Source: Amphiura filiformis
Lineage: Eukaryota
NCBI RefSeq assembly: GCF_039555335.1
Contig: NC_092646.1
Span: 36,859,911-36,923,910, forward strand
Length of the DNA stretch: 64,000 nucleotides
Reading direction: 5' to 3'
The notes under the pieces are model-generated. The model was given only the letters and a program-made list of their open reading frames with translations, was not told the origin of the DNA and ran no database searches. Every line of letters begins with the position of its first letter. The stretch's first letter is position 1. Below, one piece after another: positions 1 to 64,000 of the stretch. The translations under genes were made by a program, and so were the position numbers.

Positions 1-11900: not shown

Positions 11901-12041
11901 GTGAGTCATGGGGATCGTGGTCCGAGTGTAGCAACTGTGACAGCAGTGGATGGGGTAACCAATACAGATATAGAATGTGCTGTGACGTTACCGGTCGTAC
12001 ATCATTCCAAGATCGAGCGTTACGCCGGTGCAGTGGTTGTC
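11901..12041 (+). CDS. Gene 2 exon D: TSP1-like repeat (ESWGSWSECSNCDSSGWGNQYRYRMCCDVTGRTSFQDRALRRCSGC). Phase 1-1, 141 nt
   Basis: Acceptor gaacttatag|GT, donor C|gtaagt. T+GT=Cys joins exon C in frame. Confidence 0.6.
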
Positions 12042-13626
12042 GTAAGTGTAACCAATCTTTTTCTCTTTCATATTCCAATCTCATATAATGTGTATACTAC
12101 TGTAAATTTGCAAAGAATTTGGCACCACTTTTTCAATTACTTTATTATTTAAATATATATCCATTATTTTAACAAAAATCAAGTTGCATTATTATTACTG
12201 GGATCAAAAGTAATTTTGCGTTATCGTATAAATTTTATTCTTTTGTTTTTAGTTAGCTGAATTAGTCAATGTCGTTTACTTTCGAACCCATAGCATACAA
12301 ACATGTTGGTGCAAATTTAACAAAAACACTTAAGAGTCGATCTACGCTGACCGCTGACCTGCATTCCGAAGTTTTATCATATCTCTCCAAATCACAGCAT
12401 TCAGGTTCTAATATGCAGCTGATAGAAAACATTTCAAGACACTAAAAACAGCATTGATGTTTCAAATTGTACTTAAAATTCTGATTTTGATACACTTTTT
12501 TGCTTAACTCAAGCGCCTCAAACCCCATTGCAATTAAACTGCATTCTTTTCAGTTCTTTGAAAGAAATCCTTATCAAATCCATATACTATACTTCTCACA
12601 GCATTAATATTATTATACTAGTTTAGTTGGAGGACCTCGGAAAACAACTTCTAATCAACGTGTCTACTAGATCGGAACACATGCGTGGGAAAGTAATACT
12701 TGCGTTTAAAAAATCAGAAAGTGTCTCTAGGGTCCAACAGGGGGAGGGTAAAATTTCATATAGCACGGTTGCTCAGACTTTGTCAAAATCTACGCATATT
12801 TAGAAAAAGTATTGATCTATCTGCGACATATCATTCTTGAGTTGTATAGCAGACAGGTTAATTGGGAGGGGTGATCAGTTTTTTTTGATCACATGGGAGT
12901 CAAAACTAAGAGTGCTGGTTCTTGACCAAATCTGAGCAATTATGAAATTTCAACCCTGTGGACCCTTAGGGACACTATTTGATTTTTAAAACAATTTATA
13001 TTTTTCTACGCATGTTTTCTGATCTCAAAACGTATATAAGAAGATGATTTCCGAGGACGCACGCTAGGCCCTTCTTCTAACTAAATTATTAGTATTGAGA
13101 AAACACTAAAGCTCTTTGAAAATTGGGCACTGTGGGTCAATGTCACCTTAAAAGCTAAAGGTCCGCTGATTTTGAAATTGAATTTTCGGGGGCAAATAAG
13201 CCCTCTGTCACCTAAAATGTGTAATAACTCAGTAAATAGTCAGTAATGACTTCATCAACGAGTGCTTTTTGACTTTGAGTGCTATCTACTTCTTCTCTCT
13301 CAGCGTCACCCACACACAGCAGAAGGGGATGGGTCACCTGATCTGGCATTACATGACTAATTTTTGTACGCTCGCTTTCGTCAGAAAATCTTAAAAGCAG
13401 TCGCGGACATTCCACATTATTTAGTCTGGGGAATCCTGACCGTCCCACTTCCAGTCAACCCCTAATACCATTACCATAAGTTCTAAATCCTGCGCACGCC
13501 ATTGATAATGACCAAATCGGTTTAAAAGTTCAAATTGGCAGTAATGAAATGTTATCTTTTATGTCTCGTTTTGCATCCATTTCTCTTATACTTTTTCTTT
13601 TCTTGTTTTTTATTATATTTTACCAG

Positions 13627-14279
13627 CGTCATGTTTTGCGTCCGACTCTATGGTTCGCGTGAAACTACTCACCAAAGATGACACGAAAATAGAACGTAAA
13701 CGAATGGATCAACTGAAAGTAGGAGATCACGTTGAAAGCTTTGACCCGGAAACCAACTCGGTAGCATTTTCTGAAGTGTACTTCATATCTCATGAAGATG
13801 AAACCAGCAACTCCTCTCGCTTGATAAAGTTAGTGTTCGGATTCGAGGATGAGAAAGAGCTATCTCTTCGTCTGCATTCGAAGCATTTGGTCTACGCGTG
13901 CAGTATTGAGGAGAAAGCTGAACCAAATGTAGCACCCATCACTGATTCCTGTCGGTATCCACCGATGAATCCAGTAACCGCTGGGAGCGTGAAAATAGGC
14001 GATATCGTGTGGCTGAGAAATTCTGCCGGTGAATTCTCGCCAAAACCGGTGATCGACATCGGTGAGTCCTGGAATGGCATTCGACATCCAATGACTCTTA
14101 ACCATTACATCGTTGTAGATGATGTTTTGGCGTCTGTTCATATGTATGATGAAAGTCTATACAGGCAGGTCACGGCTCCGTTGAGGTTTCTGTATGTCAT
14201 CAGCCCGTATATTACCGACACAAGCATTGTTAAGAAGCTGGTCCAAATGTGGGATAATGTTGAAGAAAAATTCTTGTAA
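13627..14279 (+). CDS. Gene 2 terminal exon: Hint (Hog) domain, about 87 percent identical to 1863-2506. Stop at 14277-14279
   Basis: Acceptor tattttaccag|CG, phase 1, compatible with exon D (C+CG=Pro). Same Hint motifs as gene 1. Confidence 0.8.
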
Positions 14280-16849
14280 GGCACAGGTTCTGGATAAATT
14301 TCTATGTAGTTAAGAAAATATAACTCGATTGGTATTAAAGCTAACATCAGCTATAACTATTTGGGTCTCGCGGTCTGGTTTTTTTCTACTTTTTTAGTCG
14401 TTTCTCTTCAGGTTAAACCAAGTTTGAGGTGCAAATACGTACAACACCAATGATAACGTGATAAAGTCAAAGATTCATTTAACACAAACTTCCTTCAAAA
14501 TGAAAATTGCTCAAGGGTATGTAAATTCACGGTCGAACGGATATGTTTTCTTGGAAAATGGAGAGAACAAAAAGTTGTGTCGAACAAAAAATATCGGTGT
14601 TTATTGTTTTAGGTTACGACAAACAAACAAGTTGTTACGCCTTGTAAAGTATACTAAACAGATACAATTTAAATGTAGTAGTACAAAGTGAATATAAAGG
14701 ACAACTTGCTTATATTAAGCAAATAAGTCTTTTAAGATATGATCTAACATGTGTAAGTGGTAAATTACTGAAAGTGGAATAAACAACATAAATACACCGA
14801 AATCAAGCTATTGAATATCGATAATACAATATCATGCAACTTCCTTTGCTGCAAATGATGCAATTACAGGTACCTTGCGGGGCAAGTTTAGTTTTTTCGG
14901 GGTGTATTGTTTTAGTTTTCAACAAACAAGTTGTTACGCCTTGTAAAGTATACTAAACAGATACAATTTAAATGTACTAGTACAAAGTGAATATAAAGGA
15001 CAACTTGCTTATATTAAGCAAATAAATCTTAAGATATGATCTAACATGTGTAAGTGGTAAATTACTGAAAGTGGAATAAACAACATAAATACACCGAAAT
15101 CAAGCTATTGAATATCGATAATACAATATCATGCAACTTCCTTTGCTGCAAATGATGTAATTACAGGTACCTTGCGGGGCATGTTTGTTTGTACATCATT
15201 TGTGTACATTTTGATTTATTTCATTTTTGCTGAACCATGGAATGGTATCGGCCTGTGTTTATTAGTGGCTTGCTAAGTTACTTACTGACTAACATTTTGG
15301 TCTGAAATGGGCATATTTAAAAATGCCACGAATGTATGACCCCCGAGTGGTGTCAAATGAAAGAGGAAAAAGTAAAGAATATAACAAAAACATTTCCCCA
15401 CCCGGGAGTGACACTCATTATAAGATTCTGGTCAATATTTCTATTTTGGGTCTATATCTCGAAGACGATATGACCCCGGGTGACAGTGGTATACCATAAA
15501 CTACTGCCATTACCCCATGGTTCAGCTATAGTGCGGTAACCGTTCTAGTTACCAAGTGTATAACCGAATACAGTAAAATTTACTTTCAATTTATTATGAT
15601 TTATCTCCAAATCAAGTGATTTTACTAAAATGATGTACGAAAAAAAAAGATTACTGGCGGGGTGCTTGGTTGTGTTGACAAAAAAACACCATAATCATTG
15701 TTCTTAATATCTGATATTACGCAAGCGAAATAGAATTTATCTAGATGATCTGCAACTCATCAGTGTACAGATTTTTCACACAAAAAGCACCAAATGTTTC
15801 CCAAATCGAGGTCTTTAAAGGGCACCGTCATTCAGAGAGAATGCAACCGGGAATACAAAATAATAACAAAATAAGGAATAAAAGCAATTAATGTAGTATT
15901 TTAAGCATAATTATAACCATATCATATAACACCGATATTGCCACAATCATAATGTGTGATTCTTATGTGTACTTTTGATGACTGTAAACTCGTACAATGA
16001 AATAAAATAAAATATATTGATATTAAATCATAACATTATTGTTTGGTCAATTATTTGTTACGTCAATGTGTATCGATGTTATGCTTACGGGTACATATGT
16101 ACGCTGACCTAGTGATCGGTGTTCATGTTAAATACCAGTAACCCGGACAACAATTTTTCGTTGTTACAACGTCGTATAAAAGTAATCTACGTTGTACGAC
16201 GTAGATATAACGTCATTATGACGTTATTGCGACGCAAAGTTGTGAAAGTATAATTCACACGACGTAAACAACGTCATTACAATGTCAAAAGTAGTAGTGT
16301 TAGACTTTTGGCACGTTTAATCAATAATCAATAATCGATCGAGATATCAATAATGAATCAGTAAATCAAAGTAAACATGATTCCACGAACGTTTTAATAG
16401 ATAAATTGATACTTAATTGGTGCTCCCGGTGACTAGTGGAAAATTCTTCCTTCATCCAATCGGAAAAGTGTTTATATCGAACGAAAGTTAACACCTCCCG
16501 CTAAAAACACCTTTTTTCATTACGTCAACAGATGACGTAATTCAATGTTTATAGTAAGGTGAATGTGGTAAAGCTGTTGAAAACGGCCTCTTCACGCACA
16601 ATTTTTGACCAAGGTTTAGGTTTTAAAAGTCAAAACCCCGATTGATCCTTACAATATTTTTCAAATTTTACGTCATTAAATGAAAGAGCACCCTTACATT
16701 GCCCACATACTAGATTCATTTCAATGAGCAATAGCCAATTCTCTTTCAATTGCAAATTTGTGCAAAAAGTTAATATTTTCACCTGTTTTGTCATACGGTT
16801 GTAAATTCAATGAACAATGACTTTGCTAAAAGAAATTGATATGTCACAC

Positions 16850-17300
16850 TGCGAAAGCCGATCAGCCCGGAGACCCGCCCCCGACATCAAGCCCATCCGA
16901 ACCTCTCCCAGAGCGCCCAACCCCCGGCCTGCTCCCCCAGGACCCCCAGGATCTCCAACTCATAGCTCCTCCTTCTCAGCCAACCCGGTGGCACCAAACA
17001 GAAGACCTAGCCCGGCTGGACCCCTCCTTCCCGACACTGTCACAGCCCACATCTCGAAGGCCACCCCTCCAGGCATCCGCCCAGACTAGCAAGCAACAGC
17101 CCCATCCATTGGTGGTCTCCAGATGCAATCCCACAAAACAAGGCGGAACCACCCGCACAGAGGCAGAGCTGGCCCCCACACCAACCACCTTGGCTACCAA
17201 TGAAGACAGAGAACAAAAGTGGACCCAACATTGACCCCCGGGGAACTGATGCACCGATGGAGGAAGCACTGACCGGCCAGACAAGACAACTCTGACGGAA
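16850..17300. other. Isolated GC-rich (Pro/Ala/Gly-codon-rich) island in AT-rich DNA; open in several frames on both strands; unassigned
   Basis: Base composition shift. ORFs 16817..17234(+), 16976..17284(-) without recognisable domains. Confidence 0.3.
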
Positions 17301-17869
17301 CGATCCGTCAGGTAGGCCTAGCTCCTAATCCAGGTGAGCAGTATTGCCATGAGTTTTGAGCAAAGGCCATTATGCCATACCTTGTCAGATCCTCCTTTGA
17401 TGTCCAGTGCAATCAGGCGTACTTCTCTTCGTCCCACGGCTGTTTGATGTATATAGAACTGGCTTCATTATTAACTAAATGCAAACTATTGATGGCGCTA
17501 TTTATTCTAAATCATATTTCTTCATTTGCAATGGTTAGGTGTTTAATACTGCCATTAAAACAGCTGCAATAGGTAAAACAAGCAACAAGGAAATTTTATA
17601 AACATATTTTATCAAACAATAAAAGGAATTATTTGTATTAAAAGCTTGAAAGGGTAATTTCCAGTAACTAAATAGCGCCACCAATTTTGTCATTAATAGA
17701 TACATTTTATATACGAAAAAGCTTTAAAAAATACTATAAAAGTGAATAATTTTGTAAAAGAGGGGAAATTAAAGTTGAGAACGACTCAAAAGCATCTGTA
17801 TACATTAGCACGATATCACTATTAGCTGTTTAAGCCTAAAATTTGTTTATACATGATGTTTTGTTTGAA

Positions 17870-18100
17870 AAACTAATAAATGAGACCATCAAACAACCGA
17901 GAGTTGGACCACACTTGGGTCAGTATTGCAAGGACGATGCAAAGCAGAGAGATGGAGCGGTACATAGATGGATTAGACTTGGAATATCTCTTGTGAATAG
18001 GGATGATAGATGCATTCTTCCATTGGCTTGGGAAAACTCCCTTGGGGAAGCAAAGCTCAAACAGAAGGCTGAGTGGTTTTGCGATGCACTCCATCAGCCG
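17870..18100 (-). mobile_element. LINE reverse-transcriptase N-terminal fragment
   Basis: VFPSQWKNASIIPIHKRYSKSNPSMYRSISLL resembles RT domain 0/1 of the LINE at 44.3-45.3 kb (GVFPNALKSALVTPILKK...NYRPISNL). Confidence 0.55.
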
Positions 18101-19483
18101 CTATTCTATCATTTTTGTGTGTGTCCGTAATATCTCGAAAAGCCTATAATGGGGATGATTGTATGGACCATCATTCCTTTATTTAAACATTTGGGGCTTC
18201 ATTCCCCCGAGATATACGCCTACATGCTCTGTGTACATGTAGGCCTAGTGAATAAAATAATGTTGCAATTCAATAAAAATAGTTGAAAGTGAAATCTTAC
18301 TTCGCCCAGACTAGACAAACAAGAGCGGGATGTGCGTGGGGAAATTTCCGTACCAACTCGGTCGCGGACTATCGGGTATCTACTGAAACTACCATATTAG
18401 GCCAAGTAAAAATAAAAATATGTTTTTCGTCCGAGTTTTTGAAAATTTGGAAGATGAAAGGCTTTTTAGTGTCCATTTTTTATTGGAAAACGACGCTAAA
18501 TACCTGTATTTGGCACCATATTTTGGGTATTCGACATACAGATTGATATCTGAGAAAAAAGGAGGAGGCCCTTTTTATTCTATTGTTTTGAGAGGTAGGC
18601 CCCTCTAGTGATCACAAAACTCTTTTGAAATGATGTATTATGCATTTACAAAGCCGTAAAATAAGTTTCAACCTCTGAAACATATTTTTCAACAAGTTAT
18701 ACTGCAAGTTTACAAAATAAAAAGAAATTTGAAAAATCTTCAAAAAAGGAGGAGGGCGCAGACGAGAAACATGTATTTGTTTTTTAATAGGCCTAACACC
18801 ATAATATGAGATCTTCAATTGTTTATAATTAGGCCTAAGTCTGTTCGTCCCAGGTATCATGAACACGTTTGAACTTGGCTGCAGCTGGCACAAAAACACA
18901 CTGACATGGCAACACGTGATTCATGTATAATTTTATTTGTTGGACAATTCTTGAAAATGCGCAATAACTAAATAATGATATAATGGAAAACAACAAATTA
19001 AAAAAATCAATGGTGTGTGGATCCAGAGTCCCCCTTGCGGGATGGGCGGTGGATTTGGATCAACCCTTCCCTCCCCCACTTTTTTTCTTTTAGATTCTTG
19101 AGCGCCCTGGGTAGAAAATTTTAGTCAACCTTTTCGGGCTGCTGATTAAGGGGCGGCAAACTTTATTTTCTCCAGCCCCCCCGGGTAGGATCGCCCACGG
19201 TGCGCCACTGGAGGTGGTTATAGGCATGTTTAACCAATCATTGGAGTAATTTCAGCTCAAGTTTAAAACTCGCACGCAACAGCGGCGCGACCCTGGATCC
19301 GCGACTGATAATTTGGTGTAACTTTGGTCATTGTGATGTGAAAACAATACTTTTGAAACTAGGCCTATATACTTTAGTTTCCAATTATTATTTTTGAACC
19401 ATGCGGGACAAAACAAACAAGTACATGTAGGCCTAATGATCCATTACAGGGTCTCACAATAACGCCTACTAACATGACTAACC

Positions 19484-20033
19484 TCCCCCGGGTGCGTAAT
19501 TTCTTTCTGCAACCATAATGGGCCGCAATGCGATAACACATACCGGTAGTACATACATGTAAATTACATTGTAATTATAGGCCTATGAGGCTAGATATAA
19601 CACGAGTTTATTGCCATTATTATTTCCTCTTACTTAATAAAATAAAAAGAAATCGATAGAATTGAAATTCTACAACGGTTTACCTGGGGTTTCGAACCCA
19701 CAATCTATGTATCCATAGTCTAATGCCTACACGACTGTGCTAGGATTCGTTGTGCCAGAAAGGTGTTTGTTTATGATACTTAATGATTACGGAATAAAGT
19801 GCATACAAACAATATACTATTACTAGTATATTAATAAATACGAATATAATCCTAACCCTAACCCTTACCCTAACCCCTAACCCTAACCATAACCATAACC
19901 CCTAACCCTTACCCTAACCATAAGACCCTAACCCTAAGACCCTAACCCTGACAATAATGAACCTTGCCTCGGACTATGCGGTGAGTGATATATTGCGGCC
20001 CATTATGGTTGCAGAAAGAAATTAAGCCCCCCG
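19484..20033. mobile_element. Element bounded by about 40-bp inverted repeats (..gggtgcgtaatttctttctgcaaccataatgggccgcaa / ttgcggcccattatggttgcagaaagaaattaagccc..). Contains a tRNA-like segment (minus, about 19650-19730) and the telomeric-repeat tract
   Basis: 32-bp perfect inverted repeat read directly. tRNA-like T-arm GGGTTCGAAACCC on the minus strand. Confidence 0.55.
19850..19952. repeat. Interstitial degenerate telomeric repeat (CCCTAA/TTAGGG)n, about 100 bp
   Basis: cctaaccctaacccttaccctaacccctaaccctaacc... Confidence 0.9.
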
Positions 20034-21849
20034 GGTATTTGTCTTTGTTGAAATGTTATATCTCATGACTTGCATTATTTTGCTTTATAATTTAGCATAT
20101 GAATTTGTAACCTTTGTTCATGTTAAATATTATTGGCACTTTTGTTGTAGGGCCCAGCGCCCAAACTTTTTGGTCGCGACGCGCCACTAAAACACTTTTA
20201 GTGGTATAAACCCGCAGTTCAGGGAGATGGAGGACAGTGGCGTAGCGCGTGTCATCCTATGGGGGACCATTGAGGGAACCGGGTCTGATAGGGGAGGGGC
20301 AACAGTGGCGTAACTACCGGGGGGGCACGGGGAAACGTGCCCCGGGCACCACACTTAGAGGGGCGCCAAATTGATAAATTGATTCATCGATTGATTCATC
20401 GATTCATCGATTCTGCGCCCCATCCAAAGGATGAAAGTTAGGCACAAAATCAACTGAAAGAACATTTTAAGACCGATATTCAACTTCTAGTAACCAAAAT
20501 TAATTAGTGGTAGGCCTTATTTGTCCGAAATTTGGCGCGCTCCGCGCTCAATTGTTTCAAGAATGGTATGTATCCTTAGCCCTGTGTGCCACAACATCTA
20601 GCTACGCCACTGCCCGCGTCTGAGATATTCTCGGGTAGGGGCGGAAGGGGCGCCAATTTTGTTTCTTGTCCCGGGCGCTATCAACCCTAGTTACGCCACT
20701 GAGGGGCAAGCCGTATTTCAGCAATGGGGTTTTCTCAATTTTAAAATCGATTGGTGCCTGTCCCTATGACGCTACGCCACTGGTGGAGTATGCATGGGTG
20801 AGACTCTCGGTCTAAAGTTTATGTCGTCTAACTTACTACATTTAGGTCTATACAGCTAATACAAAGTTTGCAAATGCAAGCTAATAATTCATACGATTTG
20901 TAGTGGTTTCAAGTTGCTCATTTCAAAACAAGGAACAAAATGAAAATGATAAATGAAAGTTGCTGTTCAAATTGAAAAATGGAGACCTTTCGGTGACAGA
21001 TGAAATCGTAAAGAAAGGTGTCTTTGGATGACAAATCATGTGTTCGAGAAAAATATGGGGTCTTTGGCTGACAACGATAGCTAACGATGCTGAAAACGCG
21101 GGTTACCTACAACGTCGTCTTCAAAGTGGGAGTGTCTACTCCCCGGTTGTTCATATTATTAATAATTCATTACTAATAAAGGAGTCGGAAGAGGTTACAA
21201 ATTGTCTCAATAGAGTCATGCAATCCTATTTTGAGAGGGATTGGGTTCCCCAAAACAGAAAATATTGCACACCGGCCATGCAAATAACCAGTGGATGCCT
21301 TAAAATTTAGGGGGGGAGGGGAGGCGAGCATATTTTGTTCCGGTTCTTTTGCAATTTTACACTCTTTGGGCTATAAACTTGGTGTCACATGCTAAAACAT
21401 ACAGAGGGCAATTATTGCTCTGTTTTTCTTCTGTTGTATAATTTTAGGGGGGGGGGGTCGGACACTACCTATAATTTAGCGGGTCTTGACCACCCCCTAT
21501 GCCAATAACAGGGTGAATGGACATACATCGCCTTTTCCAAAAACATTTCCTCAGTACCTAGACTGTTTAGTTCCAAGTGACTGAATTTGCACATATTACT
21601 CATTTCGCCATAAAATGAAATTTTCCTTGTCATTTTTTTTTACAAAGTTGCATTTTCGTAATTCCATGACTTAATTCTATAACATTTATTTCCTGAATTT
21701 CCATGACCCATAATCAAAATTATATGACTATGCCACCTGACTATGCCATGAAATTTTTAGGTCTTTTGGGGAAAAAATAGAGTACCTTCAATGACACCAG
21801 CTAAATACACTTTCAGGGCAGAGTAATGGGAGAGAACACGGACCTTTTC

Positions 21850-22337
21850 GAGCATCATTATTTTTTAATTGTATGTTCAAAGTATATAAAACTATACATT
21901 TTTGGAAAGGAAATGAGTCAAGGAATCCCATGGTGACGTCAGATTTGTTCAAAAATCTCGAGTTTTTGAAAAAATCACAAAAATGCACTTTTTTACCCCA
22001 ATTTTTTTGTGAAAACTTAAAAAAAAAATCCGTTCGGAGTAAAAAAAAATTAGTTAGTTTTTCATGGAGAAGAGACATGAATTTAGAGAAGGTTTTTTTA
22101 TTTTTATGAAATTCGTCTTATTTTTCGAAATATTGCAAAAAACATGTGAAAAAAGCAATTTTGTCACTCTATTAAGTTAAAAATTGCACATAATGGTGTA
22201 TATTTTTGTTCAAAACAAATATTTTGATAGTGCAAAAGGTTTACCTTTTGCTTGCATATTTTTCGAGTTATCTTGTCACAAAAATCGTACAATATTGTTA
22301 AAAATGAACTCTGAGAAATCGACGTTTTAGTAAAAAA
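21850..22337. repeat. Dispersed repeat family X, copy A left part (continues 23361-24000). Homologous to contiguous copy B at 36030-37020
   Basis: Long near-identical stretches (..gtatataaaactatacatttttggaaaggaaa.gagtcaaggaatcccatg.. and ..aaagctgtatctggtg.atggtcta..). Confidence 0.7.
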
Positions 22338-23360
22338 ATGTCAAAATTATGCACAAAACGTCCTTATATTTTAAAATGGCAAGACTTTCACGCTTGTATA
22401 GATTTTGATACTTGTGCTAATATTGTTAGATCTCTCATCATCTCCCGTCTAGACTACTGCAATCTTCTGTTAAATGGTATCAAACAAAAAGATTTGAATC
22501 GTTTGCAGAAGCTCCAAAACAAATGTGCCCGGCTGATTTACCAACAACCAAAATCTTGCCATATCACTCCCTTGCTCACTGACTTGCACTGGCTCCGTAT
22601 TGATGACCGCATCAAGTTCAAACTTCTCCTCTGTGTGTATAAGTCACTGAATGGACTCTGTCCCCAGTACATGAAAGACTGTCTGGTGGTGAAAAAACCT
22701 CGTCTTGGGTCAGTAACAGAGGATGATTTAAGCACTTCCCAGCAAGTCTTGCGGTTAGCACAGCTGTGTGAGTGAACACACACACCCACTGCATACACAC
22801 GTGCATGGTTAAATTTGAATTTGGACAGATATATTTACAATAAAAACACCTTCTAAAGGTTGGTCGATTTCACATTTTATGTTATCTACAGAAGGTGTGG
22901 ATTATCCTTCATGCATACATCACTTTAGATCTGAAATCGACCAACTAATAATGACACACGGGCAATTCTAAAACAACATCTTTTGCACAGAGTTCAATGG
23001 GATTTGAAAAGTAAAGTGGCAGTTGAAACTCTAGTGATAACACTTTTACAGTGCATGATGGGGCTTCCTTAAATCATCCTCTGGGTCAGTAACCACCCGT
23101 TCTTGTCACAACATGAACCTTGAGGTCCCTAAGACACATAAATGTGCTGGCGACAGGGTCTTCTCAGTGGCTGGCCCCAGAGCTTGGAATAATCTCCCAA
23201 ATCACATTCGCAATTCTCCAACAGTTGAAGCCTTCAAATCTGCTCTCAAAACTCATCTGTTTCAGATTTCCTATGTCTAGTTTTCTTGATTTTTGCTTCT
23301 TTGTTTTTATTTTTATTGCGCTTTGAATCCAGCGGTAAAGGCGCTATATAAGTGTCGGTA
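22338..23360 (+). mobile_element. 3' fragment of L2-like LINE ORF2 (..ISRLDYCNLLL.. then ..RVFSVAGPRAWNNLPNHIRNSPTVEAFKSALKTHLFQ) with a MITE nested at 22716-23083. 3' tail ..ggtaaaggcgctatataag
   Basis: Conserved L2/CR1 C-terminal motifs on both sides of the MITE insertion. Confidence 0.75.
22716..23083. mobile_element. Second copy of the cagaggatgatttaag-TIR MITE, perfect 9-bp TSD ggtcagtaa, inserted inside the L2 fragment
   Basis: TIRs and identical 9-bp flanking repeats at 22707-22715 and 23084-23092. Confidence 0.85.
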
Positions 23361-24354
23361 AATGTAAATGTAAAAGCTGTATCTGGTGTATGGTCTAAAT
23401 ATGCATCTTTTTGCTCCAATGAATCTATAATGTCTGTTTTTAGTGCCCTAAATCCAAAATAATAAAAAAATATAAGTGGCTTTTTTACTGCAAATTTTTG
23501 TTTTGTTTACATCACATTTGCTGGTGTTAACAACATATCGAATGCGTCTGGACTGCATTGGACATCGCGCAGAGTTGCGCCGCGTCACGCCACGCAAATC
23601 GCGCGCGTAATCACAATATTTCGCATTCGCGCATTGCCGACTCATTATTTCCCGCCAATTTACTAAGCTGTCTTGAGCCATGTGACTTTTTAGAGTTGAA
23701 AAGAGTGAAATAAATCAAGCAAATATACGAATAAATATTAGCAAGTATTTTATCAGTTTCAAGTGAAAGAATACATCTTAGTGTTGATAAATATCAAAAA
23801 ATCTCAAATTCGGTCGTGGACGAATGTGTCTTCCATTACTCTGGCCTTAAGCACATATCATTGGATTAATTAATTAAGTTTACTTTCAGGACTGTTAAAT
23901 ATCAAAAATTAAAATTAAATATCAAATTTTAATAATTTGCCTTAAAAATTTGTATAATATCGCGAATTTCAAAAATCAAATTCATTTGATATCAGAAGGA
24001 TATTCCCTCGTATTCAGAATGCAATTTGATGATATGTCTGATGTGCTCTCATGTCCCAGAAAAATACTGTGCAAACGTTGCTATCCGAGCGCCCTCATAA
24101 GCACCTTTAACTGATGAAAGCTGGAGTGTCATCTAAAAATTCAAATCAGAATACTATAGTTTGTGTTTAAGCAAAAGTTTAAACTTCAAATCATCATTTT
24201 ATCAAAACAAATGAACATTGTAATCATTTCTCGTTCTATTCAACCAAAGGTTATTCAGTGGACATGTTAATCAAAGTAAAACATATTGTTTAAAATTGCA
24301 AATAGTATTATATACAACAGTTCAATTTCTTTTTTCACTTTTATATTTATTTCT

Positions 24355-24690
24355 TATCTCATGTACAGAAACATAATGGGCTATTTCATTTAAAATCCAC
24401 ACTACCCATGTGGAAGATTTTGGAAATATCTGCCACATGAATTTCAAATGGAATGAGCACATTAGGCAGTTCCATTTGAATTCTATACACCCTCTGAGAA
24501 AGATTCAACCTTAATCTTCCCGAGAGGAGAGCGAGTTTGAAATGGAGTTGTTAATGTGCTCCTTCCATTTGAAATTCATACTCCTTCTGTGGAAGATATT
24601 TCCACATTCTTCCACAGGGGTAGTGTGGATTCTAAATGGAATAGCCTGTTGATGGTCATGGTCAATCACCATGGGTATCACCAAAGACAC
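24355..24690. mobile_element. High-copy foldback MITE family (core ..ccatacaccccct.tggaagacat.. / ..catttgaaattcacactccctgtgtg..). Other copies about 31600-31800, 37440-37620, 38085-38240, 43010-43260, 54055-54470 (tandem), 59540-59670, 60040-60300
   Basis: Recurrent palindromic 150-300-bp units recognised at least 9 times in the window. Confidence 0.7.
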
Positions 24691-25009
24691 TTTGAAAGAC
24701 ATATAAAACATTTCTGACTATATTTTATTTGGCTTCCTGTTAAGGCAGTGATGCCAGTCTTTGTCACAGTTACTTCACACATGTGTATACACACACAGGT
24801 CTGAAGATGGCACTCGCTTCAGTTTCGAAAGTTCAGCCCTCTGGAAAGGACTTCTCTAGGGAAAGATCAAACCTTACTCATGTTTACCGACCTAGAGTAC
24901 CAAGTAATTTCAAATCACACACACAGCTAATTCAATGAATCAACACAAGTGGGCAGAGTATTAAACTTCTGTGCCCTCTGGAGTTTGCACCAACATCATC
25001 ACTACCTTG

Positions 25010-25200
25010 AGGAAGCCAACATGACATGCTACTGAATATTCATGATCTTGTACATAAATACATATTTGCTACTGAATATTCATGATCTTGTACATAAACA
25101 TATATTTGCTACTGAATATTCATGATCTTGTACATAAATATATATTTGCTACTGAATATTCATGATCTTGTACATAAACATATATCTGCTACTGAATATT
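25010..25200. repeat. Tandem minisatellite, about 45-bp unit (ctactgaatattcatgatcttgtacataaa.atatatttg) x4
   Basis: Direct reading. Confidence 0.9.
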
Positions 25201-25999
25201 CATCTTCTTAATCAATTCTCATTAATTCAACACAACACTTCCGTCCTCCCATATAATATGGATAAATACAATTCTTACTATTTAATCTATTCTAAATAAA
25301 TTCTTCTACTATATATAAAAACATGTCTCTCATATATATTTTTCAGTATAATAAATCATTTATGCTAGATATTGCCTATTAATTTTGTATTGCAATCAAT
25401 ACCACCTGTTTTGTCTCAGCATGGCCTTTGTATTAAAATATTTTGCAGTAAGCCTTTGACGAGAGCGTATTTGAAGCATACATCGCGTGTCTACTGCGTT
25501 GAAACGCACTTGTCTCTGATTGGCTGCTGAGGTTACCTGCTGTTGCCAAGTAGAAATATATGAATGAACTTTGCTCCGTACATATTTTTTTTAAATCAGC
25601 TACCCTGCTTCAACAGAAAAAGTGCAAGCTATCTCAAGAACCACTGAACCAATACTAGGCTTGTTTATACTCATTTTAATGCATTTTCCATGATGATTCC
25701 AAATATGGTCATGAAAATTTACAATTGTGAAATTTTTCAAGTTTAAAAAACATGACACTCATGTGGAGAGTGCCCGGTTAAGAACCATGCACCAAAACAC
25801 CTGGCTGAAAATGAGCAGGTACCAGTGGCAGCACCATAAATTTGTTTCTGTGACTTTGGGGCAAAAATCTGAAATTTGAATAAAAATTTGCTGCAAATAG
25901 GATTTTTCCATGTTTTTAATGACGGGGATTGCTCCATCGACCCGGCACTGATTGGCACCTGCCAATAAGGTATGTCATTGGCTTACTGTGATCATTGAA

Positions 26000-28330
26000 A
26001 TTTAACAATTAAAACATGTTTTTAGGCCCATTTATATGCAGGCTCTTTATAATCTAAATTTCAGTATTCATCTTACATAATCTTGTATCATACATATAAA
26101 ATACATATTTTATCACCTTTAATCATAGACCCTGGAAAAAGAATTCTTTTTCCAGGGTCTATGCTTTAATACATATTTTACTACATTTAAATACATATTT
26201 TACTACATTTAAATATATTTTATCACCTATACGTGTATATGTTATAGATCAAATATAAACACTTATATATTTATGTAGTAAAATCATTTGAAAAACTAAT
26301 ATCTCCTTCATATAAATATTAAACTGGTCCTTTTGTTTTACATGTATAATGACTATAAAGGGTGGTGTTCACACCACCCTTTATGACACTTCATACTCGT
26401 ACATTATATAGGAATTGGTGTTTATCATTAGGCAGAAATAATAAAGATATGGCATTGTTACTGCTATATAATACATTGCCAATTTTTACAATGCCTTGAC
26501 TCGGTGGGAAATCCTGCGATACAGTGTAAAGGCCAGCCATCCAAAGGAGCAAAGGTCAAACATGCTAAAGACATATAGGTTCTTAATCTAAATTTCAGTA
26601 TTTTCTTACTTCATTCAAACAAATCATCTTACATAATCTAGTATTATAAAATACATATTTTATCACATATACATGTACGTATTATAGATATAAATATAAA
26701 CACCAATATATTTATGTGGTAAAATTATAAAAAATAATATCTCCCTCATGTCATCATGAACAACACATTCTGACAAATCCCACTTAAAACCAATGTAAAC
26801 TGGGCCTCTTGTTTTTTAACACCTATAGAGGGCAGTGTTATCAAGCGAGAGTGCAAACTGTTTTTGCCATTGTCACTCTCTGGGCTCCGCAAGTCGTACA
26901 GGAATCTGTGGGAATCCTGATATACATGTATATAGTGTTAAGGCCATCAACCATCCAAAGGAGTAAATGCTAAACATGTTTTATAGATAGGTTCTTAATC
27001 TAAATTTCAGTATTTTCTTTTAATACTTCATTCAAACAAATCCTCTTACATAATCTAGAACATTATAAAATACATATTTTATCAAATATACATGTACATA
27101 TTATAGATATAAATATAAACACCAATATATTTATGTGGTAAAATTATAAAAAATAATATCCCCCTCATGTCATTATGATCAACGCATAATTCTATAACTA
27201 CATAATTCTATAACTATAAACTGGTCCTTTTGTTTTATGACTATTGAGGGCAGTGTTATCAAGCGAGGGTGCAAGCTATTTTTGCCATTGACCCTGCCTG
27301 GGGCTCAACAATTCGTGCAGGACACTTCCGTCATTGGTTATATAGGGACGGATTATAGCAATCTGGTACGGTATTCATCATTATGCAGATATCATAAAAA
27401 TATATAGCACTGTTACTTCTATATAAAAACAATACATTTTTGACCAAAATCAAACTCCATGACTTTTTCATGATTATTGAAAATTTTTAGAATTCCATGA
27501 CTTCATCAGACTCAATGGGAATCCTGCATAACTATTAGATGCAATTATGTAGGTAATGTAATAATAAGTACAAGGCAATACCGTGACCACTAAACCGCAG
27601 AGAGGGGCAGAATTTCAACAGAAATATTGAATACCGACTAAAAATGTTAATTGTTGACCCAAATAAAATTTAAAAAATCTTTTTCATGATAACTTTTTCC
27701 GTTTGTAACAACTTTTAACAATACAACTCTTTTGGTCAATTTTTCCCTGGTATTTCAAGACTTTTGTCTTAGGATTTGGAGCCAGGGATGCTACTTGCCC
27801 CTCCCGGTTGGCACTCCTAGTCCTGGTCATCTTACACAATCTAATATCATAAAAATACATATTTTATCACATATACATGTATTATAAATCAAATATAAAC
27901 ACCAATATATTTAAAATCATTAAAACTAATAACTCCCTCATATCTTCATGATCAACTGTTGACAAGGCACAGTCCTCAGTGAATGGCTCTTTTCAGAGCC
28001 ATCAAACTTTTTATATTAGCAGATAGGCGAGGTCTGCTTGTTCTCTGTTGACAAAGTACAGTCTTCCGTGAACAGCTCTTTTCAGAGTCATCAGTGGGCA
28101 AGGGGCAGCCTACATGTCTCATTCTTAGGTTCTTTGTCCTGACGAAGTCAGAGCTACTCCTGACGAAAGCTTGATAGTTCTAAACTTGTCCGCATAACGA
28201 ACCCGCTATTAAAAGCTTACTAATTACTCCCTGATATCTCCATGATCAACTCAAATGGACAAATCCCACATAAACTATAAACTGCTTCTTTTGTTTTACA
28301 ATCTGCTCCTTTTGTTTTACAATGACTATA
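26000..28330. repeat. Satellite-like tandem array, about 420-bp unit, about 5 units (..ttcttaatctaaatttcagtatt..aaatacatattttatcac.tatacatgta..aaatataaacaccaatatatttatgtggtaaaat..)
   Basis: Repeated blocks starting near 26040, 26580, 26990, 27400, 27830. Confidence 0.75.
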
Positions 28331-28377
28331 ATAATAGAGGGCGGAGTTATCAAGCGAGGGTGCAAGCTGTTTTTGCC

Positions 28378-28610
28378 ACTACAAGATTCCTATTGTAACC
28401 ATCTGCACAGGCTGGTACACCGTCCAAAGGTACCTGACTGGTACACACAGAGTACCAATACAGCACCAATGCTGCTACAGTACAGGACCCACCAGCAGTG
28501 GTACTGCACTGGTATTGCACTAGTTCTACAATGCTACTGCACAGCACCAGCCAAGTACCTTGGCAATGGTGTACCTGTGCGGGCAGCCCCAATAGGAATC
28601 TTGTAGTGTA
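28378..28610. mobile_element. Small TIR element (acaagattcctattg...caataggaatcttgt) inserted in last satellite unit
   Basis: 15-bp perfect inverted termini interrupting the conserved satellite motif gggtgcaagctgtttttgccact. Confidence 0.5.
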
Positions 28611-30127
28611 CCATATATTTCACAGGTTTCTTTTTGATCTTAAAGTAACATGTATGCTAGGTTGTATACGAGGTGAGCGAGTGATCCATAGATTAAAGAG
28701 TCTTTAAAGAGAAACAGATACCATACCAATAAGCAAAGTCCCCATGATTTGTATACAATGAGAATTTTCAGGTACTTGTGAGGGTTGACTGTTCTTTCGC
28801 CTGTGTCTTTATGTTGCATGCCTATTTCACTACACTTACACATGTACTGCCAAGTACTTTTCTTGACCTGATTATAATAGTACAGTATTAAAACATGCCT
28901 ATGAGGCAAATGAGCGATCCATATGTTAAAGAGGTACAGATGACACCCAGCAGGCAAAGTCCAAAAGCTTTGTATGCAATGGGAATTCTCACAGTAATTA
29001 CAATAGACCAGTGCCCTCCGGGGTTTGGATGTCGTGTTGTGACCTTGACACGACATCTAAATTCTAACTAAACTATTATAGTGTGCAGTAATGTATGTTG
29101 CATCACCTGTGTACATGTATGTATGCAGAGGTTCTTGTGGTTGGTACTACAGAAGATCATCTTCTCTGTTGGTACACATAATAATGACATTCCTTGTTCT
29201 CTGCTCATTCACATCCTGCATCAATATGTACAAAATACTTATCTTTTTAACTATTCCTATACCTAAGGTTAACAAAACCCACCATTTGAGGAGGGGGGGG
29301 GGGCATATATATCTTTACGAAACATCAGCAGACGGCCTTTGGTATATTCATGTAAATTACGCATGCATTATTTTTAATTAGAGAACAAGGGATCAATGCC
29401 TTACCTATAGCGGGCTGCATATCAATTTTTTAACCGTTATCATCTTCGACCTAACTGTGATGCACCATTAGCTAACCCTGTATGCCACCCTCTTTTGATT
29501 ATTTATTACGCTGTTATCATCTGATCTCAGTTAACAAATTATGTAAAGCATTGATCCGCAATGCATGCATAACATGAATTTACCAAACGTTAAATCCGGA
29601 TTCATAATGATATGATGACAAGTTTTACTAGAGATAAGTGACCTTTAAAGGTTAGATTACAACAATGGCTTTCAAATGAACATTTGCCTCTAGATTTAGA
29701 TTCCTTGTGAATGAGAGCAGCACCGCCATGCAGATTATTTTCAGAGGGAATATGGACATATCTAATCTCTGTGTTGCATGAGACGTCCAACCTCAATCCA
29801 GTCCTGCAGCGTGAACCCTGGATAGGCCCTTGAAGCAAGACCAGGGTGCAAATCCTGTTGTTCTGCGACCCACTTCCTTGCTTTGGTAACAGCTGTACGA
29901 ATAACAACCCCTTTGGGATGGGCTGCTGTCAGGTTGCTTAGGTGTTGTTCTAGTTCCAAGAAGACTATCACTGTTACCAAGATACACTTCACCAAAGTAG
30001 TGCTCTCATGACCTAAACGAAAGACAAAAGACAAACAAAAATCCTCTGCATTATGATTAGTGACCTGAATTGACACAAATTCCTGGGAGTTGTTCTTATG
30101 CCCCATCAAATTCAAACAAAATGTTAA

Positions 30128-30512
30128 ATATTGATTAAGGGGGCACAATTTTGTGCCTATTTTTTATTTTTCTCAAAAAATTATAGCGCATTGGTGACAA
30201 GTAAGATATGCATATTATAGGGGCAAGGACTACAACTACTGCACTGAAAATTTAGCAACTCAAGTCAAGCGGTTATTGATTTATTGATCAAATATTGGTA
30301 TTCCCTCATTTTTGACTGTAACTTCACAACTGTTGACTTTTTGACTGCAACTTCACAACTGTTGTCTATACTGAAATAAAATTTCCAGTGCAGTAGTTGT
30401 AGTCCTTGCCCCTATAATATACCTATCTTACTTGTCACCAATGCCCTATAATTTTTGAGAAAAAATGCAAAAATAGGCATAACATTGGGCAGGGGTGTAG
30501 TACCCCCTTAAC
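30128..30512. mobile_element. Foldback MITE with about 150-bp inverted arms. Second copy at 37085-37430
   Basis: Arms ..attggtgacaagtaagatat..tataggggcaaggactacaactactgcactg.. mirrored. Confidence 0.8.
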
Positions 30513-32719
30513 AATTTTATAAAAGCCTTCCATTTTGTTATGGAAATGTAAGGATCAGGCTGCCAATTCGCCAGCGAAGTGGTTACATTACTCCCTGGTA
30601 ACTGGATCACGCGCCTTTTGGAATTGGTAGTACATGCCATAGGCTTTGTGTTGCGACCATTTCGATCGTGGTGTAGATCAAACTCAAATGCATGATCCAG
30701 TTGACATGGTGATAATTGGATTACACATAACACTTCGCTGGCAAATAGGACCACTCTCTTATTAGGCCTAAAAATAATATTTTCCAACATACAATATTGA
30801 AAAACTTTTAAGTGCACAAAATATGACGGTATAAGCACTGATTTATCATGGTTTACCAGATTTTTTTAAAAATATATTGGAGTAGTTTAGGAATATAACA
30901 GTTTAGGAAGATATACAGATTTGCTGTGTGGAGGACTAGTGACCCATGGCAACATTAATTACACAGAGGCTGGCCCAGCCCATGAGAACTACCTCCTGAT
31001 TGGCCAAAAAGAAGTTTTCATTATCAATTGGACCAATCAGCAACATTGTTAGAATAATTTAACCACACAAAAAATGGGGTGAATTATCTGCAAAGCTCCA
31101 TTCTGGTTGGTGATTAAAGTGAAGACATCATATAATTGACCAATCAGTGGCAATGTTAGATCGGCAGGTAGTGCTCAGGGGGTTAAAGATCATAGCTAGG
31201 TAAAATACACAGAGAAACATGCCTACTTACCCAGCAGTTCTATTCCAGCATCCTTTATTAGTTTGATAAAGTCAGCTACTTTGATCTTACATATGATAAG
31301 AAACTGCTCCGAGAATTTCCAAGATCCATCCTAAAAATAAATTAAACAAATGGCAAAAAGTGTCACCTCAAGACCATTTGATGTTAGGAGGAGGAACAGA
31401 ATTTATTTTTCTGTTAATAGGGACTTGATAATGCAACAAAAGGATCTAAATTGAATTCCTATATGTTTTGATGCAAAAATGTTTAGGGGTCATGCCATCA
31501 ATAAATCCAATTTGTTATATCAAATATAATTGTATAATTTGTGATCAGGATTGCAGCCACAACTTCTCTGACCATAAAGTGGCAAGTACCACCCCTGGGC
31601 ATTGTTCAAGTAGTCCAATGTCCAGTCAAAATAGACTGTTCCAGTTAAAATCCATACACCCCTTATTATGGAAGATATGTCCATAACCTTCCACACAGGG
31701 GGTGTAGATGTCAAATGTTAGGAGTCACCCATTCAACAGGCAACCCCATTTGAAATTCACACTCCCTGTGTGAATGGTTATCATGTCTTCCATCTGGGGC
31801 ATATATATTTCAACTGCAATAGCCCGATCTTAACATTTGGGTGCTTTTACTCATTCAATCACTGAGCCAATTGGATGGATGAAAACTGAAATGACTATAA
31901 TCAATAAAGTGGCCATAACACATTTGGAGAGGGAAATTTAACTTTTCAACAGTGGCCTGAAGTGACTTAGCAAGAAAAGCGTGCAAATTTTGGCTATAAG
32001 CCTCAAAACGGGCTGAAAATATAAGTGCAGAAATTTGGAGTAGTACAAAAAATAGGAAATTCTACATTGAAGGAAATCCTTAATACTTGTAAAATTAGCT
32101 TAATTTTGAGCAATGTACAAGCCTTTTCCAAGAAAGCGGCACAGAAGGCTATCAGGGTTGCCAACCCTCAATTTGGTAGCCCAATTGGGAGAACTTTTGA
32201 AGATATTCCCCATGACTTTTGACAATTTCCTGTCCCAAGGAAACCAAAATTGGGTGAATTTTCAACTTTGGCTCCGATGACTTCCAATAGTTTCCTGTCC
32301 CATAGAAACCAGTGGTTAAGAGGAAAATTGGGCAACTTTTCGATTATTTGACCCGCGATTCGGACTGAAATGTTTTGGTAATACTGCAAGCTATTTGATA
32401 GTAGCCCAATGGTGCTGGTATAGTGCATTTTGGCAACCCTGATCTAACCAGGCTCCAGCCAACATGGCTGGTTTATTGTTTGCATGCTACAGAGCCTAAA
32501 ATAAAAACAAAATGCCGGGAATGCGAAATATGACACACATGATGCTGCCATCGGGGTACAATGGAAGTGTATAGGGTGCTAAAGAAACATAGCATACCAT
32601 GAGATGTACATGACCGGTTGTTCCAGGATATGTGATGGCAGGGTAATTATGGTGGCTTGCATAGCTGACTGCAGAAGCCACCAACACTTCCCTATTTATT
32701 TATTCCCTGATCTTATTAC

Positions 32720-32965
32720 CTGTTCCTGCATATCTAGCAATTGCCTCATGTTAGTCACTCCTGCTTGCCGGAGACATGTAACATGGATGGCGCTAGTATC
32801 ATATTGCGGTCTGTCCGTTTCCTTGGTCTTAGTTATAGATCTTCTAGCCGCGGTCTCAAATTGGGAAGACCCACATAGCAGGCTGTCAGCCCTGTCATCC
32901 AACTCTGCCAGTTTTTCATCACGCTGCAAAACTTTATCTATGTTGCTCCATGGCTCCATCATCCT
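32720..32965 (-). CDS. Exon encoding VAMP/synaptobrevin-like R-SNARE motif: [43 protein letters not shown]... No transmembrane segment found; 3' boundary uncertain
   Basis: Acceptor ttctttgtttctgaatgacttgatgcag|AGG, candidate donor CAG|gtaata. Compare VAMP2 [37 protein letters not shown] with zero-layer Arg conserved. Confidence 0.55.
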
Positions 32966-33606
32966 CTGCATCAAGTCATTCAGAAACAAAGAATCAGATC
33001 ATGCACAAGTTTTATAAAATAGAATTTCCCCACCCAAACGCAAATCTATTCAAGACATATAAAAATGCATTGGTTTTGTACACATTTTCTATATCTTGAA
33101 TAGATTCTGAAGTGAACACAAGTTACAAATTTGTCCCATTTTGATACATAATTGTATATAGCGGTAACTTTAAATATCAACCATGATTGATTGCAGCACT
33201 TGGCTTTAACCCCATGAGAATTACCTGCCGATTGGCCAAAAAGAAGTTCTCATTATCAATTGGACCAATCAGCAACATTGTTAGAATAATTTCACCACGT
33301 AAATAAATTGGGGTGAATTATTTGCAAAGCTCCATTCTGATTGATGATTAAAGTGAAGATATCACATAATTGACCAATCAGAGGCAATGTTAGATCAGCA
33401 GGTAGTGCTCAGGGTTAAGTCCAGGGACTCTCCAAAGATATTAAAAATCTCAATAAAAAAAGTAAATTTATTTTTTCAGATTATTTCCCAAATGTCAAAA
33501 AACGCATTGGGAGGCAAAATATGCAAATTGCGCTGCAAATAAAGCGAATTTTTACAGAAGGACACTTTTAGTTTGTGCCTAAAATTAAGGTTATGTCAAG
33601 GGAGCA

Positions 33607-33875
33607 CATATGTGATGCGATCAAGCAAAATCAGTCGGAACTCGGAAATATTGATTTTGAGATATAGCCAAACAAAGGCAATATTTCCTTTTGTTTCCTA
33701 TTGTTTTGGAAACTCCTTAATTGCTCATATCTTTAGAACTGGTTGCTCAATTGCAATTGGGTTTTCTGCAAAATGCAGCTTTGCAATGGCTTGTTACTAT
33801 CCTGTAAGAAACTAAAAATGTAATATTTTCGAGTTCCGACTGATTTTGCTTGATCGCATCACATATGCGTCATCA
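33607..33875. mobile_element. MITE family with TIR ..gatcaagcaaaatcagtcgga... Other copies 56502-56752 and 60352-60572
   Basis: Three homologous about 260-bp copies each with inverted termini. Confidence 0.75.
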
Positions 33876-33884
33876 GGCGAATCT

Positions 33885-35405
33885 TTACTGTATTTCATAC
33901 ACAACAAAGAATTTCTATCAATTTGAAATTTTCGCTTGACAAAACCAGTAAGTTTTTACTTTTACTCTAATATTTCGTCCTACACGTCCGAGGACTTCTT
34001 CAGATGTGAAACATCTGATCCACTTTCCCGGGAAACTGACTTCCGGTTGTGATTACACAGCCGTGACATTAGTCACGGCTGTGTCTTTTTTCTTACAGGA
34101 TCTTCTTTCTTCTTTCTTCCGTGACATTAGTCACGGCTGTGTCTTTTTTCTTACAGGATCTTCTTTCTTCTTTCTTCTTCTGCCGACCATTACATTTGCT
34201 CTAGCATTTACATGTATGCATCGATTTCGACCTAACTTGGTCACTATCATCACTGACCATGCCCCTACATGTTGTATGAAATTTGTGGGATCAAAGGTCA
34301 CGTAGGGGTCACAGGGGTCAAAAATGTGATTTCAACTCAAAATGCTACCTCTCCCACAAATTTCACAGGACAGTAACACCACTTGCACATATGCATTGTT
34401 ATTACCCAGCGTCTATAAATCATACACAGAATTGAGGTCAAAGGTCGTTAAGGGGTCACTTCCGGTAAAAAACAAAATTTCTTCAAAATTTTTACTTAGC
34501 TAAGTAAAACATAGGAGAGTGACGGTATGTGCACACATGAATTATGTTTACCTAATGTATATGTGGTATTTATTTATTTGGGGTCAAAGGTCATTAAGGG
34601 GTCACTTCCAGTATAAAACGAAATAACTTCAAAAAATTTTATAAGCTAAGAAAAACATAGGAGAGTGACGGTATGTGCAAACATGAATTATGTTTACCTT
34701 ATGTATATGTGGTATTTTTTTTGTTTGAGGCCAAAGGTCATTAAGGGGTGACTTCCGGTATAAAACGAAAAACCTTCAAAAATTGTTATTTGATAAGAAA
34801 AACATAGGACAGTAACGGTATGTTCACACATGAATTGTGGTTACCCAATTCATATGTGGTTTTTTTATTTGGGGTCAAATGTCATTAAGGGGTCACTTCC
34901 GGTCTGAGACGAAAAACCTTCTGCCACAACATAGCAAAGTGGTGCCACATGCACCCATGCATTGACATTTATAGCCAATGTCTATGGGCATTTTCATATA
35001 TTTTGGGGTCAAAGGTCATTAGGGGTCACAACACGGCTGTGTTCGTGGGTTAGACCACAGCTAAGTCTAGTTGGTCTTGTATCCCGTCTTTAAAAGTGGG
35101 TCATATACGGGACTTAGGAAATAAGTGCCTTCCTCTCTATTCATGGTCTTTGTCCCCCTCTTTCTGATCTCCATCGCTTCTCGTACTTCTCTGGATCTTC
35201 TGATATGATCTTTTCCAAGTATCTTGGAGTCCTCCCAGACTGGATACAAGACCAATCACAACCGGAAGTCAATTTCCCGGGAAAGTGGATCAGATGTTTC
35301 ACATCTGAAGAAGTCCTCCGACGTGTAGGATGAAATATTAGAGTAAGTAAAAACTTACTGGTTTTGTCAAGCGAAAATTTCCAATTGATATGTCTTACAA
35401 ACCTG
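33885..35405. mobile_element. Non-autonomous TIR/foldback element with about 170-bp terminal inverted repeats enclosing a 5-copy 125-bp tandem array (34420-35040)
   Basis: 33890-34060 is the reverse complement of 35250-35400. Internal ggggtcaaaggtcattaaggggtcacttccggt.. repeats. Confidence 0.75.
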
Positions 35406-36029
35406 ATGAATCTATTCACTAAAAAATTTCTACAATATCAATGCATCCACCTTCAAAAAAATTAATACCTGCAGGATGCGAACGCACCATGCGTAGTATG
35501 TGGAACTGTGTGCGAGTGCAATAATACAATATTTATGCACTAAGCATATTTTTCTAACAGCTTTTCTGATTGGCTATGCAGTTCTAAGAGTATATGAAAG
35601 ACCAATGGACACATCACAAAGAAATATTATTTTACCTATTTCATGAAACAACATGCATTATTAGGAAAAAAAAATATTGGGTCGGTTTGTCGATCTTTTT
35701 TTTTTTTTTTTCATTGGCTCTTCCTTCATTTTTCCTCAATTTTGAAAAGCCTAGTATTGACAAATGCTTGAACATTTTGCAATAAAACTAAAAATATGTA
35801 TTTATGGAATAAAATAAGTGAATAACAAATACAAAATGTCCTTGATAGTGTCAAAATTAAGGTTTCTCTTAAAAAAGTGATTGGTAAAAAAACCTGACCC
35901 AAGATTTCTAATCTTTTTGGTCGGTTGCGGAGGTTACGCAACCCAACATATTTTTTGTTGGCATTATAATAAAATGGAACTACATTGTATTATGCTTATT
36001 GATCAAGACATGGACAAGTTATGAATCAT

Positions 36030-37020
36030 TATTTCTGAATTGTATGTCCAAAGTATATAAAACTATTCATTTTTGGAAAGGAAAAGAGTCAAGGAATCCC
36101 ATGATGGCATCAGATTTTTTCAAAAATCTCAAGTTTTTGAACAAATCACAAAAATTCACTTTTTACCCCAATTTTTTTGTGACAAAATAAAAAAATCGGT
36201 TGGGAGTAAAACAAAATTCAGTAGCTTTTCATGAAGAAGAGACATGAACTTACGGAAGGTTTTTTATTTTACTTTTTAATTTGTCTCTTTTTTCAGAATA
36301 TTGAAGAAAACATGTGAAAAAAGCAATTTTGTCACTCTATTAATCTAAAAATTGTACATAATAGCGTATATTTTTGTTTAAAACAAATATTTTGAAAAAA
36401 TGAAAAAACATTCCCTAGACTTTGATGTGCTCTAAACCATAGTGCAAAAAGTTTACCCTTTGCTTCCATATTTTTCGAGTTATCTTGTCACAAAAATTGA
36501 GCAATGTTATCAAAAGTGAACTCTATCTGAGAAATCGATGTTTTAGTAAAAAAAATGTCAAAATTATGCACAAAACGTCCATATATTTGTAAAAGCTGTA
36601 TCTGGTGCATGGTCTACACGTGCATCTTTTTGCACCAATGAATCTATACTGTCTGCTTTTAGTGCGCCAAAATTCAAAATAATTAAAAAATCTAAGTGGC
36701 AGTTTGACTGCAAATTTTTGTTTTGTTTACACACATTTGCTGGCGTTAACAACATACCGAATGCGCCTTGACTGCGTTGGACATACGTGCAGATCGCATG
36801 CGTAATCACAATATTCCGCATTTGCGCGTTCCTGACTCATTATTTCCCGCCAATTTTCTAAGTCTTGAGCCATGTGACTTTTTAGAGTCGAAAAGAGTGA
36901 AATAAATCAAGCAAAATACGAGGAAATATTTAACAAGTTGTATTTTATCAGTTTCAAGTGAAAGAATACATCTGAGTGTTCCTAAGTTTCAAGAAATCTC
37001 AAATTAAAGGCGCTGACGAA
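36030..37020. repeat. Dispersed repeat family X, intact copy B
   Basis: Collinear with 21850-22337 plus 23361-24000. Confidence 0.7.
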
Positions 37021-37084
37021 TGTGTCTACCCTTATTCTGGCTTTAAGCAAACAATGGACTATTCCAGTTGAAATTCATACACAT

Positions 37085-37430
37085 TAAGGGTACACCCCTG
37101 GCCAATTTTGTGCCTATTTTTGCATTTTTCTCAAAATTATAGTGCATTGGTGACAAGTAAGATATGTATATTATAGGGGCAAGGACTACAACTACTGCAC
37201 TGAAAATTCAGCAACTCAAGGCAAGTAGTTATTGATTTATTGATCAAATATTGGTTTTCCTCATTTTGACTGTAACTCCACTTCTGTTGTCTGTGCTGAA
37301 ATAAAATTTCCAGTGCAGTAGTTTTAGTCCTTGCCCCTATAATATACATATCTTACTTGTCCCCAATGCGCTATAATTTTTGAGAAAAATGCAAAAATAG
37401 GCACAAAATTGGGCAGGGGTGTAGTATTTC
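37085..37430. mobile_element. Second copy of the 30.1 kb foldback MITE
   Basis: Near-identical sequence. Confidence 0.8.
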
Positions 37431-38869
37431 TTAAAGTAGCCCAATTTCATTCCAGTTCAACCATCCATACACCCCCTATGAAAGACATGACCTACACAGG
37501 GGGTGTAGATTTCAAATAGAGCCACCTGTTCAGGTAACCCCATTTGAAATTCACACTCCCTGTGTGACAGATTAAGGTCATGTCTTCCATAGGGGTGTAT
37601 GGATATCAACTGTAATAGTCTAAATTTTGCACTAAATATCTGAATTTGGCAGAATGTGGGGGGGGGGGTCAGCACGGCCCTACCCAAACCAAACTGCACT
37701 TTTGACACTTGCTAAGTAAATACAGGATTGCAAACATAGTAATTACCTTATCCACTGAGTTTTTCTTACCTTTGGCCGTCGTCCATCTCTCCAGCCCCTT
37801 CTGCCAATTCCTGACTTGCCTGAGCCTCGAGGCTCCTTCAAACCCGCCTCGCCTCGAGCTCCAAACCCGCCTGCGCCTTGAGCTCCAAAAAACCCGCCTG
37901 CGCCTCGAGCTCCAAACCCCATCACATTGAATCCAACCTGATAAAACATTCAATTCAAAATAATTATGTTAATATATTTATTTATAAAATTTACATACAA
38001 ACAAACAAAACAAGCAACCAAACAAAATTCAGCAAACAAGTCCACTGGTATATCAGAAACTGGCATTAATATAATAGGCTATTCCAGATGAAATCCATAC
38101 ACCCCGATGGAAGACACAGGGAGTGTGAATTTCAAATAGGGTTACCTGAATGGGTGACTCCATTTGATATCTCCACTCCCATTGTGGGAGATTAAGGTCA
38201 TGTCTTCCATAGGGGGTGTATGGATTTCATCTGGAATAGCCCAATCAGAAATTGCATAAGTAACATATACCGTAAAAGTGGAAATTTTTTGTGGTACATG
38301 AATTTTTGTGCTTTTCGAGGGTAACACAGGTACAGCGAAAATAAAAACACTTGAATATGGTCTTTTAATGTGTAGGTCTACCGTATTTCATCAAATAGTC
38401 GCCCCCTCAAATAAACGCCCCACCACTTTTTTCAACCAAGACGTTTCAAAAATGCCGGTATTTCCATGCTATCTTGTGTAGTAAGCTTACCAAGTTGCCC
38501 ACATGGTCGATAATAGCGTCACTTTTGGCGAAAATCTGGATTGGAAACCCGGAAGTGAACCCGAAGTCAGTGTTTCTAGTTCATAGTTCGTCATTTTATT
38601 GTGAGTTTTAAGTTTATCTAATGATTTTAACAGGAATTATCGTTCTAAAATTGACCTTGAAAAACGCCCCCTTGGGAACATGTAACCCCCAGGGGCGTTT
38701 ATTTGACGAAATACGGTATTTAAGAAAATTCATAATCATAAAACGAAAAACTAGCAATATAGATCAATATCGGCAAAGCGCGTAAAATCACACACATGAA
38801 AATTACTACTTTTACAGTACTCAACTCTATACTCAATCCATTAACATGCATAGGATCAAGCCTCACAGA

Positions 38870-39470
38870 ATTCTAAAATTCCCACTTGCCCGCTGGGCAT
38901 GTCCACATAGAAATCTACTTGCCCGACTTAATATTTTACTTGCCCAACTCTATAGCCCAACTCTATACTCAATCCATTCAAATGCATAGGATCAAGCCTC
39001 ACAGAATTCTAAAATTCCCACTTGTTCGCTGGGCATGTCCACATAGAAATCTACTTGCCCGACTTAATATTTTACTTGCCCAACTCTATACTCAATCAAT
39101 TCAAATGCATAGGATCAAGCCTCACAGAATTTTAAAATTCCCACTTGCCCGCTGGGCATGTCCACATAGAAATCTACTTGCCCGACTTAATATTTTACTT
39201 GCCCAACTCTATAGCCCAACTCTATACTCAATCAATTCAAATGCATAGGATCAAGCCTCACAGAATTTAAAAATTCCCACTTGCCCGCTGGGCATGTCCA
39301 CATAGAAATCTACTTGCCCGACTTAATATTTTACTTGCCCAACTCTATAGCCCAACTCTATACTCAATCAATTCAAATGCATAGGATCATGCCTCACAGA
39401 ATTTAAAAATTCCCACTTGCCCGCTGGGCATGTCCACATAGAAATCACTTTCCCTACTTAATATTTTACT
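38870..39470. repeat. Tandem repeat, about 120-bp unit x5 (..atgcataggatcaagcctcacagaatt.taaaattcccacttgcccgctgggcatgtccacatagaaatctacttgcccgacttaatattttacttgcccaactctata..)
   Basis: Direct reading. No unique spacers, so not CRISPR-like. Confidence 0.9.
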
Positions 39471-41166
39471 TGCCCAGCTCAGTTCCAATTTTGTATGCAT
39501 AAAGTTTACAAATTTCGAATAGTCGATACTGCAATTGCCAGACGGACTAGGTAAGGTACGATTTTAGGGCATCTTCTACTGCCTGTTGCTTTGAGTTGGA
39601 GATAACAAAAATACTATGGCGTTTTGGGTCAAGCTGGGAGAAAAAATCCCAAGTCGACCTAAAATATCGTATCGCATACGATAGACCACCTAAGTTATCG
39701 TAAATCGGTTTCTCCCAGGTCTACCGTAAATTTTGGGTTGTTACATTCGGCCTGCAAACGCCAGGATTTTTAGCCAGATCGACCCAGTCGATCTCGACAA
39801 GCATGCAAATAGGCCTATACATACCCGCACGTGCCCGACCATGGCGATATACATGACAAGTATAAACCATTGTACAGCGTTCAGTCATCATACTTTCGCA
39901 AGCGCCGGTGACTTTTACGATATCTGTTTGTCTTGGCATCTAAATTAATTCACAGTCATAAGCCTAGGCCTACTCTATATTCGTATTTATTAAAGTAGGC
40001 CCACAGAGGCAAATTTAAGGAGATATATCCGGGGGCACTCACATGTTAAGGTGGTGCGGGTATGTGCGGCGCTCAAGGGTCCCTTTCTCAGGCTCTCCGG
40101 CAGTTCCTTAAGCCCCACATTTGGATCTGCTCAAATTTGGAAATAATTTAGAAATTTTTTTTTTTTCTGCCTATAATTTGGCCCTAATTTCAGTTCTTCA
40201 AGCCCCTATTTTGCCCGAAAATCAGTTCTTAGTTCCCAAAGTTTGGCGCTCCACGCCGCACACCCCTACCAAAATTTAAGTTGAGTGCCCCCCCGGGATA
40301 TATCATACTTCAAGTTTCCTAAGTTGCGTCAACACCATCATGATATAGGCCTAACATGCCTAAGCTTAAGCTTACATCCAAGTTCACATGGACGCGTACT
40401 GCGAGTCTGTGACTCGATGTTTCAGACTTGTGAGAAATAAATTATGAGAAGAGGTCAAAAAGGATCAAATAAAATAATCCAACAAAGAATCACCCTGCCT
40501 AAGTGCCGGACATATGCCTGCATGTTTTATATTATTATCCACCACGAAAGGAGTGCCAATTTCTATTAGCCTAAGCTGTCTTTCTATCAACAAGCGCAGC
40601 ATCTCCCATCTTGACCAATTTGGCAATACTAGTAGTACTTTTGCATGGTTTCGTTTGCTAAATGAAATGCTGCAAATGTTTTTATTCTTCTTGTTGGAAG
40701 TTCTTGATTTGTATAAATATATATATATATATATATATTTTCATATCGAAAAGTGCATAATTCTAATAATATCTGTCATTTTAAAAACCCATTCAGTGAT
40801 CCCAGCGCGAGTGTAAAAAATAAAATTGTTTATAAATTGCTTAAAAGTTAAGGCTAAGTCATTCAAATTGTCATTCGGTATTTTTGAAATGAACAAATTA
40901 AAGATTTGGCAAATAACAAAGAAAACAGCAGAATGGACGAAGTAGAAGCCCCACTCAAATGCATGTAACTAATTTATATACTGTCAGTTATATATCTGAA
41001 TTTGGATGATTTTTACGATCATCCGGATGAGCAAATCACTGAATGGGCCTTTATATCCCTCTGTTGTTGGTTGCCCGGCATCAAATTTTGGTTGTCTCGG
41101 GCAGCCGGGCAAGCCATTCTGTGAACCCTGCATGGGATATAGAGGGCAATGCATACCTTTTCATTG

Positions 41167-41326
41167 AAAATGCCCTCTATTTGTTGGTTCTGTGAGGAAA
41201 TCTCACTCTGCATGTCCATGGCCATATGGCATAAGTTGTCCACTTTGTTGGCCACTTCTTGGATGCTTTCATCCATCTGATCTTCCTGAGTATCCTTGGT
41301 TTTGCTTGACCTTGTCCTAATAAATG
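41167..41326 (-). CDS. Exon encoding SNAP-25-family C-terminal (Qc) SNARE motif: ..DTQEDQMDESIQEVANKVDNLCHMAMDMQSEISSQNQQIEGIFNEK
   Basis: Acceptor tttgtttgcatttattag|G, donor AAG|gtatgc. Compare SNAP-25 [36 protein letters not shown]. Confidence 0.65.
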
Positions 41327-41489
41327 CAAACAAATTTTGAAGCAAAACAAAAACAAAAATAGTGACAAACTTTATTTGCAAGTGGAAGATCTGCCAACTA
41401 AGCTATAATAAAAATGAAATGAAATTTTAAATTTTAAAATTAAATTGGGGAATGGGGATTTATTATAGTGTATGATGCCAACCTGCAGG

Positions 41490-41870
41490 CAAACTTAGCA
41501 AGTTAGCTCAATCGATAAGGCGTTCGACTATGGTGGGAGAGGTTGCGGGTTCGAACCCTGGTGGTGCCTAGTATGTTCTCGTGAAAAATTGAGTTAGATT
41601 GAGTTGCTAATTGTCTCGTTGTAACCCGTACGAAACTCGGGGAGCTGATCCTGGTTGCAAAGGTTATTTGTGGATTGTCTAGGGTGTGCGCTCTTGAAGC
41701 AGCAAAGTCCCTGATTTGTTGTTTAATGGTTTATGGAATGTTGTGGGCCATAGTGATCAGCGACAACCTGTAAAGTGTGCTGAGGCTTGTGGAACAACGT
41801 CTGTGCCTGTGCGTATAGTGCACTATAAATCACTGCGCTTTTTTTTTTATATAAACCATTTTACAACATT
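41490..41870 (+). mobile_element. tRNA-derived SINE (tRNA-like head with GGTTCGAACCC T-loop, 3' tail ..gcgcttttttttttatataaa)
   Basis: tRNA-like but imperfect cloverleaf. Tail related to L2-like LINE tail at 23300-23350. Confidence 0.5.
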
Positions 41871-42239
41871 CAGAGATGAAGCTCAATATAGGCGCATGCA
41901 GTCTCCTAGTCTAGGAACACAGCCAGCATCAGTTCCCTGAGAAACATACGGGTAAGGGGGAATGCAAAATGTTTTGCCAGGAAAGAGGGGGGAATGTTAA
42001 GTTTTAAATGGAGAAATTTCATAAAATAAGGGGGAAAGCGGAATTTTTGAATGGAAGCGAAAGGGGAACACAAATTTTTTGGTCAAAAAAATTGAAATCC
42101 TCCATTCCCCCCTGGTGTAAATAGTGACCGGTCCCTAAACTGAGACAAAAGGCAGCTACTCCCCATTACAGAAAAATACAGCACAATAGTTTCTCAAACT
42201 GAACTTTTGAAGAGTTTGTAGGAAAATTATAAAACTCAA

Positions 42240-42505
42240 ATATGTGACCATCCTCCACAACTGAGCACGGATGTCGCCAGTGCACTATTGAGATATGCTC
42301 CATCAAACTTAACAATAAACAATAGGAAACAAAGGATTTATTGACTGTTTTATCAATTTTTCACTACTTAAATGTCAAGCACTATAGACATGATATACAT
42401 CATTTTAAAGCTAATTTCAAGCAGAATATTTTGGTTGAATATCTCAAAAATGATGATTGGCGACTTCAGGGCTCAGTTGTGCTGAGGGGTCACATATGTG
42501 AATGT
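42240..42505. mobile_element. Second copy of the 9.7 kb MITE family
   Basis: Sequence similarity over whole length incl. TIR ..cacaactgagc.cggatgtcgcca. Confidence 0.7.
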
Positions 42506-43269
42506 CCCTACCTCTACCTCTGAGAGATTAAAATTCAGTGATGCCAACGCCGCGCCTTAGGCGCACAATTGGGCTACTTGGCGATCACTTGCCGCTACTC
42601 AAAAAAGCATGCCGCTAGTTGTCTAAAATTGGGCTACTTTTGCCAGTCTCAGGCCGCGGCAGTAATTTGATGTATTTTCCTTTCAATTTAGCCGATTTAT
42701 AAAGGTTTTGAGTCTTTGAAGCCCCAAATTGACATTTTGCGTTCTAAATTCGGGTAAATCCGCCCAAATATTCGATATTGGGTGCTTTTTTGGAAGCTTA
42801 AAAAATTGGGCTACTTGAGAATCCTTTACAGCGGCCTGGCGAGTCAATGCGCCGTATACCTTGACGCTGAAAAGTTTTGGCAACACTGTTAAAATTACCA
42901 AGATTCATTTACTGTTCTATGAGTCATTGTGGTGCATGTTTTTGCTTCTATATTATCCAAACTGCTGGAGCAATCATTCAACTCAAAACTTGGGAATCAG
43001 ATTGTTTTGGTGATATGCCTCAAATTAGGCTGGAGCATGGGTAAAATTTCAAATAGAATAGACAGTTAGGTAACATCCATTTGAAATACTCACTTCTGTT
43101 GTGGAAAATATAGGTAAAGCAATAATACAGTGGGGAGGATGGATTTCAAAATGATTAACCCTGGCCAATTATACTTAAAAAACATACACCCCCTGTGGAA
43201 GATATTTCTAAAATCTTCAACAGGGGTAGTGTGGATTTCAACAGGAATAACCCAATGCAATATACAAAT

Positions 43270-46200
43270 TATTATTATTATTATTATTATAACACATTTA
43301 TAAAGCGCATAAACGTAAAAAACATCTCAATGCGCTAACAAGCAAAATGGCAAAAGCAACAAACAAAGAGTACTCATTACATTGCAAAATAAATAATGTG
43401 GGAAAAACATGACAAAAGTTAAACAAGGAAAGCAATTCTGTACAGGTGGGTTTTTAGCTGCGATTTAAATTGAGCAAGATTGGGTGATTTATGGATCTGT
43501 TCCGGGAGGCGTTCCACAGTATTTAGGCGGCAACAGCAAAAGCCCGTTCACCATAGGTCTTTGTTCGGGAGCGGACAATTTGCAGATGGTCATTGGGACG
43601 CACATTACCTGACCTAAGGGCACGAGGTGGAATATAAAGGGTGATCAATTCAGACAAGTATGGAGCAGCAATACCGTTGAACTCCTAGTCTGTGAGGAGG
43701 AGGATTTTGAATTGAATTCTCTCCTCAATTGGGAGCCAGTGAAGTTGGTCGCGAAGACTTGGAGTTATGTGATCCCGCTTTTTTGTAAGTGAAATTAGAC
43801 GAGCGGCCATGTTTTGGATTCTTTGGAGTTTGTTTATATCTTTCTGTGGGAGACCGTGGAGGAGTGAATTGCAATGATCAAGCCTGCTGATGACAAAAGC
43901 CTGGATGAGTTTGTGAGTGGAGTCCTGGTCAAGGTATTTGCTTGCAGCTTCCCAATCTTGCTCAATGCAAATGTAGCGCCGCGGCACAAGTTATTGACAT
44001 GCTTGTCCATCCTAAGATGTTGATCAAGAACTGCACCAAGATTTCTCACTTGGGGTGTAGGATGGAAAGCAGCATCACCCACACTGATAGAAGGCAATTG
44101 ACGAGGCATTGCAAAACGAGAAGTGAAATGAATAATTTCTGTTTTGCTATCATTTAAAACAAGAAAATTAGAGGACATCCATAATTTTATGTCCTTGACA
44201 CAATTCTCAATTTTCTCTATAGCGCTGTCCTGATTTTTGACATTGAAACTGATATACAGTTGAGAATCATCAGCAAACTTCATACAGGAGAGTCCATGAG
44301 CAGTAATTATGCTCTCCAGGGGGCAGTATAGAGAATAAAACAAATGGGACCACACACCGACCCCTGTGGCATACCATAATCTATCTCAACAGGATGAGAC
44401 AACACTCCATCAACAAGGACACTTTGACTCCTGTTTTGAAGATACGAGGAGAACAAGTTGAGTGCAGAGCCTCCGACACCATAGCGTGATTTCAGACGAT
44501 TAATGAACACCTTATGGTCTATGGTGTCGAAGGCTGCAGTTAAGTCTAGGAGGACCAAAATGGTCTCACCACCTTGTTTATCAAGATCCATGAGGATGTC
44601 ATTATACACACGAGTTAGGGCAGTCTCAATACTATGGTACTGCCTGTACGCCGACTGAGAAGAAGCAAAAAAATTGTTAGAGTTTAAATACTCAACATAC
44701 TGCTTCATAGCACAGCGCTCAATGACCTTACTCAGAAATGCCAAGTTAGAAATAGGCCTGTAATTTTTCATTGTTTCTGGGTCGAGACTGGGCTTCTTCA
44801 GAATCGGCGTAACAAGGGCAGATTTCAGAGCATTGGGAAAAACACCCGTTTTAAGAGACATATTGGTAATTGTAGTGATATGTGGCAAAAGCAAGTCTAG
44901 ATTGTCTGCTATCAAACAAGCAGGAAGGGGATCAAGAGAACATGATTTAATTTTTGATCCCTTGATAATTTCAAAAACCTCGTCTTCGGTCACTGGACAA
45001 AATTTGGTAAAAGAGCTACTACACGATTCCTCGTTGAGCCCTGCAACAGAGCAATGACTCTGTTGTTTTGCAGCAAGAGTACAACGGAGAGCCCTAACTT
45101 TGTTGTCGAAAAAACTCTGCAAAATCTTGGACAAGGTTCTCCTTAGAGCTGTGGGAAGGGAGCACCTGTTTTGGTTTGTGCACAGACAATCTATCAATGA
45201 CACGGAAAAGTTGTTTTTGGTCACAGTTTTTGATTTCAAGTTGATGATATTCTCTCTTGGAAGCATTAAGTGCTTCTCTGTATACTTTACATTTTTCAGT
45301 AAGTATTTGTTTGTGAACTGTCAAACCCGTCTTTTTCCACTTGCGCTCAGCTGCACGTTTAACACGTTTGAGGCTGTGGAGGTTCTCATTGTACCAAGAT
45401 GTATTTGGTCTTGGAATAATACTATGTGTAGTCAATGGGGCATGGTTATCCAAGACTTCACTTAAAACTGAGTTGTAATTACTAACATATATGTCTAAAT
45501 CATTACAAGGATCATTGAGATTAGAAGACAGAATATCATTACGAAATTCTTCAGTGTTTATTTGGCGGATCTTGCGAAACTTGATCTGAATACGGCGCAA
45601 CTGGAGGACGAACAAGATTGACATTAAACCTGATAACATAGTGCGGTAAAGGCATAGTATGCACCACATGAACGCCACCTATGCAGTTGTTATTCTCATT
45701 AGTAATGAGAAGATCAAGCCAATGTCCTGCAGTATGCGTTGGTTCAGATACAAGCTGGACAAGACCTGCTGAGGCTAGGATCTCATTTAAGGTTCTAGTG
45801 TCACTTAAGTCAGGTATGTCCATATGGAAGTTAAAGTCACCACAGATGATCATGGGTGTAGTACACAGACATGCAGTTTCAAGTAAGCTGTTGAATTCTT
45901 GGAAGAAGACAGATGGTGGAACTTTGCTACACTTGCTGGGCGGTCTGTAGATGGTTATCAGCTTCAGATGATCTTGCATTCCTGAGGTGATTGACAATTC
46001 AAGGCAATCAGATGATTGGAAACTATGTTTTTTCTCAACAGTTTCAAATCCGTCACGGAGGATAACACAAATGCCTCCACCTCTCTTGCCTAAGCGGGGA
46101 AGTGTGTGGAATTTGTAACCAGGGAGAGTGTTTGATATGTCTGCAAAGGCATGATCATCTCGGCTATCACCATAGAGCCATGCTTGGTTAGTGCAAATAT

Positions 46201-46700
46201 GTCCAGTTGCTCAGATTCTATGAAATCACCAATGTCAGTGATTTTGTTCATCATTGATTGTGCGTTCCACACAGCCATTTTACACGCGCTGGATTTACTT
46301 TGATGAACAGTGATAGGATGGGTTGGTTTTAGGCTCTCTGCAGTAGACTTTTTTCCTCGTCTAGTGGGCTTTTGGGCATTTAGACCAAGGGACTTGATCT
46401 TTTCCCAGTCAGCTTGGGCAAGTCTAGCAGTAACAGAGTTGTACTTGAGAAGTTCTTTCCTAGTGTATTTGACAGGTCCACACATTGTTTTGATGATGTA
46501 GTCAATTTGATTAACAAACTGATAAGTGGATACTTGAGAGTGGTAATCAATGAGATGAGTACTCACTTGAGAGTTAGACTGATCACAACTTGAGATGGAA
46601 TCAGTTGTTGTCACAGATAATGCAATAATCAATATTGCAACACTGTAGTAACCAGTATTATGTAGTAGCCATTGGCAGTTTTAAGCTTTCCCAGATGAAA
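43270..46700 (-). mobile_element. CR1/L2-like non-LTR retrotransposon, near full length but frameshifted (ORF1-like region, apurinic endonuclease, RT, C-terminal domain). 3' end with (ATT)n-like tail
   Basis: Minus-strand ORFs. Endonuclease (AVWNAQSMMNK..DIFALTKHG; ..ICGDFNFHMD..). RT (..LLDLTAAFDTIDH.., YGMPQGSVCGPICFILY). C-terminal ISRLDHCNSLL motif. Six broken ORFs, so inactive copy. Confidence 0.85.
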
Positions 46701-47319
46701 TGATGAATTCGACAAAGTCAAAATATTTCTCCTCTTAGTTATCAGAAAGTCACAGGAACAAGTAGAGCGACTTCAGAACAGCAAAAGAGGAAGACAGTTA
46801 ACTTTGTAGGGTAGTCACAGTCCTACCACAAGGCCAAAACATAACTTTTGACAGAGAGCTGTACAGGGTGCTACCAACCGGTGCACACCTAAGCAAGAAA
46901 ACACCATACAAAACTAGAATTTTGCATTTCTTGGCCTTGCACGGTTCTCAAATAGGGTTGTTGTAAAAAAAATTTGAAAGAAAATATTTTTGAAAAACAA
47001 ATTTAAAAGAAAAGTTTTCTGAAAATAAAAAAATGAAAACAAAATATGCAAATTACCTCATCATCATTATACATAATTATGCAAATTAGATTCCACAAAA
47101 ACAAAGTTTCTAACTTTGGCCTAGAATATTTGAAGTCAATCTGTCTATTAAGAGATGCAACAACTGGTTGGACAGAGGGCTATTTAGTGCAAAATATGTA
47201 AATGAGCTCATTATCTTAACCAATATGCGAATTAGACCCTCCATAAAACAACCAGTTTCTGACCGTGACCAAACTACCCCAGAATATCCAATGTCAATTA
47301 TGAATCTTCCTCTCCATTT

Positions 47320-47985
47320 AAGGTTGGTCTGAACCCTGGAATTATGGAAACTTTCGGGCCTCATAACTTCTAAATTGTTTGTCTAAAGTATATAAAAGTA
47401 TACATATTTAGAATGGCAAAGACTGGATAAGTTCATCTGTGAGGTCAAATTTGGGCCAAAATGGCACTTTTGGCCCAAAATCCCCAAAATAACGGTTTTG
47501 GCCCACTTCTTTTTTGTGTACCGTAACAAAAAAATTCTTGGGCCAAAATTTAATTTTTATTAATTTTTAAAAAACTAGATCAAAATATCTAGGACCCGAT
47601 TTTTCATTTTTTTGAATTTTGACCAATTTCACCAAAAATATTTGAAATTTGTTACAAAATCTGGCTTTTTATGATTTTTTTGAAAAATCAACATTTTTTG
47701 ACCATTTTTGGCGCAAATTTCTCAAAGTTAGTCGAAATTAAAAATGAAAAATGAAAAAAGCGGGTCCTAGATATTTTGATCTAGTTTTTAAAAATTAATT
47801 TAAAAAACCCGTTATTTTTAGATTTTGGGCCATAAAAGTGCCATTTTGGCCCAAATTTGACCTCACAGATGAACTTATCAAGTCTTTGCCATTCTAAATA
47901 TGTATACTTTTATATACTTTAGACCAACAATTTAGAAGTTATGAGGCCCGAAAGTTTCCATAATTCCAGGGTTCAGACCAACCTT
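47320..47985. mobile_element. About 665-bp near-perfect palindrome / foldback element
   Basis: 47320-47640 mirrors 47660-47985 (..gggccaaaatggcacttttggcccaaaat.. / ..attttgggccataaaagtgccattttggccc..). Confidence 0.8.
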
Positions 47986-48774
47986 AAGAGTTATAGCATC
48001 CAGACGGATGGTGGAATTGCTCATGATCATTATTATGTTTTGATGAATCCAAGTGTGTGAAAATATTGGATCCAACAAATAATAATGATAAAATTGGATG
48101 CTTTTCGCCCAATATTTATTGGTCTCGCTATGAGTTTTAAAACATTGGACTCGACTACGTCTCATCTAATATTTTAAACTCATAGCTCAACCAATATAAA
48201 ATTGGGCTCAATCGATCCAATTTTATATCATTATGTTCTCAGAATCTTCCTTTCCATACTTTGTACAGAGTTGAAGATTCCAATATATTCAACACTTGGA
48301 CTGTGTTGGATAGGCTTTATATCACTTTTTTCCCAACATTTTTGACCATGAAAAGATTCTGAAAACATAACAAAATTGGATGTTTCACCCAATACAAAAT
48401 TTATTGTTCTCGCTACGAGTTTTAAAATATTAGACTCATTATGTGTCATCCAATATTTTAAAACTTATTTCTCGACCAATAAATTTGTGTATTGGGTTCC
48501 AACCATTCAATTGTATATCAACAGCTAATAAATTTGTTATTTCTTACCGGGCATAATCATCTCTGTCCTCAGGGAAACGTGCAGCAGGGCGGTCACGGCA
48601 TCTCTCTCTGGTATCAGTGAAACTTGCAACACGGCGTTCAATGAGTCTATTGATTTAAACAAGATATAAACAACTTTTATTAGTAGGGTATATAATCATA
48701 ATGTACTACAGAAATTATTTCTTAAAGGGGCGTGGTCCAATCGTTTCATGCTGGTTTGTTTCTACCTTACATTA

Positions 48775-49310
48775 AGGGATGGGGTATGAACGTTTGGGCA
48801 GTATTTATTGTGAGACATTAGAGCACATCAGACATATCAAATTGCATTCTGAATACGAAGAATGTCCTCCTGATATCAAATAATTTTGATTTTTTGAAAT
48901 TTGCAATGTAATACACATTTTATGGCAAATGATTAAAAATATCAATTTTTAATATTTAACAGTACTCGAAGTAAACTTTATAAATCTGATGATTTATACT
49001 TAAGGTGTATGTAGGTGGGATGAATAGCCCACGATCAATTGAAAATTTTGACCTTTCGTATTGAAGATATGGATTTTTTTCCTATTTTAAGAATATATCA
49101 TTAGATTTATAAAATTTACTTCGAGGACTATTATATATCAAAAATGTGAAAAATATCAAATTTTAATAATTTGTCCTAAAATTTGTATTATATCGTGAAT
49201 TTCAAAAAATGAAAATTATTTGATATCAGAAAGACATTCTTCGTATTCAGAATGCAATTCGATATGTCTGATGTGCTCTCATGTCCCACAAAAAATACTG
49301 TAGAAACACT
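48775..49310. mobile_element. Foldback element (arms ..gagcacatcagacatatcaaattgcattctgaatacgaagaatg.. ). Second copy split at 54895-54990 and 55495-56045 by a nested LINE 3' fragment. Fragment at 23990-24080
   Basis: Long inverted arms. Homologous copies. Confidence 0.75.
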
Positions 49311-50179
49311 CAAAATGCTCATTCCAGATCCCTTAAGGCATGCCATTAAAACAATATGTGTCCCAATTTTGAGTTGTATTAAATTGCTCCAGTGGTTTTG
49401 ATATGAGAAGCAAAATCATGTATAGCAATGCCCCATAGGATAGTAGACACACTTACGGTGCGGTCACCACATTTCACTATGTTTTTGTTCACAAATGAAA
49501 CATATCTCATTGTGTTAATTTTACTGGGATAGTGACAAAAATATGAGCTTTCTTTTGATTAAGTTTTTATGAAGACAAAAGCAGCTATGCTGCTGAATTC
49601 TCACCCAAATTTATCATTCACAATTAATTAATATTGAGTCTAATGGGAGGAATTTCGAAATTTTACCCCTACATGAACTTTGACCTCAAGTGACCTCTGC
49701 TTTACTTTAAACATGTTTCCCTCCTCTTTGGGTTTATATCCACAAACTTTGAGCCCAATAAAACCTATTTCAAATTTGACCCCTAAATGACCTCTGACCT
49801 CAACATTGATTTATTTCAAAAAGTGTTAGGGGGAACTTTTGTAAGTCAAGACTTTCAGATGTGAAAAGAATGCTCCCCACGATTTACCCCAAAATGACCT
49901 CAATGACTACACCCATTGCATTTTTTTTGCATCTTTTTGTGCATTTTGTGAAGAAATGAGAAAAAATTGGTGAAAAAAATTAGAAAAAAAAGTGGTATAC
50001 AAAATGAAGGGGTAAATCTTCTTGTTCTATTGGTGGCATCAGTATCAATGTAGCTTACATGCTTTTACTTTTTGCCTTCTACCTTTAAAGGCATGTAAGA
50101 CCAAATTAAATGTTATCCCTTATTTGACTGCCACATATACTGGGTTTTTTTTTCATGCATTTTACATATTATATTAAAG

Positions 50180-50520
50180 GAGTATTTCGTGATCCTAGCA
50201 TCCTCTTTTTATGACATTTTTCAGTACATATCCACGACAAAAGCATATTCCAAAAATTTCAGTTGATTCCGATATTGCGCTTTGCGAGTTATGCATGATT
50301 ATGTGTATTACACTGCTCCATAGACAATACGTTGTAATTTCGTTCTGGTGCACCAGAACGAAATTCAAATTTCATGATATCTTTGCTAAACGAATTAATC
50401 TGCAAGAAATATTTTGTACATAAACATTATGTAGCCAGAGGTTTCCAGTGATATAAAAATCTCAACTTTTTTTGAGAAAAGTGGGGGATGAGGCTGTGGA
50501 TCACGAAGTGCCCCTTTAAT
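50180..50520. mobile_element. MITE with TIR taaaggagtatttcgtgatcc...ggatcacgaagtgcccctttaat
   Basis: Inverted termini. Confidence 0.6.
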
Positions 50521-50609
50521 AGCACACCTACACTAGCTACAATCAAATAGTTTTTGATGGGTCCTAATTAGGATATTGAATACTACAACCCAGGAAAAAT
50601 AGTGGAGGG

Positions 50610-50990
50610 CGAGTTAGCGCAGCGGTAGTTCCCTCGCTTTGCACCACTGAGGTCCCGGGTTCAAGCCCGGCGCGCCCAAGGACTCATGTGCACTTGGTTT
50701 ATCCCGATTCCATGCTCGCTCTCGCAGGTTTTCTACGGGATCTCCGGTTTCCTCCTGCTTTCAAAAAAAAATCGGTGATATAGTTGTTTGGCTATCAAAA
50801 CTTCCTTCACCCAATGGAATTTGAGGAGCTGCATAGATAATTGGTGGATGTTACAATCTAAGTGCGGATAGGTTTTGCGCCAAGTTCGGCTGCAACCAGC
50901 CTAGTTGATGCGATCTGATTGTGATGATTCACCATGGCAGCGGTTACAGCGCTTTGATCCTCTAAGATCCGGAAAAGGCGCTATATAAAA
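50610..50990 (+). mobile_element. tRNA-derived SINE: head gagttagcgcagcggtag...tcccgggttcaagcccgg, internal A-run, 3' end ..cagcggttacagcgctttgatcc..ggaaaaggcgctatataaaa shared with L2-like LINE tail
   Basis: A-box/B-box-like tRNA motifs. 3' terminus homologous to 23290-23345. Confidence 0.6.
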
Positions 50991-51803
50991 CACCGAAATT
51001 TATTTATTTATTATTTATTTTACACTTGTACTAAACAATTGAAATATGTGCCCTATCAAAATTGGATAGGCAAGTGAAACATTCACTGGGCCTCATGGAA
51101 GAACAGAGGATACCTTAAAACATCCACTGAATGAGTAACCCAGGCAAAGAAAAAATAAAAAAAAAAAATAAAAAATCATTCAATGTATGTGAAGCACAGA
51201 CTCCCCCATGGATTGCCTTTGAAGAGAGTGAGAGCAATCACTCTCTACTGCTCTTATTAAATCAGATATAGGAGAGTGATGTTTAGCTCTCCTTAGTTGA
51301 CCATTCTCTCCTTACATTCTATTGTAAATGCTCTAAACAGTTCCCCTCAAAGGCTCAAGAAGAGCTACTCAGTGGCGTGTCCGGGGGGATTTGGGTGTTG
51401 AAGCCCCCTGCACTTTGTTAAAAATCATGTAAAATCAGCCATTTTTGGTGATTTTAGCAATTAAGCCCCCGCATAACTCTGAAAGCCCTCTGAGCCCCCC
51501 CTCACGAAAAAGATCCTGGACACGCCAGTGCTATTTAATGCTCTCCTGCAAATTCCAAAAGACAGTCCATGCCCCCCTGTATCTCACCCTTCCCCACTCC
51601 CCATCTTTCAATGTTGGAGGGTCTTACAGACCTGCCAAGAACATGGCTTCATTCAACATCAAAATGGGTGGGTGGAGCGAGGGGCAGAGATACACCAAAA
51701 GACAGCCAAAGTGTGCTAACATATTTTCCACGATTGTAGGCTATTAATATACATGTACTAAGAATGGCTTTGATCAACAGCTGATAAAAAGTTTATTTCT
51801 TAC

Positions 51804-53021
51804 CTTTCTTCTTTGTCTTCTCTACTATCAGTGAATCTTCTTACTGGTGGTTGGGGCACACCTTGTGTAGATTCAGGTTTTCCAAGCTTCTTGGTTACAT
51901 TTTCTGAGGGAATTGATTGTTCTTCATAAGAACGATAAGAAGCATAAGCATATGATCTGAAAGCTTTTCTTGAGGGAACTGATTGCGTACTGCCACGATC
52001 AAGTGATATTCCTGATGCTGCAGGAGGTCGTGCTGCTTGTGCTTTTATAGGAGCTGATGCCCTTTGTCTAGATGTTCTTGCTAGTGCTGCTGAAGGGGAA
52101 CGTTTGGCTTGTGTCGGGCTTGTGCTTTCGTAAGCAATGCCACGAGCAAGCAGTGACCGAGGAGATGCACTGTAAGCTGCTCTGTCATATGCAGGTGGAA
52201 GAGGGGAGGTGCACCGCCAGGAGCAGATGGTGGAGGGGGAGGTGCACCGCGACGAGCAGGTGGTGGAGGAGGTGCACTATAAACTGCAGGTCGTGGAGGG
52301 GGAGGTGCACTATAAGCTGCAGGTGGTGGAGGGGGAGGTGCACTATAAGCTCCAGGTGGTGGAGGGGGAGGTGCACTATAAGCTCCAGGTGGTGGAGGGG
52401 GAGGTGCACTATAAGCTCCAGGTGGTGGAGGGGGAGGTGCACCACCAAAAGCAGGTGGTGGAGGGGGAGGTCCACAACTACCACCAGGTACACCACCAGA
52501 TCTAAAAGCCGGAACTGAACTGTACGGTTCTAATTTATGGAGACCACTTACTGTAGGTGGTGATGGTGGTGGTGGTGAAGCTTGTTGGGCCATTTGAGGT
52601 GGGAAACGTTGAGGTGCAGAAAGAGCGGGCGATTTAGTTACAGACATGGAAGGTGGAGGTATATACTTAAAAATCATACGAGTTGGTGAAGGTTGGTCAT
52701 CATCGTCATCAAATAGACCGAAACCCATATCATCATCAGAATCATAGTCAGATTCCTCATAATCTTCATCCTCTATTTCTTTTACTGCTGCTGCTGCTCC
52801 ACCTGCTGAATTGGGTGTTGGGGATGGTATAGTGGGTGATGCCGATTTCTTTTTCTTCTTTTTTGATGTTTGAGGTGAAGCTAAATCTGATTTTGTGAAT
52901 GATGACTGTTCATAGCTCATAAACTCAGTGTCTACAGACGCTAAATCTACAAGACCAAGTTCTTCAACTTCTTCTGGTTGTAAGCAAACATCTTCATAAT
53001 CATCATCAAAATCAGCAGGTG
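51804..53021 (-). CDS. Large exon of a proline-rich protein. Acidic N-part with DDDMGFGLFDDDDD, then eleven 33-nt repeats encoding GAPPPPPPGAYSA (FH1/WASP-like polyproline), then Ser/Ala/Tyr-rich tail. Reading frame shifts by 1 nt near 52203-52206
   Basis: Acceptor tttatttaccag|CA (53023-53022) and donor AG|gtaag (51803-51799). Long ORFs in two frames joined by a single missing G in the run at 52203-52206 (other repeat units have five Gs). Confidence 0.6.
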
Positions 53022-54484
53022 CTGGTAAATAAATAACAAATAAATAAAATTAAAATAAATATATACCGTAACATTCCTGGTATAAACCCACCCTTCTAGA
53101 TGGGTGATTTCACTCTAAAACTGGGGTAGGCTTATAATCAAGGAGGGGCTAGTACTTTTTTTTTTTTTTCAATCTTCCAAATTTGTTTTACATTTATGCC
53201 TGATGCAACCATCTATGTCAATGTTTTATATATAGAATGAAATTGTTTTATATTTGTTCTTAAATGTGAGAGCAAAGTACAGATTTGATTTGGCCAATAT
53301 CAGTACTATGGTACTATACCACAGGGGTCTGTTTCCCAAAAAAGAAATTGGGCTTTAACCCTGGTCGAAAGAAAAGCATTTAACAATTCACTAGTTACGC
53401 AAAACTTGCAATACAATAGGCAAATTTTAGCTCATCCCCCCCAACACCTCCCCCCCTTTTTGCTCTGGAAAAATTGTTGGCACTGCCACTGAGATAATTT
53501 GTGATCGTTATTTGTGAAGGGTATTTTAAGTCCCTGGACACAACTGGTCATTTAACAGCATTTCTGATTGGTTGATAACTTGAAATGCTTATTTCAATTG
53601 CCAATTATGACCAGGCTTTTAAGTTATGGTCAAACTTGCATTTGCAGGTGTTCTTATTAATACCCTCCTTGATTGGTTCAAAATTGGACACAATATTCGT
53701 TTTGGCCAATCGGCAGGTAGTTCTCATAGGGTTAAGACGGCCAGACTAGTTCTGAGATACTGGTGATTAAAACTTGCATAATATACAGAAAATAATTTGA
53801 AAATTCACTCGTTTTATTAACTGAAATTTAGAAGATATTTTCAAGTCATATTTGTTCGATATTTCTAATATTCTGGCTGCAAAATACTGTCACAAATGGC
53901 ATCCCCCACCGAGCATTATTGTTGGGTGCACAAACGTGCAGTAATTAACTGTCCCCCAACTAGCATCGTAGTGTCGTGGGCCTGGTAGTGATTGAGATTT
54001 GATTGCCACTGAAAGTTTCCAGATCATTGCTATTTACACCAAATAACATCTTCCCGTCAATTTAAATAATGGACTATTCCATCTAAAATACACACTACCC
54101 CTGTGGAAGATTTAGCTAAAGTCTTCCACAGGGGGAGTATGAGTTTCAAATAGAATATACAATTGGGTAGCTTCCATTTGAAATACTCACTCCAGTTGTG
54201 GAAGATATAGGTAAAGCTATAATACAGGGGGAGTATGAGTTTCAAATAGAATATACAATTGGGTAGCTTCAATTTGAAATACTCACTCTAATTGTGGAAG
54301 CTAGATAAATGTAAAGCCATAATACAGGGGGAGTATGGGTTTCAAAATGATTAACCCTGACCAATTACATTTGAAAAACTTGACATACTACGTCCTCCTA
54401 TGGAACATTATTTCCAAAATCTTCAACAGGGGTAGTGTGGATTTCAACTGGAATAGCCCAATGTACCCTAACGAACAAACAAAC

Positions 54485-54769
54485 CTTCCTCGGCCATGCA
54501 ATAATCAATCATATTCACGACATCAATTTCACTGTCTCTGCTCCTGCTTCTGCTTCGACTACTTAAACATTCATCTAGTTCATCCAGAAGATCTTCATCT
54601 GGACTGTGGCTCAAGCTCATCATCATTCTTTTTTCCCTTCTGGGACGATAGGCAAACCGTTTCCCTCCCTCCTCCTCCCCCTCCTCCTCCCCCTCCTCTT
54701 CATCCTCCTCCTCCGAGGATGATGATGATGACGATGACGACGATGACGATGACGACGATGACGATGAGT
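54485..54769 (-). CDS. Candidate exon: poly-Ser / acidic / RS-like (SSSSS..EEEDEEEGEEEG..SRSRSRSRDSEIDVVNMIDYCMAEE). Possibly upstream exon of the proline-rich gene, or a terminal exon ending at stop 54468
   Basis: Good acceptor cttttttatgattttatag|AC. Open frame. Phase-compatible weak donor G|gtttgt. Confidence 0.3.
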
Positions 54770-55289
54770 CTATAAAATCATAAAAAAGAGTGATTAAACA
54801 TCAACAATCTGAATTACACACCATGCATACACAAGATTTTGAAATTGATGTTAGTTCCTGCATTGTAACTGAAAATGAAGAATGTGTGAAATTATCAAGC
54901 CAAGGGATGGGGTATGAACGTTTGGGCAGTATTTATTGTGGGACATTATTAGAGCACATCAGACATATCGAATTGCATTCTGAATATTATTATTATTATT
55001 ATTATTATTTCTTTCTTTATTGAGGGTTATACTGCTTCAGTGACAAGCACTGCTTTTCAAGCAGGCCCTCATTGCTACATGTTATATAGCAACAAAATAT
55101 ATTACAATACACAATATTAACAAAATATCATACAGTATTTACAATGTATTTACAATATATTACAAATAAGTATAATGGTATCATCAACTACAAGATAATT
55201 ACAAATACCATGATTAAAAAAAACCAGAAATACAATAATTATATTTATATACAAAAAATCAAGCAAGTAAATGAATAAAATATAGATAA

Positions 55290-55560
55290 AGGCAGGTCTA
55301 AATTTCTTTAATTTTTGATTGAAATTGGCCTAAAGTCATATTTTCCATCTGAGCTCTTACTAATGGTGGCAAAGAATTCCATGCATAGGCTGCCCTGACA
55401 TGGAAAGTACGTTGACCTGAATTTGATTTAAATTTTGGTACAATCAATGTATTAGAAGTATGATTTCTAGTTATATGATTATGGTTATCATGAACAAAGA
55501 ACGTCCTTCTGATATCAAATAATTTTGATTTTTTGAAATTCGCAATGTAATACACATTTT
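55290..55560 (-). mobile_element. L2/CR1-like LINE 3' end fragment (..RTFHVRAAYAWNSLPPLVRAQMENMTLGQFQSKIKEI*) nested in foldback element
   Basis: Characteristic FSV.AP.LWNSLP C-terminal LINE motif on minus strand. Confidence 0.65.
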
Positions 55561-56984
55561 ATGGCAAATGATTAAAAATTGACATTTTTGATATTTAACA
55601 GCAATCGAAGTAAACTTAATAAATCTGATGATTTATACTTAAAGTGTATGTAGGTGGGATGAAAGACAATAATCAATTGAAAATTTTGACCTTTTTATTG
55701 AAGATATGAATTTTTTTCCCCAAAACACCTAATTTTTTTGGTGTTTTGGGAAAAAAATCCATATCTTCAATACGAAAGGTCAAAATTGTCAATTGATCGC
55801 CTGCTTTTTCCCCAGCTACATACACTTTAAGAATATATCATTAGATTTATAAAATTAACCAAGACTGTTATATATCAAAATGTGAAAAATATCAAATTTT
55901 AATAATTTGTCATAAAATTTGTATTATATCGTGAAATTAAAAAAATGAAAATTATTTGATATCAGAAAGACATTCTTTGTATTCAGAATGCAATTCGATA
56001 TGTCTGATGTGCTCTAATGTCCCACAAAAAATACTGTCAAAATGCTCATTCCAGATCCCTTAATCTATTCCAGTAATGTTGACAATTTTTTGTGGGACGA
56101 TCAGAGAAATATCTAACTTGGTCCATAGCAACAGGTATATCATGAACTACACAAAAATTGTTCCAAGTCAGATTTCATGCATATTAATTAGCTAATTTAC
56201 ATATTTAATCAGTGAAAATAACCAAAAATTGGACAAACTAAATAAAAATGTAGCCACACTATACAATGTCCTATCAGATATATGTGATAATGTTATGAAA
56301 TCTTAATGGGCTTGTTTCTGCTAACATCAGGGGTGTAGGGGGTATACCACATACTATGCGCTGTGCGTTTGCATCCTGCAGGATTTACTTATTTTTCTTG
56401 AAGGTGGGTTCATTGATATTGGTCTAACTTTCTGATATTTTTAGTATTTTGTTTGTTATAAAAAATAGCAGAAATTTTTTGTCGCATATGAAATAGGTTA
56501 ATATTTGATGTGATCAAGCAAAATCAGTCGGAAGTCAAAAATATTGATTTTCAGATACAGCCAAACAAAGGTTTGCTGTCTTTTTGTTTTGGAAACACTT
56601 CAACTGTTCATATCTTTGGACCTAAATGTTCAATTTCAATGGGATTTTTTCTACAAAATATAGCTTTGCAAATGCCTTTATATACAATCATGTAGAAAAC
56701 TAAAAAATGAATATGCACGACTTAAGACTGATTTTGCTTGATCATGCCACATGTAGATTCCTTGTTGCTTGGCCACAATAAATCACTTGCGCTGAATGTT
56801 GATTAGTCCAATTACTGTACTCCCCCTGCAGGGATTGCAGGGGATGTATCAACATCTCAGCGCTTGCATTATGAAGTCCAATTTCTCTCACAACAAGCGA
56901 TATGCATTTATTAACTTATAAATAACTAAAACAAATATGAACTATAAGAGCAGTTGTTTAGGACCCATATACACACCATGAAAA

Positions 56985-57255
56985 GTCACAATTGAAGACC
57001 TGAGCGCAAGAAGACCGTAAGTCCACTTGGCCCCTCAACATGTATACACTAAAGTTACGTATAGTTTCTTAGGGTTTTATAATGTTTAAAACATGTTCCA
57101 GGTTGAAAACATCATGAAAGGTTGTGACAGATTTGTTTTGGCCCCTGAACATGTATAAAACATTACCAAACTATACAAAACTAAACGCAAGTTAGCGTAT
57201 ACATGTTGAGGGGCCAAGTGGACATACAGGCTTCTTGCGCTCAGGTCTTCAATTT
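56985..57255. mobile_element. Foldback MITE (..gaagacctgagcgcaagaagaccgtaagtccacttggcccctcaacatgtatac.. mirrored)
   Basis: About 120-bp inverted arms. Confidence 0.8.
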
Positions 57256-59264
57256 GGTAAATCCCATAAGCCTTAGCGGGTAGACCCGAGATGCCGTCAT
57301 TTGACGTCACAGCGATGTGCACTTCGTTTAGCCAACATCATTACTATATAGGGCTATGCATTTCAAAGCAGTGAAGTATGTGCACAGAAACGATATGTGC
57401 ACATCAGTGTAACAACATCACAGGTCTACCCGCATTGGGATTTACCAAAAAGGTCAACTTGATATCAACCTCAAGTTTGATTGTGAAAGAGGATTAACAA
57501 AAGTAATCTAATTCAGAGGGTGTTTACATGTCACTCAAGGAGAGCAAAATATTGTACAGCTGAATTTATACTACATCGTTAAGGGGTACTACACCCATTG
57601 ATTTTTTTTTGCATTTTTTTGCATTTTGTGAAGAAATTACAAAAAAACATTGGACAAAGTGGTATGCAAAATGAAGGGCAAATCTTCTCGTTTTATTGGT
57701 GGCATCGGTATCAACGTAGCTTACATGCTTTTAAAAGTAGAAGCCCAAAGGTGGTACATCACTGATGATTTAAATTCACTTCATTTTGGAAAGCTTAATA
57801 TCAACGGATTTCGTTAAAATTTTGGATATGTGTTGCTAACACGTTAGGGAAATAAAGTTGATATGTAAAATGGGAATAAGTGGTTCCTGATTTCTTTTAT
57901 GACTTCATGAACTTGGTGCTCCACAACTATCAAAAAGGAACTGGTTAAAATGCTTCTATTTTCAATGTTGAGCTATATTTTGTATTTTAACTTGCAACAT
58001 TATTTCACTGAAACTTAATTAAGCCATAGGTAACAGGTTACCACAACCATACTACAGCAATGTTGAAAAAATTGTATTTCTTGTCACCTATACCACCATA
58101 TTGGGTAGTTTTCCGTAAGCTTAGCTTTTGTGATTTTGGTAACTATTTTATATTTATTTGTGAAATCCATCTCAACTAGGCATTCTAAATTGTACTCACC
58201 ATTTACATCCCAAGGTATATTAGTATATCCACCTTGCACTTCTCGATATATATCCAGTTAAAGACAGAATATCAAAATTATTCCTCATTATGATACATAT
58301 TGTATCACAGACTCTCACATGTGTATTCAAAATTGATGCTTAAATTTGACCTGAACCAATTGACCTATAACCTGACATACGGTGACCTAATAGCCTTTTC
58401 TTCTCCTAACAACACATCAATAACAACATCAATATCAAATTGACTAATGACTATGCATCTATTGTGTAAGTGTTTATTTAATTTATTCAGTGTTATATAT
58501 TTTGCAAGCACCACTAGAATTTCTATAGAGAGTATAACAAAGGATTTAATGTATTCTATTCATGTACCCTACTTGAACATGTTGAAAAGAATAAATTATG
58601 GTTTGTTATGAAACACGCATCTGAGTTACCAGGATACGGTAAACAAAAAATATATAGGGCTAAAATGACTTACTATACAATGGTTTAAAAACACCTTTTT
58701 ATTTATTTATTTTTTATTTTTTTTATTTCACATGATCCGTGCATATATCGCCTCGCTATAAATGAAAAAATATTTTTTTAGACCAATCAAACCAATATAT
58801 GGGTGTAGTACGCCCTTAAGCAATAGCGATTGGTTCTTAATCAATGAGGTAGAGTGCATTTTGCTGCGTTGGGAAATGCGCACCACCTTATTGGCCAAAT
58901 ACCAATCACTCGTCGCTATGCAATAGAGTATATATTCAGCTTATCTCAGGATTATTTTGACATGCTCCCTGTAAACTTTGATTTGCATGCTTGGTTGCTT
59001 TGTGTGTGTGATGTGTTGTGCCAAATGCTAATAATAAGCGCTATCGCACGCAAGTGGAAACCTTTATTTGTAACACTCAAGCTTAAGGAAGCTATTTATT
59101 GTTTGATTTTAGACTTTCGCAGCGAAGTACATTATTTTGGTCTCCATGAGCGACAAACCAATTTAGTACAATTACCATAGCATTACACACAGGGCAATTC
59201 TGAGCCCTATAAACCTGACTCTGTAAGTTTAAATATCTTTGGATATAATAAATACCATTTTTCA

Positions 59265-59425
59265 CTCTCATGTGGCAGTGATGTCAACGCGCATATCATT
59301 AGGCGCAAATCGCTAGTGTTCGCTCAAAGCACTGGCGTACACACGTACGTGCTTAAAGATGGCACATAGATGCGAGCGCGAAACAGCTGCCTCAACGCAT
59401 TGACGTCACTGCCACATCAGGGTGG
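59265..59425. mobile_element. Small MITE, TIR atgtggcagtgatgtcaacgc...gcattgacgtcactgccacat
   Basis: Inverted termini. Confidence 0.6.
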
Positions 59426-59447
59426 GAAATTGTATAGTAATACATAC

Positions 59448-59509
59448 CAATTCCTCCAAATTCTTTGACTATCTCATTAATCACAGAGCACCTTTTCTCT
59501 TTGATAATC
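59448..59509 (-). CDS. Exon 5: (R)IIKEKRCSVINEIVKEFGGI
   Basis: Acceptor cttatacatctgcag|G, donor G|gtatgta. Phase 2-1, consistent with exon 4. Confidence 0.45.
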
Positions 59510-60696
59510 CTGCAGATGTATAAGCCATGTATTATAGTTACAATGGATAATTCCAGTTGAAATACTTACACCCCATATGGAAAACATGGCCTTAATCTCT
59601 CGCACAGGGGGTGTTGATTTCAAATGGAATCACCCATTCAGTAGGTATCCTCATTTGAAATTCACACTATTCACATATCAGTATCTTGATTAACTCTCTT
59701 CACGCGGGTGTCGACTGCAGACGCTCTTGGTATTTTGAGAAAATATTTCAAAACTTGAACTTTTTCCATTGAAGCGCATGGCTAGCACGCAGAGCATTAA
59801 GCTGATTTGCTGGTCACTGGTTATTACTCAGTTTGCTCTCAAAGCTGATGCTCTGTGTGTTTATTTTGCGGTGCATATTTATCTTGAGGAAATTGGCCAG
59901 TTAAGAAATCTTTTTCCCTACAATTTTCTTTTACAAAAATACCCCAATATATCGGTACAAATATGTTTTAAAAGTGTTTGTTGGTAGAACCGTATATGAT
60001 TAATCTTTGAAGAAGGATTTGAAAGTTCAGAGCATCTCAAGCTAAACGGACTATTCCATCTAAAAATTAAAATATCTTCCATGTGGGGGGTGTGAATTTC
60101 AAATGGAATGAACACATTAGCAGCTCCATTTGAAACACACCCTCCCACAGTAGAAGATTCAGGTTGAATCTTTCTCAGAGGGTGTATGAAATTCAAATAG
60201 AACTGCTGATGTGTTCATTCCATTTGAATTTCATACTCCCACTGTGGAAGTTATTTGCAAAATCTTCCACAGGGGTTGTGTGGATTCTAGATGGAATAGC
60301 CCATTTTGATTGAATTTGAGTCATATGGAATAAAAGAGGGCAATAAACCCTTGATGTGATCAAGCAAAATTAGTCGGAAGTCGGAAATACTGATTTTGAG
60401 ATATAGCCAAACAAATTAAGTGTTTCCTTTTGTTTCCTATTGTTTTGGAAACTCTTTAGCTGCTCACATCTTTTGAACTTGTGCAAAATGTAGCTTTTAT
60501 GTTTACAATCCTATAAGAAATTGAAAATTGAATATGTCCGACTTCAGACTGATTTTGCTTTATCACACACCGCATATGTTGTTGTTGTCATTGACTATAT
60601 GGAGAAACAGGATTATGTTGTTTTAATCCCAATAAATTAGTGCTTGTTTTCAAGAACGGGGAGTAACCCCTCTCTGATTTTATGATCTATGTTTAC

Positions 60697-60778
60697 CTCT
60701 TGCCTGTGGTGCGCACCTCCTCCAAGAATTCAACATCATTCTCCATGATTTCCTCTATATCTATATCATCAATATCAC
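60697..60778 (-). CDS. Exon 4: (G)DIDDIDIEEIMENDVEFLEEVRTTGK
   Basis: Acceptor tattttgatgcag|GT, donor AG|gtaaac. Phase 1-2, consistent with exon 3. Confidence 0.5.
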
Positions 60779-60984
60779 CTGCATCAAAATATCAAGGTGT
60801 TAGGTATGCGACACAATCTGGTCTATGGGGGCTAAAGGCAGCAAATTTGAAATTGAGATAAAGGCAAAAAATATGGAGGGGGAAAATAAGAAAATACACA
60901 TCACAAAACTTCAGAACTCTGGAACCAAATATGCTATACATGTATCTTTGATTTTCAAAAATGCCTCCTTTAATTTGGCCCCGT

Positions 60985-61300
60985 GGAGCATATCATGTCA
61001 CATATGTGTACATCCATATCAAAACGATGCACTTGTCGGCAGCTACATGTGTCTCTTTTTACCGTAGTTAGAGGAATAAATACCATACTCATCTCAAGTA
61101 CATTTTACTTCAAATCATTCCCAAGTCACATGGTTTAAGAATAATGAAAATATTCCTAAACCATGTGACTTGTGAATGATTACAAGTGATCACCACTTGA
61201 GCTGAGTCTGGTTTTTATTCTAAGCAATTTATGTAAAAAGAGACACATGTAGCAGCTGACAAGTGCATCGTTTTTTGATATAGATGTACACATATTAAAG
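60985..61300. mobile_element. Foldback MITE (..catatgtgtacatccatatcaaaacgatgcacttgtcggcagctacatgtgtctc.. mirrored)
   Basis: Long inverted arms around a central palindrome. Confidence 0.75.
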
Positions 61301-61441
61301 GGAGTTGCTAACCCTATTGAATTAGGATATATGAATAATTAGCACAGTTAGCAAGCCTATCAATACGTTGGTAGTGGTCTTGATCAGCCTTGTCGAAAAC
61401 AGCCCTAGTCAACCGAAAAGTGCAAACATTGAAACACATAC

Positions 61442-61541
61442 CTTTTTCCATAATCTCCCTCCTGAAATATGACGCCTGTTCATCTATTTTACCTGTGTCA
61501 CCCTGTACATCATAGTAGAACTTAACAATATCAAGTATGGC
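61442..61541 (-). CDS. Exon 3: AILDIVKFYYDVQGDTGKIDEQASYFRREIMEK
   Basis: Acceptor caattgtag|G, donor AAG|gtatgtg. Phase 0-1. Confidence 0.5.
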
Positions 61542-63209
61542 CTACAATTGAAAATACATAATAATATACATATAAGACCAAAGAACAAAATATATTAAAG
61601 CTCTCTCATTCATTTGTTTCATAGCCACTAAAGTATAGGAACATTTTGTCTTGGCTACACCCGCTCTTAAGACGTATTTCATAATATATTATACGTACAG
61701 TATTTAATTATATTTTATATGCACTTGCTCCAGTAACATGTGCAAATTTTATTGTACACTTTGCAATTCTTTTGATGTTACAGCATCCTTGCCAGTCTGC
61801 TGTTTAACAACTTGCGTCCAGCGTGTCTGTGTGGTTTGCTTCTGCAGAAAACCATGCAGATGATGTGGACACTTTGTTGTTAAACGGCGATTAACAACGG
61901 TGAAACATGATTGAATCCCTAATTCAACATCAAGTCAGGGCATTATCTGTTGTTGATTTGTGAGTATGAAGTCTTTCAAATTGTCACAAATGTGTACCAG
62001 GGCAACATTATATTTAACAAATTAAGTTTGGGCCCGTAGAATTTCTGTAGACTTCAACAGAAATTTTGGCTTTTTGGAAAACAAATGATTATCAATTTTG
62101 CTTGGTCTGATATTTTGCACATTTTTGACAAACACAATATTTCTGCCCCTTCCCTGCTGTTATGGGATTATTTAGTTTTTGCAGACCATGATTGAAAGTA
62201 AAAAAGGGTGCTTTTGTTGCAACTGAAAAAACAGACACAAAGTAAAGTACCTCAGCAGGGGTCGCATATAATAAGGAGTCTGCGCGTCCAGGGACTCCTT
62301 ATTTTTTTATTTTGGCCATTTTGGACTCCTTAAATCACAAGTTGAAAGTGAGCAAAGGGTCTGATAAAAACTGAATGGACTCCTTAATTTTATGATCCAC
62401 GGAGGCGTAAATCAGTTTAAGAATTGTTGATTAAAAATAAAAAGATAAGCAAATCTTCCGAATCGCCATAGGCCAACGACACTAATAATTTCACTGGAAA
62501 ATGTTGGCCCGACGGACTCGTTAAATTCTCATTGGACCCCTGCCCTTAAATGTTGACTTTGCAGGTACCAAAGGGTCCAGCAAAATTAAATGGGACCCTT
62601 TGATTTTTTGTGCTCGCGCTACCCCTGTACCTCAGTACTAAAATAAGCTTTTGGTCTGGTTTATATATTGTTTGGAACAATAGAACATGGTTAAACCACC
62701 GGTTCGCCCCAGTGCACCAGTGACCGGCTTTTGAAGTCATCCCTTACATTTACATTACACACACAGCAAAATAACTAAGGTATACCAGTTATGTTCACCC
62801 CTGTACAGTATATCCTAAACAAAGACAAATATGTCAAAATTAAAACCAGCAGCAAATACATATTCCCTTTAGCTCTGATTTAAGACTTCATTTGTTGAAA
62901 TCAGCTGAGAAAATGTGAAATAAAACCCAAGCAAGGAATGAAATCAAAAGTTATATTTTAATGTTCTAGTCAAAGGAAAGCACAGTGCTAGTTCTCTTGT
63001 TCGAGAATGCTTTGTGTACAAATCAATAGGGCATCCAATGGAGCTAACTGAAACTTTTGATTTTGCATCATCCTTGGAATTCTGGATCATTATGTCTTTA
63101 TTTCTTGACCGATTTCAACAAATGAGGTCTTAAATCCGAGCTAAAAGATTATGGGGTGAAAATAACTGGCACCTTAATTCTGTTGTGGTCTCTATATAAT
63201 TATACATAC

Positions 63210-63356
63210 CTTGTAGAAAACAGGATTATTGTAAGACACTTTTTCTTTGGTTAGTTCCAGAGCATCCTCGTAGTATCTTTGAGCTGTCAAAATTGAAAAC
63301 GTTTCCTCTTTGTGAGCCCTTTGAAGTAAGTCTTCAACTGTTTCCTCAGGGGAGAC
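63210..63356 (-). CDS. Exon 2: VSPEETVEDLLQRAHKEETFSILTAQRYYEDALELTKEKVSYNNPVFYK (TPR-like A..YY.DAL.L....NP.FY pattern)
   Basis: Acceptor ttattcttttag|G, donor AAG|gtatgt. Phase 0-0. Confidence 0.55.
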
Positions 63357-63684
63357 CTAAAAGAATAATAAAAACATTGATTTATCACTCAGTAAATGAA
63401 GAGCTTATTTCCAAACCATGTTAAGTCCACAAACACATGTTTCTGATTTACCTCTGCGATATTGCAATGGGTTGTGATGCTACAGGTATTATAATTTCAG
63501 TTGGATGCACAATTACAAAGCAAACAGTGGATGGATGCGGCCTTTGGTTCCCAAATGAGAACAATAGTCTGCATATTGTTATGCAGCATTGTTGCTTATG
63601 TCAAATTTGTCAAAGTAATTGTGATTGTATCACACAAGTAAATGAGAAACATGTGGTTGTACTGTACCGTGTATCAATACTTAC

Positions 63685-63813
63685 TTCTAGGGTCTGTGCT
63701 TGTCCAGGAGGACTCTTGGTTGGTTCCCATCCCATGTAAGTCAATGTATCAATCTCTGCTTTCCTCAACAGCTCTTCTATGTCCACGCCTTTCTTTTCTT
63801 TCTTGTCTTCATC
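63685..63813 (-). CDS. Exon 1 (in window) of unknown minus-strand gene: DEDKKEKKGVDIEELLRKAEIDTLTYMGWEPTKSPPGQAQTLE
   Basis: Acceptor ttttccccaaag|G, donor GAA|gtaagt. Phase 0-0. Confidence 0.5.

Positions 63814-64000: not shown

Follow-up and report, generated by a model that had tools for sequence, protein, structure and literature searches.

A probable 534-bp non-autonomous DNA transposon carrying a tRNA-derived stretch and a degenerate telomere-like array in Amphiura filiformis

The telomere repeat of echinoderms is TTAGGG, and Nergadze et al. are said to have described, in 2004, short interstitial telomeric sequences that were inserted at break sites (cited in PMC9498494). The Drosophila Foldback element makes a 9-bp target duplication. 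Mobile elements that bear telomeric repeats are represented by the telomere-associated Penelope-like elements Athena and Coprina, which encode a reverse transcriptase, carry the repeats at the 3' terminus and have no terminal inverted repeats (PMC4522978). Among DNA transposons, the length of the target-site duplication is 4-10 bp in MuDR, 8 bp in Merlin, 9-10 bp in AcademH and 4 bp in piggyBac, with TA as the duplication of Tc1/mariner (PMC10045372). Here, we describe a locus at 19494-20027 of a 64-kb stretch of A. filiformis DNA (the window; positions are counted from its first letter) that we consider probably to be a single insertion of a 534-bp non-autonomous, MITE-like class II DNA transposon. 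It resembles the short interstitial telomeric sequences in having a short TTAGGG-type array that is internal and not close to a chromosome end, and it differs from them in that this array is degenerate, has a higher-order structure and lies within a putative mobile unit, not directly in unique DNA. The likeness to Athena and Coprina is that of a mobile element bearing telomeric repeats, although the A. filiformis element is non-coding and has its repeats in the interior.

The A. filiformis genome has a size of 1.57 Gb with 59.3% repeats, and it has been described as the most rearranged among the sequenced echinoderms (PMC11310086). A repeat burst 10-15 Myr ago, consisting mainly of DNA transposons, is reported with ~2% divergence from consensus (PMC11310086). 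The window has a GC content of ~37%, compared with 36.67% for the genome.

With respect to the ends of the element, we observe terminal inverted repeats of 36 nt at 19494-19529 (plus strand, GCGTAATTTCTTTCTGCAACCATAATGGGCCGCAAT) and 19992-20027 (minus strand, reverse complement GCTTAATTTCTTTCTGCAACCATAATGGGCCGCAAT), which are separated by 462 nt and are complementary at 35 of 36 positions (97%), the one mismatch lying outside a perfect part of 33 nt. This pair of arms is by far the best inverted repeat across 16-24 kb. A sequence-only reading of the same DNA had reported a perfect 32-bp inverted repeat, and this 32-mer is indeed found without mismatch at 19497-19528 (plus) and 19993-20024 (minus), at exactly two sites in 64 kb, with two such matches in none of 100 shuffles. 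The element ends read GCGTAATTTC... and GCTTAATTTC..., and the terminal sequence of the 534-bp element is GCKTAATTTCTTTCTGCAACC. The unit had been placed at 19484-20033; a bracketed unit does exist, but its bounds are corrected here to 19494-20027, flanked by 9-bp duplications. It had also been proposed to form a hairpin, and a stem is predicted, although this stem is nothing other than the two ends pairing with each other and adds nothing to the description of the element.

Both 36-nt ends are directly abutted by the same 9 bp, CCCCCGGGT, in direct orientation and without mismatch (19485-19493 on the left and 20028-20036 on the right), a target-site duplication that goes beyond what the sequence-only reading had reported. 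When random position pairs were drawn from the same window, 300-700 bp apart and with the same boundary freedom as for the element, a flanking direct repeat of at least 9 bp was found in 76 of 200,000 pairs, or ~4 in 10,000. The motif CCCCCGGGT has only three sites when both strands of the 64 kb are counted, where 0.06 would be expected, and the third of these lies 300 bp upstream of the element, which means that the motif is locally enriched and counts against the duplication. A repeat tool also read the outer flanks as part of a 44-nt, 93% inverted repeat, an extension that arises because the CCCGGG core is a palindrome; taken as an inverted repeat, the outer 8 nt agree at 6 of 8 positions, versus 9 of 9 as a direct repeat. 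The empty target could be reconstructed as ...AACCTCCCCCGGGTATTTG..., and no paralogous copy of it was found within the 64-kb window.

Inverted ends with a directly abutting target duplication indicate an insertion made by a transposase, and the transposon reading put forward earlier is therefore backed, and more strongly than before, by the 36-nt ends together with the perfect 9-bp duplication. The good preservation of the ends and of the duplication, the former nearly and the latter fully intact, also fits the recent burst of DNA transposons in this genome. A one-off local rearrangement, in which repair or replication produced an inverted duplication of ~36 nt and no mobile element was involved, appears unlikely. 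Such an event would be in keeping with the lack of any further copy in the window or in the scanned collections, which do not contain the host genome, but it would not leave a perfect direct repeat of 9 bp precisely at either outer boundary of the inverted repeat, and the interior of the element lacks symmetry and bears no relation to the flanks. Neither a local inversion nor an inverted duplication yields the combined footprint of inverted ends and 9-bp duplication.

The exact position of the ends bears on a second alternative, namely, a Tc1/mariner-type (Stowaway-like) MITE with 30-nt ends (ATTTCTTTC...) and a TA target duplication, whose palindromic nature would add 2 nt per side to the apparent length of the perfect repeat. 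The perfect inverted repeat does start with TA on the left and end with TA on the right, and this superfamily as a rule duplicates TA (PMC10045372). We nevertheless regard this assignment as quite improbable, since it leaves unexplained both the perfect CCCCCGGGT repeat that lies 3 nt past the perfect inverted repeat on each side, which would arise by chance in only ~4 in 10,000 cases, and the extra GC/GC pairing beyond the TA.

For an insertion with a 9-bp duplication, Mutator/MuDR-like is our best guess at a superfamily, still unproven, with AcademH or Merlin as alternatives. The guess follows from the length of the duplication, that one character alone, which falls within the 4-10 bp range of Mutator/MuDR (PMC10045372). 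Host-derived fragments between the ends are a further likeness, to the Pack-MULE type, whereas ends of only 36 nt are short compared with those of classical plant Mutator elements, there are no subterminal repeat arrays, and no MULE transposase is linked to the ends. AcademH and Merlin resemble the element in duplication length only (9-10 bp and 8 bp, respectively; PMC10045372), and the usual 8 bp of Merlin fits the 9/9 match less well. With MITEs in general, the element shares its size of 534 bp, its non-coding nature, its AT-rich interior, its terminal inverted repeats and its target-site duplication, and it departs from them in its atypical cargo of a tRNA-like module and a telomere-like minisatellite. 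It differs from Foldback in that its ends are simple and 36 nt long, not long arms of tandem subrepeats that form most of the element; the only further internal inverted or subterminal repeat found in it is a 9-nt palindrome.

The element is non-coding. Its longest stop-free frame has 53 codons, for which reason it is classed as non-autonomous, and the longest ORF touching it (55 amino acids) extends beyond its bounds. No transposase ORF of any DNA-transposon superfamily was found in the 64-kb window, and thus no autonomous partner was identified there. Judging from how class II elements are known to behave, a transposase from a gene at another genomic site would act in trans by binding the 36-nt inverted ends, would excise the element and would rejoin it into a target cut with a 9-bp stagger, and repair of the stagger would have duplicated CCCCCGGGT on either side.

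BLASTN within the 64-kb window, with 18500-21500, the 36-nt end and the internal segments as queries, revealed no further copy of either the ends or the interior; these searches returned self matches and one tRNA-like head at 41.5 kb only. An exact scan with three 22-24-mers from the end gave no hits in JGI metagenomes, IMG/VR and prokaryotic genomes, collections that do not hold the host genome. There was likewise no trace of the element on ENA contig ERZ25070167, which is from another species and whose Hint coding sequence is ~76% identical at the nucleotide level. In the literature, we found no described element with these end sequences and no described MITE with telomeric repeats as cargo.

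The interior of the element is a mosaic, each segment of which, with the exception of the tRNA-like stretch, is without a relative elsewhere in the window. With approximate boundaries, and from left to right, it consists of an AT-rich segment at 19530-19681 (minus strand; ~30% GC as measured over 19530-19679) with no similarity elsewhere in the window, a tRNA-derived stretch at 19682-19743 (minus strand), an AT-rich spacer at 19744-19846 (~27% GC as measured over 19746-19846) that contains the 9-nt palindrome at 19811-19832, a degenerate telomere-like array at 19847-19949 (minus strand), and a unique subterminal segment of 42 nt at 19950-19991. A run of five T residues at 19647-19643 on the minus strand, ~35 nt downstream of the tRNA-like part, resembles a Pol III terminator.

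Tandem Repeats Finder describes the telomere-like array as a 103-bp (TAACCC)n array with period 6, 16.2 copies and 79% matches, which bears out the earlier claim of about 100 bp of degenerate CCCTAA repeats. A period of 25 nt fits the array better, with 86%. On the minus strand, the first eight units read TCAGGG, TTAGGG, TCTTAGGG, TTAGGG, TCTTATGG, TTAGGG, TAAGGG and TTAGGGG, followed by TTATGG, TTATGG, TTAGGG, TTAGGGG, TTAGGG, TAAGGG, TTAGGG and TTAGG as the last eight; TTAGGG is thus seen six times among 16 units, accompanied by the variants TAAGGG, TTAGGGG, TTATGG, TCTTAGGG, TCTTATGG, TCAGGG and TTAGG. Since echinoderm telomeres consist of TTAGGG, the array is of the telomere type for this host, and it is the sole TTAGGG-type array in the 64-kb window.

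Telomeric repeats at an internal site could also be read as a scar that an ancestral chromosome fusion, subtelomeric recombination at this locus or the healing of a break by telomerase left behind, with the inverted repeat being incidental. The presence of ~100 bp of TTAGGG-type repeats at an internal position and the highly rearranged karyotype of the host lineage (PMC11310086) would be in line with such an origin. The array is unidirectional, however, with 16 units, no head-to-head junction, a higher-order structure and degeneracy already in place; unique sequence and the inverted ends part it from the flanks, the unit as a whole has a target duplication, and the 64 kb show no further telomeric or subtelomeric signal. 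We therefore consider a scar extremely unlikely, and the earlier suggestion of a footprint of telomere-associated recombination is not upheld, given a short, degenerate array in one orientation inside inverted ends and a target duplication. For the transposon reading, the nearly undamaged ends and duplication, next to an array of only 79% regularity with a 25-nt higher-order pattern, suggest that the degeneracy of the array probably predates the insertion, and the telomere-like tract thus probably arrived together with the element in an already degenerate state. That the element had captured telomeric repeats, as previously proposed, is a reasonable inference drawn from the single copy at hand.

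In the tRNA-like stretch, the minus strand contains the T-arm motif GGGTTCGAAACCC, and a match to the B-box pattern GGTTCGANNCC lies at 19688-19698, with the B box reading GGTTCGAAACC (19698-19688, minus), a perfect match to a pattern that has only two sites in the 64-kb window against 0.12 expected. The A-box consensus is TRGCNNAGTGG, and an A-box-like motif (TAGCACAGTCG, 19742-19732 on the minus strand) matches it at 10 of 11 positions, the starts of the A and B boxes being 44 nt apart. Local alignment to human tRNA-Lys-CTT, which served as a reference point only, gives a score of 52, compared with 16.4 +/- 3.3 for shuffles (~10 standard deviations above). ARAGORN recognized no tRNA in this stretch with default or relaxed thresholds, Rfam gave no tRNA match at E<=10, and in the acceptor stem, paired by hand, only 2 of 7 pairs form. 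By its sequence, the stretch at 19682-19743 is thus tRNA-derived and not a tRNA gene. The earlier claim of a tRNA-like sequence holds with respect to the B box and the tRNA-Lys alignment, but a functional tRNA gene is rejected on the negative ARAGORN and Rfam results.

A second tRNA-like head is located at 41504-41558 (plus strand), with 73% identity over 55 nt and a perfect B box, and it is also not recognized as a tRNA by ARAGORN or Rfam. Both heads have an odd GACTATGG in the anticodon region. The related head points to a dispersed type of SINE-head or tRNA-pseudogene sequence in this genome, for which the genome paper lists SINE/tRNA-Deu-L2 (PMC11310086). The element resembles tRNA-derived SINEs in its A and B boxes, in the loss of the cloverleaf and in the dispersed related copy at 41.5 kb, and it differs in having a head of ~62 nt only, with no body, tail or target duplication of its own identified, and in that this head is antisense to the plus strand and embedded in a DNA transposon. 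As a separate observation, ARAGORN called a tRNA-Cys(GCA) at 50607-50678 (plus strand), for which neither E<=10 nor the gathering threshold of Rfam yields a tRNA match, and this call probably represents a SINE head or a pseudogene.

These features raise the question of whether a tRNA-derived SINE or tRNA retropseudogene was the mobile part, inserted where the inverted repeat and the telomere-like tract already existed. The A and B boxes at tRNA-like spacing, the downstream T5 run, the related head at 41.5 kb and an 8-bp repeat, TACTTAAT (19631 and 19777), around the tRNA-like part would fit such an insertion. Against this, TACTTAAT is the only direct repeat flanking the tRNA-like part, two 8-mer matches were found where about one is expected by chance (a rough estimate, the zones being AT-rich), and no A-rich or simple-repeat tail is present. 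Moreover, a SINE would account for ~62 nt of the unit only and leaves the inverted ends and the 9-bp duplication unexplained, and we hold it to be very unlikely as the mobile part. A SINE could instead have inserted as a nested event inside the DNA transposon; with the flanking 8-mer at chance level, a nested insertion at the tRNA-like part is unconvincing.

Unrelated interiors usually arise by abortive gap repair with template switching or by MULE-type capture. The cargo of this element most likely consists of filler or captured DNA picked up at the origin of the non-autonomous element, not through events at this locus, and the route may have been abortive gap repair with template switching or a Pack-MULE-like capture.

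The element lies between GC-rich blocks (19020-19300 and 20150-20800), in which recurring motifs had been noted. On the right side, this holds: CAGTGGCGTARC has five sites at 20235-20782 against 0.12 expected (20235 and 20303 on the plus strand; 20601, 20690 and 20771 on the minus strand), and a 62-nt palindrome is found at 20360-20421. The left block, by contrast, has only a degenerate variant, GGTGCGCCACTGG (19199-19211). Common to both flanks, and in both orientations, is a degenerate unit of ~65-70 nt, AAGGGGCGSCAA...TTTCT...CCCGGG...TRCGCCACTG, at 19147-19215, at 20645-20705 and, reversed, at ~20296-20380; the alignment of 19147-19215 with 20645-20705 scores 38, compared with 16.7 +/- 3.5 for shuffles. 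No long similarity joining both flanks across the element was found. With a repeat unit of their own and no such long similarity, the GC-rich blocks are rejected as part of the element and constitute a separate repeat. This repeat (19019-19300 and 20150-20800) may be foldback-like, with the 534-bp element inserted into or beside it.

Elsewhere in the window, two intronless Hint-only "warthog-like" ORFs at 1838-2506 and 13650-14279 (both plus strand) enclose an ORF at 7480-8292 (plus strand) with the H-x-E...PCxxC signature typical of AID/APOBEC-like cytidine deaminases, which scores 23 bits for Pfam APOBEC_N, just below the cut-off of 25. Three A. filiformis proteins annotated as "warthog protein 4-like" or uncharacterized share 91-93% identity with the Hint-domain ORF at 13650-14279, all other protein matches of which are at <=78% identity, and a deaminase-plus-Hint neighborhood is also present on an ENA contig (L001, the ERZ25070167 contig mentioned above) from a different species. 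The surroundings of the element are rich in repeats. A frameshifted LINE with endonuclease and reverse-transcriptase domains is located at 43834-46632 (minus strand). On either side of the element, ORFs at 17873-18094 (minus) and 22338-23280 (plus) look by eye like reverse-transcriptase fragments; a Pfam scan of 17873-18094 and 22338-22775 gave no match. Long-period tandem repeats are found at 14622-15190 (297 bp, 1.9 copies), 34432-34921 (147 bp, 3.4 copies), 38822-39480 (136 bp, 4.9 copies) and 54077-54346 (96 bp, 2.8 copies). Furthermore, a proline-rich ORF at 52081-52920 (minus strand) has a 33-bp tandem repeat (8.8 copies at 52190-52475) as its backbone, and its residues 29-70, close to the N-terminus, form an acidic stretch like the C-terminal tail profile of 60S acidic ribosomal proteins, with a Pfam score of 28.0 bits versus a cut-off of 28.1.

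Taken alone, the locus amounts to routine repeat annotation in a genome with ~59% repeats, and the feature is ordinary in kind, a new non-autonomous DNA transposon with mildly unusual cargo. It offers a clean case of telomere-type repeats inside a mobile DNA element, and since such repeats can sit in a mobile element, transposon ends should be checked before a TTAGGG tract is read as a scar of chromosome fusion or healing. We think it rather improbable that the element belongs to a multi-copy burst family, all copies of which carry the telomere-like tract and the Pol III-type module and have seeded both genome-wide. If this were true, the seeded interstitial telomeric sequences could bind telomere proteins and be prone to breakage or recombination, and modules with a Pol III promoter and insulator-like character would be seeded across the genome. 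An abundant family of this kind would be a vehicle by which tRNA-type Pol III modules and tracts of telomere-like repeats spread through a lineage whose chromosomes have undergone unusually many rearrangements.

Follow-up and report, generated by a model that had tools for sequence, protein, structure and literature searches.

An R-SNARE-derived and a Qc-SNARE-derived exon on one strand

The window analysed here, a 64-kb stretch of genomic DNA from the brittle star Amphiura filiformis with an overall G+C content of 37%, carries on its minus strand an orphan, half-length, brevin-derived exon that has no membrane anchor, and an orphan exon encoding a half motif of the SNAP-25 Qc type. This anatomy is secure. 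The brevin-derived, VAMP-like exon comprises 246 nt between positions 32720 and 32965, exactly the interval given in a preliminary description of the locus, and encodes 82 codons made up of RMMEPWS, an R-SNARE core and a 40-codon orphan tail. It is an open exon, bounded by an AG at 32967-32966 and a GT at 32719-32718, with the edges ttgatgcag|AGG and CAG|gtaataag, and it is symmetric, being in phase 0 on both sides. When scored against all GTs on the strand, its donor CAG|GTAATAAG ranks in the 97th percentile; its acceptor reaches the 83rd percentile in the same-strand scoring. The exon sits within a 100-codon open frame (32998 to 32699, minus strand). If the GT at 32719 were left unused, translation would continue through the codons VIRSGNK to a TAA stop at 32698-32696 (read-through segment 32719 to 32696), and VIRSGNK would form the C-terminus of a product without a transmembrane (TM) segment. 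The G+C content of the exon is 47.6%, compared with 33% just upstream, and that of the orphan tail is 45.8%.

The similarity to VAMP resides in a core of 35 amino acids encoded at 32944 to 32840 (minus strand), and it is far beyond chance. The Pfam profile Synaptobrevin (PF00957) scored 33.6 bits on the VAMP-like peptide against a cut-off of 26.4, in a match that spans only profile positions 21-56 of 89, and VAMP2 chains in the PDB match the peptide with E=6e-11. A custom synaptobrevin profile, built from 33 full-length hits and run on all 3,473 six-frame ORFs of the window, recovered it with E=2.4e-13 (positions 22-57 of 92), the next match having E=0.74. Over the core, 24 of the 35 residues (69%) are identical to VAMP2 residues 49-83. 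Among the tblastn probes, VAMP2 matched the core with 69% identity and E=1.7e-12, and the tomosyn C-terminus with 24% and E=0.003; judged by these comparisons, the core is closest to the brevins.

The preliminary description had considered this peptide a textbook R-SNARE core. The peptide is encoded as described, but its heptad pattern is not complete: out of the 16 layers (-7 to +8) it retains no more than -2 to +7, where nine of the ten layer residues are conserved and a conservative Ala to Ser exchange at +5 is the exception, while outside the core the exon has Arg at layer -4, Pro at -3 and Ser at +8. The zero-layer Arg had been placed in DDRAD. The alignment to VAMP2 residues 49-83 assigns it instead to the R of LQRDEK (codon CGT, 32923-32921), which corresponds to VAMP2 R56, the layer 0 residue (PMC6457932), and the Arg of DDRAD to R66. 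The VAMP-like piece is half, or at most the C-terminal two thirds, of an R-SNARE motif. In the flanks of the core, 7 residues before and 11 after it, 1 of 18 residues is identical to the canonical sequences. The part following the core had rightly been described as differing from the linker and TM of brevins, since 1 of its 11 residues is identical to the brevin KRKYWWKN linker stretch.

In ORFs of animal contigs, canonical VAMP exon 3 takes the form '...Q|VVDIMRVNVDKV...KN[CAL]K|V...' (for example with 'Q|VVDIMRV...' at its start); it begins in phase 0 straight after a CAG and holds core and linker in one exon. The window exon begins at this same canonical exon-3 position (cag|AGG ATG ATG...), likewise in phase 0. 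Because its acceptor lies at the ancestral phase-0 position, the VAMP-like exon is a genomic derivative of synaptobrevin exon 3 and not a retrocopy. The same comparison shows that one third of the ancestral exon, at its 3' end, is missing from it.

The second exon had been reported some 8 kb away on the same strand, and it is indeed located at 41316 to 41157 (minus strand), separated from the first by 8,191 nt. It is derived from exon 7 of SNAP-25, is entered in phase 2 and left in phase 0, and has the edges ttattag|G and AAG|gtatgc, with a donor in the 99th and an acceptor in the 88th percentile. Its G+C content is 43%, that of confirmed neighbouring exons being 44-52%. SNAP-25 chains in the PDB match it with E=1.7e-9, and the SNAP-25/23 family profile with E=6e-11 (positions 139-184 of 206). 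All ten Qc layers from -7 to +2 are intact, including the zero-layer Gln (codon 41192-41190); the exon has no layers +3 to +8. For reference, exon 7 in its canonical form was taken from a related brittle star (contig ctg307712 of ENA ERZ25070167): both intron phases are identical to those of the window exon, the two exons are 80.5% identical over 133 nt, and their introns are unalignable.

Repetitive DNA surrounds both exons. The A. filiformis genome has a size of 1.57 Gb, consists of 59% repeats and is the most rearranged among echinoderms (PMC11310086). A dead, frameshifted LINE is present at 43.7-46.7 kb, 2.4 kb upstream of the SNAP-25-like exon, and the VAMP-like exon is bracketed by two copies of a MITE-like element of 205 bp with inverted repeats of about 29 nt at its ends. 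The copy upstream of the minus-strand exon is located at 33211 to 33414 and the downstream copy at 30979 to 31180; the two are 92% identical, have the same orientation and are 2.23 kb apart. Such a pair, with its inverted ends and close spacing, is what one might see if the VAMP-like piece were non-coding cargo of a composite element, a fragment carried by a transposon. We consider this very improbable. The element is dispersed, with a further partial copy at 53.7 kb, and two close insertions are expected at a repeat content of 59%; the interior of about 2 kb between the copies is single-copy within the window; and the SNAP-25-like exon, the phase compatibility of the two exons and the constraint on their heptad layers (see below) would be left unexplained.

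Absence of the remaining parental exons

The search for other parts of a VAMP gene covered the whole 64-kb window. No counterpart of exon 2, with the N-terminal part of the motif (layers -7 to -5), was found by tblastn, PAM30 or profile searches. Equivalents of the linker/TM and of exon 4 were likewise absent when seven R-SNARE tblastn probes (VAMP2/3/4/7/8, n-Syb and tomosyn), PAM30 short-peptide searches and the profile were used, and the probing with VAMP and tomosyn sequences that had been proposed earlier revealed no further R-SNARE part in the window. Profile matches to TM positions among all window ORFs were poly-Ile noise alone (E>0.7), the VAMP-like ORF contains no hydrophobic stretch, and a systematic scan for a phase-0 acceptor followed by a tail-anchor exon gave none within 13 kb. 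The ORF, hydropathy, profile and tail-anchor scans are thus in line with the original remark that no TM anchor is detectable. A downstream exon with a KLKRKYWW-like linker and TM, which according to the preliminary description would have marked an ordinary VAMP, was sought and not found in the 64 kb.

Several candidates for the missing parts were inspected and rejected. The sole hydrophobic ORF nearby, at approximately 31937 (780 bp downstream), was dismissed as a TM exon as it has no AG between the upstream stop and the hydrophobic run. Directly 3' of the core, no linker remnant was found in an alternative frame. A 'KCWW' motif 57 codons downstream might have been what is left of KYWW. Such motifs are rare, with 4 per six-frame window, but the surrounding sequence is dissimilar (shuffle test, p=0.31), and a GT-rich downstream element of a poly(A) site accounts better for it. 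The orphan tail was also compared with exon 2, as a permuted copy or an internal duplicate, on the basis of a 10-residue stretch resembling RRLQQTQAQV and of QYDTSA resembling QFETSA, with no significant outcome (p=0.38). Pfam gave no matches for the orphan tail or for the antisense ORF.

With the donor at 32720 in use, the VAMP-like exon would be an internal cassette exon of a larger gene, perhaps with an anchor exon further downstream or outside the window, which corresponds to the earlier suggestion that the TM is in an unfound exon. The 97th-percentile donor, the symmetric 246-nt exon with phase 0/0 and the hydrophobic ORF at about 31937 are in agreement with such a gene. It is nevertheless improbable, given that this ORF offers no AG as an acceptor upstream of its TM, that no phase-0 tail-anchor exon is present within 13 kb, that the window offers no linker/TM profile match, and that a stop and a tandem poly(A) signal follow 21 nt past the donor. 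Moreover, the canonical VAMP linker shares an exon with the core and is absent here; because it is missing from within the exon itself, an ordinary VAMP is unlikely.

The SNAP-25-like exon is equally isolated. Profile, tblastn and short-peptide searches of the window turned up neither a Qb motif nor a Cys-rich linker nor the last exon of SNAP-25, and no pieces of syntaxin, complexin or SNAP-29 were found. Two candidates for SNAP-25 exons further upstream, at 63.76 and 62.2 kb, proved to be chance matches, and a Pro-rich ORF examined as the exon preceding the SNAP-25-like one has no phase-2 donor.

These results also bear on the possibility that the two exons belong to separate, diverged paralogues, one SNAP-25-like and one VAMP-like, whose other exons are unrecognisable or distant and whose adjacency is coincidental or ancestral. 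Each exon has kept its parental intron position and phase, and long introns are possible in a genome of 1.57 Gb (PMC11310086). Against this, the SNARE family profiles found nothing further over 22 kb upstream and 32 kb downstream, two last-exon candidates from ctg307712 gave no match when used as probes on the window, the stretch from 64 to 52 kb on the same strand is occupied by unrelated exon-like ORFs, and no such paralogues are annotated. We therefore assign only a slight probability to two separate genes.

Constraint, gene-like signals and a putative chimeric gene

The window contains annotated genes, such as the one for XP_072019147.1, an annotated A. filiformis protein that maps to 7.6-14.3 kb (98-100%). 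Neither SNARE-derived exon was found in the annotated (RefSeq) proteome of A. filiformis, though neighbouring genes are annotated. An exhaustive HMMER scan of the fused exons against 1.84 billion cluster representatives found no protein with either exon. A word-indexed search found no protein with a similar exon, nor did a further search in which all ORFs covering the two exons, on either strand, served as queries; these collections include the annotated A. filiformis proteome. Neither the genomic ORFs nor any of seven variants of the predicted product had an exact match among the proteins. Because the clusters of the Hint gene have NCBI members only, read-level and transcript assemblies of A. 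filiformis seem to lie outside these collections, and it is the RefSeq protein set that provides the informative expression-related negative. The syntenic contig of a related brittle star ends 1.4 kb past the Hint gene. Rfam and ARAGORN gave no matches on the window, and a search of the literature on SNAP-25/VAMP chimeras found nothing relevant.

Across the 406 nt of both exons there are no stops, no frameshifts and no lost splice sites, and the two exons display neither the disabling mutations nor the neutral substitutions by which a pseudogene is recognised. Substitutions have accumulated unevenly. In the VAMP-derived exon, conservation differs strongly between core and flanks (24/35 versus 1/18; Fisher p=9e-6), and because it is uneven within one exon, uniform neutral decay is argued against. 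The VAMP core carries 11 substitutions at sites invariant in 33 canonical sequences, one of them in its 10 layers (p=0.089). The SNAP-25-like exon has 13 residues that do not occur in any of five canonical sequences, all of them outside the 10 heptad layers (p=0.018); it is changed at 10 positions that are canonically invariant, and the six invariant layers are spared (p=0.049). Over both exons, the combined p for novel residues keeping clear of the heptad layers is about 0.012. Compared with ophiuroid exon 7, the SNAP-25-like exon has a dN of 0.17, a dS of 0.61 and an omega of 0.28, the latter values resting on about 23 synonymous sites, and its two indels (+12 and +3 nt) are both in frame. 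Since canonical SNAP-25 hardly varies, nearly all of this dN falls on the branch of the window copy, which has evolved fast and yet has kept its frame and its coiled-coil core. No A. filiformis paralogue with similar exons is annotated, so the constrained divergence arose in the lineage of the locus itself, with no such paralogue as a recent source.

Several gene-like signals accompany the two exons; the start-codon, poly(A) and splice signals were noticed post hoc, and each by itself has a p of only about 0.01-0.1. The candidate start codon, at 41276 to 41274 (minus strand), is the conserved Met of ..EMDE.. in the SNAP-25-like exon. It is preceded by an ATG-free leader of 472 nt; of the 1,380 ATG-free runs on the strand none is longer, and 39 of 5000 dinucleotide shuffles of the leader were free of ATG (p about 0.008). 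A TATAAT is located at 41467-41462, 191 nt upstream of the candidate ATG. At the other end, the stop of the VAMP-like frame, 21 nt past the donor, is embedded in the tandem poly(A) signals AATAAATAAA (32704-32695), which are followed by the GT-rich block GTGTTGGTGG (32687-32678), the whole arrangement extending from 32704 to 32678 on the minus strand. An AATAAA is this close to only 5.7% of positions and a GT-rich block follows 21 of 101 AATAAA motifs, which amounts to a joint chance of about 1%. The SNAP-25-like exon ends in a phase-0 donor and the VAMP-like exon begins with a phase-0 acceptor, so that the two can be joined in frame across a putative intron of 8,191 nt (41156 to 32966, minus strand), which consists mostly of repeats, namely MITE-like units, tandem arrays and hairpin elements.

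Taken together, these features permit the model of a lineage-specific, chimeric two-exon gene for a putative soluble SNARE-like protein of about 129 amino acids, the interpretation that we rate as the best and to which we give close to an even chance. Both exons would then be spliced together in one transcript. Exon 1 would supply the ATG at 41276, Qc layers -7 to +2 and the donor at 41157; the 8,191-nt intron would be spliced out between this donor and the acceptor at 32965; and exon 2 would contribute the R-SNARE half motif and a 47-amino-acid orphan tail, ending at the stop at 32698 in AATAAATAAA. The predicted product of about 129 amino acids would be soluble and would have two amphipathic helices with a Glu-Pro break between them. 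Because the heptad registers of the two SNARE halves are out of step and a Pro stands between them, this product is predicted not to form one long SNARE motif, a point against a live gene. AlphaFold2, run on the spliced product with no alignment, also returned a pair of helices that is interrupted at Glu-Pro, with the tail disordered, and pLDDT values of 87-97 for the SNAP-25-like helix, 59-70 for the VAMP-like helix and less than 50 for the tail; at a pTM of 0.31 overall confidence is low, so that the packing of the helices is not readable.

As to origin and function, we tentatively propose that exon shuffling in brittle stars has created a new soluble protein of about 129 amino acids, composed of a Qc N-terminal half with its zero-layer Gln and an R C-terminal half with its zero-layer Arg, that acts as a regulator of SNARE zippering. 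Lacking an anchor, such a protein would be unable to bridge membranes and might act in the manner of tomosyn, amisyn or soluble VAMP fragments. Its SNARE-like helices could enter syntaxin/SNAP-25 acceptor complexes and turn them into non-fusogenic complexes, which would damp or time exocytosis.

Only slightly less probable than the live chimeric gene is that the two exons are a recently dead relic, no longer expressed, in which frames and signals have not yet decayed; it would be left over either from a SNARE-derived gene that was specific to the lineage and once functional, or from VAMP and SNAP-25 having been duplicated in part. The absence of both exons from the RefSeq-derived proteome, unlike neighbouring genes, and the lack of every other parental exon are consistent with a dead locus, as is its repeat-rich setting in a highly rearranged genome with 59% repeats. 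The Pro at -3, the Arg at -4, the Ser at +8 and the lost linker can be read in the same way; for the Pro at -3 and the loss of the linker, decay is an equally good expectation. On the other hand, 406 nt of exon sequence have remained free of disabling changes despite a dN of 0.17 in the SNAP-25-like exon, the changes avoid the layers, and both the ATG-free leader and the arrangement of stop and poly(A) signals are intact. With frames and signals intact, death would need to have been very recent relative to the age of the copy.

If the chimeric gene is real, a small protein with a Qc N-terminal half and an R C-terminal half would represent a new way to regulate SNARE assembly, and both halves would have come, recently, from the very SNAREs of neuronal fusion. 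Nature would here provide a clean example of exons shuffled between two partner genes and a test of the behaviour of half-zippered complexes, and the genome would encode an equivalent of the half-SNARE peptides employed in vitro. If the locus is a relic, it would show that single SNARE-motif exons can persist with their heptad cores intact, and that such exons can mislead homology-based annotation.

Comparison with known SNARE systems

The VAMP-like exon shares with the brevins (VAMP1-3, PF00957) the zero-layer Arg, layers -2 to +7 and the phase-0 start of exon 3. It differs from them in having no layers -7 to -3, no layer +8, no KRKYWWKN linker and no TM. Because three of five defining brevin features are missing, the piece should not be filed as a VAMP. 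A comparable picture is seen for the SNAP-25 (Qbc) family, with which the second exon has in common residues ~138-184, the ten layers, the zero-layer Gln and both intron phases. In contrast to this family, it comes without the Qb motif, the palmitoylated Cys-rich linker and the last exon (layers +3 to +8), and it carries ten changes at canonically invariant sites, including R161C, R176Q and R180G.

The preliminary description had offered a TM-less R-SNARE, a regulator similar to tomosyn or amisyn, as an alternative to a VAMP with an unfound anchor. This is the better reading in so far as no anchor is detectable: the VAMP-like ORF ends 47-57 residues past the partial motif, with no TM and with poly(A) signals at its stop. 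In sequence, however, the piece is not tomosyn- or amisyn-like, being a brevin-derived half motif. In tomosyn and amisyn, the motif is complete, resembles VAMP only distantly and is mounted on a large scaffold. Pfam, run on selected upstream minus-strand ORFs, detected neither a WD40/Lgl nor a PH-like N-terminal domain. The core in the window is derived from a brevin and covers a half motif, as opposed to their 16 layers, and its predicted partner domain is a SNAP-25 Qc half motif. What the predicted product would have in common with both proteins is an anchor-less R-SNARE-type helix near the C-terminus and, as a presumed mode of action, an engagement of Q-SNAREs in non-fusogenic complexes. 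Both proteins, tomosyn (STXBP5) and amisyn (STXBP6), are soluble and sequester syntaxin/SNAP-25 through a C-terminal R-SNARE-like motif, and the VAMP-like domain of tomosyn sequesters syntaxin-1 (PMC2568027, PMC8377282). The predicted chimeric protein would thus not be a member of the tomosyn family, although its mechanism would resemble that of tomosyn.

A further parallel is provided by the conserved core itself, whose layers -2 to +7 are nearly the same as those of the soluble VAMP2 'Vc' peptides. These peptides (approximately residues 49/57-92) are laboratory constructs that bind, as free peptides, to the t-SNARE acceptor complex in its C-terminal half, whereas the fragment in the window is encoded in the genome and fused to other sequence.

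Repeats around the VAMP-like and SNAP-25-like exons

The VAMP-like exon (32720-32965, minus strand), derived from synaptobrevin exon 3, is flanked by two copies of a 205-bp MITE-like element (30979-31180 and 33211-33414), which lie in one orientation with a spacing of 2.23 kb and are 92% identical. The element displays inverted ends of approximately 29 nt and three CCAAT-type boxes (GACCAATCAG), and a partial copy is located at 53696-53735. Two tandem arrays, with units of approximately 136 nt (38822-39475) and 146 nt (34432-34921), both fall within the putative intron (32966-41156) separating this exon from the SNAP-25-like exon, and large, hairpin-forming inverted repeats were found at 33916-35390 and 37091-37423. 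A short, SINE/MITE-like dispersed repeat family, translated as '..EIHTPPVEDM..FHRG..DFKWN..', is present in at least six copies in both orientations (24373-24646, 31624-31822, 37449-37633, 38075-38245, 43047-43257, 54300-54520 and 60000-60370).

A LINE-type element with endonuclease and reverse transcriptase, confirmed by Pfam (43688-46680, minus strand), sits upstream of the SNAP-25-like exon, at a distance of 2.4 kb, and is dead, being split over several frames; a second fragment, from a reverse transcriptase C-terminus, is found at 22308-22772 (plus strand). The ATG-free leader contains a tRNA-like sequence (approximately 41530-41620, minus strand), whose T-arm (GGTTCGAACCC) and D-arm-like complement suggest a tRNA-derived SINE fragment; ARAGORN and Rfam made no call on it.

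Upstream reading frames and candidate last exons of canonical SNAP-25

A proline-rich ORF of 322 codons (52084-53049, minus strand) comprises five PPPPPPGAYSA repeats and an acidic DDDMGFGLFDDDDD motif. This motif matches the C-terminal end of the P proteins of the ribosomal stalk, scoring 28.5 bits with Pfam Ribosomal_60s, for which the cut-off is 28.1. No phase-2 donor joining it to the SNAP-25-like exon was found. The minus-strand ORFs further upstream (63356-63195, 61541-61317, 60791-60696 and 54800-54471) look like exons of a putative disordered protein.

In a related brittle star, the contig carrying canonical SNAP-25 exon 7 (ctg307712, ENA ERZ25070167) contains two candidate last exons of this gene in tandem (5852-5914 and 7814-7876), each preceded by a polypyrimidine tract and AG and ending, before the stop codon, in GTSNVGRLEAANTRASKLLK and SASNVDRIGLSNQRATNLLRK, respectively. 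These are possibly alternative 3' exons.

The deaminase-Hint gene

In the annotated A. filiformis gene for XP_072019147.1 (7654-14276, plus strand), an AID/APOBEC-like deaminase exon (HSE...SPCTEC; sub-threshold Pfam APOBEC_N/SNAD4 match) is fused with a thrombospondin type-1 repeat as well as a Hint autoprocessing module of the Hedgehog type. A more diverged tandem paralogue is located 12 kb away (288-2503, plus strand). On its syntenic contig (ENA ERZ25070167; 2882-3670 and 10001-10732), the related brittle star has the deaminase-then-Hint order as well. A Hint module on a secreted deaminase looks to be an unusual combination.

What the first reader, a model, noticed from the sequence alone, without database searches (positions are those of the whole stretch)
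52700..52760. Internal mimic of the ribosomal P-stalk C-terminal tail (DDDMGFGLFDDDDD)
The acidic N-part of the proline-rich protein contains SDYDSDDDMGFGLFDDDDD. The conserved C-terminal peptide of ribosomal P0/P1/P2 stalk proteins is (E/D)n-MGFGLFD. It recruits translational GTPases and is the docking site of ribosome-inactivating proteins. An internal copy within an FH1/WASP-like polyproline protein is unexpected. It might bind the same partners (trGTPases, GCN2, RIP-like toxins) or may be coincidence.
Basis: partly seen in the sequence, partly recalled or inferred. Interest (0 to 1): 0.5.

Follow-up and report, generated by a model that had tools for sequence, protein, structure and literature searches.

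The report
Ribosomal stalk tail inside PARP4-like linker
An exact copy of the ribosome's factor-docking "P-stalk tail" lies inside the large disordered exon of a vault-PARP (PARP4)-like gene, next to fragments resembling other core host proteins, so it looks like a built-in docking or bait peptide and not a coincidence.

Summary
SDDDMGFGLFD is encoded on the minus strand at 52708-52740. It is preceded by a P2-type hinge (SAGGAAAA plus an acidic run) and followed by DDDDD and about 300 more codons of the same exon. Chance is excluded by Pfam Ribosomal_60s above its gathering score, a best PDB hit to P2 (E=6e-7) and 0/100 shuffles.

The host is not an FH1/WASP-like protein. Splice phases link nine exons into the 3' half of a PARP4-like VIT-vWA gene. 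The 1218-nt motif exon is the counterpart of PARP4's single large disordered exon ("exon 30"), known in vertebrates as a hotspot of positive selection.

The same module occurs internally in a full-length PARP4 homolog, in VIT-vWA, DUF4139 and WD40 proteins, and in other metagenomic proteins. So it is a recurrent module. I found no description of it in the literature available here.

The window's linker also carries fragments resembling 14-3-3, eEF2 switch-I and the SNAP-25 Qc helix. Homologs carry actin or histone-H3-tail copies.

My best reading, which is inferred, is a P2-derived docking or bait peptide for proteins that bind the stalk tail. Expression, binding partner and a 1-nt frame change downstream remain unresolved.

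The parts
52708..52740 (-). Core stalk-tail copy SDDDMGFGLFD
   Evidence: Exact match to a degenerate back-translation, with 0/100 shuffles matching. Translation.
52693..52833 (-). Full P2-like module: TIPSPTPNSAGGAAAAVKEIEDEDYEESDYDSDDDMGFGLFD followed by DDDDD
   Evidence: Pfam PF00428 at 33.0 bits, profile 51-88/88. Best PDB hit is P2 4v6i_Bv, E=6.4e-7. Shuffle test 102 vs 38+-4.4.
51804..53021 (-). Motif exon (1218 nt), the largest and disordered linker exon. It encodes an acidic LIR-like DDDYEDV, poly-K, the P2 module, S/P-rich sequence, GAYSAPPPPPP repeats, an S/A/R-rich part, and ends in RFTDSREDKEE.
   Evidence: Acceptor ttatttatttaccag| and donor GAAAG|gtaaga. The two parts are stop-free in 0/2000 and 6/2000 shuffles. 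Positional counterpart of PARP4 exon 30 (PMC4038475).
52190..52475 (-). 33-nt tandem repeat, about 8.8 copies, encoding GAYSAPPPPPP
   Evidence: TRF: period 33, 87% matches.
52196..52208 (-). 1-nt frame change inside the last Pro repeat, at a C4 run where the repeat consensus has C5
   Evidence: The upstream part is in the motif frame. The downstream part is in the frame that fits the donor and the next exon. Assembly error versus real frameshift is unresolved.
51804..51838 (-). eEF2 switch-I-like element RFTDSREDKEE(R), whose last codon is completed by the next exon
   Evidence: Compared with eEF2 RFTDTRKDEQER, whose sequence was verified in the PDB. Local alignment 49 vs 26.7+-4.0, 0/500 shuffles. 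It co-occurs with P-tails in L052 and L010.
54485..54769 (-). Exon E-1: poly-Ser, an acidic run, ...DEDLLDELDECLSSRSRSRSRDSEIDVVNMIDYCMAEE
   Evidence: Acceptor ttttatag|AC and donor GAAG|gtttgt. The carried-over G plus CA gives Ala, in phase with the motif exon.
61442..61541 (-). Exon C (candidate): AILDIVKFYYDVQGDTGKIDEQASYFRREIMEK
   Evidence: The only candidate with good splice signals and the required phases 0->1. The 14-3-3-like alignment runs across the B|C junction.
63210..63356 (-). Exon B; from AQRYYEDALELTKEK... onward it is 14-3-3-like
   Evidence: Clean splice sites. About 80% nt identity to related contig L001 while the introns do not align. 14-3-3 hits at E=0.009.
63685..63813 (-). 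Exon A (..GVDIEELLRKAEIDTLTYMGWE..)
   Evidence: Clean splice sites. 81.5% nt identity to L001. In L001 it follows exons about 60% identical to PARP4-like L008 aa 1017-1195.
41157..41316 (-). SNAP-25 Qc-SNARE-like exon (160 nt, phase 2->0)
   Evidence: PDB SNAP-25 at E about 2e-8. An exhaustive search finds only SNAP-25 exon fragments. It is in phase with both neighbouring exons and is needed to keep the frame.
31231..31330 (-). C-terminal domain exon 1 (DGSWKFSEQFLIICKIKVADFIKLIKDAGIELL)
   Evidence: Strong acceptor and donor. Hit by both CTD probes. Aligns to the L008 and VIT-vWA CTDs.
29762..30012 (-). C-terminal domain exon 2 with stop codon (..ILVTVIVFLELEQHL..KARKWVAEQ..MQHRD*)
   Evidence: Acceptor tcgtttag|GT is in phase (G+GT=Gly). 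Top hit of the CTD profile. Weak collinear match to PARP4 MVPID 1604-1705.

Best explanation
WHAT IT IS (well supported): a roughly 42-residue copy of the C-terminal hinge plus tail of a P2-type ribosomal stalk protein. It is embedded in the large, intrinsically disordered linker exon of a PARP4-like (vault PARP, VIT-vWA) gene, between the ITIH-like region and the helical C-terminal domain. The copy is homologous to P2 and is not convergent low complexity. Equivalent internal copies sit at the same place in a full-length PARP4 homolog and in VIT-vWA proteins.

HOW IT MOST LIKELY WORKS (inferred): it acts as a short linear docking or bait peptide. It keeps every residue that stalk-tail partners are known to use: the DDD patch, Phe/Leu/Phe for the hydrophobic pocket, the final Asp, and the CK2-type Ser-Asp-Asp-Asp. 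A flexible linker would therefore present a perfect imitation of the ribosomal stalk tail. Proteins that dock on the stalk could be captured and brought to the PARP4-like enzyme or its particle, to be sequestered or ADP-ribosylated. My first choice of partner is foreign stalk binders such as ribosome-inactivating toxins or viral factors. The alternative is the cell's own translational GTPases or GCN2.

The neighbouring fragments fit an array of target-mimic peptides. They resemble 14-3-3, eEF2 switch-I and the SNAP-25 Qc helix in the window, and actin or the histone H3 tail in homologs.
For: Homology to P2 rests on Pfam above its gathering score, with the hinge contributing 13 bits. The best PDB hit is P2 at E=6.4e-7 with the shared SAGGAAAA, and the shuffle test gives a z of about 14.

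The coding context is supported by in-phase splice junctions across nine exons down to a stop codon. The reading frames are open far beyond what shuffling gives. Exons A and B are conserved in a relative whose introns do not align.

The host identity comes through a chain of matches. Upstream exons in the relative are about 60% identical to L008. L008 has BRCT-PARP-VIT-vWA, and it matches PARP4 residues 621-1182 at E=2.7e-163.

The module recurs. In the 62 pattern hits I count 14 VIT-vWA-type hosts, 10 DUF4139-type hosts and 22 hosts that are other or undetermined. Only 3 look like P proteins and 8 like chance.

The binding determinants are preserved: F111/L113/F114 in the pocket, D115 bonding to Arg235, and a DDD contribution (PMC6162817, PMC5086656).

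In vertebrate PARP4 the disordered region is one large exon. It is hypervariable, is the only site of positive selection, and has been proposed to engage pathogen factors (PMC4038475; PMC10450202).

Other conserved-protein fragments share these linkers: SNAP-25 (E=2e-8), 14-3-3 (E=0.009; 2/2000 shuffles), eEF2-like (0/500), actin in L008 (E about 1e-21) and H3 tails in L061/L062.
Against: There are no expression data for this organism. A 1-nt frame change lies downstream in the same exon.

I could recover no ortholog of the motif exon itself. Nothing in 5.8 billion indexed proteins or 1.84 billion exhaustively searched proteins resembles the linker. Conservation of the motif in this lineage therefore rests on distant homologs that were found by searching for the motif, which is an ascertainment bias.

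The copy is internal, and whether partners tolerate the loss of the free C-terminal carboxylate is unknown. The solved vertebrate PARP4 (1724 aa) shows no such tail, so the module is not universal in the family.

No binding, decoy or ADP-ribosylation evidence exists. The N-terminal half of the gene (PARP, VIT, vWA) lies outside the window. The match of the C-terminal domain to PARP4 MVPID is weak (E=0.15 and 0.29).
Confidence: 0.4

Rival explanations
1. Endogenous recruitment. The tail copy recruits the cell's own stalk clients (eEF2, eEF1A, eRF3, GCN2) to the PARP4-like enzyme, for regulation or ADP-ribosylation of the translation machinery, and not foreign proteins.
For: The stalk tail's natural partners are translational GTPases and GCN2 (PMC6421407 and PMC11624264, listed). 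An eEF2 switch-I-like element sits in the same exon and co-occurs with P-tails in two other proteins. The host family carries a PARP catalytic domain in L008.
Against: It does not explain why copies of unrelated proteins share the same linkers: 14-3-3, SNAP-25, actin, the H3 tail and Pol II CTD heptads. VIT-vWA hosts that show no PARP domain in the sequence recovered carry the module too. There are no interaction data.
Confidence: 0.2
2. Neutral relic. A fragment of an RPLP2 gene or transcript was captured into a fast-evolving, permissive disordered exon and persists without function.
For: The disordered PARP4 exon is hypervariable in length and sequence (PMC4038475). It seems to accumulate foreign fragments. 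The vertebrate PARP4 in the PDB lacks the module.
Against: All 11 tail residues are identical to the consensus although the rest of the linker cannot be aligned even to homologs. The same module is present at the equivalent place in distant family members and in other families, with varied codons. Some hosts have second, degenerate copies (MGFSLWD, MGFALMD), which suggests turnover under selection.
Confidence: 0.25
3. Dead locus. The gene is a pseudogene or the exon is not expressed, so the peptide is never made.
For: A 1-nt frame change lies inside the motif exon. The region is rich in transposons, with a LINE in the adjacent intron. No exact or close protein is on record.
Against: Only one lesion is seen, it sits in a C-run of a tandem repeat, and the motif lies upstream of it. 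All other junctions are in phase down to a stop codon. The long frames are open at 0/2000 and 6/2000 shuffles. Exons A and B are conserved in a relative.
Confidence: 0.1
4. Chance resemblance in acidic low-complexity sequence.
For: About 8 of 62 pattern hits in the metagenomic and viral scans lack an acidic flank and look like chance 8-mers in bacterial ORFs.
Against: 0/100 shuffles of the window match. Pfam scores above its gathering threshold with the hinge contributing. The P2 match is E=6.4e-7 and the shuffle z is about 14.
Confidence: 0.01

Closest known systems
C-terminal domain of ribosomal stalk proteins P1/P2/P0 (Pfam PF00428)
   Same: It has the identical 11-residue tail SDDDMGFGLFD, a P2-type Ala/Gly hinge (SAGGAAAA), an acidic run with CK2-type serines, and a flexible context.
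   Different: There is no N-terminal dimerisation domain. The tail is internal, followed by DDDDD and hundreds of residues, and the host is a PARP4-like protein. In every solved P protein the tail ends the chain.
PARP4 (vault PARP) disordered linker, human exon 30 (Daugherty et al. 2014, PMC4038475; Suskiewicz et al. 2023, PMC10450202)
   Same: Same position, between the ITIH-like VIT-vWA region and the helical C-terminal domain. It is encoded by the single largest exon, is disordered, and is hypervariable in sequence and length.
   Different: The cited papers do not report a ribosomal-stalk copy or other host-protein fragments there. The 1724-aa PARP4 in the PDB gives no P-tail match.
Synthetic P-stalk peptide mimics that block ricin A chain (PMC6162817)
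   Same: Free copies of the tail compete with ribosomes for toxin binding. This is the mechanism a natural decoy would use.
   Different: Those are synthetic, C-terminally free peptides. This is a genome-encoded internal copy whose binding has not been tested.
Integrated decoys and 'tripwire' target mimics in innate immune sensors (plant NLR integrated domains; NLRP1/CARD8 protease tripwires). From my general knowledge, not tested here.
   Same: Copies of pathogen-targeted host sequences are embedded in an immune-linked protein. An exact copy cannot be evaded without losing the real target.
   Different: No NLR architecture is present, no read-out is known, and the immune role of this gene is only inferred from vertebrate PARP4 evolution.

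Membership tests
Ribosomal stalk P1/P2 (PF00428) | Conserved C-terminal peptide (E/D)n-MGFGLFD | tested here: met
   SDDDMGFGLFD is exact.
Ribosomal stalk P1/P2 (PF00428) | Ala/Gly/Pro hinge followed by an acidic stretch before the tail | tested here: met
   The hinge alone scores 13.3 bits, collinear with profile 51-82. SAGGAAAA is shared with P2.
Ribosomal stalk P1/P2 (PF00428) | N-terminal helical dimerisation domain (profile positions 1-46) | tested here: not met
   The Pfam alignment covers only profile 47-88. The upstream sequence is acidic/Ser-rich linker with no Pfam hit.
Ribosomal stalk P1/P2 (PF00428) | The tail is the protein's C-terminus | tested here: not met
   The frame continues for about 300 codons in the same exon and then through three more exons.
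PARP4 / VWA5A-type VIT-vWA proteins | ITIH-like VIT + vWA region | not testable with these tools
   It lies upstream of the window. Indirect support: the relative's contig L001 has four exons 59-63% identical to L008 aa 1017-1195 just before exon A. That L008 region matches PARP4 621-1182 at E=2.7e-163.
PARP4 / VWA5A-type VIT-vWA proteins | Long disordered linker after the ITIH-like region, encoded largely by one big exon | tested here: met
   A 1218-nt low-complexity exon with no domain hits apart from the P2 module. Compared with PMC4038475.
PARP4 / VWA5A-type VIT-vWA proteins | All-helical C-terminal domain (MVPID / VWA5A CTD) | tested here: inconclusive
   Two in-phase terminal exons align to the CTDs of L008 and VIT-vWA proteins at the hallmark positions. 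The AF2 model is all-helical but pLDDT is 51. L008 CTD vs PARP4 1604-1705 gives E=0.15. Window CTD vs that segment gives E=0.29. The profile vs PDB gives no hit.
PARP4 / VWA5A-type VIT-vWA proteins | BRCT + PARP catalytic domain (separates PARP4 from VWA5A-type) | not testable with these tools
   It lies outside the window and outside the 11.4 kb held of L001. It is present in homolog L008.
SNAP-25 family Qbc-SNAREs | Qc SNARE motif | tested here: inconclusive
   One exon matches SNAP-25 residues about 140-189 (E about 2e-8) and ends at the conserved ...K| intron position. The last exon, covering layers +4 to +8, was not found.
SNAP-25 family Qbc-SNAREs | Qb SNARE motif and Cys-rich palmitoylation linker | tested here: not met
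   No match in the window or in L001. The exon is flanked in phase by PARP4-like linker and CTD exons.
   Pfam on all assembled exon products shows none. Only the GAYSAPPPPPP repeat is present.

The most novel reading that the evidence does not exclude
The disordered linkers of PARP4/VWA5A-type proteins, and of some other families, are arrays of near-exact copies of peptides from host hubs that toxins and effectors attack or that many enzymes read. Examples are the ribosomal stalk tail, eEF2 switch-I, 14-3-3, the SNAP-25 SNARE helix, actin, the histone H3 tail and Pol II CTD heptads. Such integrated decoys or baits would capture foreign proteins and deliver them to a PARP or vault-type particle. 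That would give a concrete, testable function to the rapidly evolving 'exon 30' region of vault PARP, and possibly to vaults themselves.
Probability: 0.2. Interest if true: 0.9.

Novelty: new variant of a known kind. Interest (0 to 1): 0.72.

Why it matters
The stalk tail is the universal landing pad for translational GTPases, for GCN2, and for ricin, Shiga-type and other ribosome-inactivating toxins. In the PDB and in the papers I could search, it appears only at the C-terminus of P0/P1/P2.

A genome-encoded internal copy in a PARP4-like protein, recurring in several protein families, would have two consequences. First, the stalk tail would also serve as a portable linear motif. Second, it would link vault PARP's enigmatic, positively selected disordered exon to a defined set of ligands.

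That turns two open questions into bench experiments using peptides, toxins and eEF2. One is what the PARP4 linker recognises. The other is what vault-associated PARP is for. It also suggests natural anti-toxin decoys.

Tried and rejected
1. FH1/WASP-like host: rejected, because no actin-regulator domain is present.

2. A SNAP-25-family SNARE gene with an expanded linker. This was my working idea. I rejected it because neither a Qb motif nor the last SNARE exon could be found, and the SNARE-like exon is flanked in phase by PARP4-type linker and CTD exons.

3. H3-tail-, actin- or Pol II CTD-like stretches in the window's own protein: not significant against shuffles.

4. A ubiquitin-like domain at the exon A/B junction: marginal only (per-domain scores are insignificant; 5/1000 shuffles).

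5. Orthologs of the motif exon: none found by the word-indexed search, the exhaustive HMMER search or exact look-up. The related contig ends 1.2 kb past exon A.

7. A single-exon search between exons B and E-1 with strict thresholds found nothing. Relaxed thresholds gave exon C.

8. A CTD profile against the PDB gave no hit. I did not attempt a fold search because the AF2 model has pLDDT 51.

9. A literature search for prior descriptions of stalk-tail copies in vault, PARP4, vWA or DUF4139 proteins, or of PARP4 decoys, found none in the held library. Subscription-only papers are not covered.

Full report
OBSERVATION

The window is eukaryotic and animal-like. It has 37% G+C, spliceosomal introns and LINE elements. 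On the minus strand, DDDMGFGLFD is encoded exactly at 52708-52737, and SDYDSDDDMGFGLFDDDDD spans about 52693-52752. It is the only MGFGLF in the six frames. No shuffle of the window gives a match, even with two mismatches.

The resemblance to stalk proteins goes beyond the motif. Pfam Ribosomal_60s matches above its gathering score (28.8 vs 28.1 bits; profile 47-88/88). The bare motif gives 17.3 bits. The hinge plus acidic part without the motif gives 13.3 bits, aligned collinearly. The two together give 33.0 bits.

Against the PDB, all 28 hits are P0/P1/P2 tails that end at the chain terminus. The best is a P2 (E=6.4e-7) that shares the hinge octamer SAGGAAAA. A 34-residue alignment to human P2 scores 102 against 38+-4.4 for locally shuffled sequence. 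So this is a P2-type hinge plus tail, about 42 residues long, and it is internal.

GENE CONTEXT

The peptide lies in a 1218-nt exon (53021-51804) with a good acceptor and donor. Its N-part (174 codons) is stop-free in 0/2000 dinucleotide shuffles, and its C-part (132 codons) in 6/2000.

The two parts are in different frames. One base is missing in a C-run of the last GAYSAPPPPPP repeat, near 52196-52208. This lies downstream of the motif. It is either a homopolymer assembly error or a recent frameshift, and I could not decide which.

Every other junction is in phase:
- Exon A is 63813-63685, exon B is 63356-63210 and exon C is 61541-61442 (phase 0->1).
- Exon E-1 is 54769-54485, and the G it carries over plus CA gives Ala.
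- The motif exon ends AG|, and the next exon supplies G to make Arg.
- The next exon is 160 nt (41316-41157), and the model needs it to keep the frame.
- Two terminal exons follow (31330-31231 and 30012-29762), where G+GT gives Gly, ending in a stop codon.

HOST IDENTITY

Exons A and B are about 81% identical at DNA level to an ENA contig from a related organism (L001), while the introns do not align. Immediately upstream of exon A, L001 has four collinear exons 59-63% identical to residues 1017-1195 of a 2006-residue metagenomic ORF, L008.

L008 has BRCT, PARP regulatory and catalytic, VIT and vWA domains. Its VIT-vWA region matches full-length PARP4 residues 621-1182 at E=2.7e-163.

The window's two last exons align to the C-terminal domains of L008 and of VIT-vWA proteins at the hallmark positions. 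The link to PARP4's MVP-interacting domain is weak (E=0.15 and 0.29). The AF2 model is all-helical but of low confidence.

The window therefore holds the 3' half of a PARP4-like gene. The motif exon is the counterpart of the disordered ITIHL-MVPID linker. In vertebrate PARP4 this linker is encoded by the single largest exon (human exon 30). It is hypervariable in sequence and length, and it is the sole focus of recurrent positive selection (PMC4038475; PMC10450202). The VWA5A clade has the same plan of VIT-vWFA, long disordered loop and CTD (PMC10539598).

IS AN INTERNAL COPY UNIQUE?

No protein in 5.8 billion indexed sequences or 1.84 billion exhaustively searched sequences resembles the linker as a whole. 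The only hits are ordinary SNAP-25 exon fragments that match the SNARE-like exon.

A degenerate DNA pattern for D-MGFGLFD followed by a sense codon found 61 metagenomic contigs and 1 viral contig. I sorted them as follows:
- About 8 lack an acidic flank and look like chance.
- 3 are P proteins with a one-residue extension.
- 14 show VIT-vWA-type hallmarks, including the PARP4 homolog L008. Where both hallmarks are recovered (L028, L030, L050, L061), the module lies between ...TSFVAVD and the CTD.
- 10 are DUF4139-type, with the module inserted in the domain.
- 22 are other or undetermined hosts. One is a WD40 protein. One has three tail copies and scores 46.5 bits on PF00428.

Some hosts have second, degenerate copies (MGFSLWD, MGFALMD). 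Codons vary freely. That last point says little by itself, because these hits were selected for the peptide.

Beyond the module, these hosts are not homologous to the window's linker. The solved 1724-aa PARP4 gives no tail match. I found no paper linking the GFGLFD tail with vault, PARP4, vWA or DUF4139 proteins, or proposing PARP4 decoys.

COMPANION FRAGMENTS

The same gene's linker contains other pieces that resemble conserved host proteins:
- A SNAP-25 Qc-helix exon (E about 2e-8). Its end coincides with the conserved ...K| intron position. The gene has no Qb motif and no final SNARE exon.
- A 60-residue 14-3-3-like stretch running across the exon B|C junction (E=0.009, with nearly all hits being 14-3-3 isoforms; 63 vs 33.9+-5.5, 2/2000 shuffles).
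- RFTDSREDKEER at the end of the motif exon, compared with eEF2 RFTDTRKDEQER (sequence verified; 49 vs 26.7+-4.0, 0/500 shuffles).
- A marginal ubiquitin-like stretch.

RF[TCS]D[TSV]R also occurs in two other P-tail proteins, against my rough estimate of about 0.002 expected by chance.

Homologs carry other copies. L008 has an actin fragment covering residues 8-71 (E about 1e-21). L061 and L062 have histone H3 tail copies, and L052 has Pol II CTD-like heptads. My guesses that the window's own protein holds H3, actin or CTD copies failed the shuffle test.

MECHANISM

Shown: the sequence identity, the homology to P2, the coding context, the host family, and the recurrence of the module.

Inferred: its function. 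All residues reported to contact ricin A chain and trichosanthin are present. These are Phe111/Leu113/Phe114 in a hydrophobic pocket, Asp115 bonding to Arg235, and the DDD patch (PMC6162817, PMC5086656). The CK2-type serines are present too. The difference is that the last Asp is followed by DDDDD and not by a free carboxylate.

I consider a docking or bait peptide the most likely role. An exact copy of an unchangeable host target, displayed on a flexible linker of a PARP4-like protein, could capture stalk-binding proteins. This fits the Daugherty model, in which this exon recognises pathogen factors. It also fits the companion fragments, many of which come from well-known toxin or effector targets (that last point is from my general knowledge).

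The alternatives are recruitment of the cell's own eEF2 or GCN2, a neutral relic of fragment capture in a permissive exon, or a dead locus. Chance is excluded.

VERDICT

The finding is real and more interesting than reported, though in a different context. It is a P2-derived stalk tail inside the hypervariable disordered exon of a PARP4-like gene. It belongs to a recurrent class of internal stalk-tail modules that I could not find described.

My confidence is high for what it is (about 0.85 for P2 homology and for the PARP4-like host) and moderate to low for how it works (about 0.4). Expression, the binding partner, the frame change, the N-terminal domains and the fold of the C-terminal domain all remain open.

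Noticed in passing
window 41157-41316 (-): An exon encoding a SNAP-25-type Qc-SNARE helix (TRSSKTKDTQEDQMDESIQEVANKVDNLCHMAMDMQSEISSQNQQIEGIFNEK; PDB SNAP-25 E about 2e-8). It ends at the conserved SNAP-25 ...K| intron position. It is spliced in phase between the PARP4-like linker exon and the C-terminal-domain exon. No Qb motif or final SNARE exon is present.
   Followed up: yes
window 63210-63284 and 61442-61541 (-): A 60-residue stretch across exons B and C resembles 14-3-3 helices (AYQEAFEISK...PIRLGLALNFSVFYYEI). PDB E=0.009 with almost only 14-3-3 hits, and 2/2000 shuffles reach the score.
   Followed up: yes
window 51804-51838 (-), plus L052 and L010: RFTDSREDKEER resembles the eEF2 switch-I / eEF2-kinase site RFTDTRKDEQER (the kinase-site label is from my general knowledge). 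RF[TCS]D[TSV]R co-occurs with P-tail modules in three independent proteins, against about 0.002 expected by chance.
   Followed up: partly
window ~52196-52208 (-): A one-base frame change in a C-run of the last proline repeat splits the motif exon into two frames. It is either an assembly homopolymer error or a recent frameshift.
   Followed up: partly
window 52987-53007 (-); L008 aa ~1520: An acidic LIR-like element, DDDYEDV, is present, with DDDWNGV in the PARP4 homolog L008. It is a possible Atg8-family binding motif in the same linker.
   Followed up: no
window ~63685-63720 / 63330-63356 (-): A marginal ubiquitin beta1-beta2-like stretch at the exon A|B junction (KSPPGQAQTLEVSPEETVEDL vs [21 protein letters not shown]; 5/1000 shuffles). 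It is only partly kept in the relative L001.
   Followed up: partly
L008 (aa 1319-1382), L061, L062, L052: Metagenomic proteins that carry the internal P-tail also carry diverged copies of other conserved peptides in the same disordered regions. L008 has actin residues about 8-71 (E about 1e-21). L061 and L062 have the histone H3 N-terminal tail. L052 has Pol II CTD-like heptads.
   Followed up: partly
L059, L002, L011, L035, L060 and others; L015: The P-tail module is inserted in the middle of DUF4139 domains in about 10 contigs. It also sits after a WD40 propeller (L015, ...ESDDDMGFGLFDDDDTQDIKYI, the closest flank match to the window).
   Followed up: partly
window 1838-2506 (+) and 13650-14279 (+): Two paralogous ORFs encode Hint modules (Pfam PF01079, E=7e-20 and 6e-19).
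   Followed up: partly
window 7480-8292 (+): An ORF with an AID/APOBEC-like deaminase signature (H-x-E ... SPCxxC). The Pfam APOBEC_N/SNAD4/NAD1 hits fall just below their gathering scores.
   Followed up: partly
window ~43800-46630 (-): A LINE-type retrotransposon (endonuclease plus reverse transcriptase ORFs) lies inside the 10.5-kb intron between the motif exon and the SNARE-like exon.
   Followed up: partly
window 54660-54769 (-): Exon E-1 begins with an 18-residue poly-Ser run followed by EEEDEEEGEEEGEEEG. The opposite strand reads as poly-Pro. The coding status of this microsatellite-like part rests only on splice phase.
   Followed up: no
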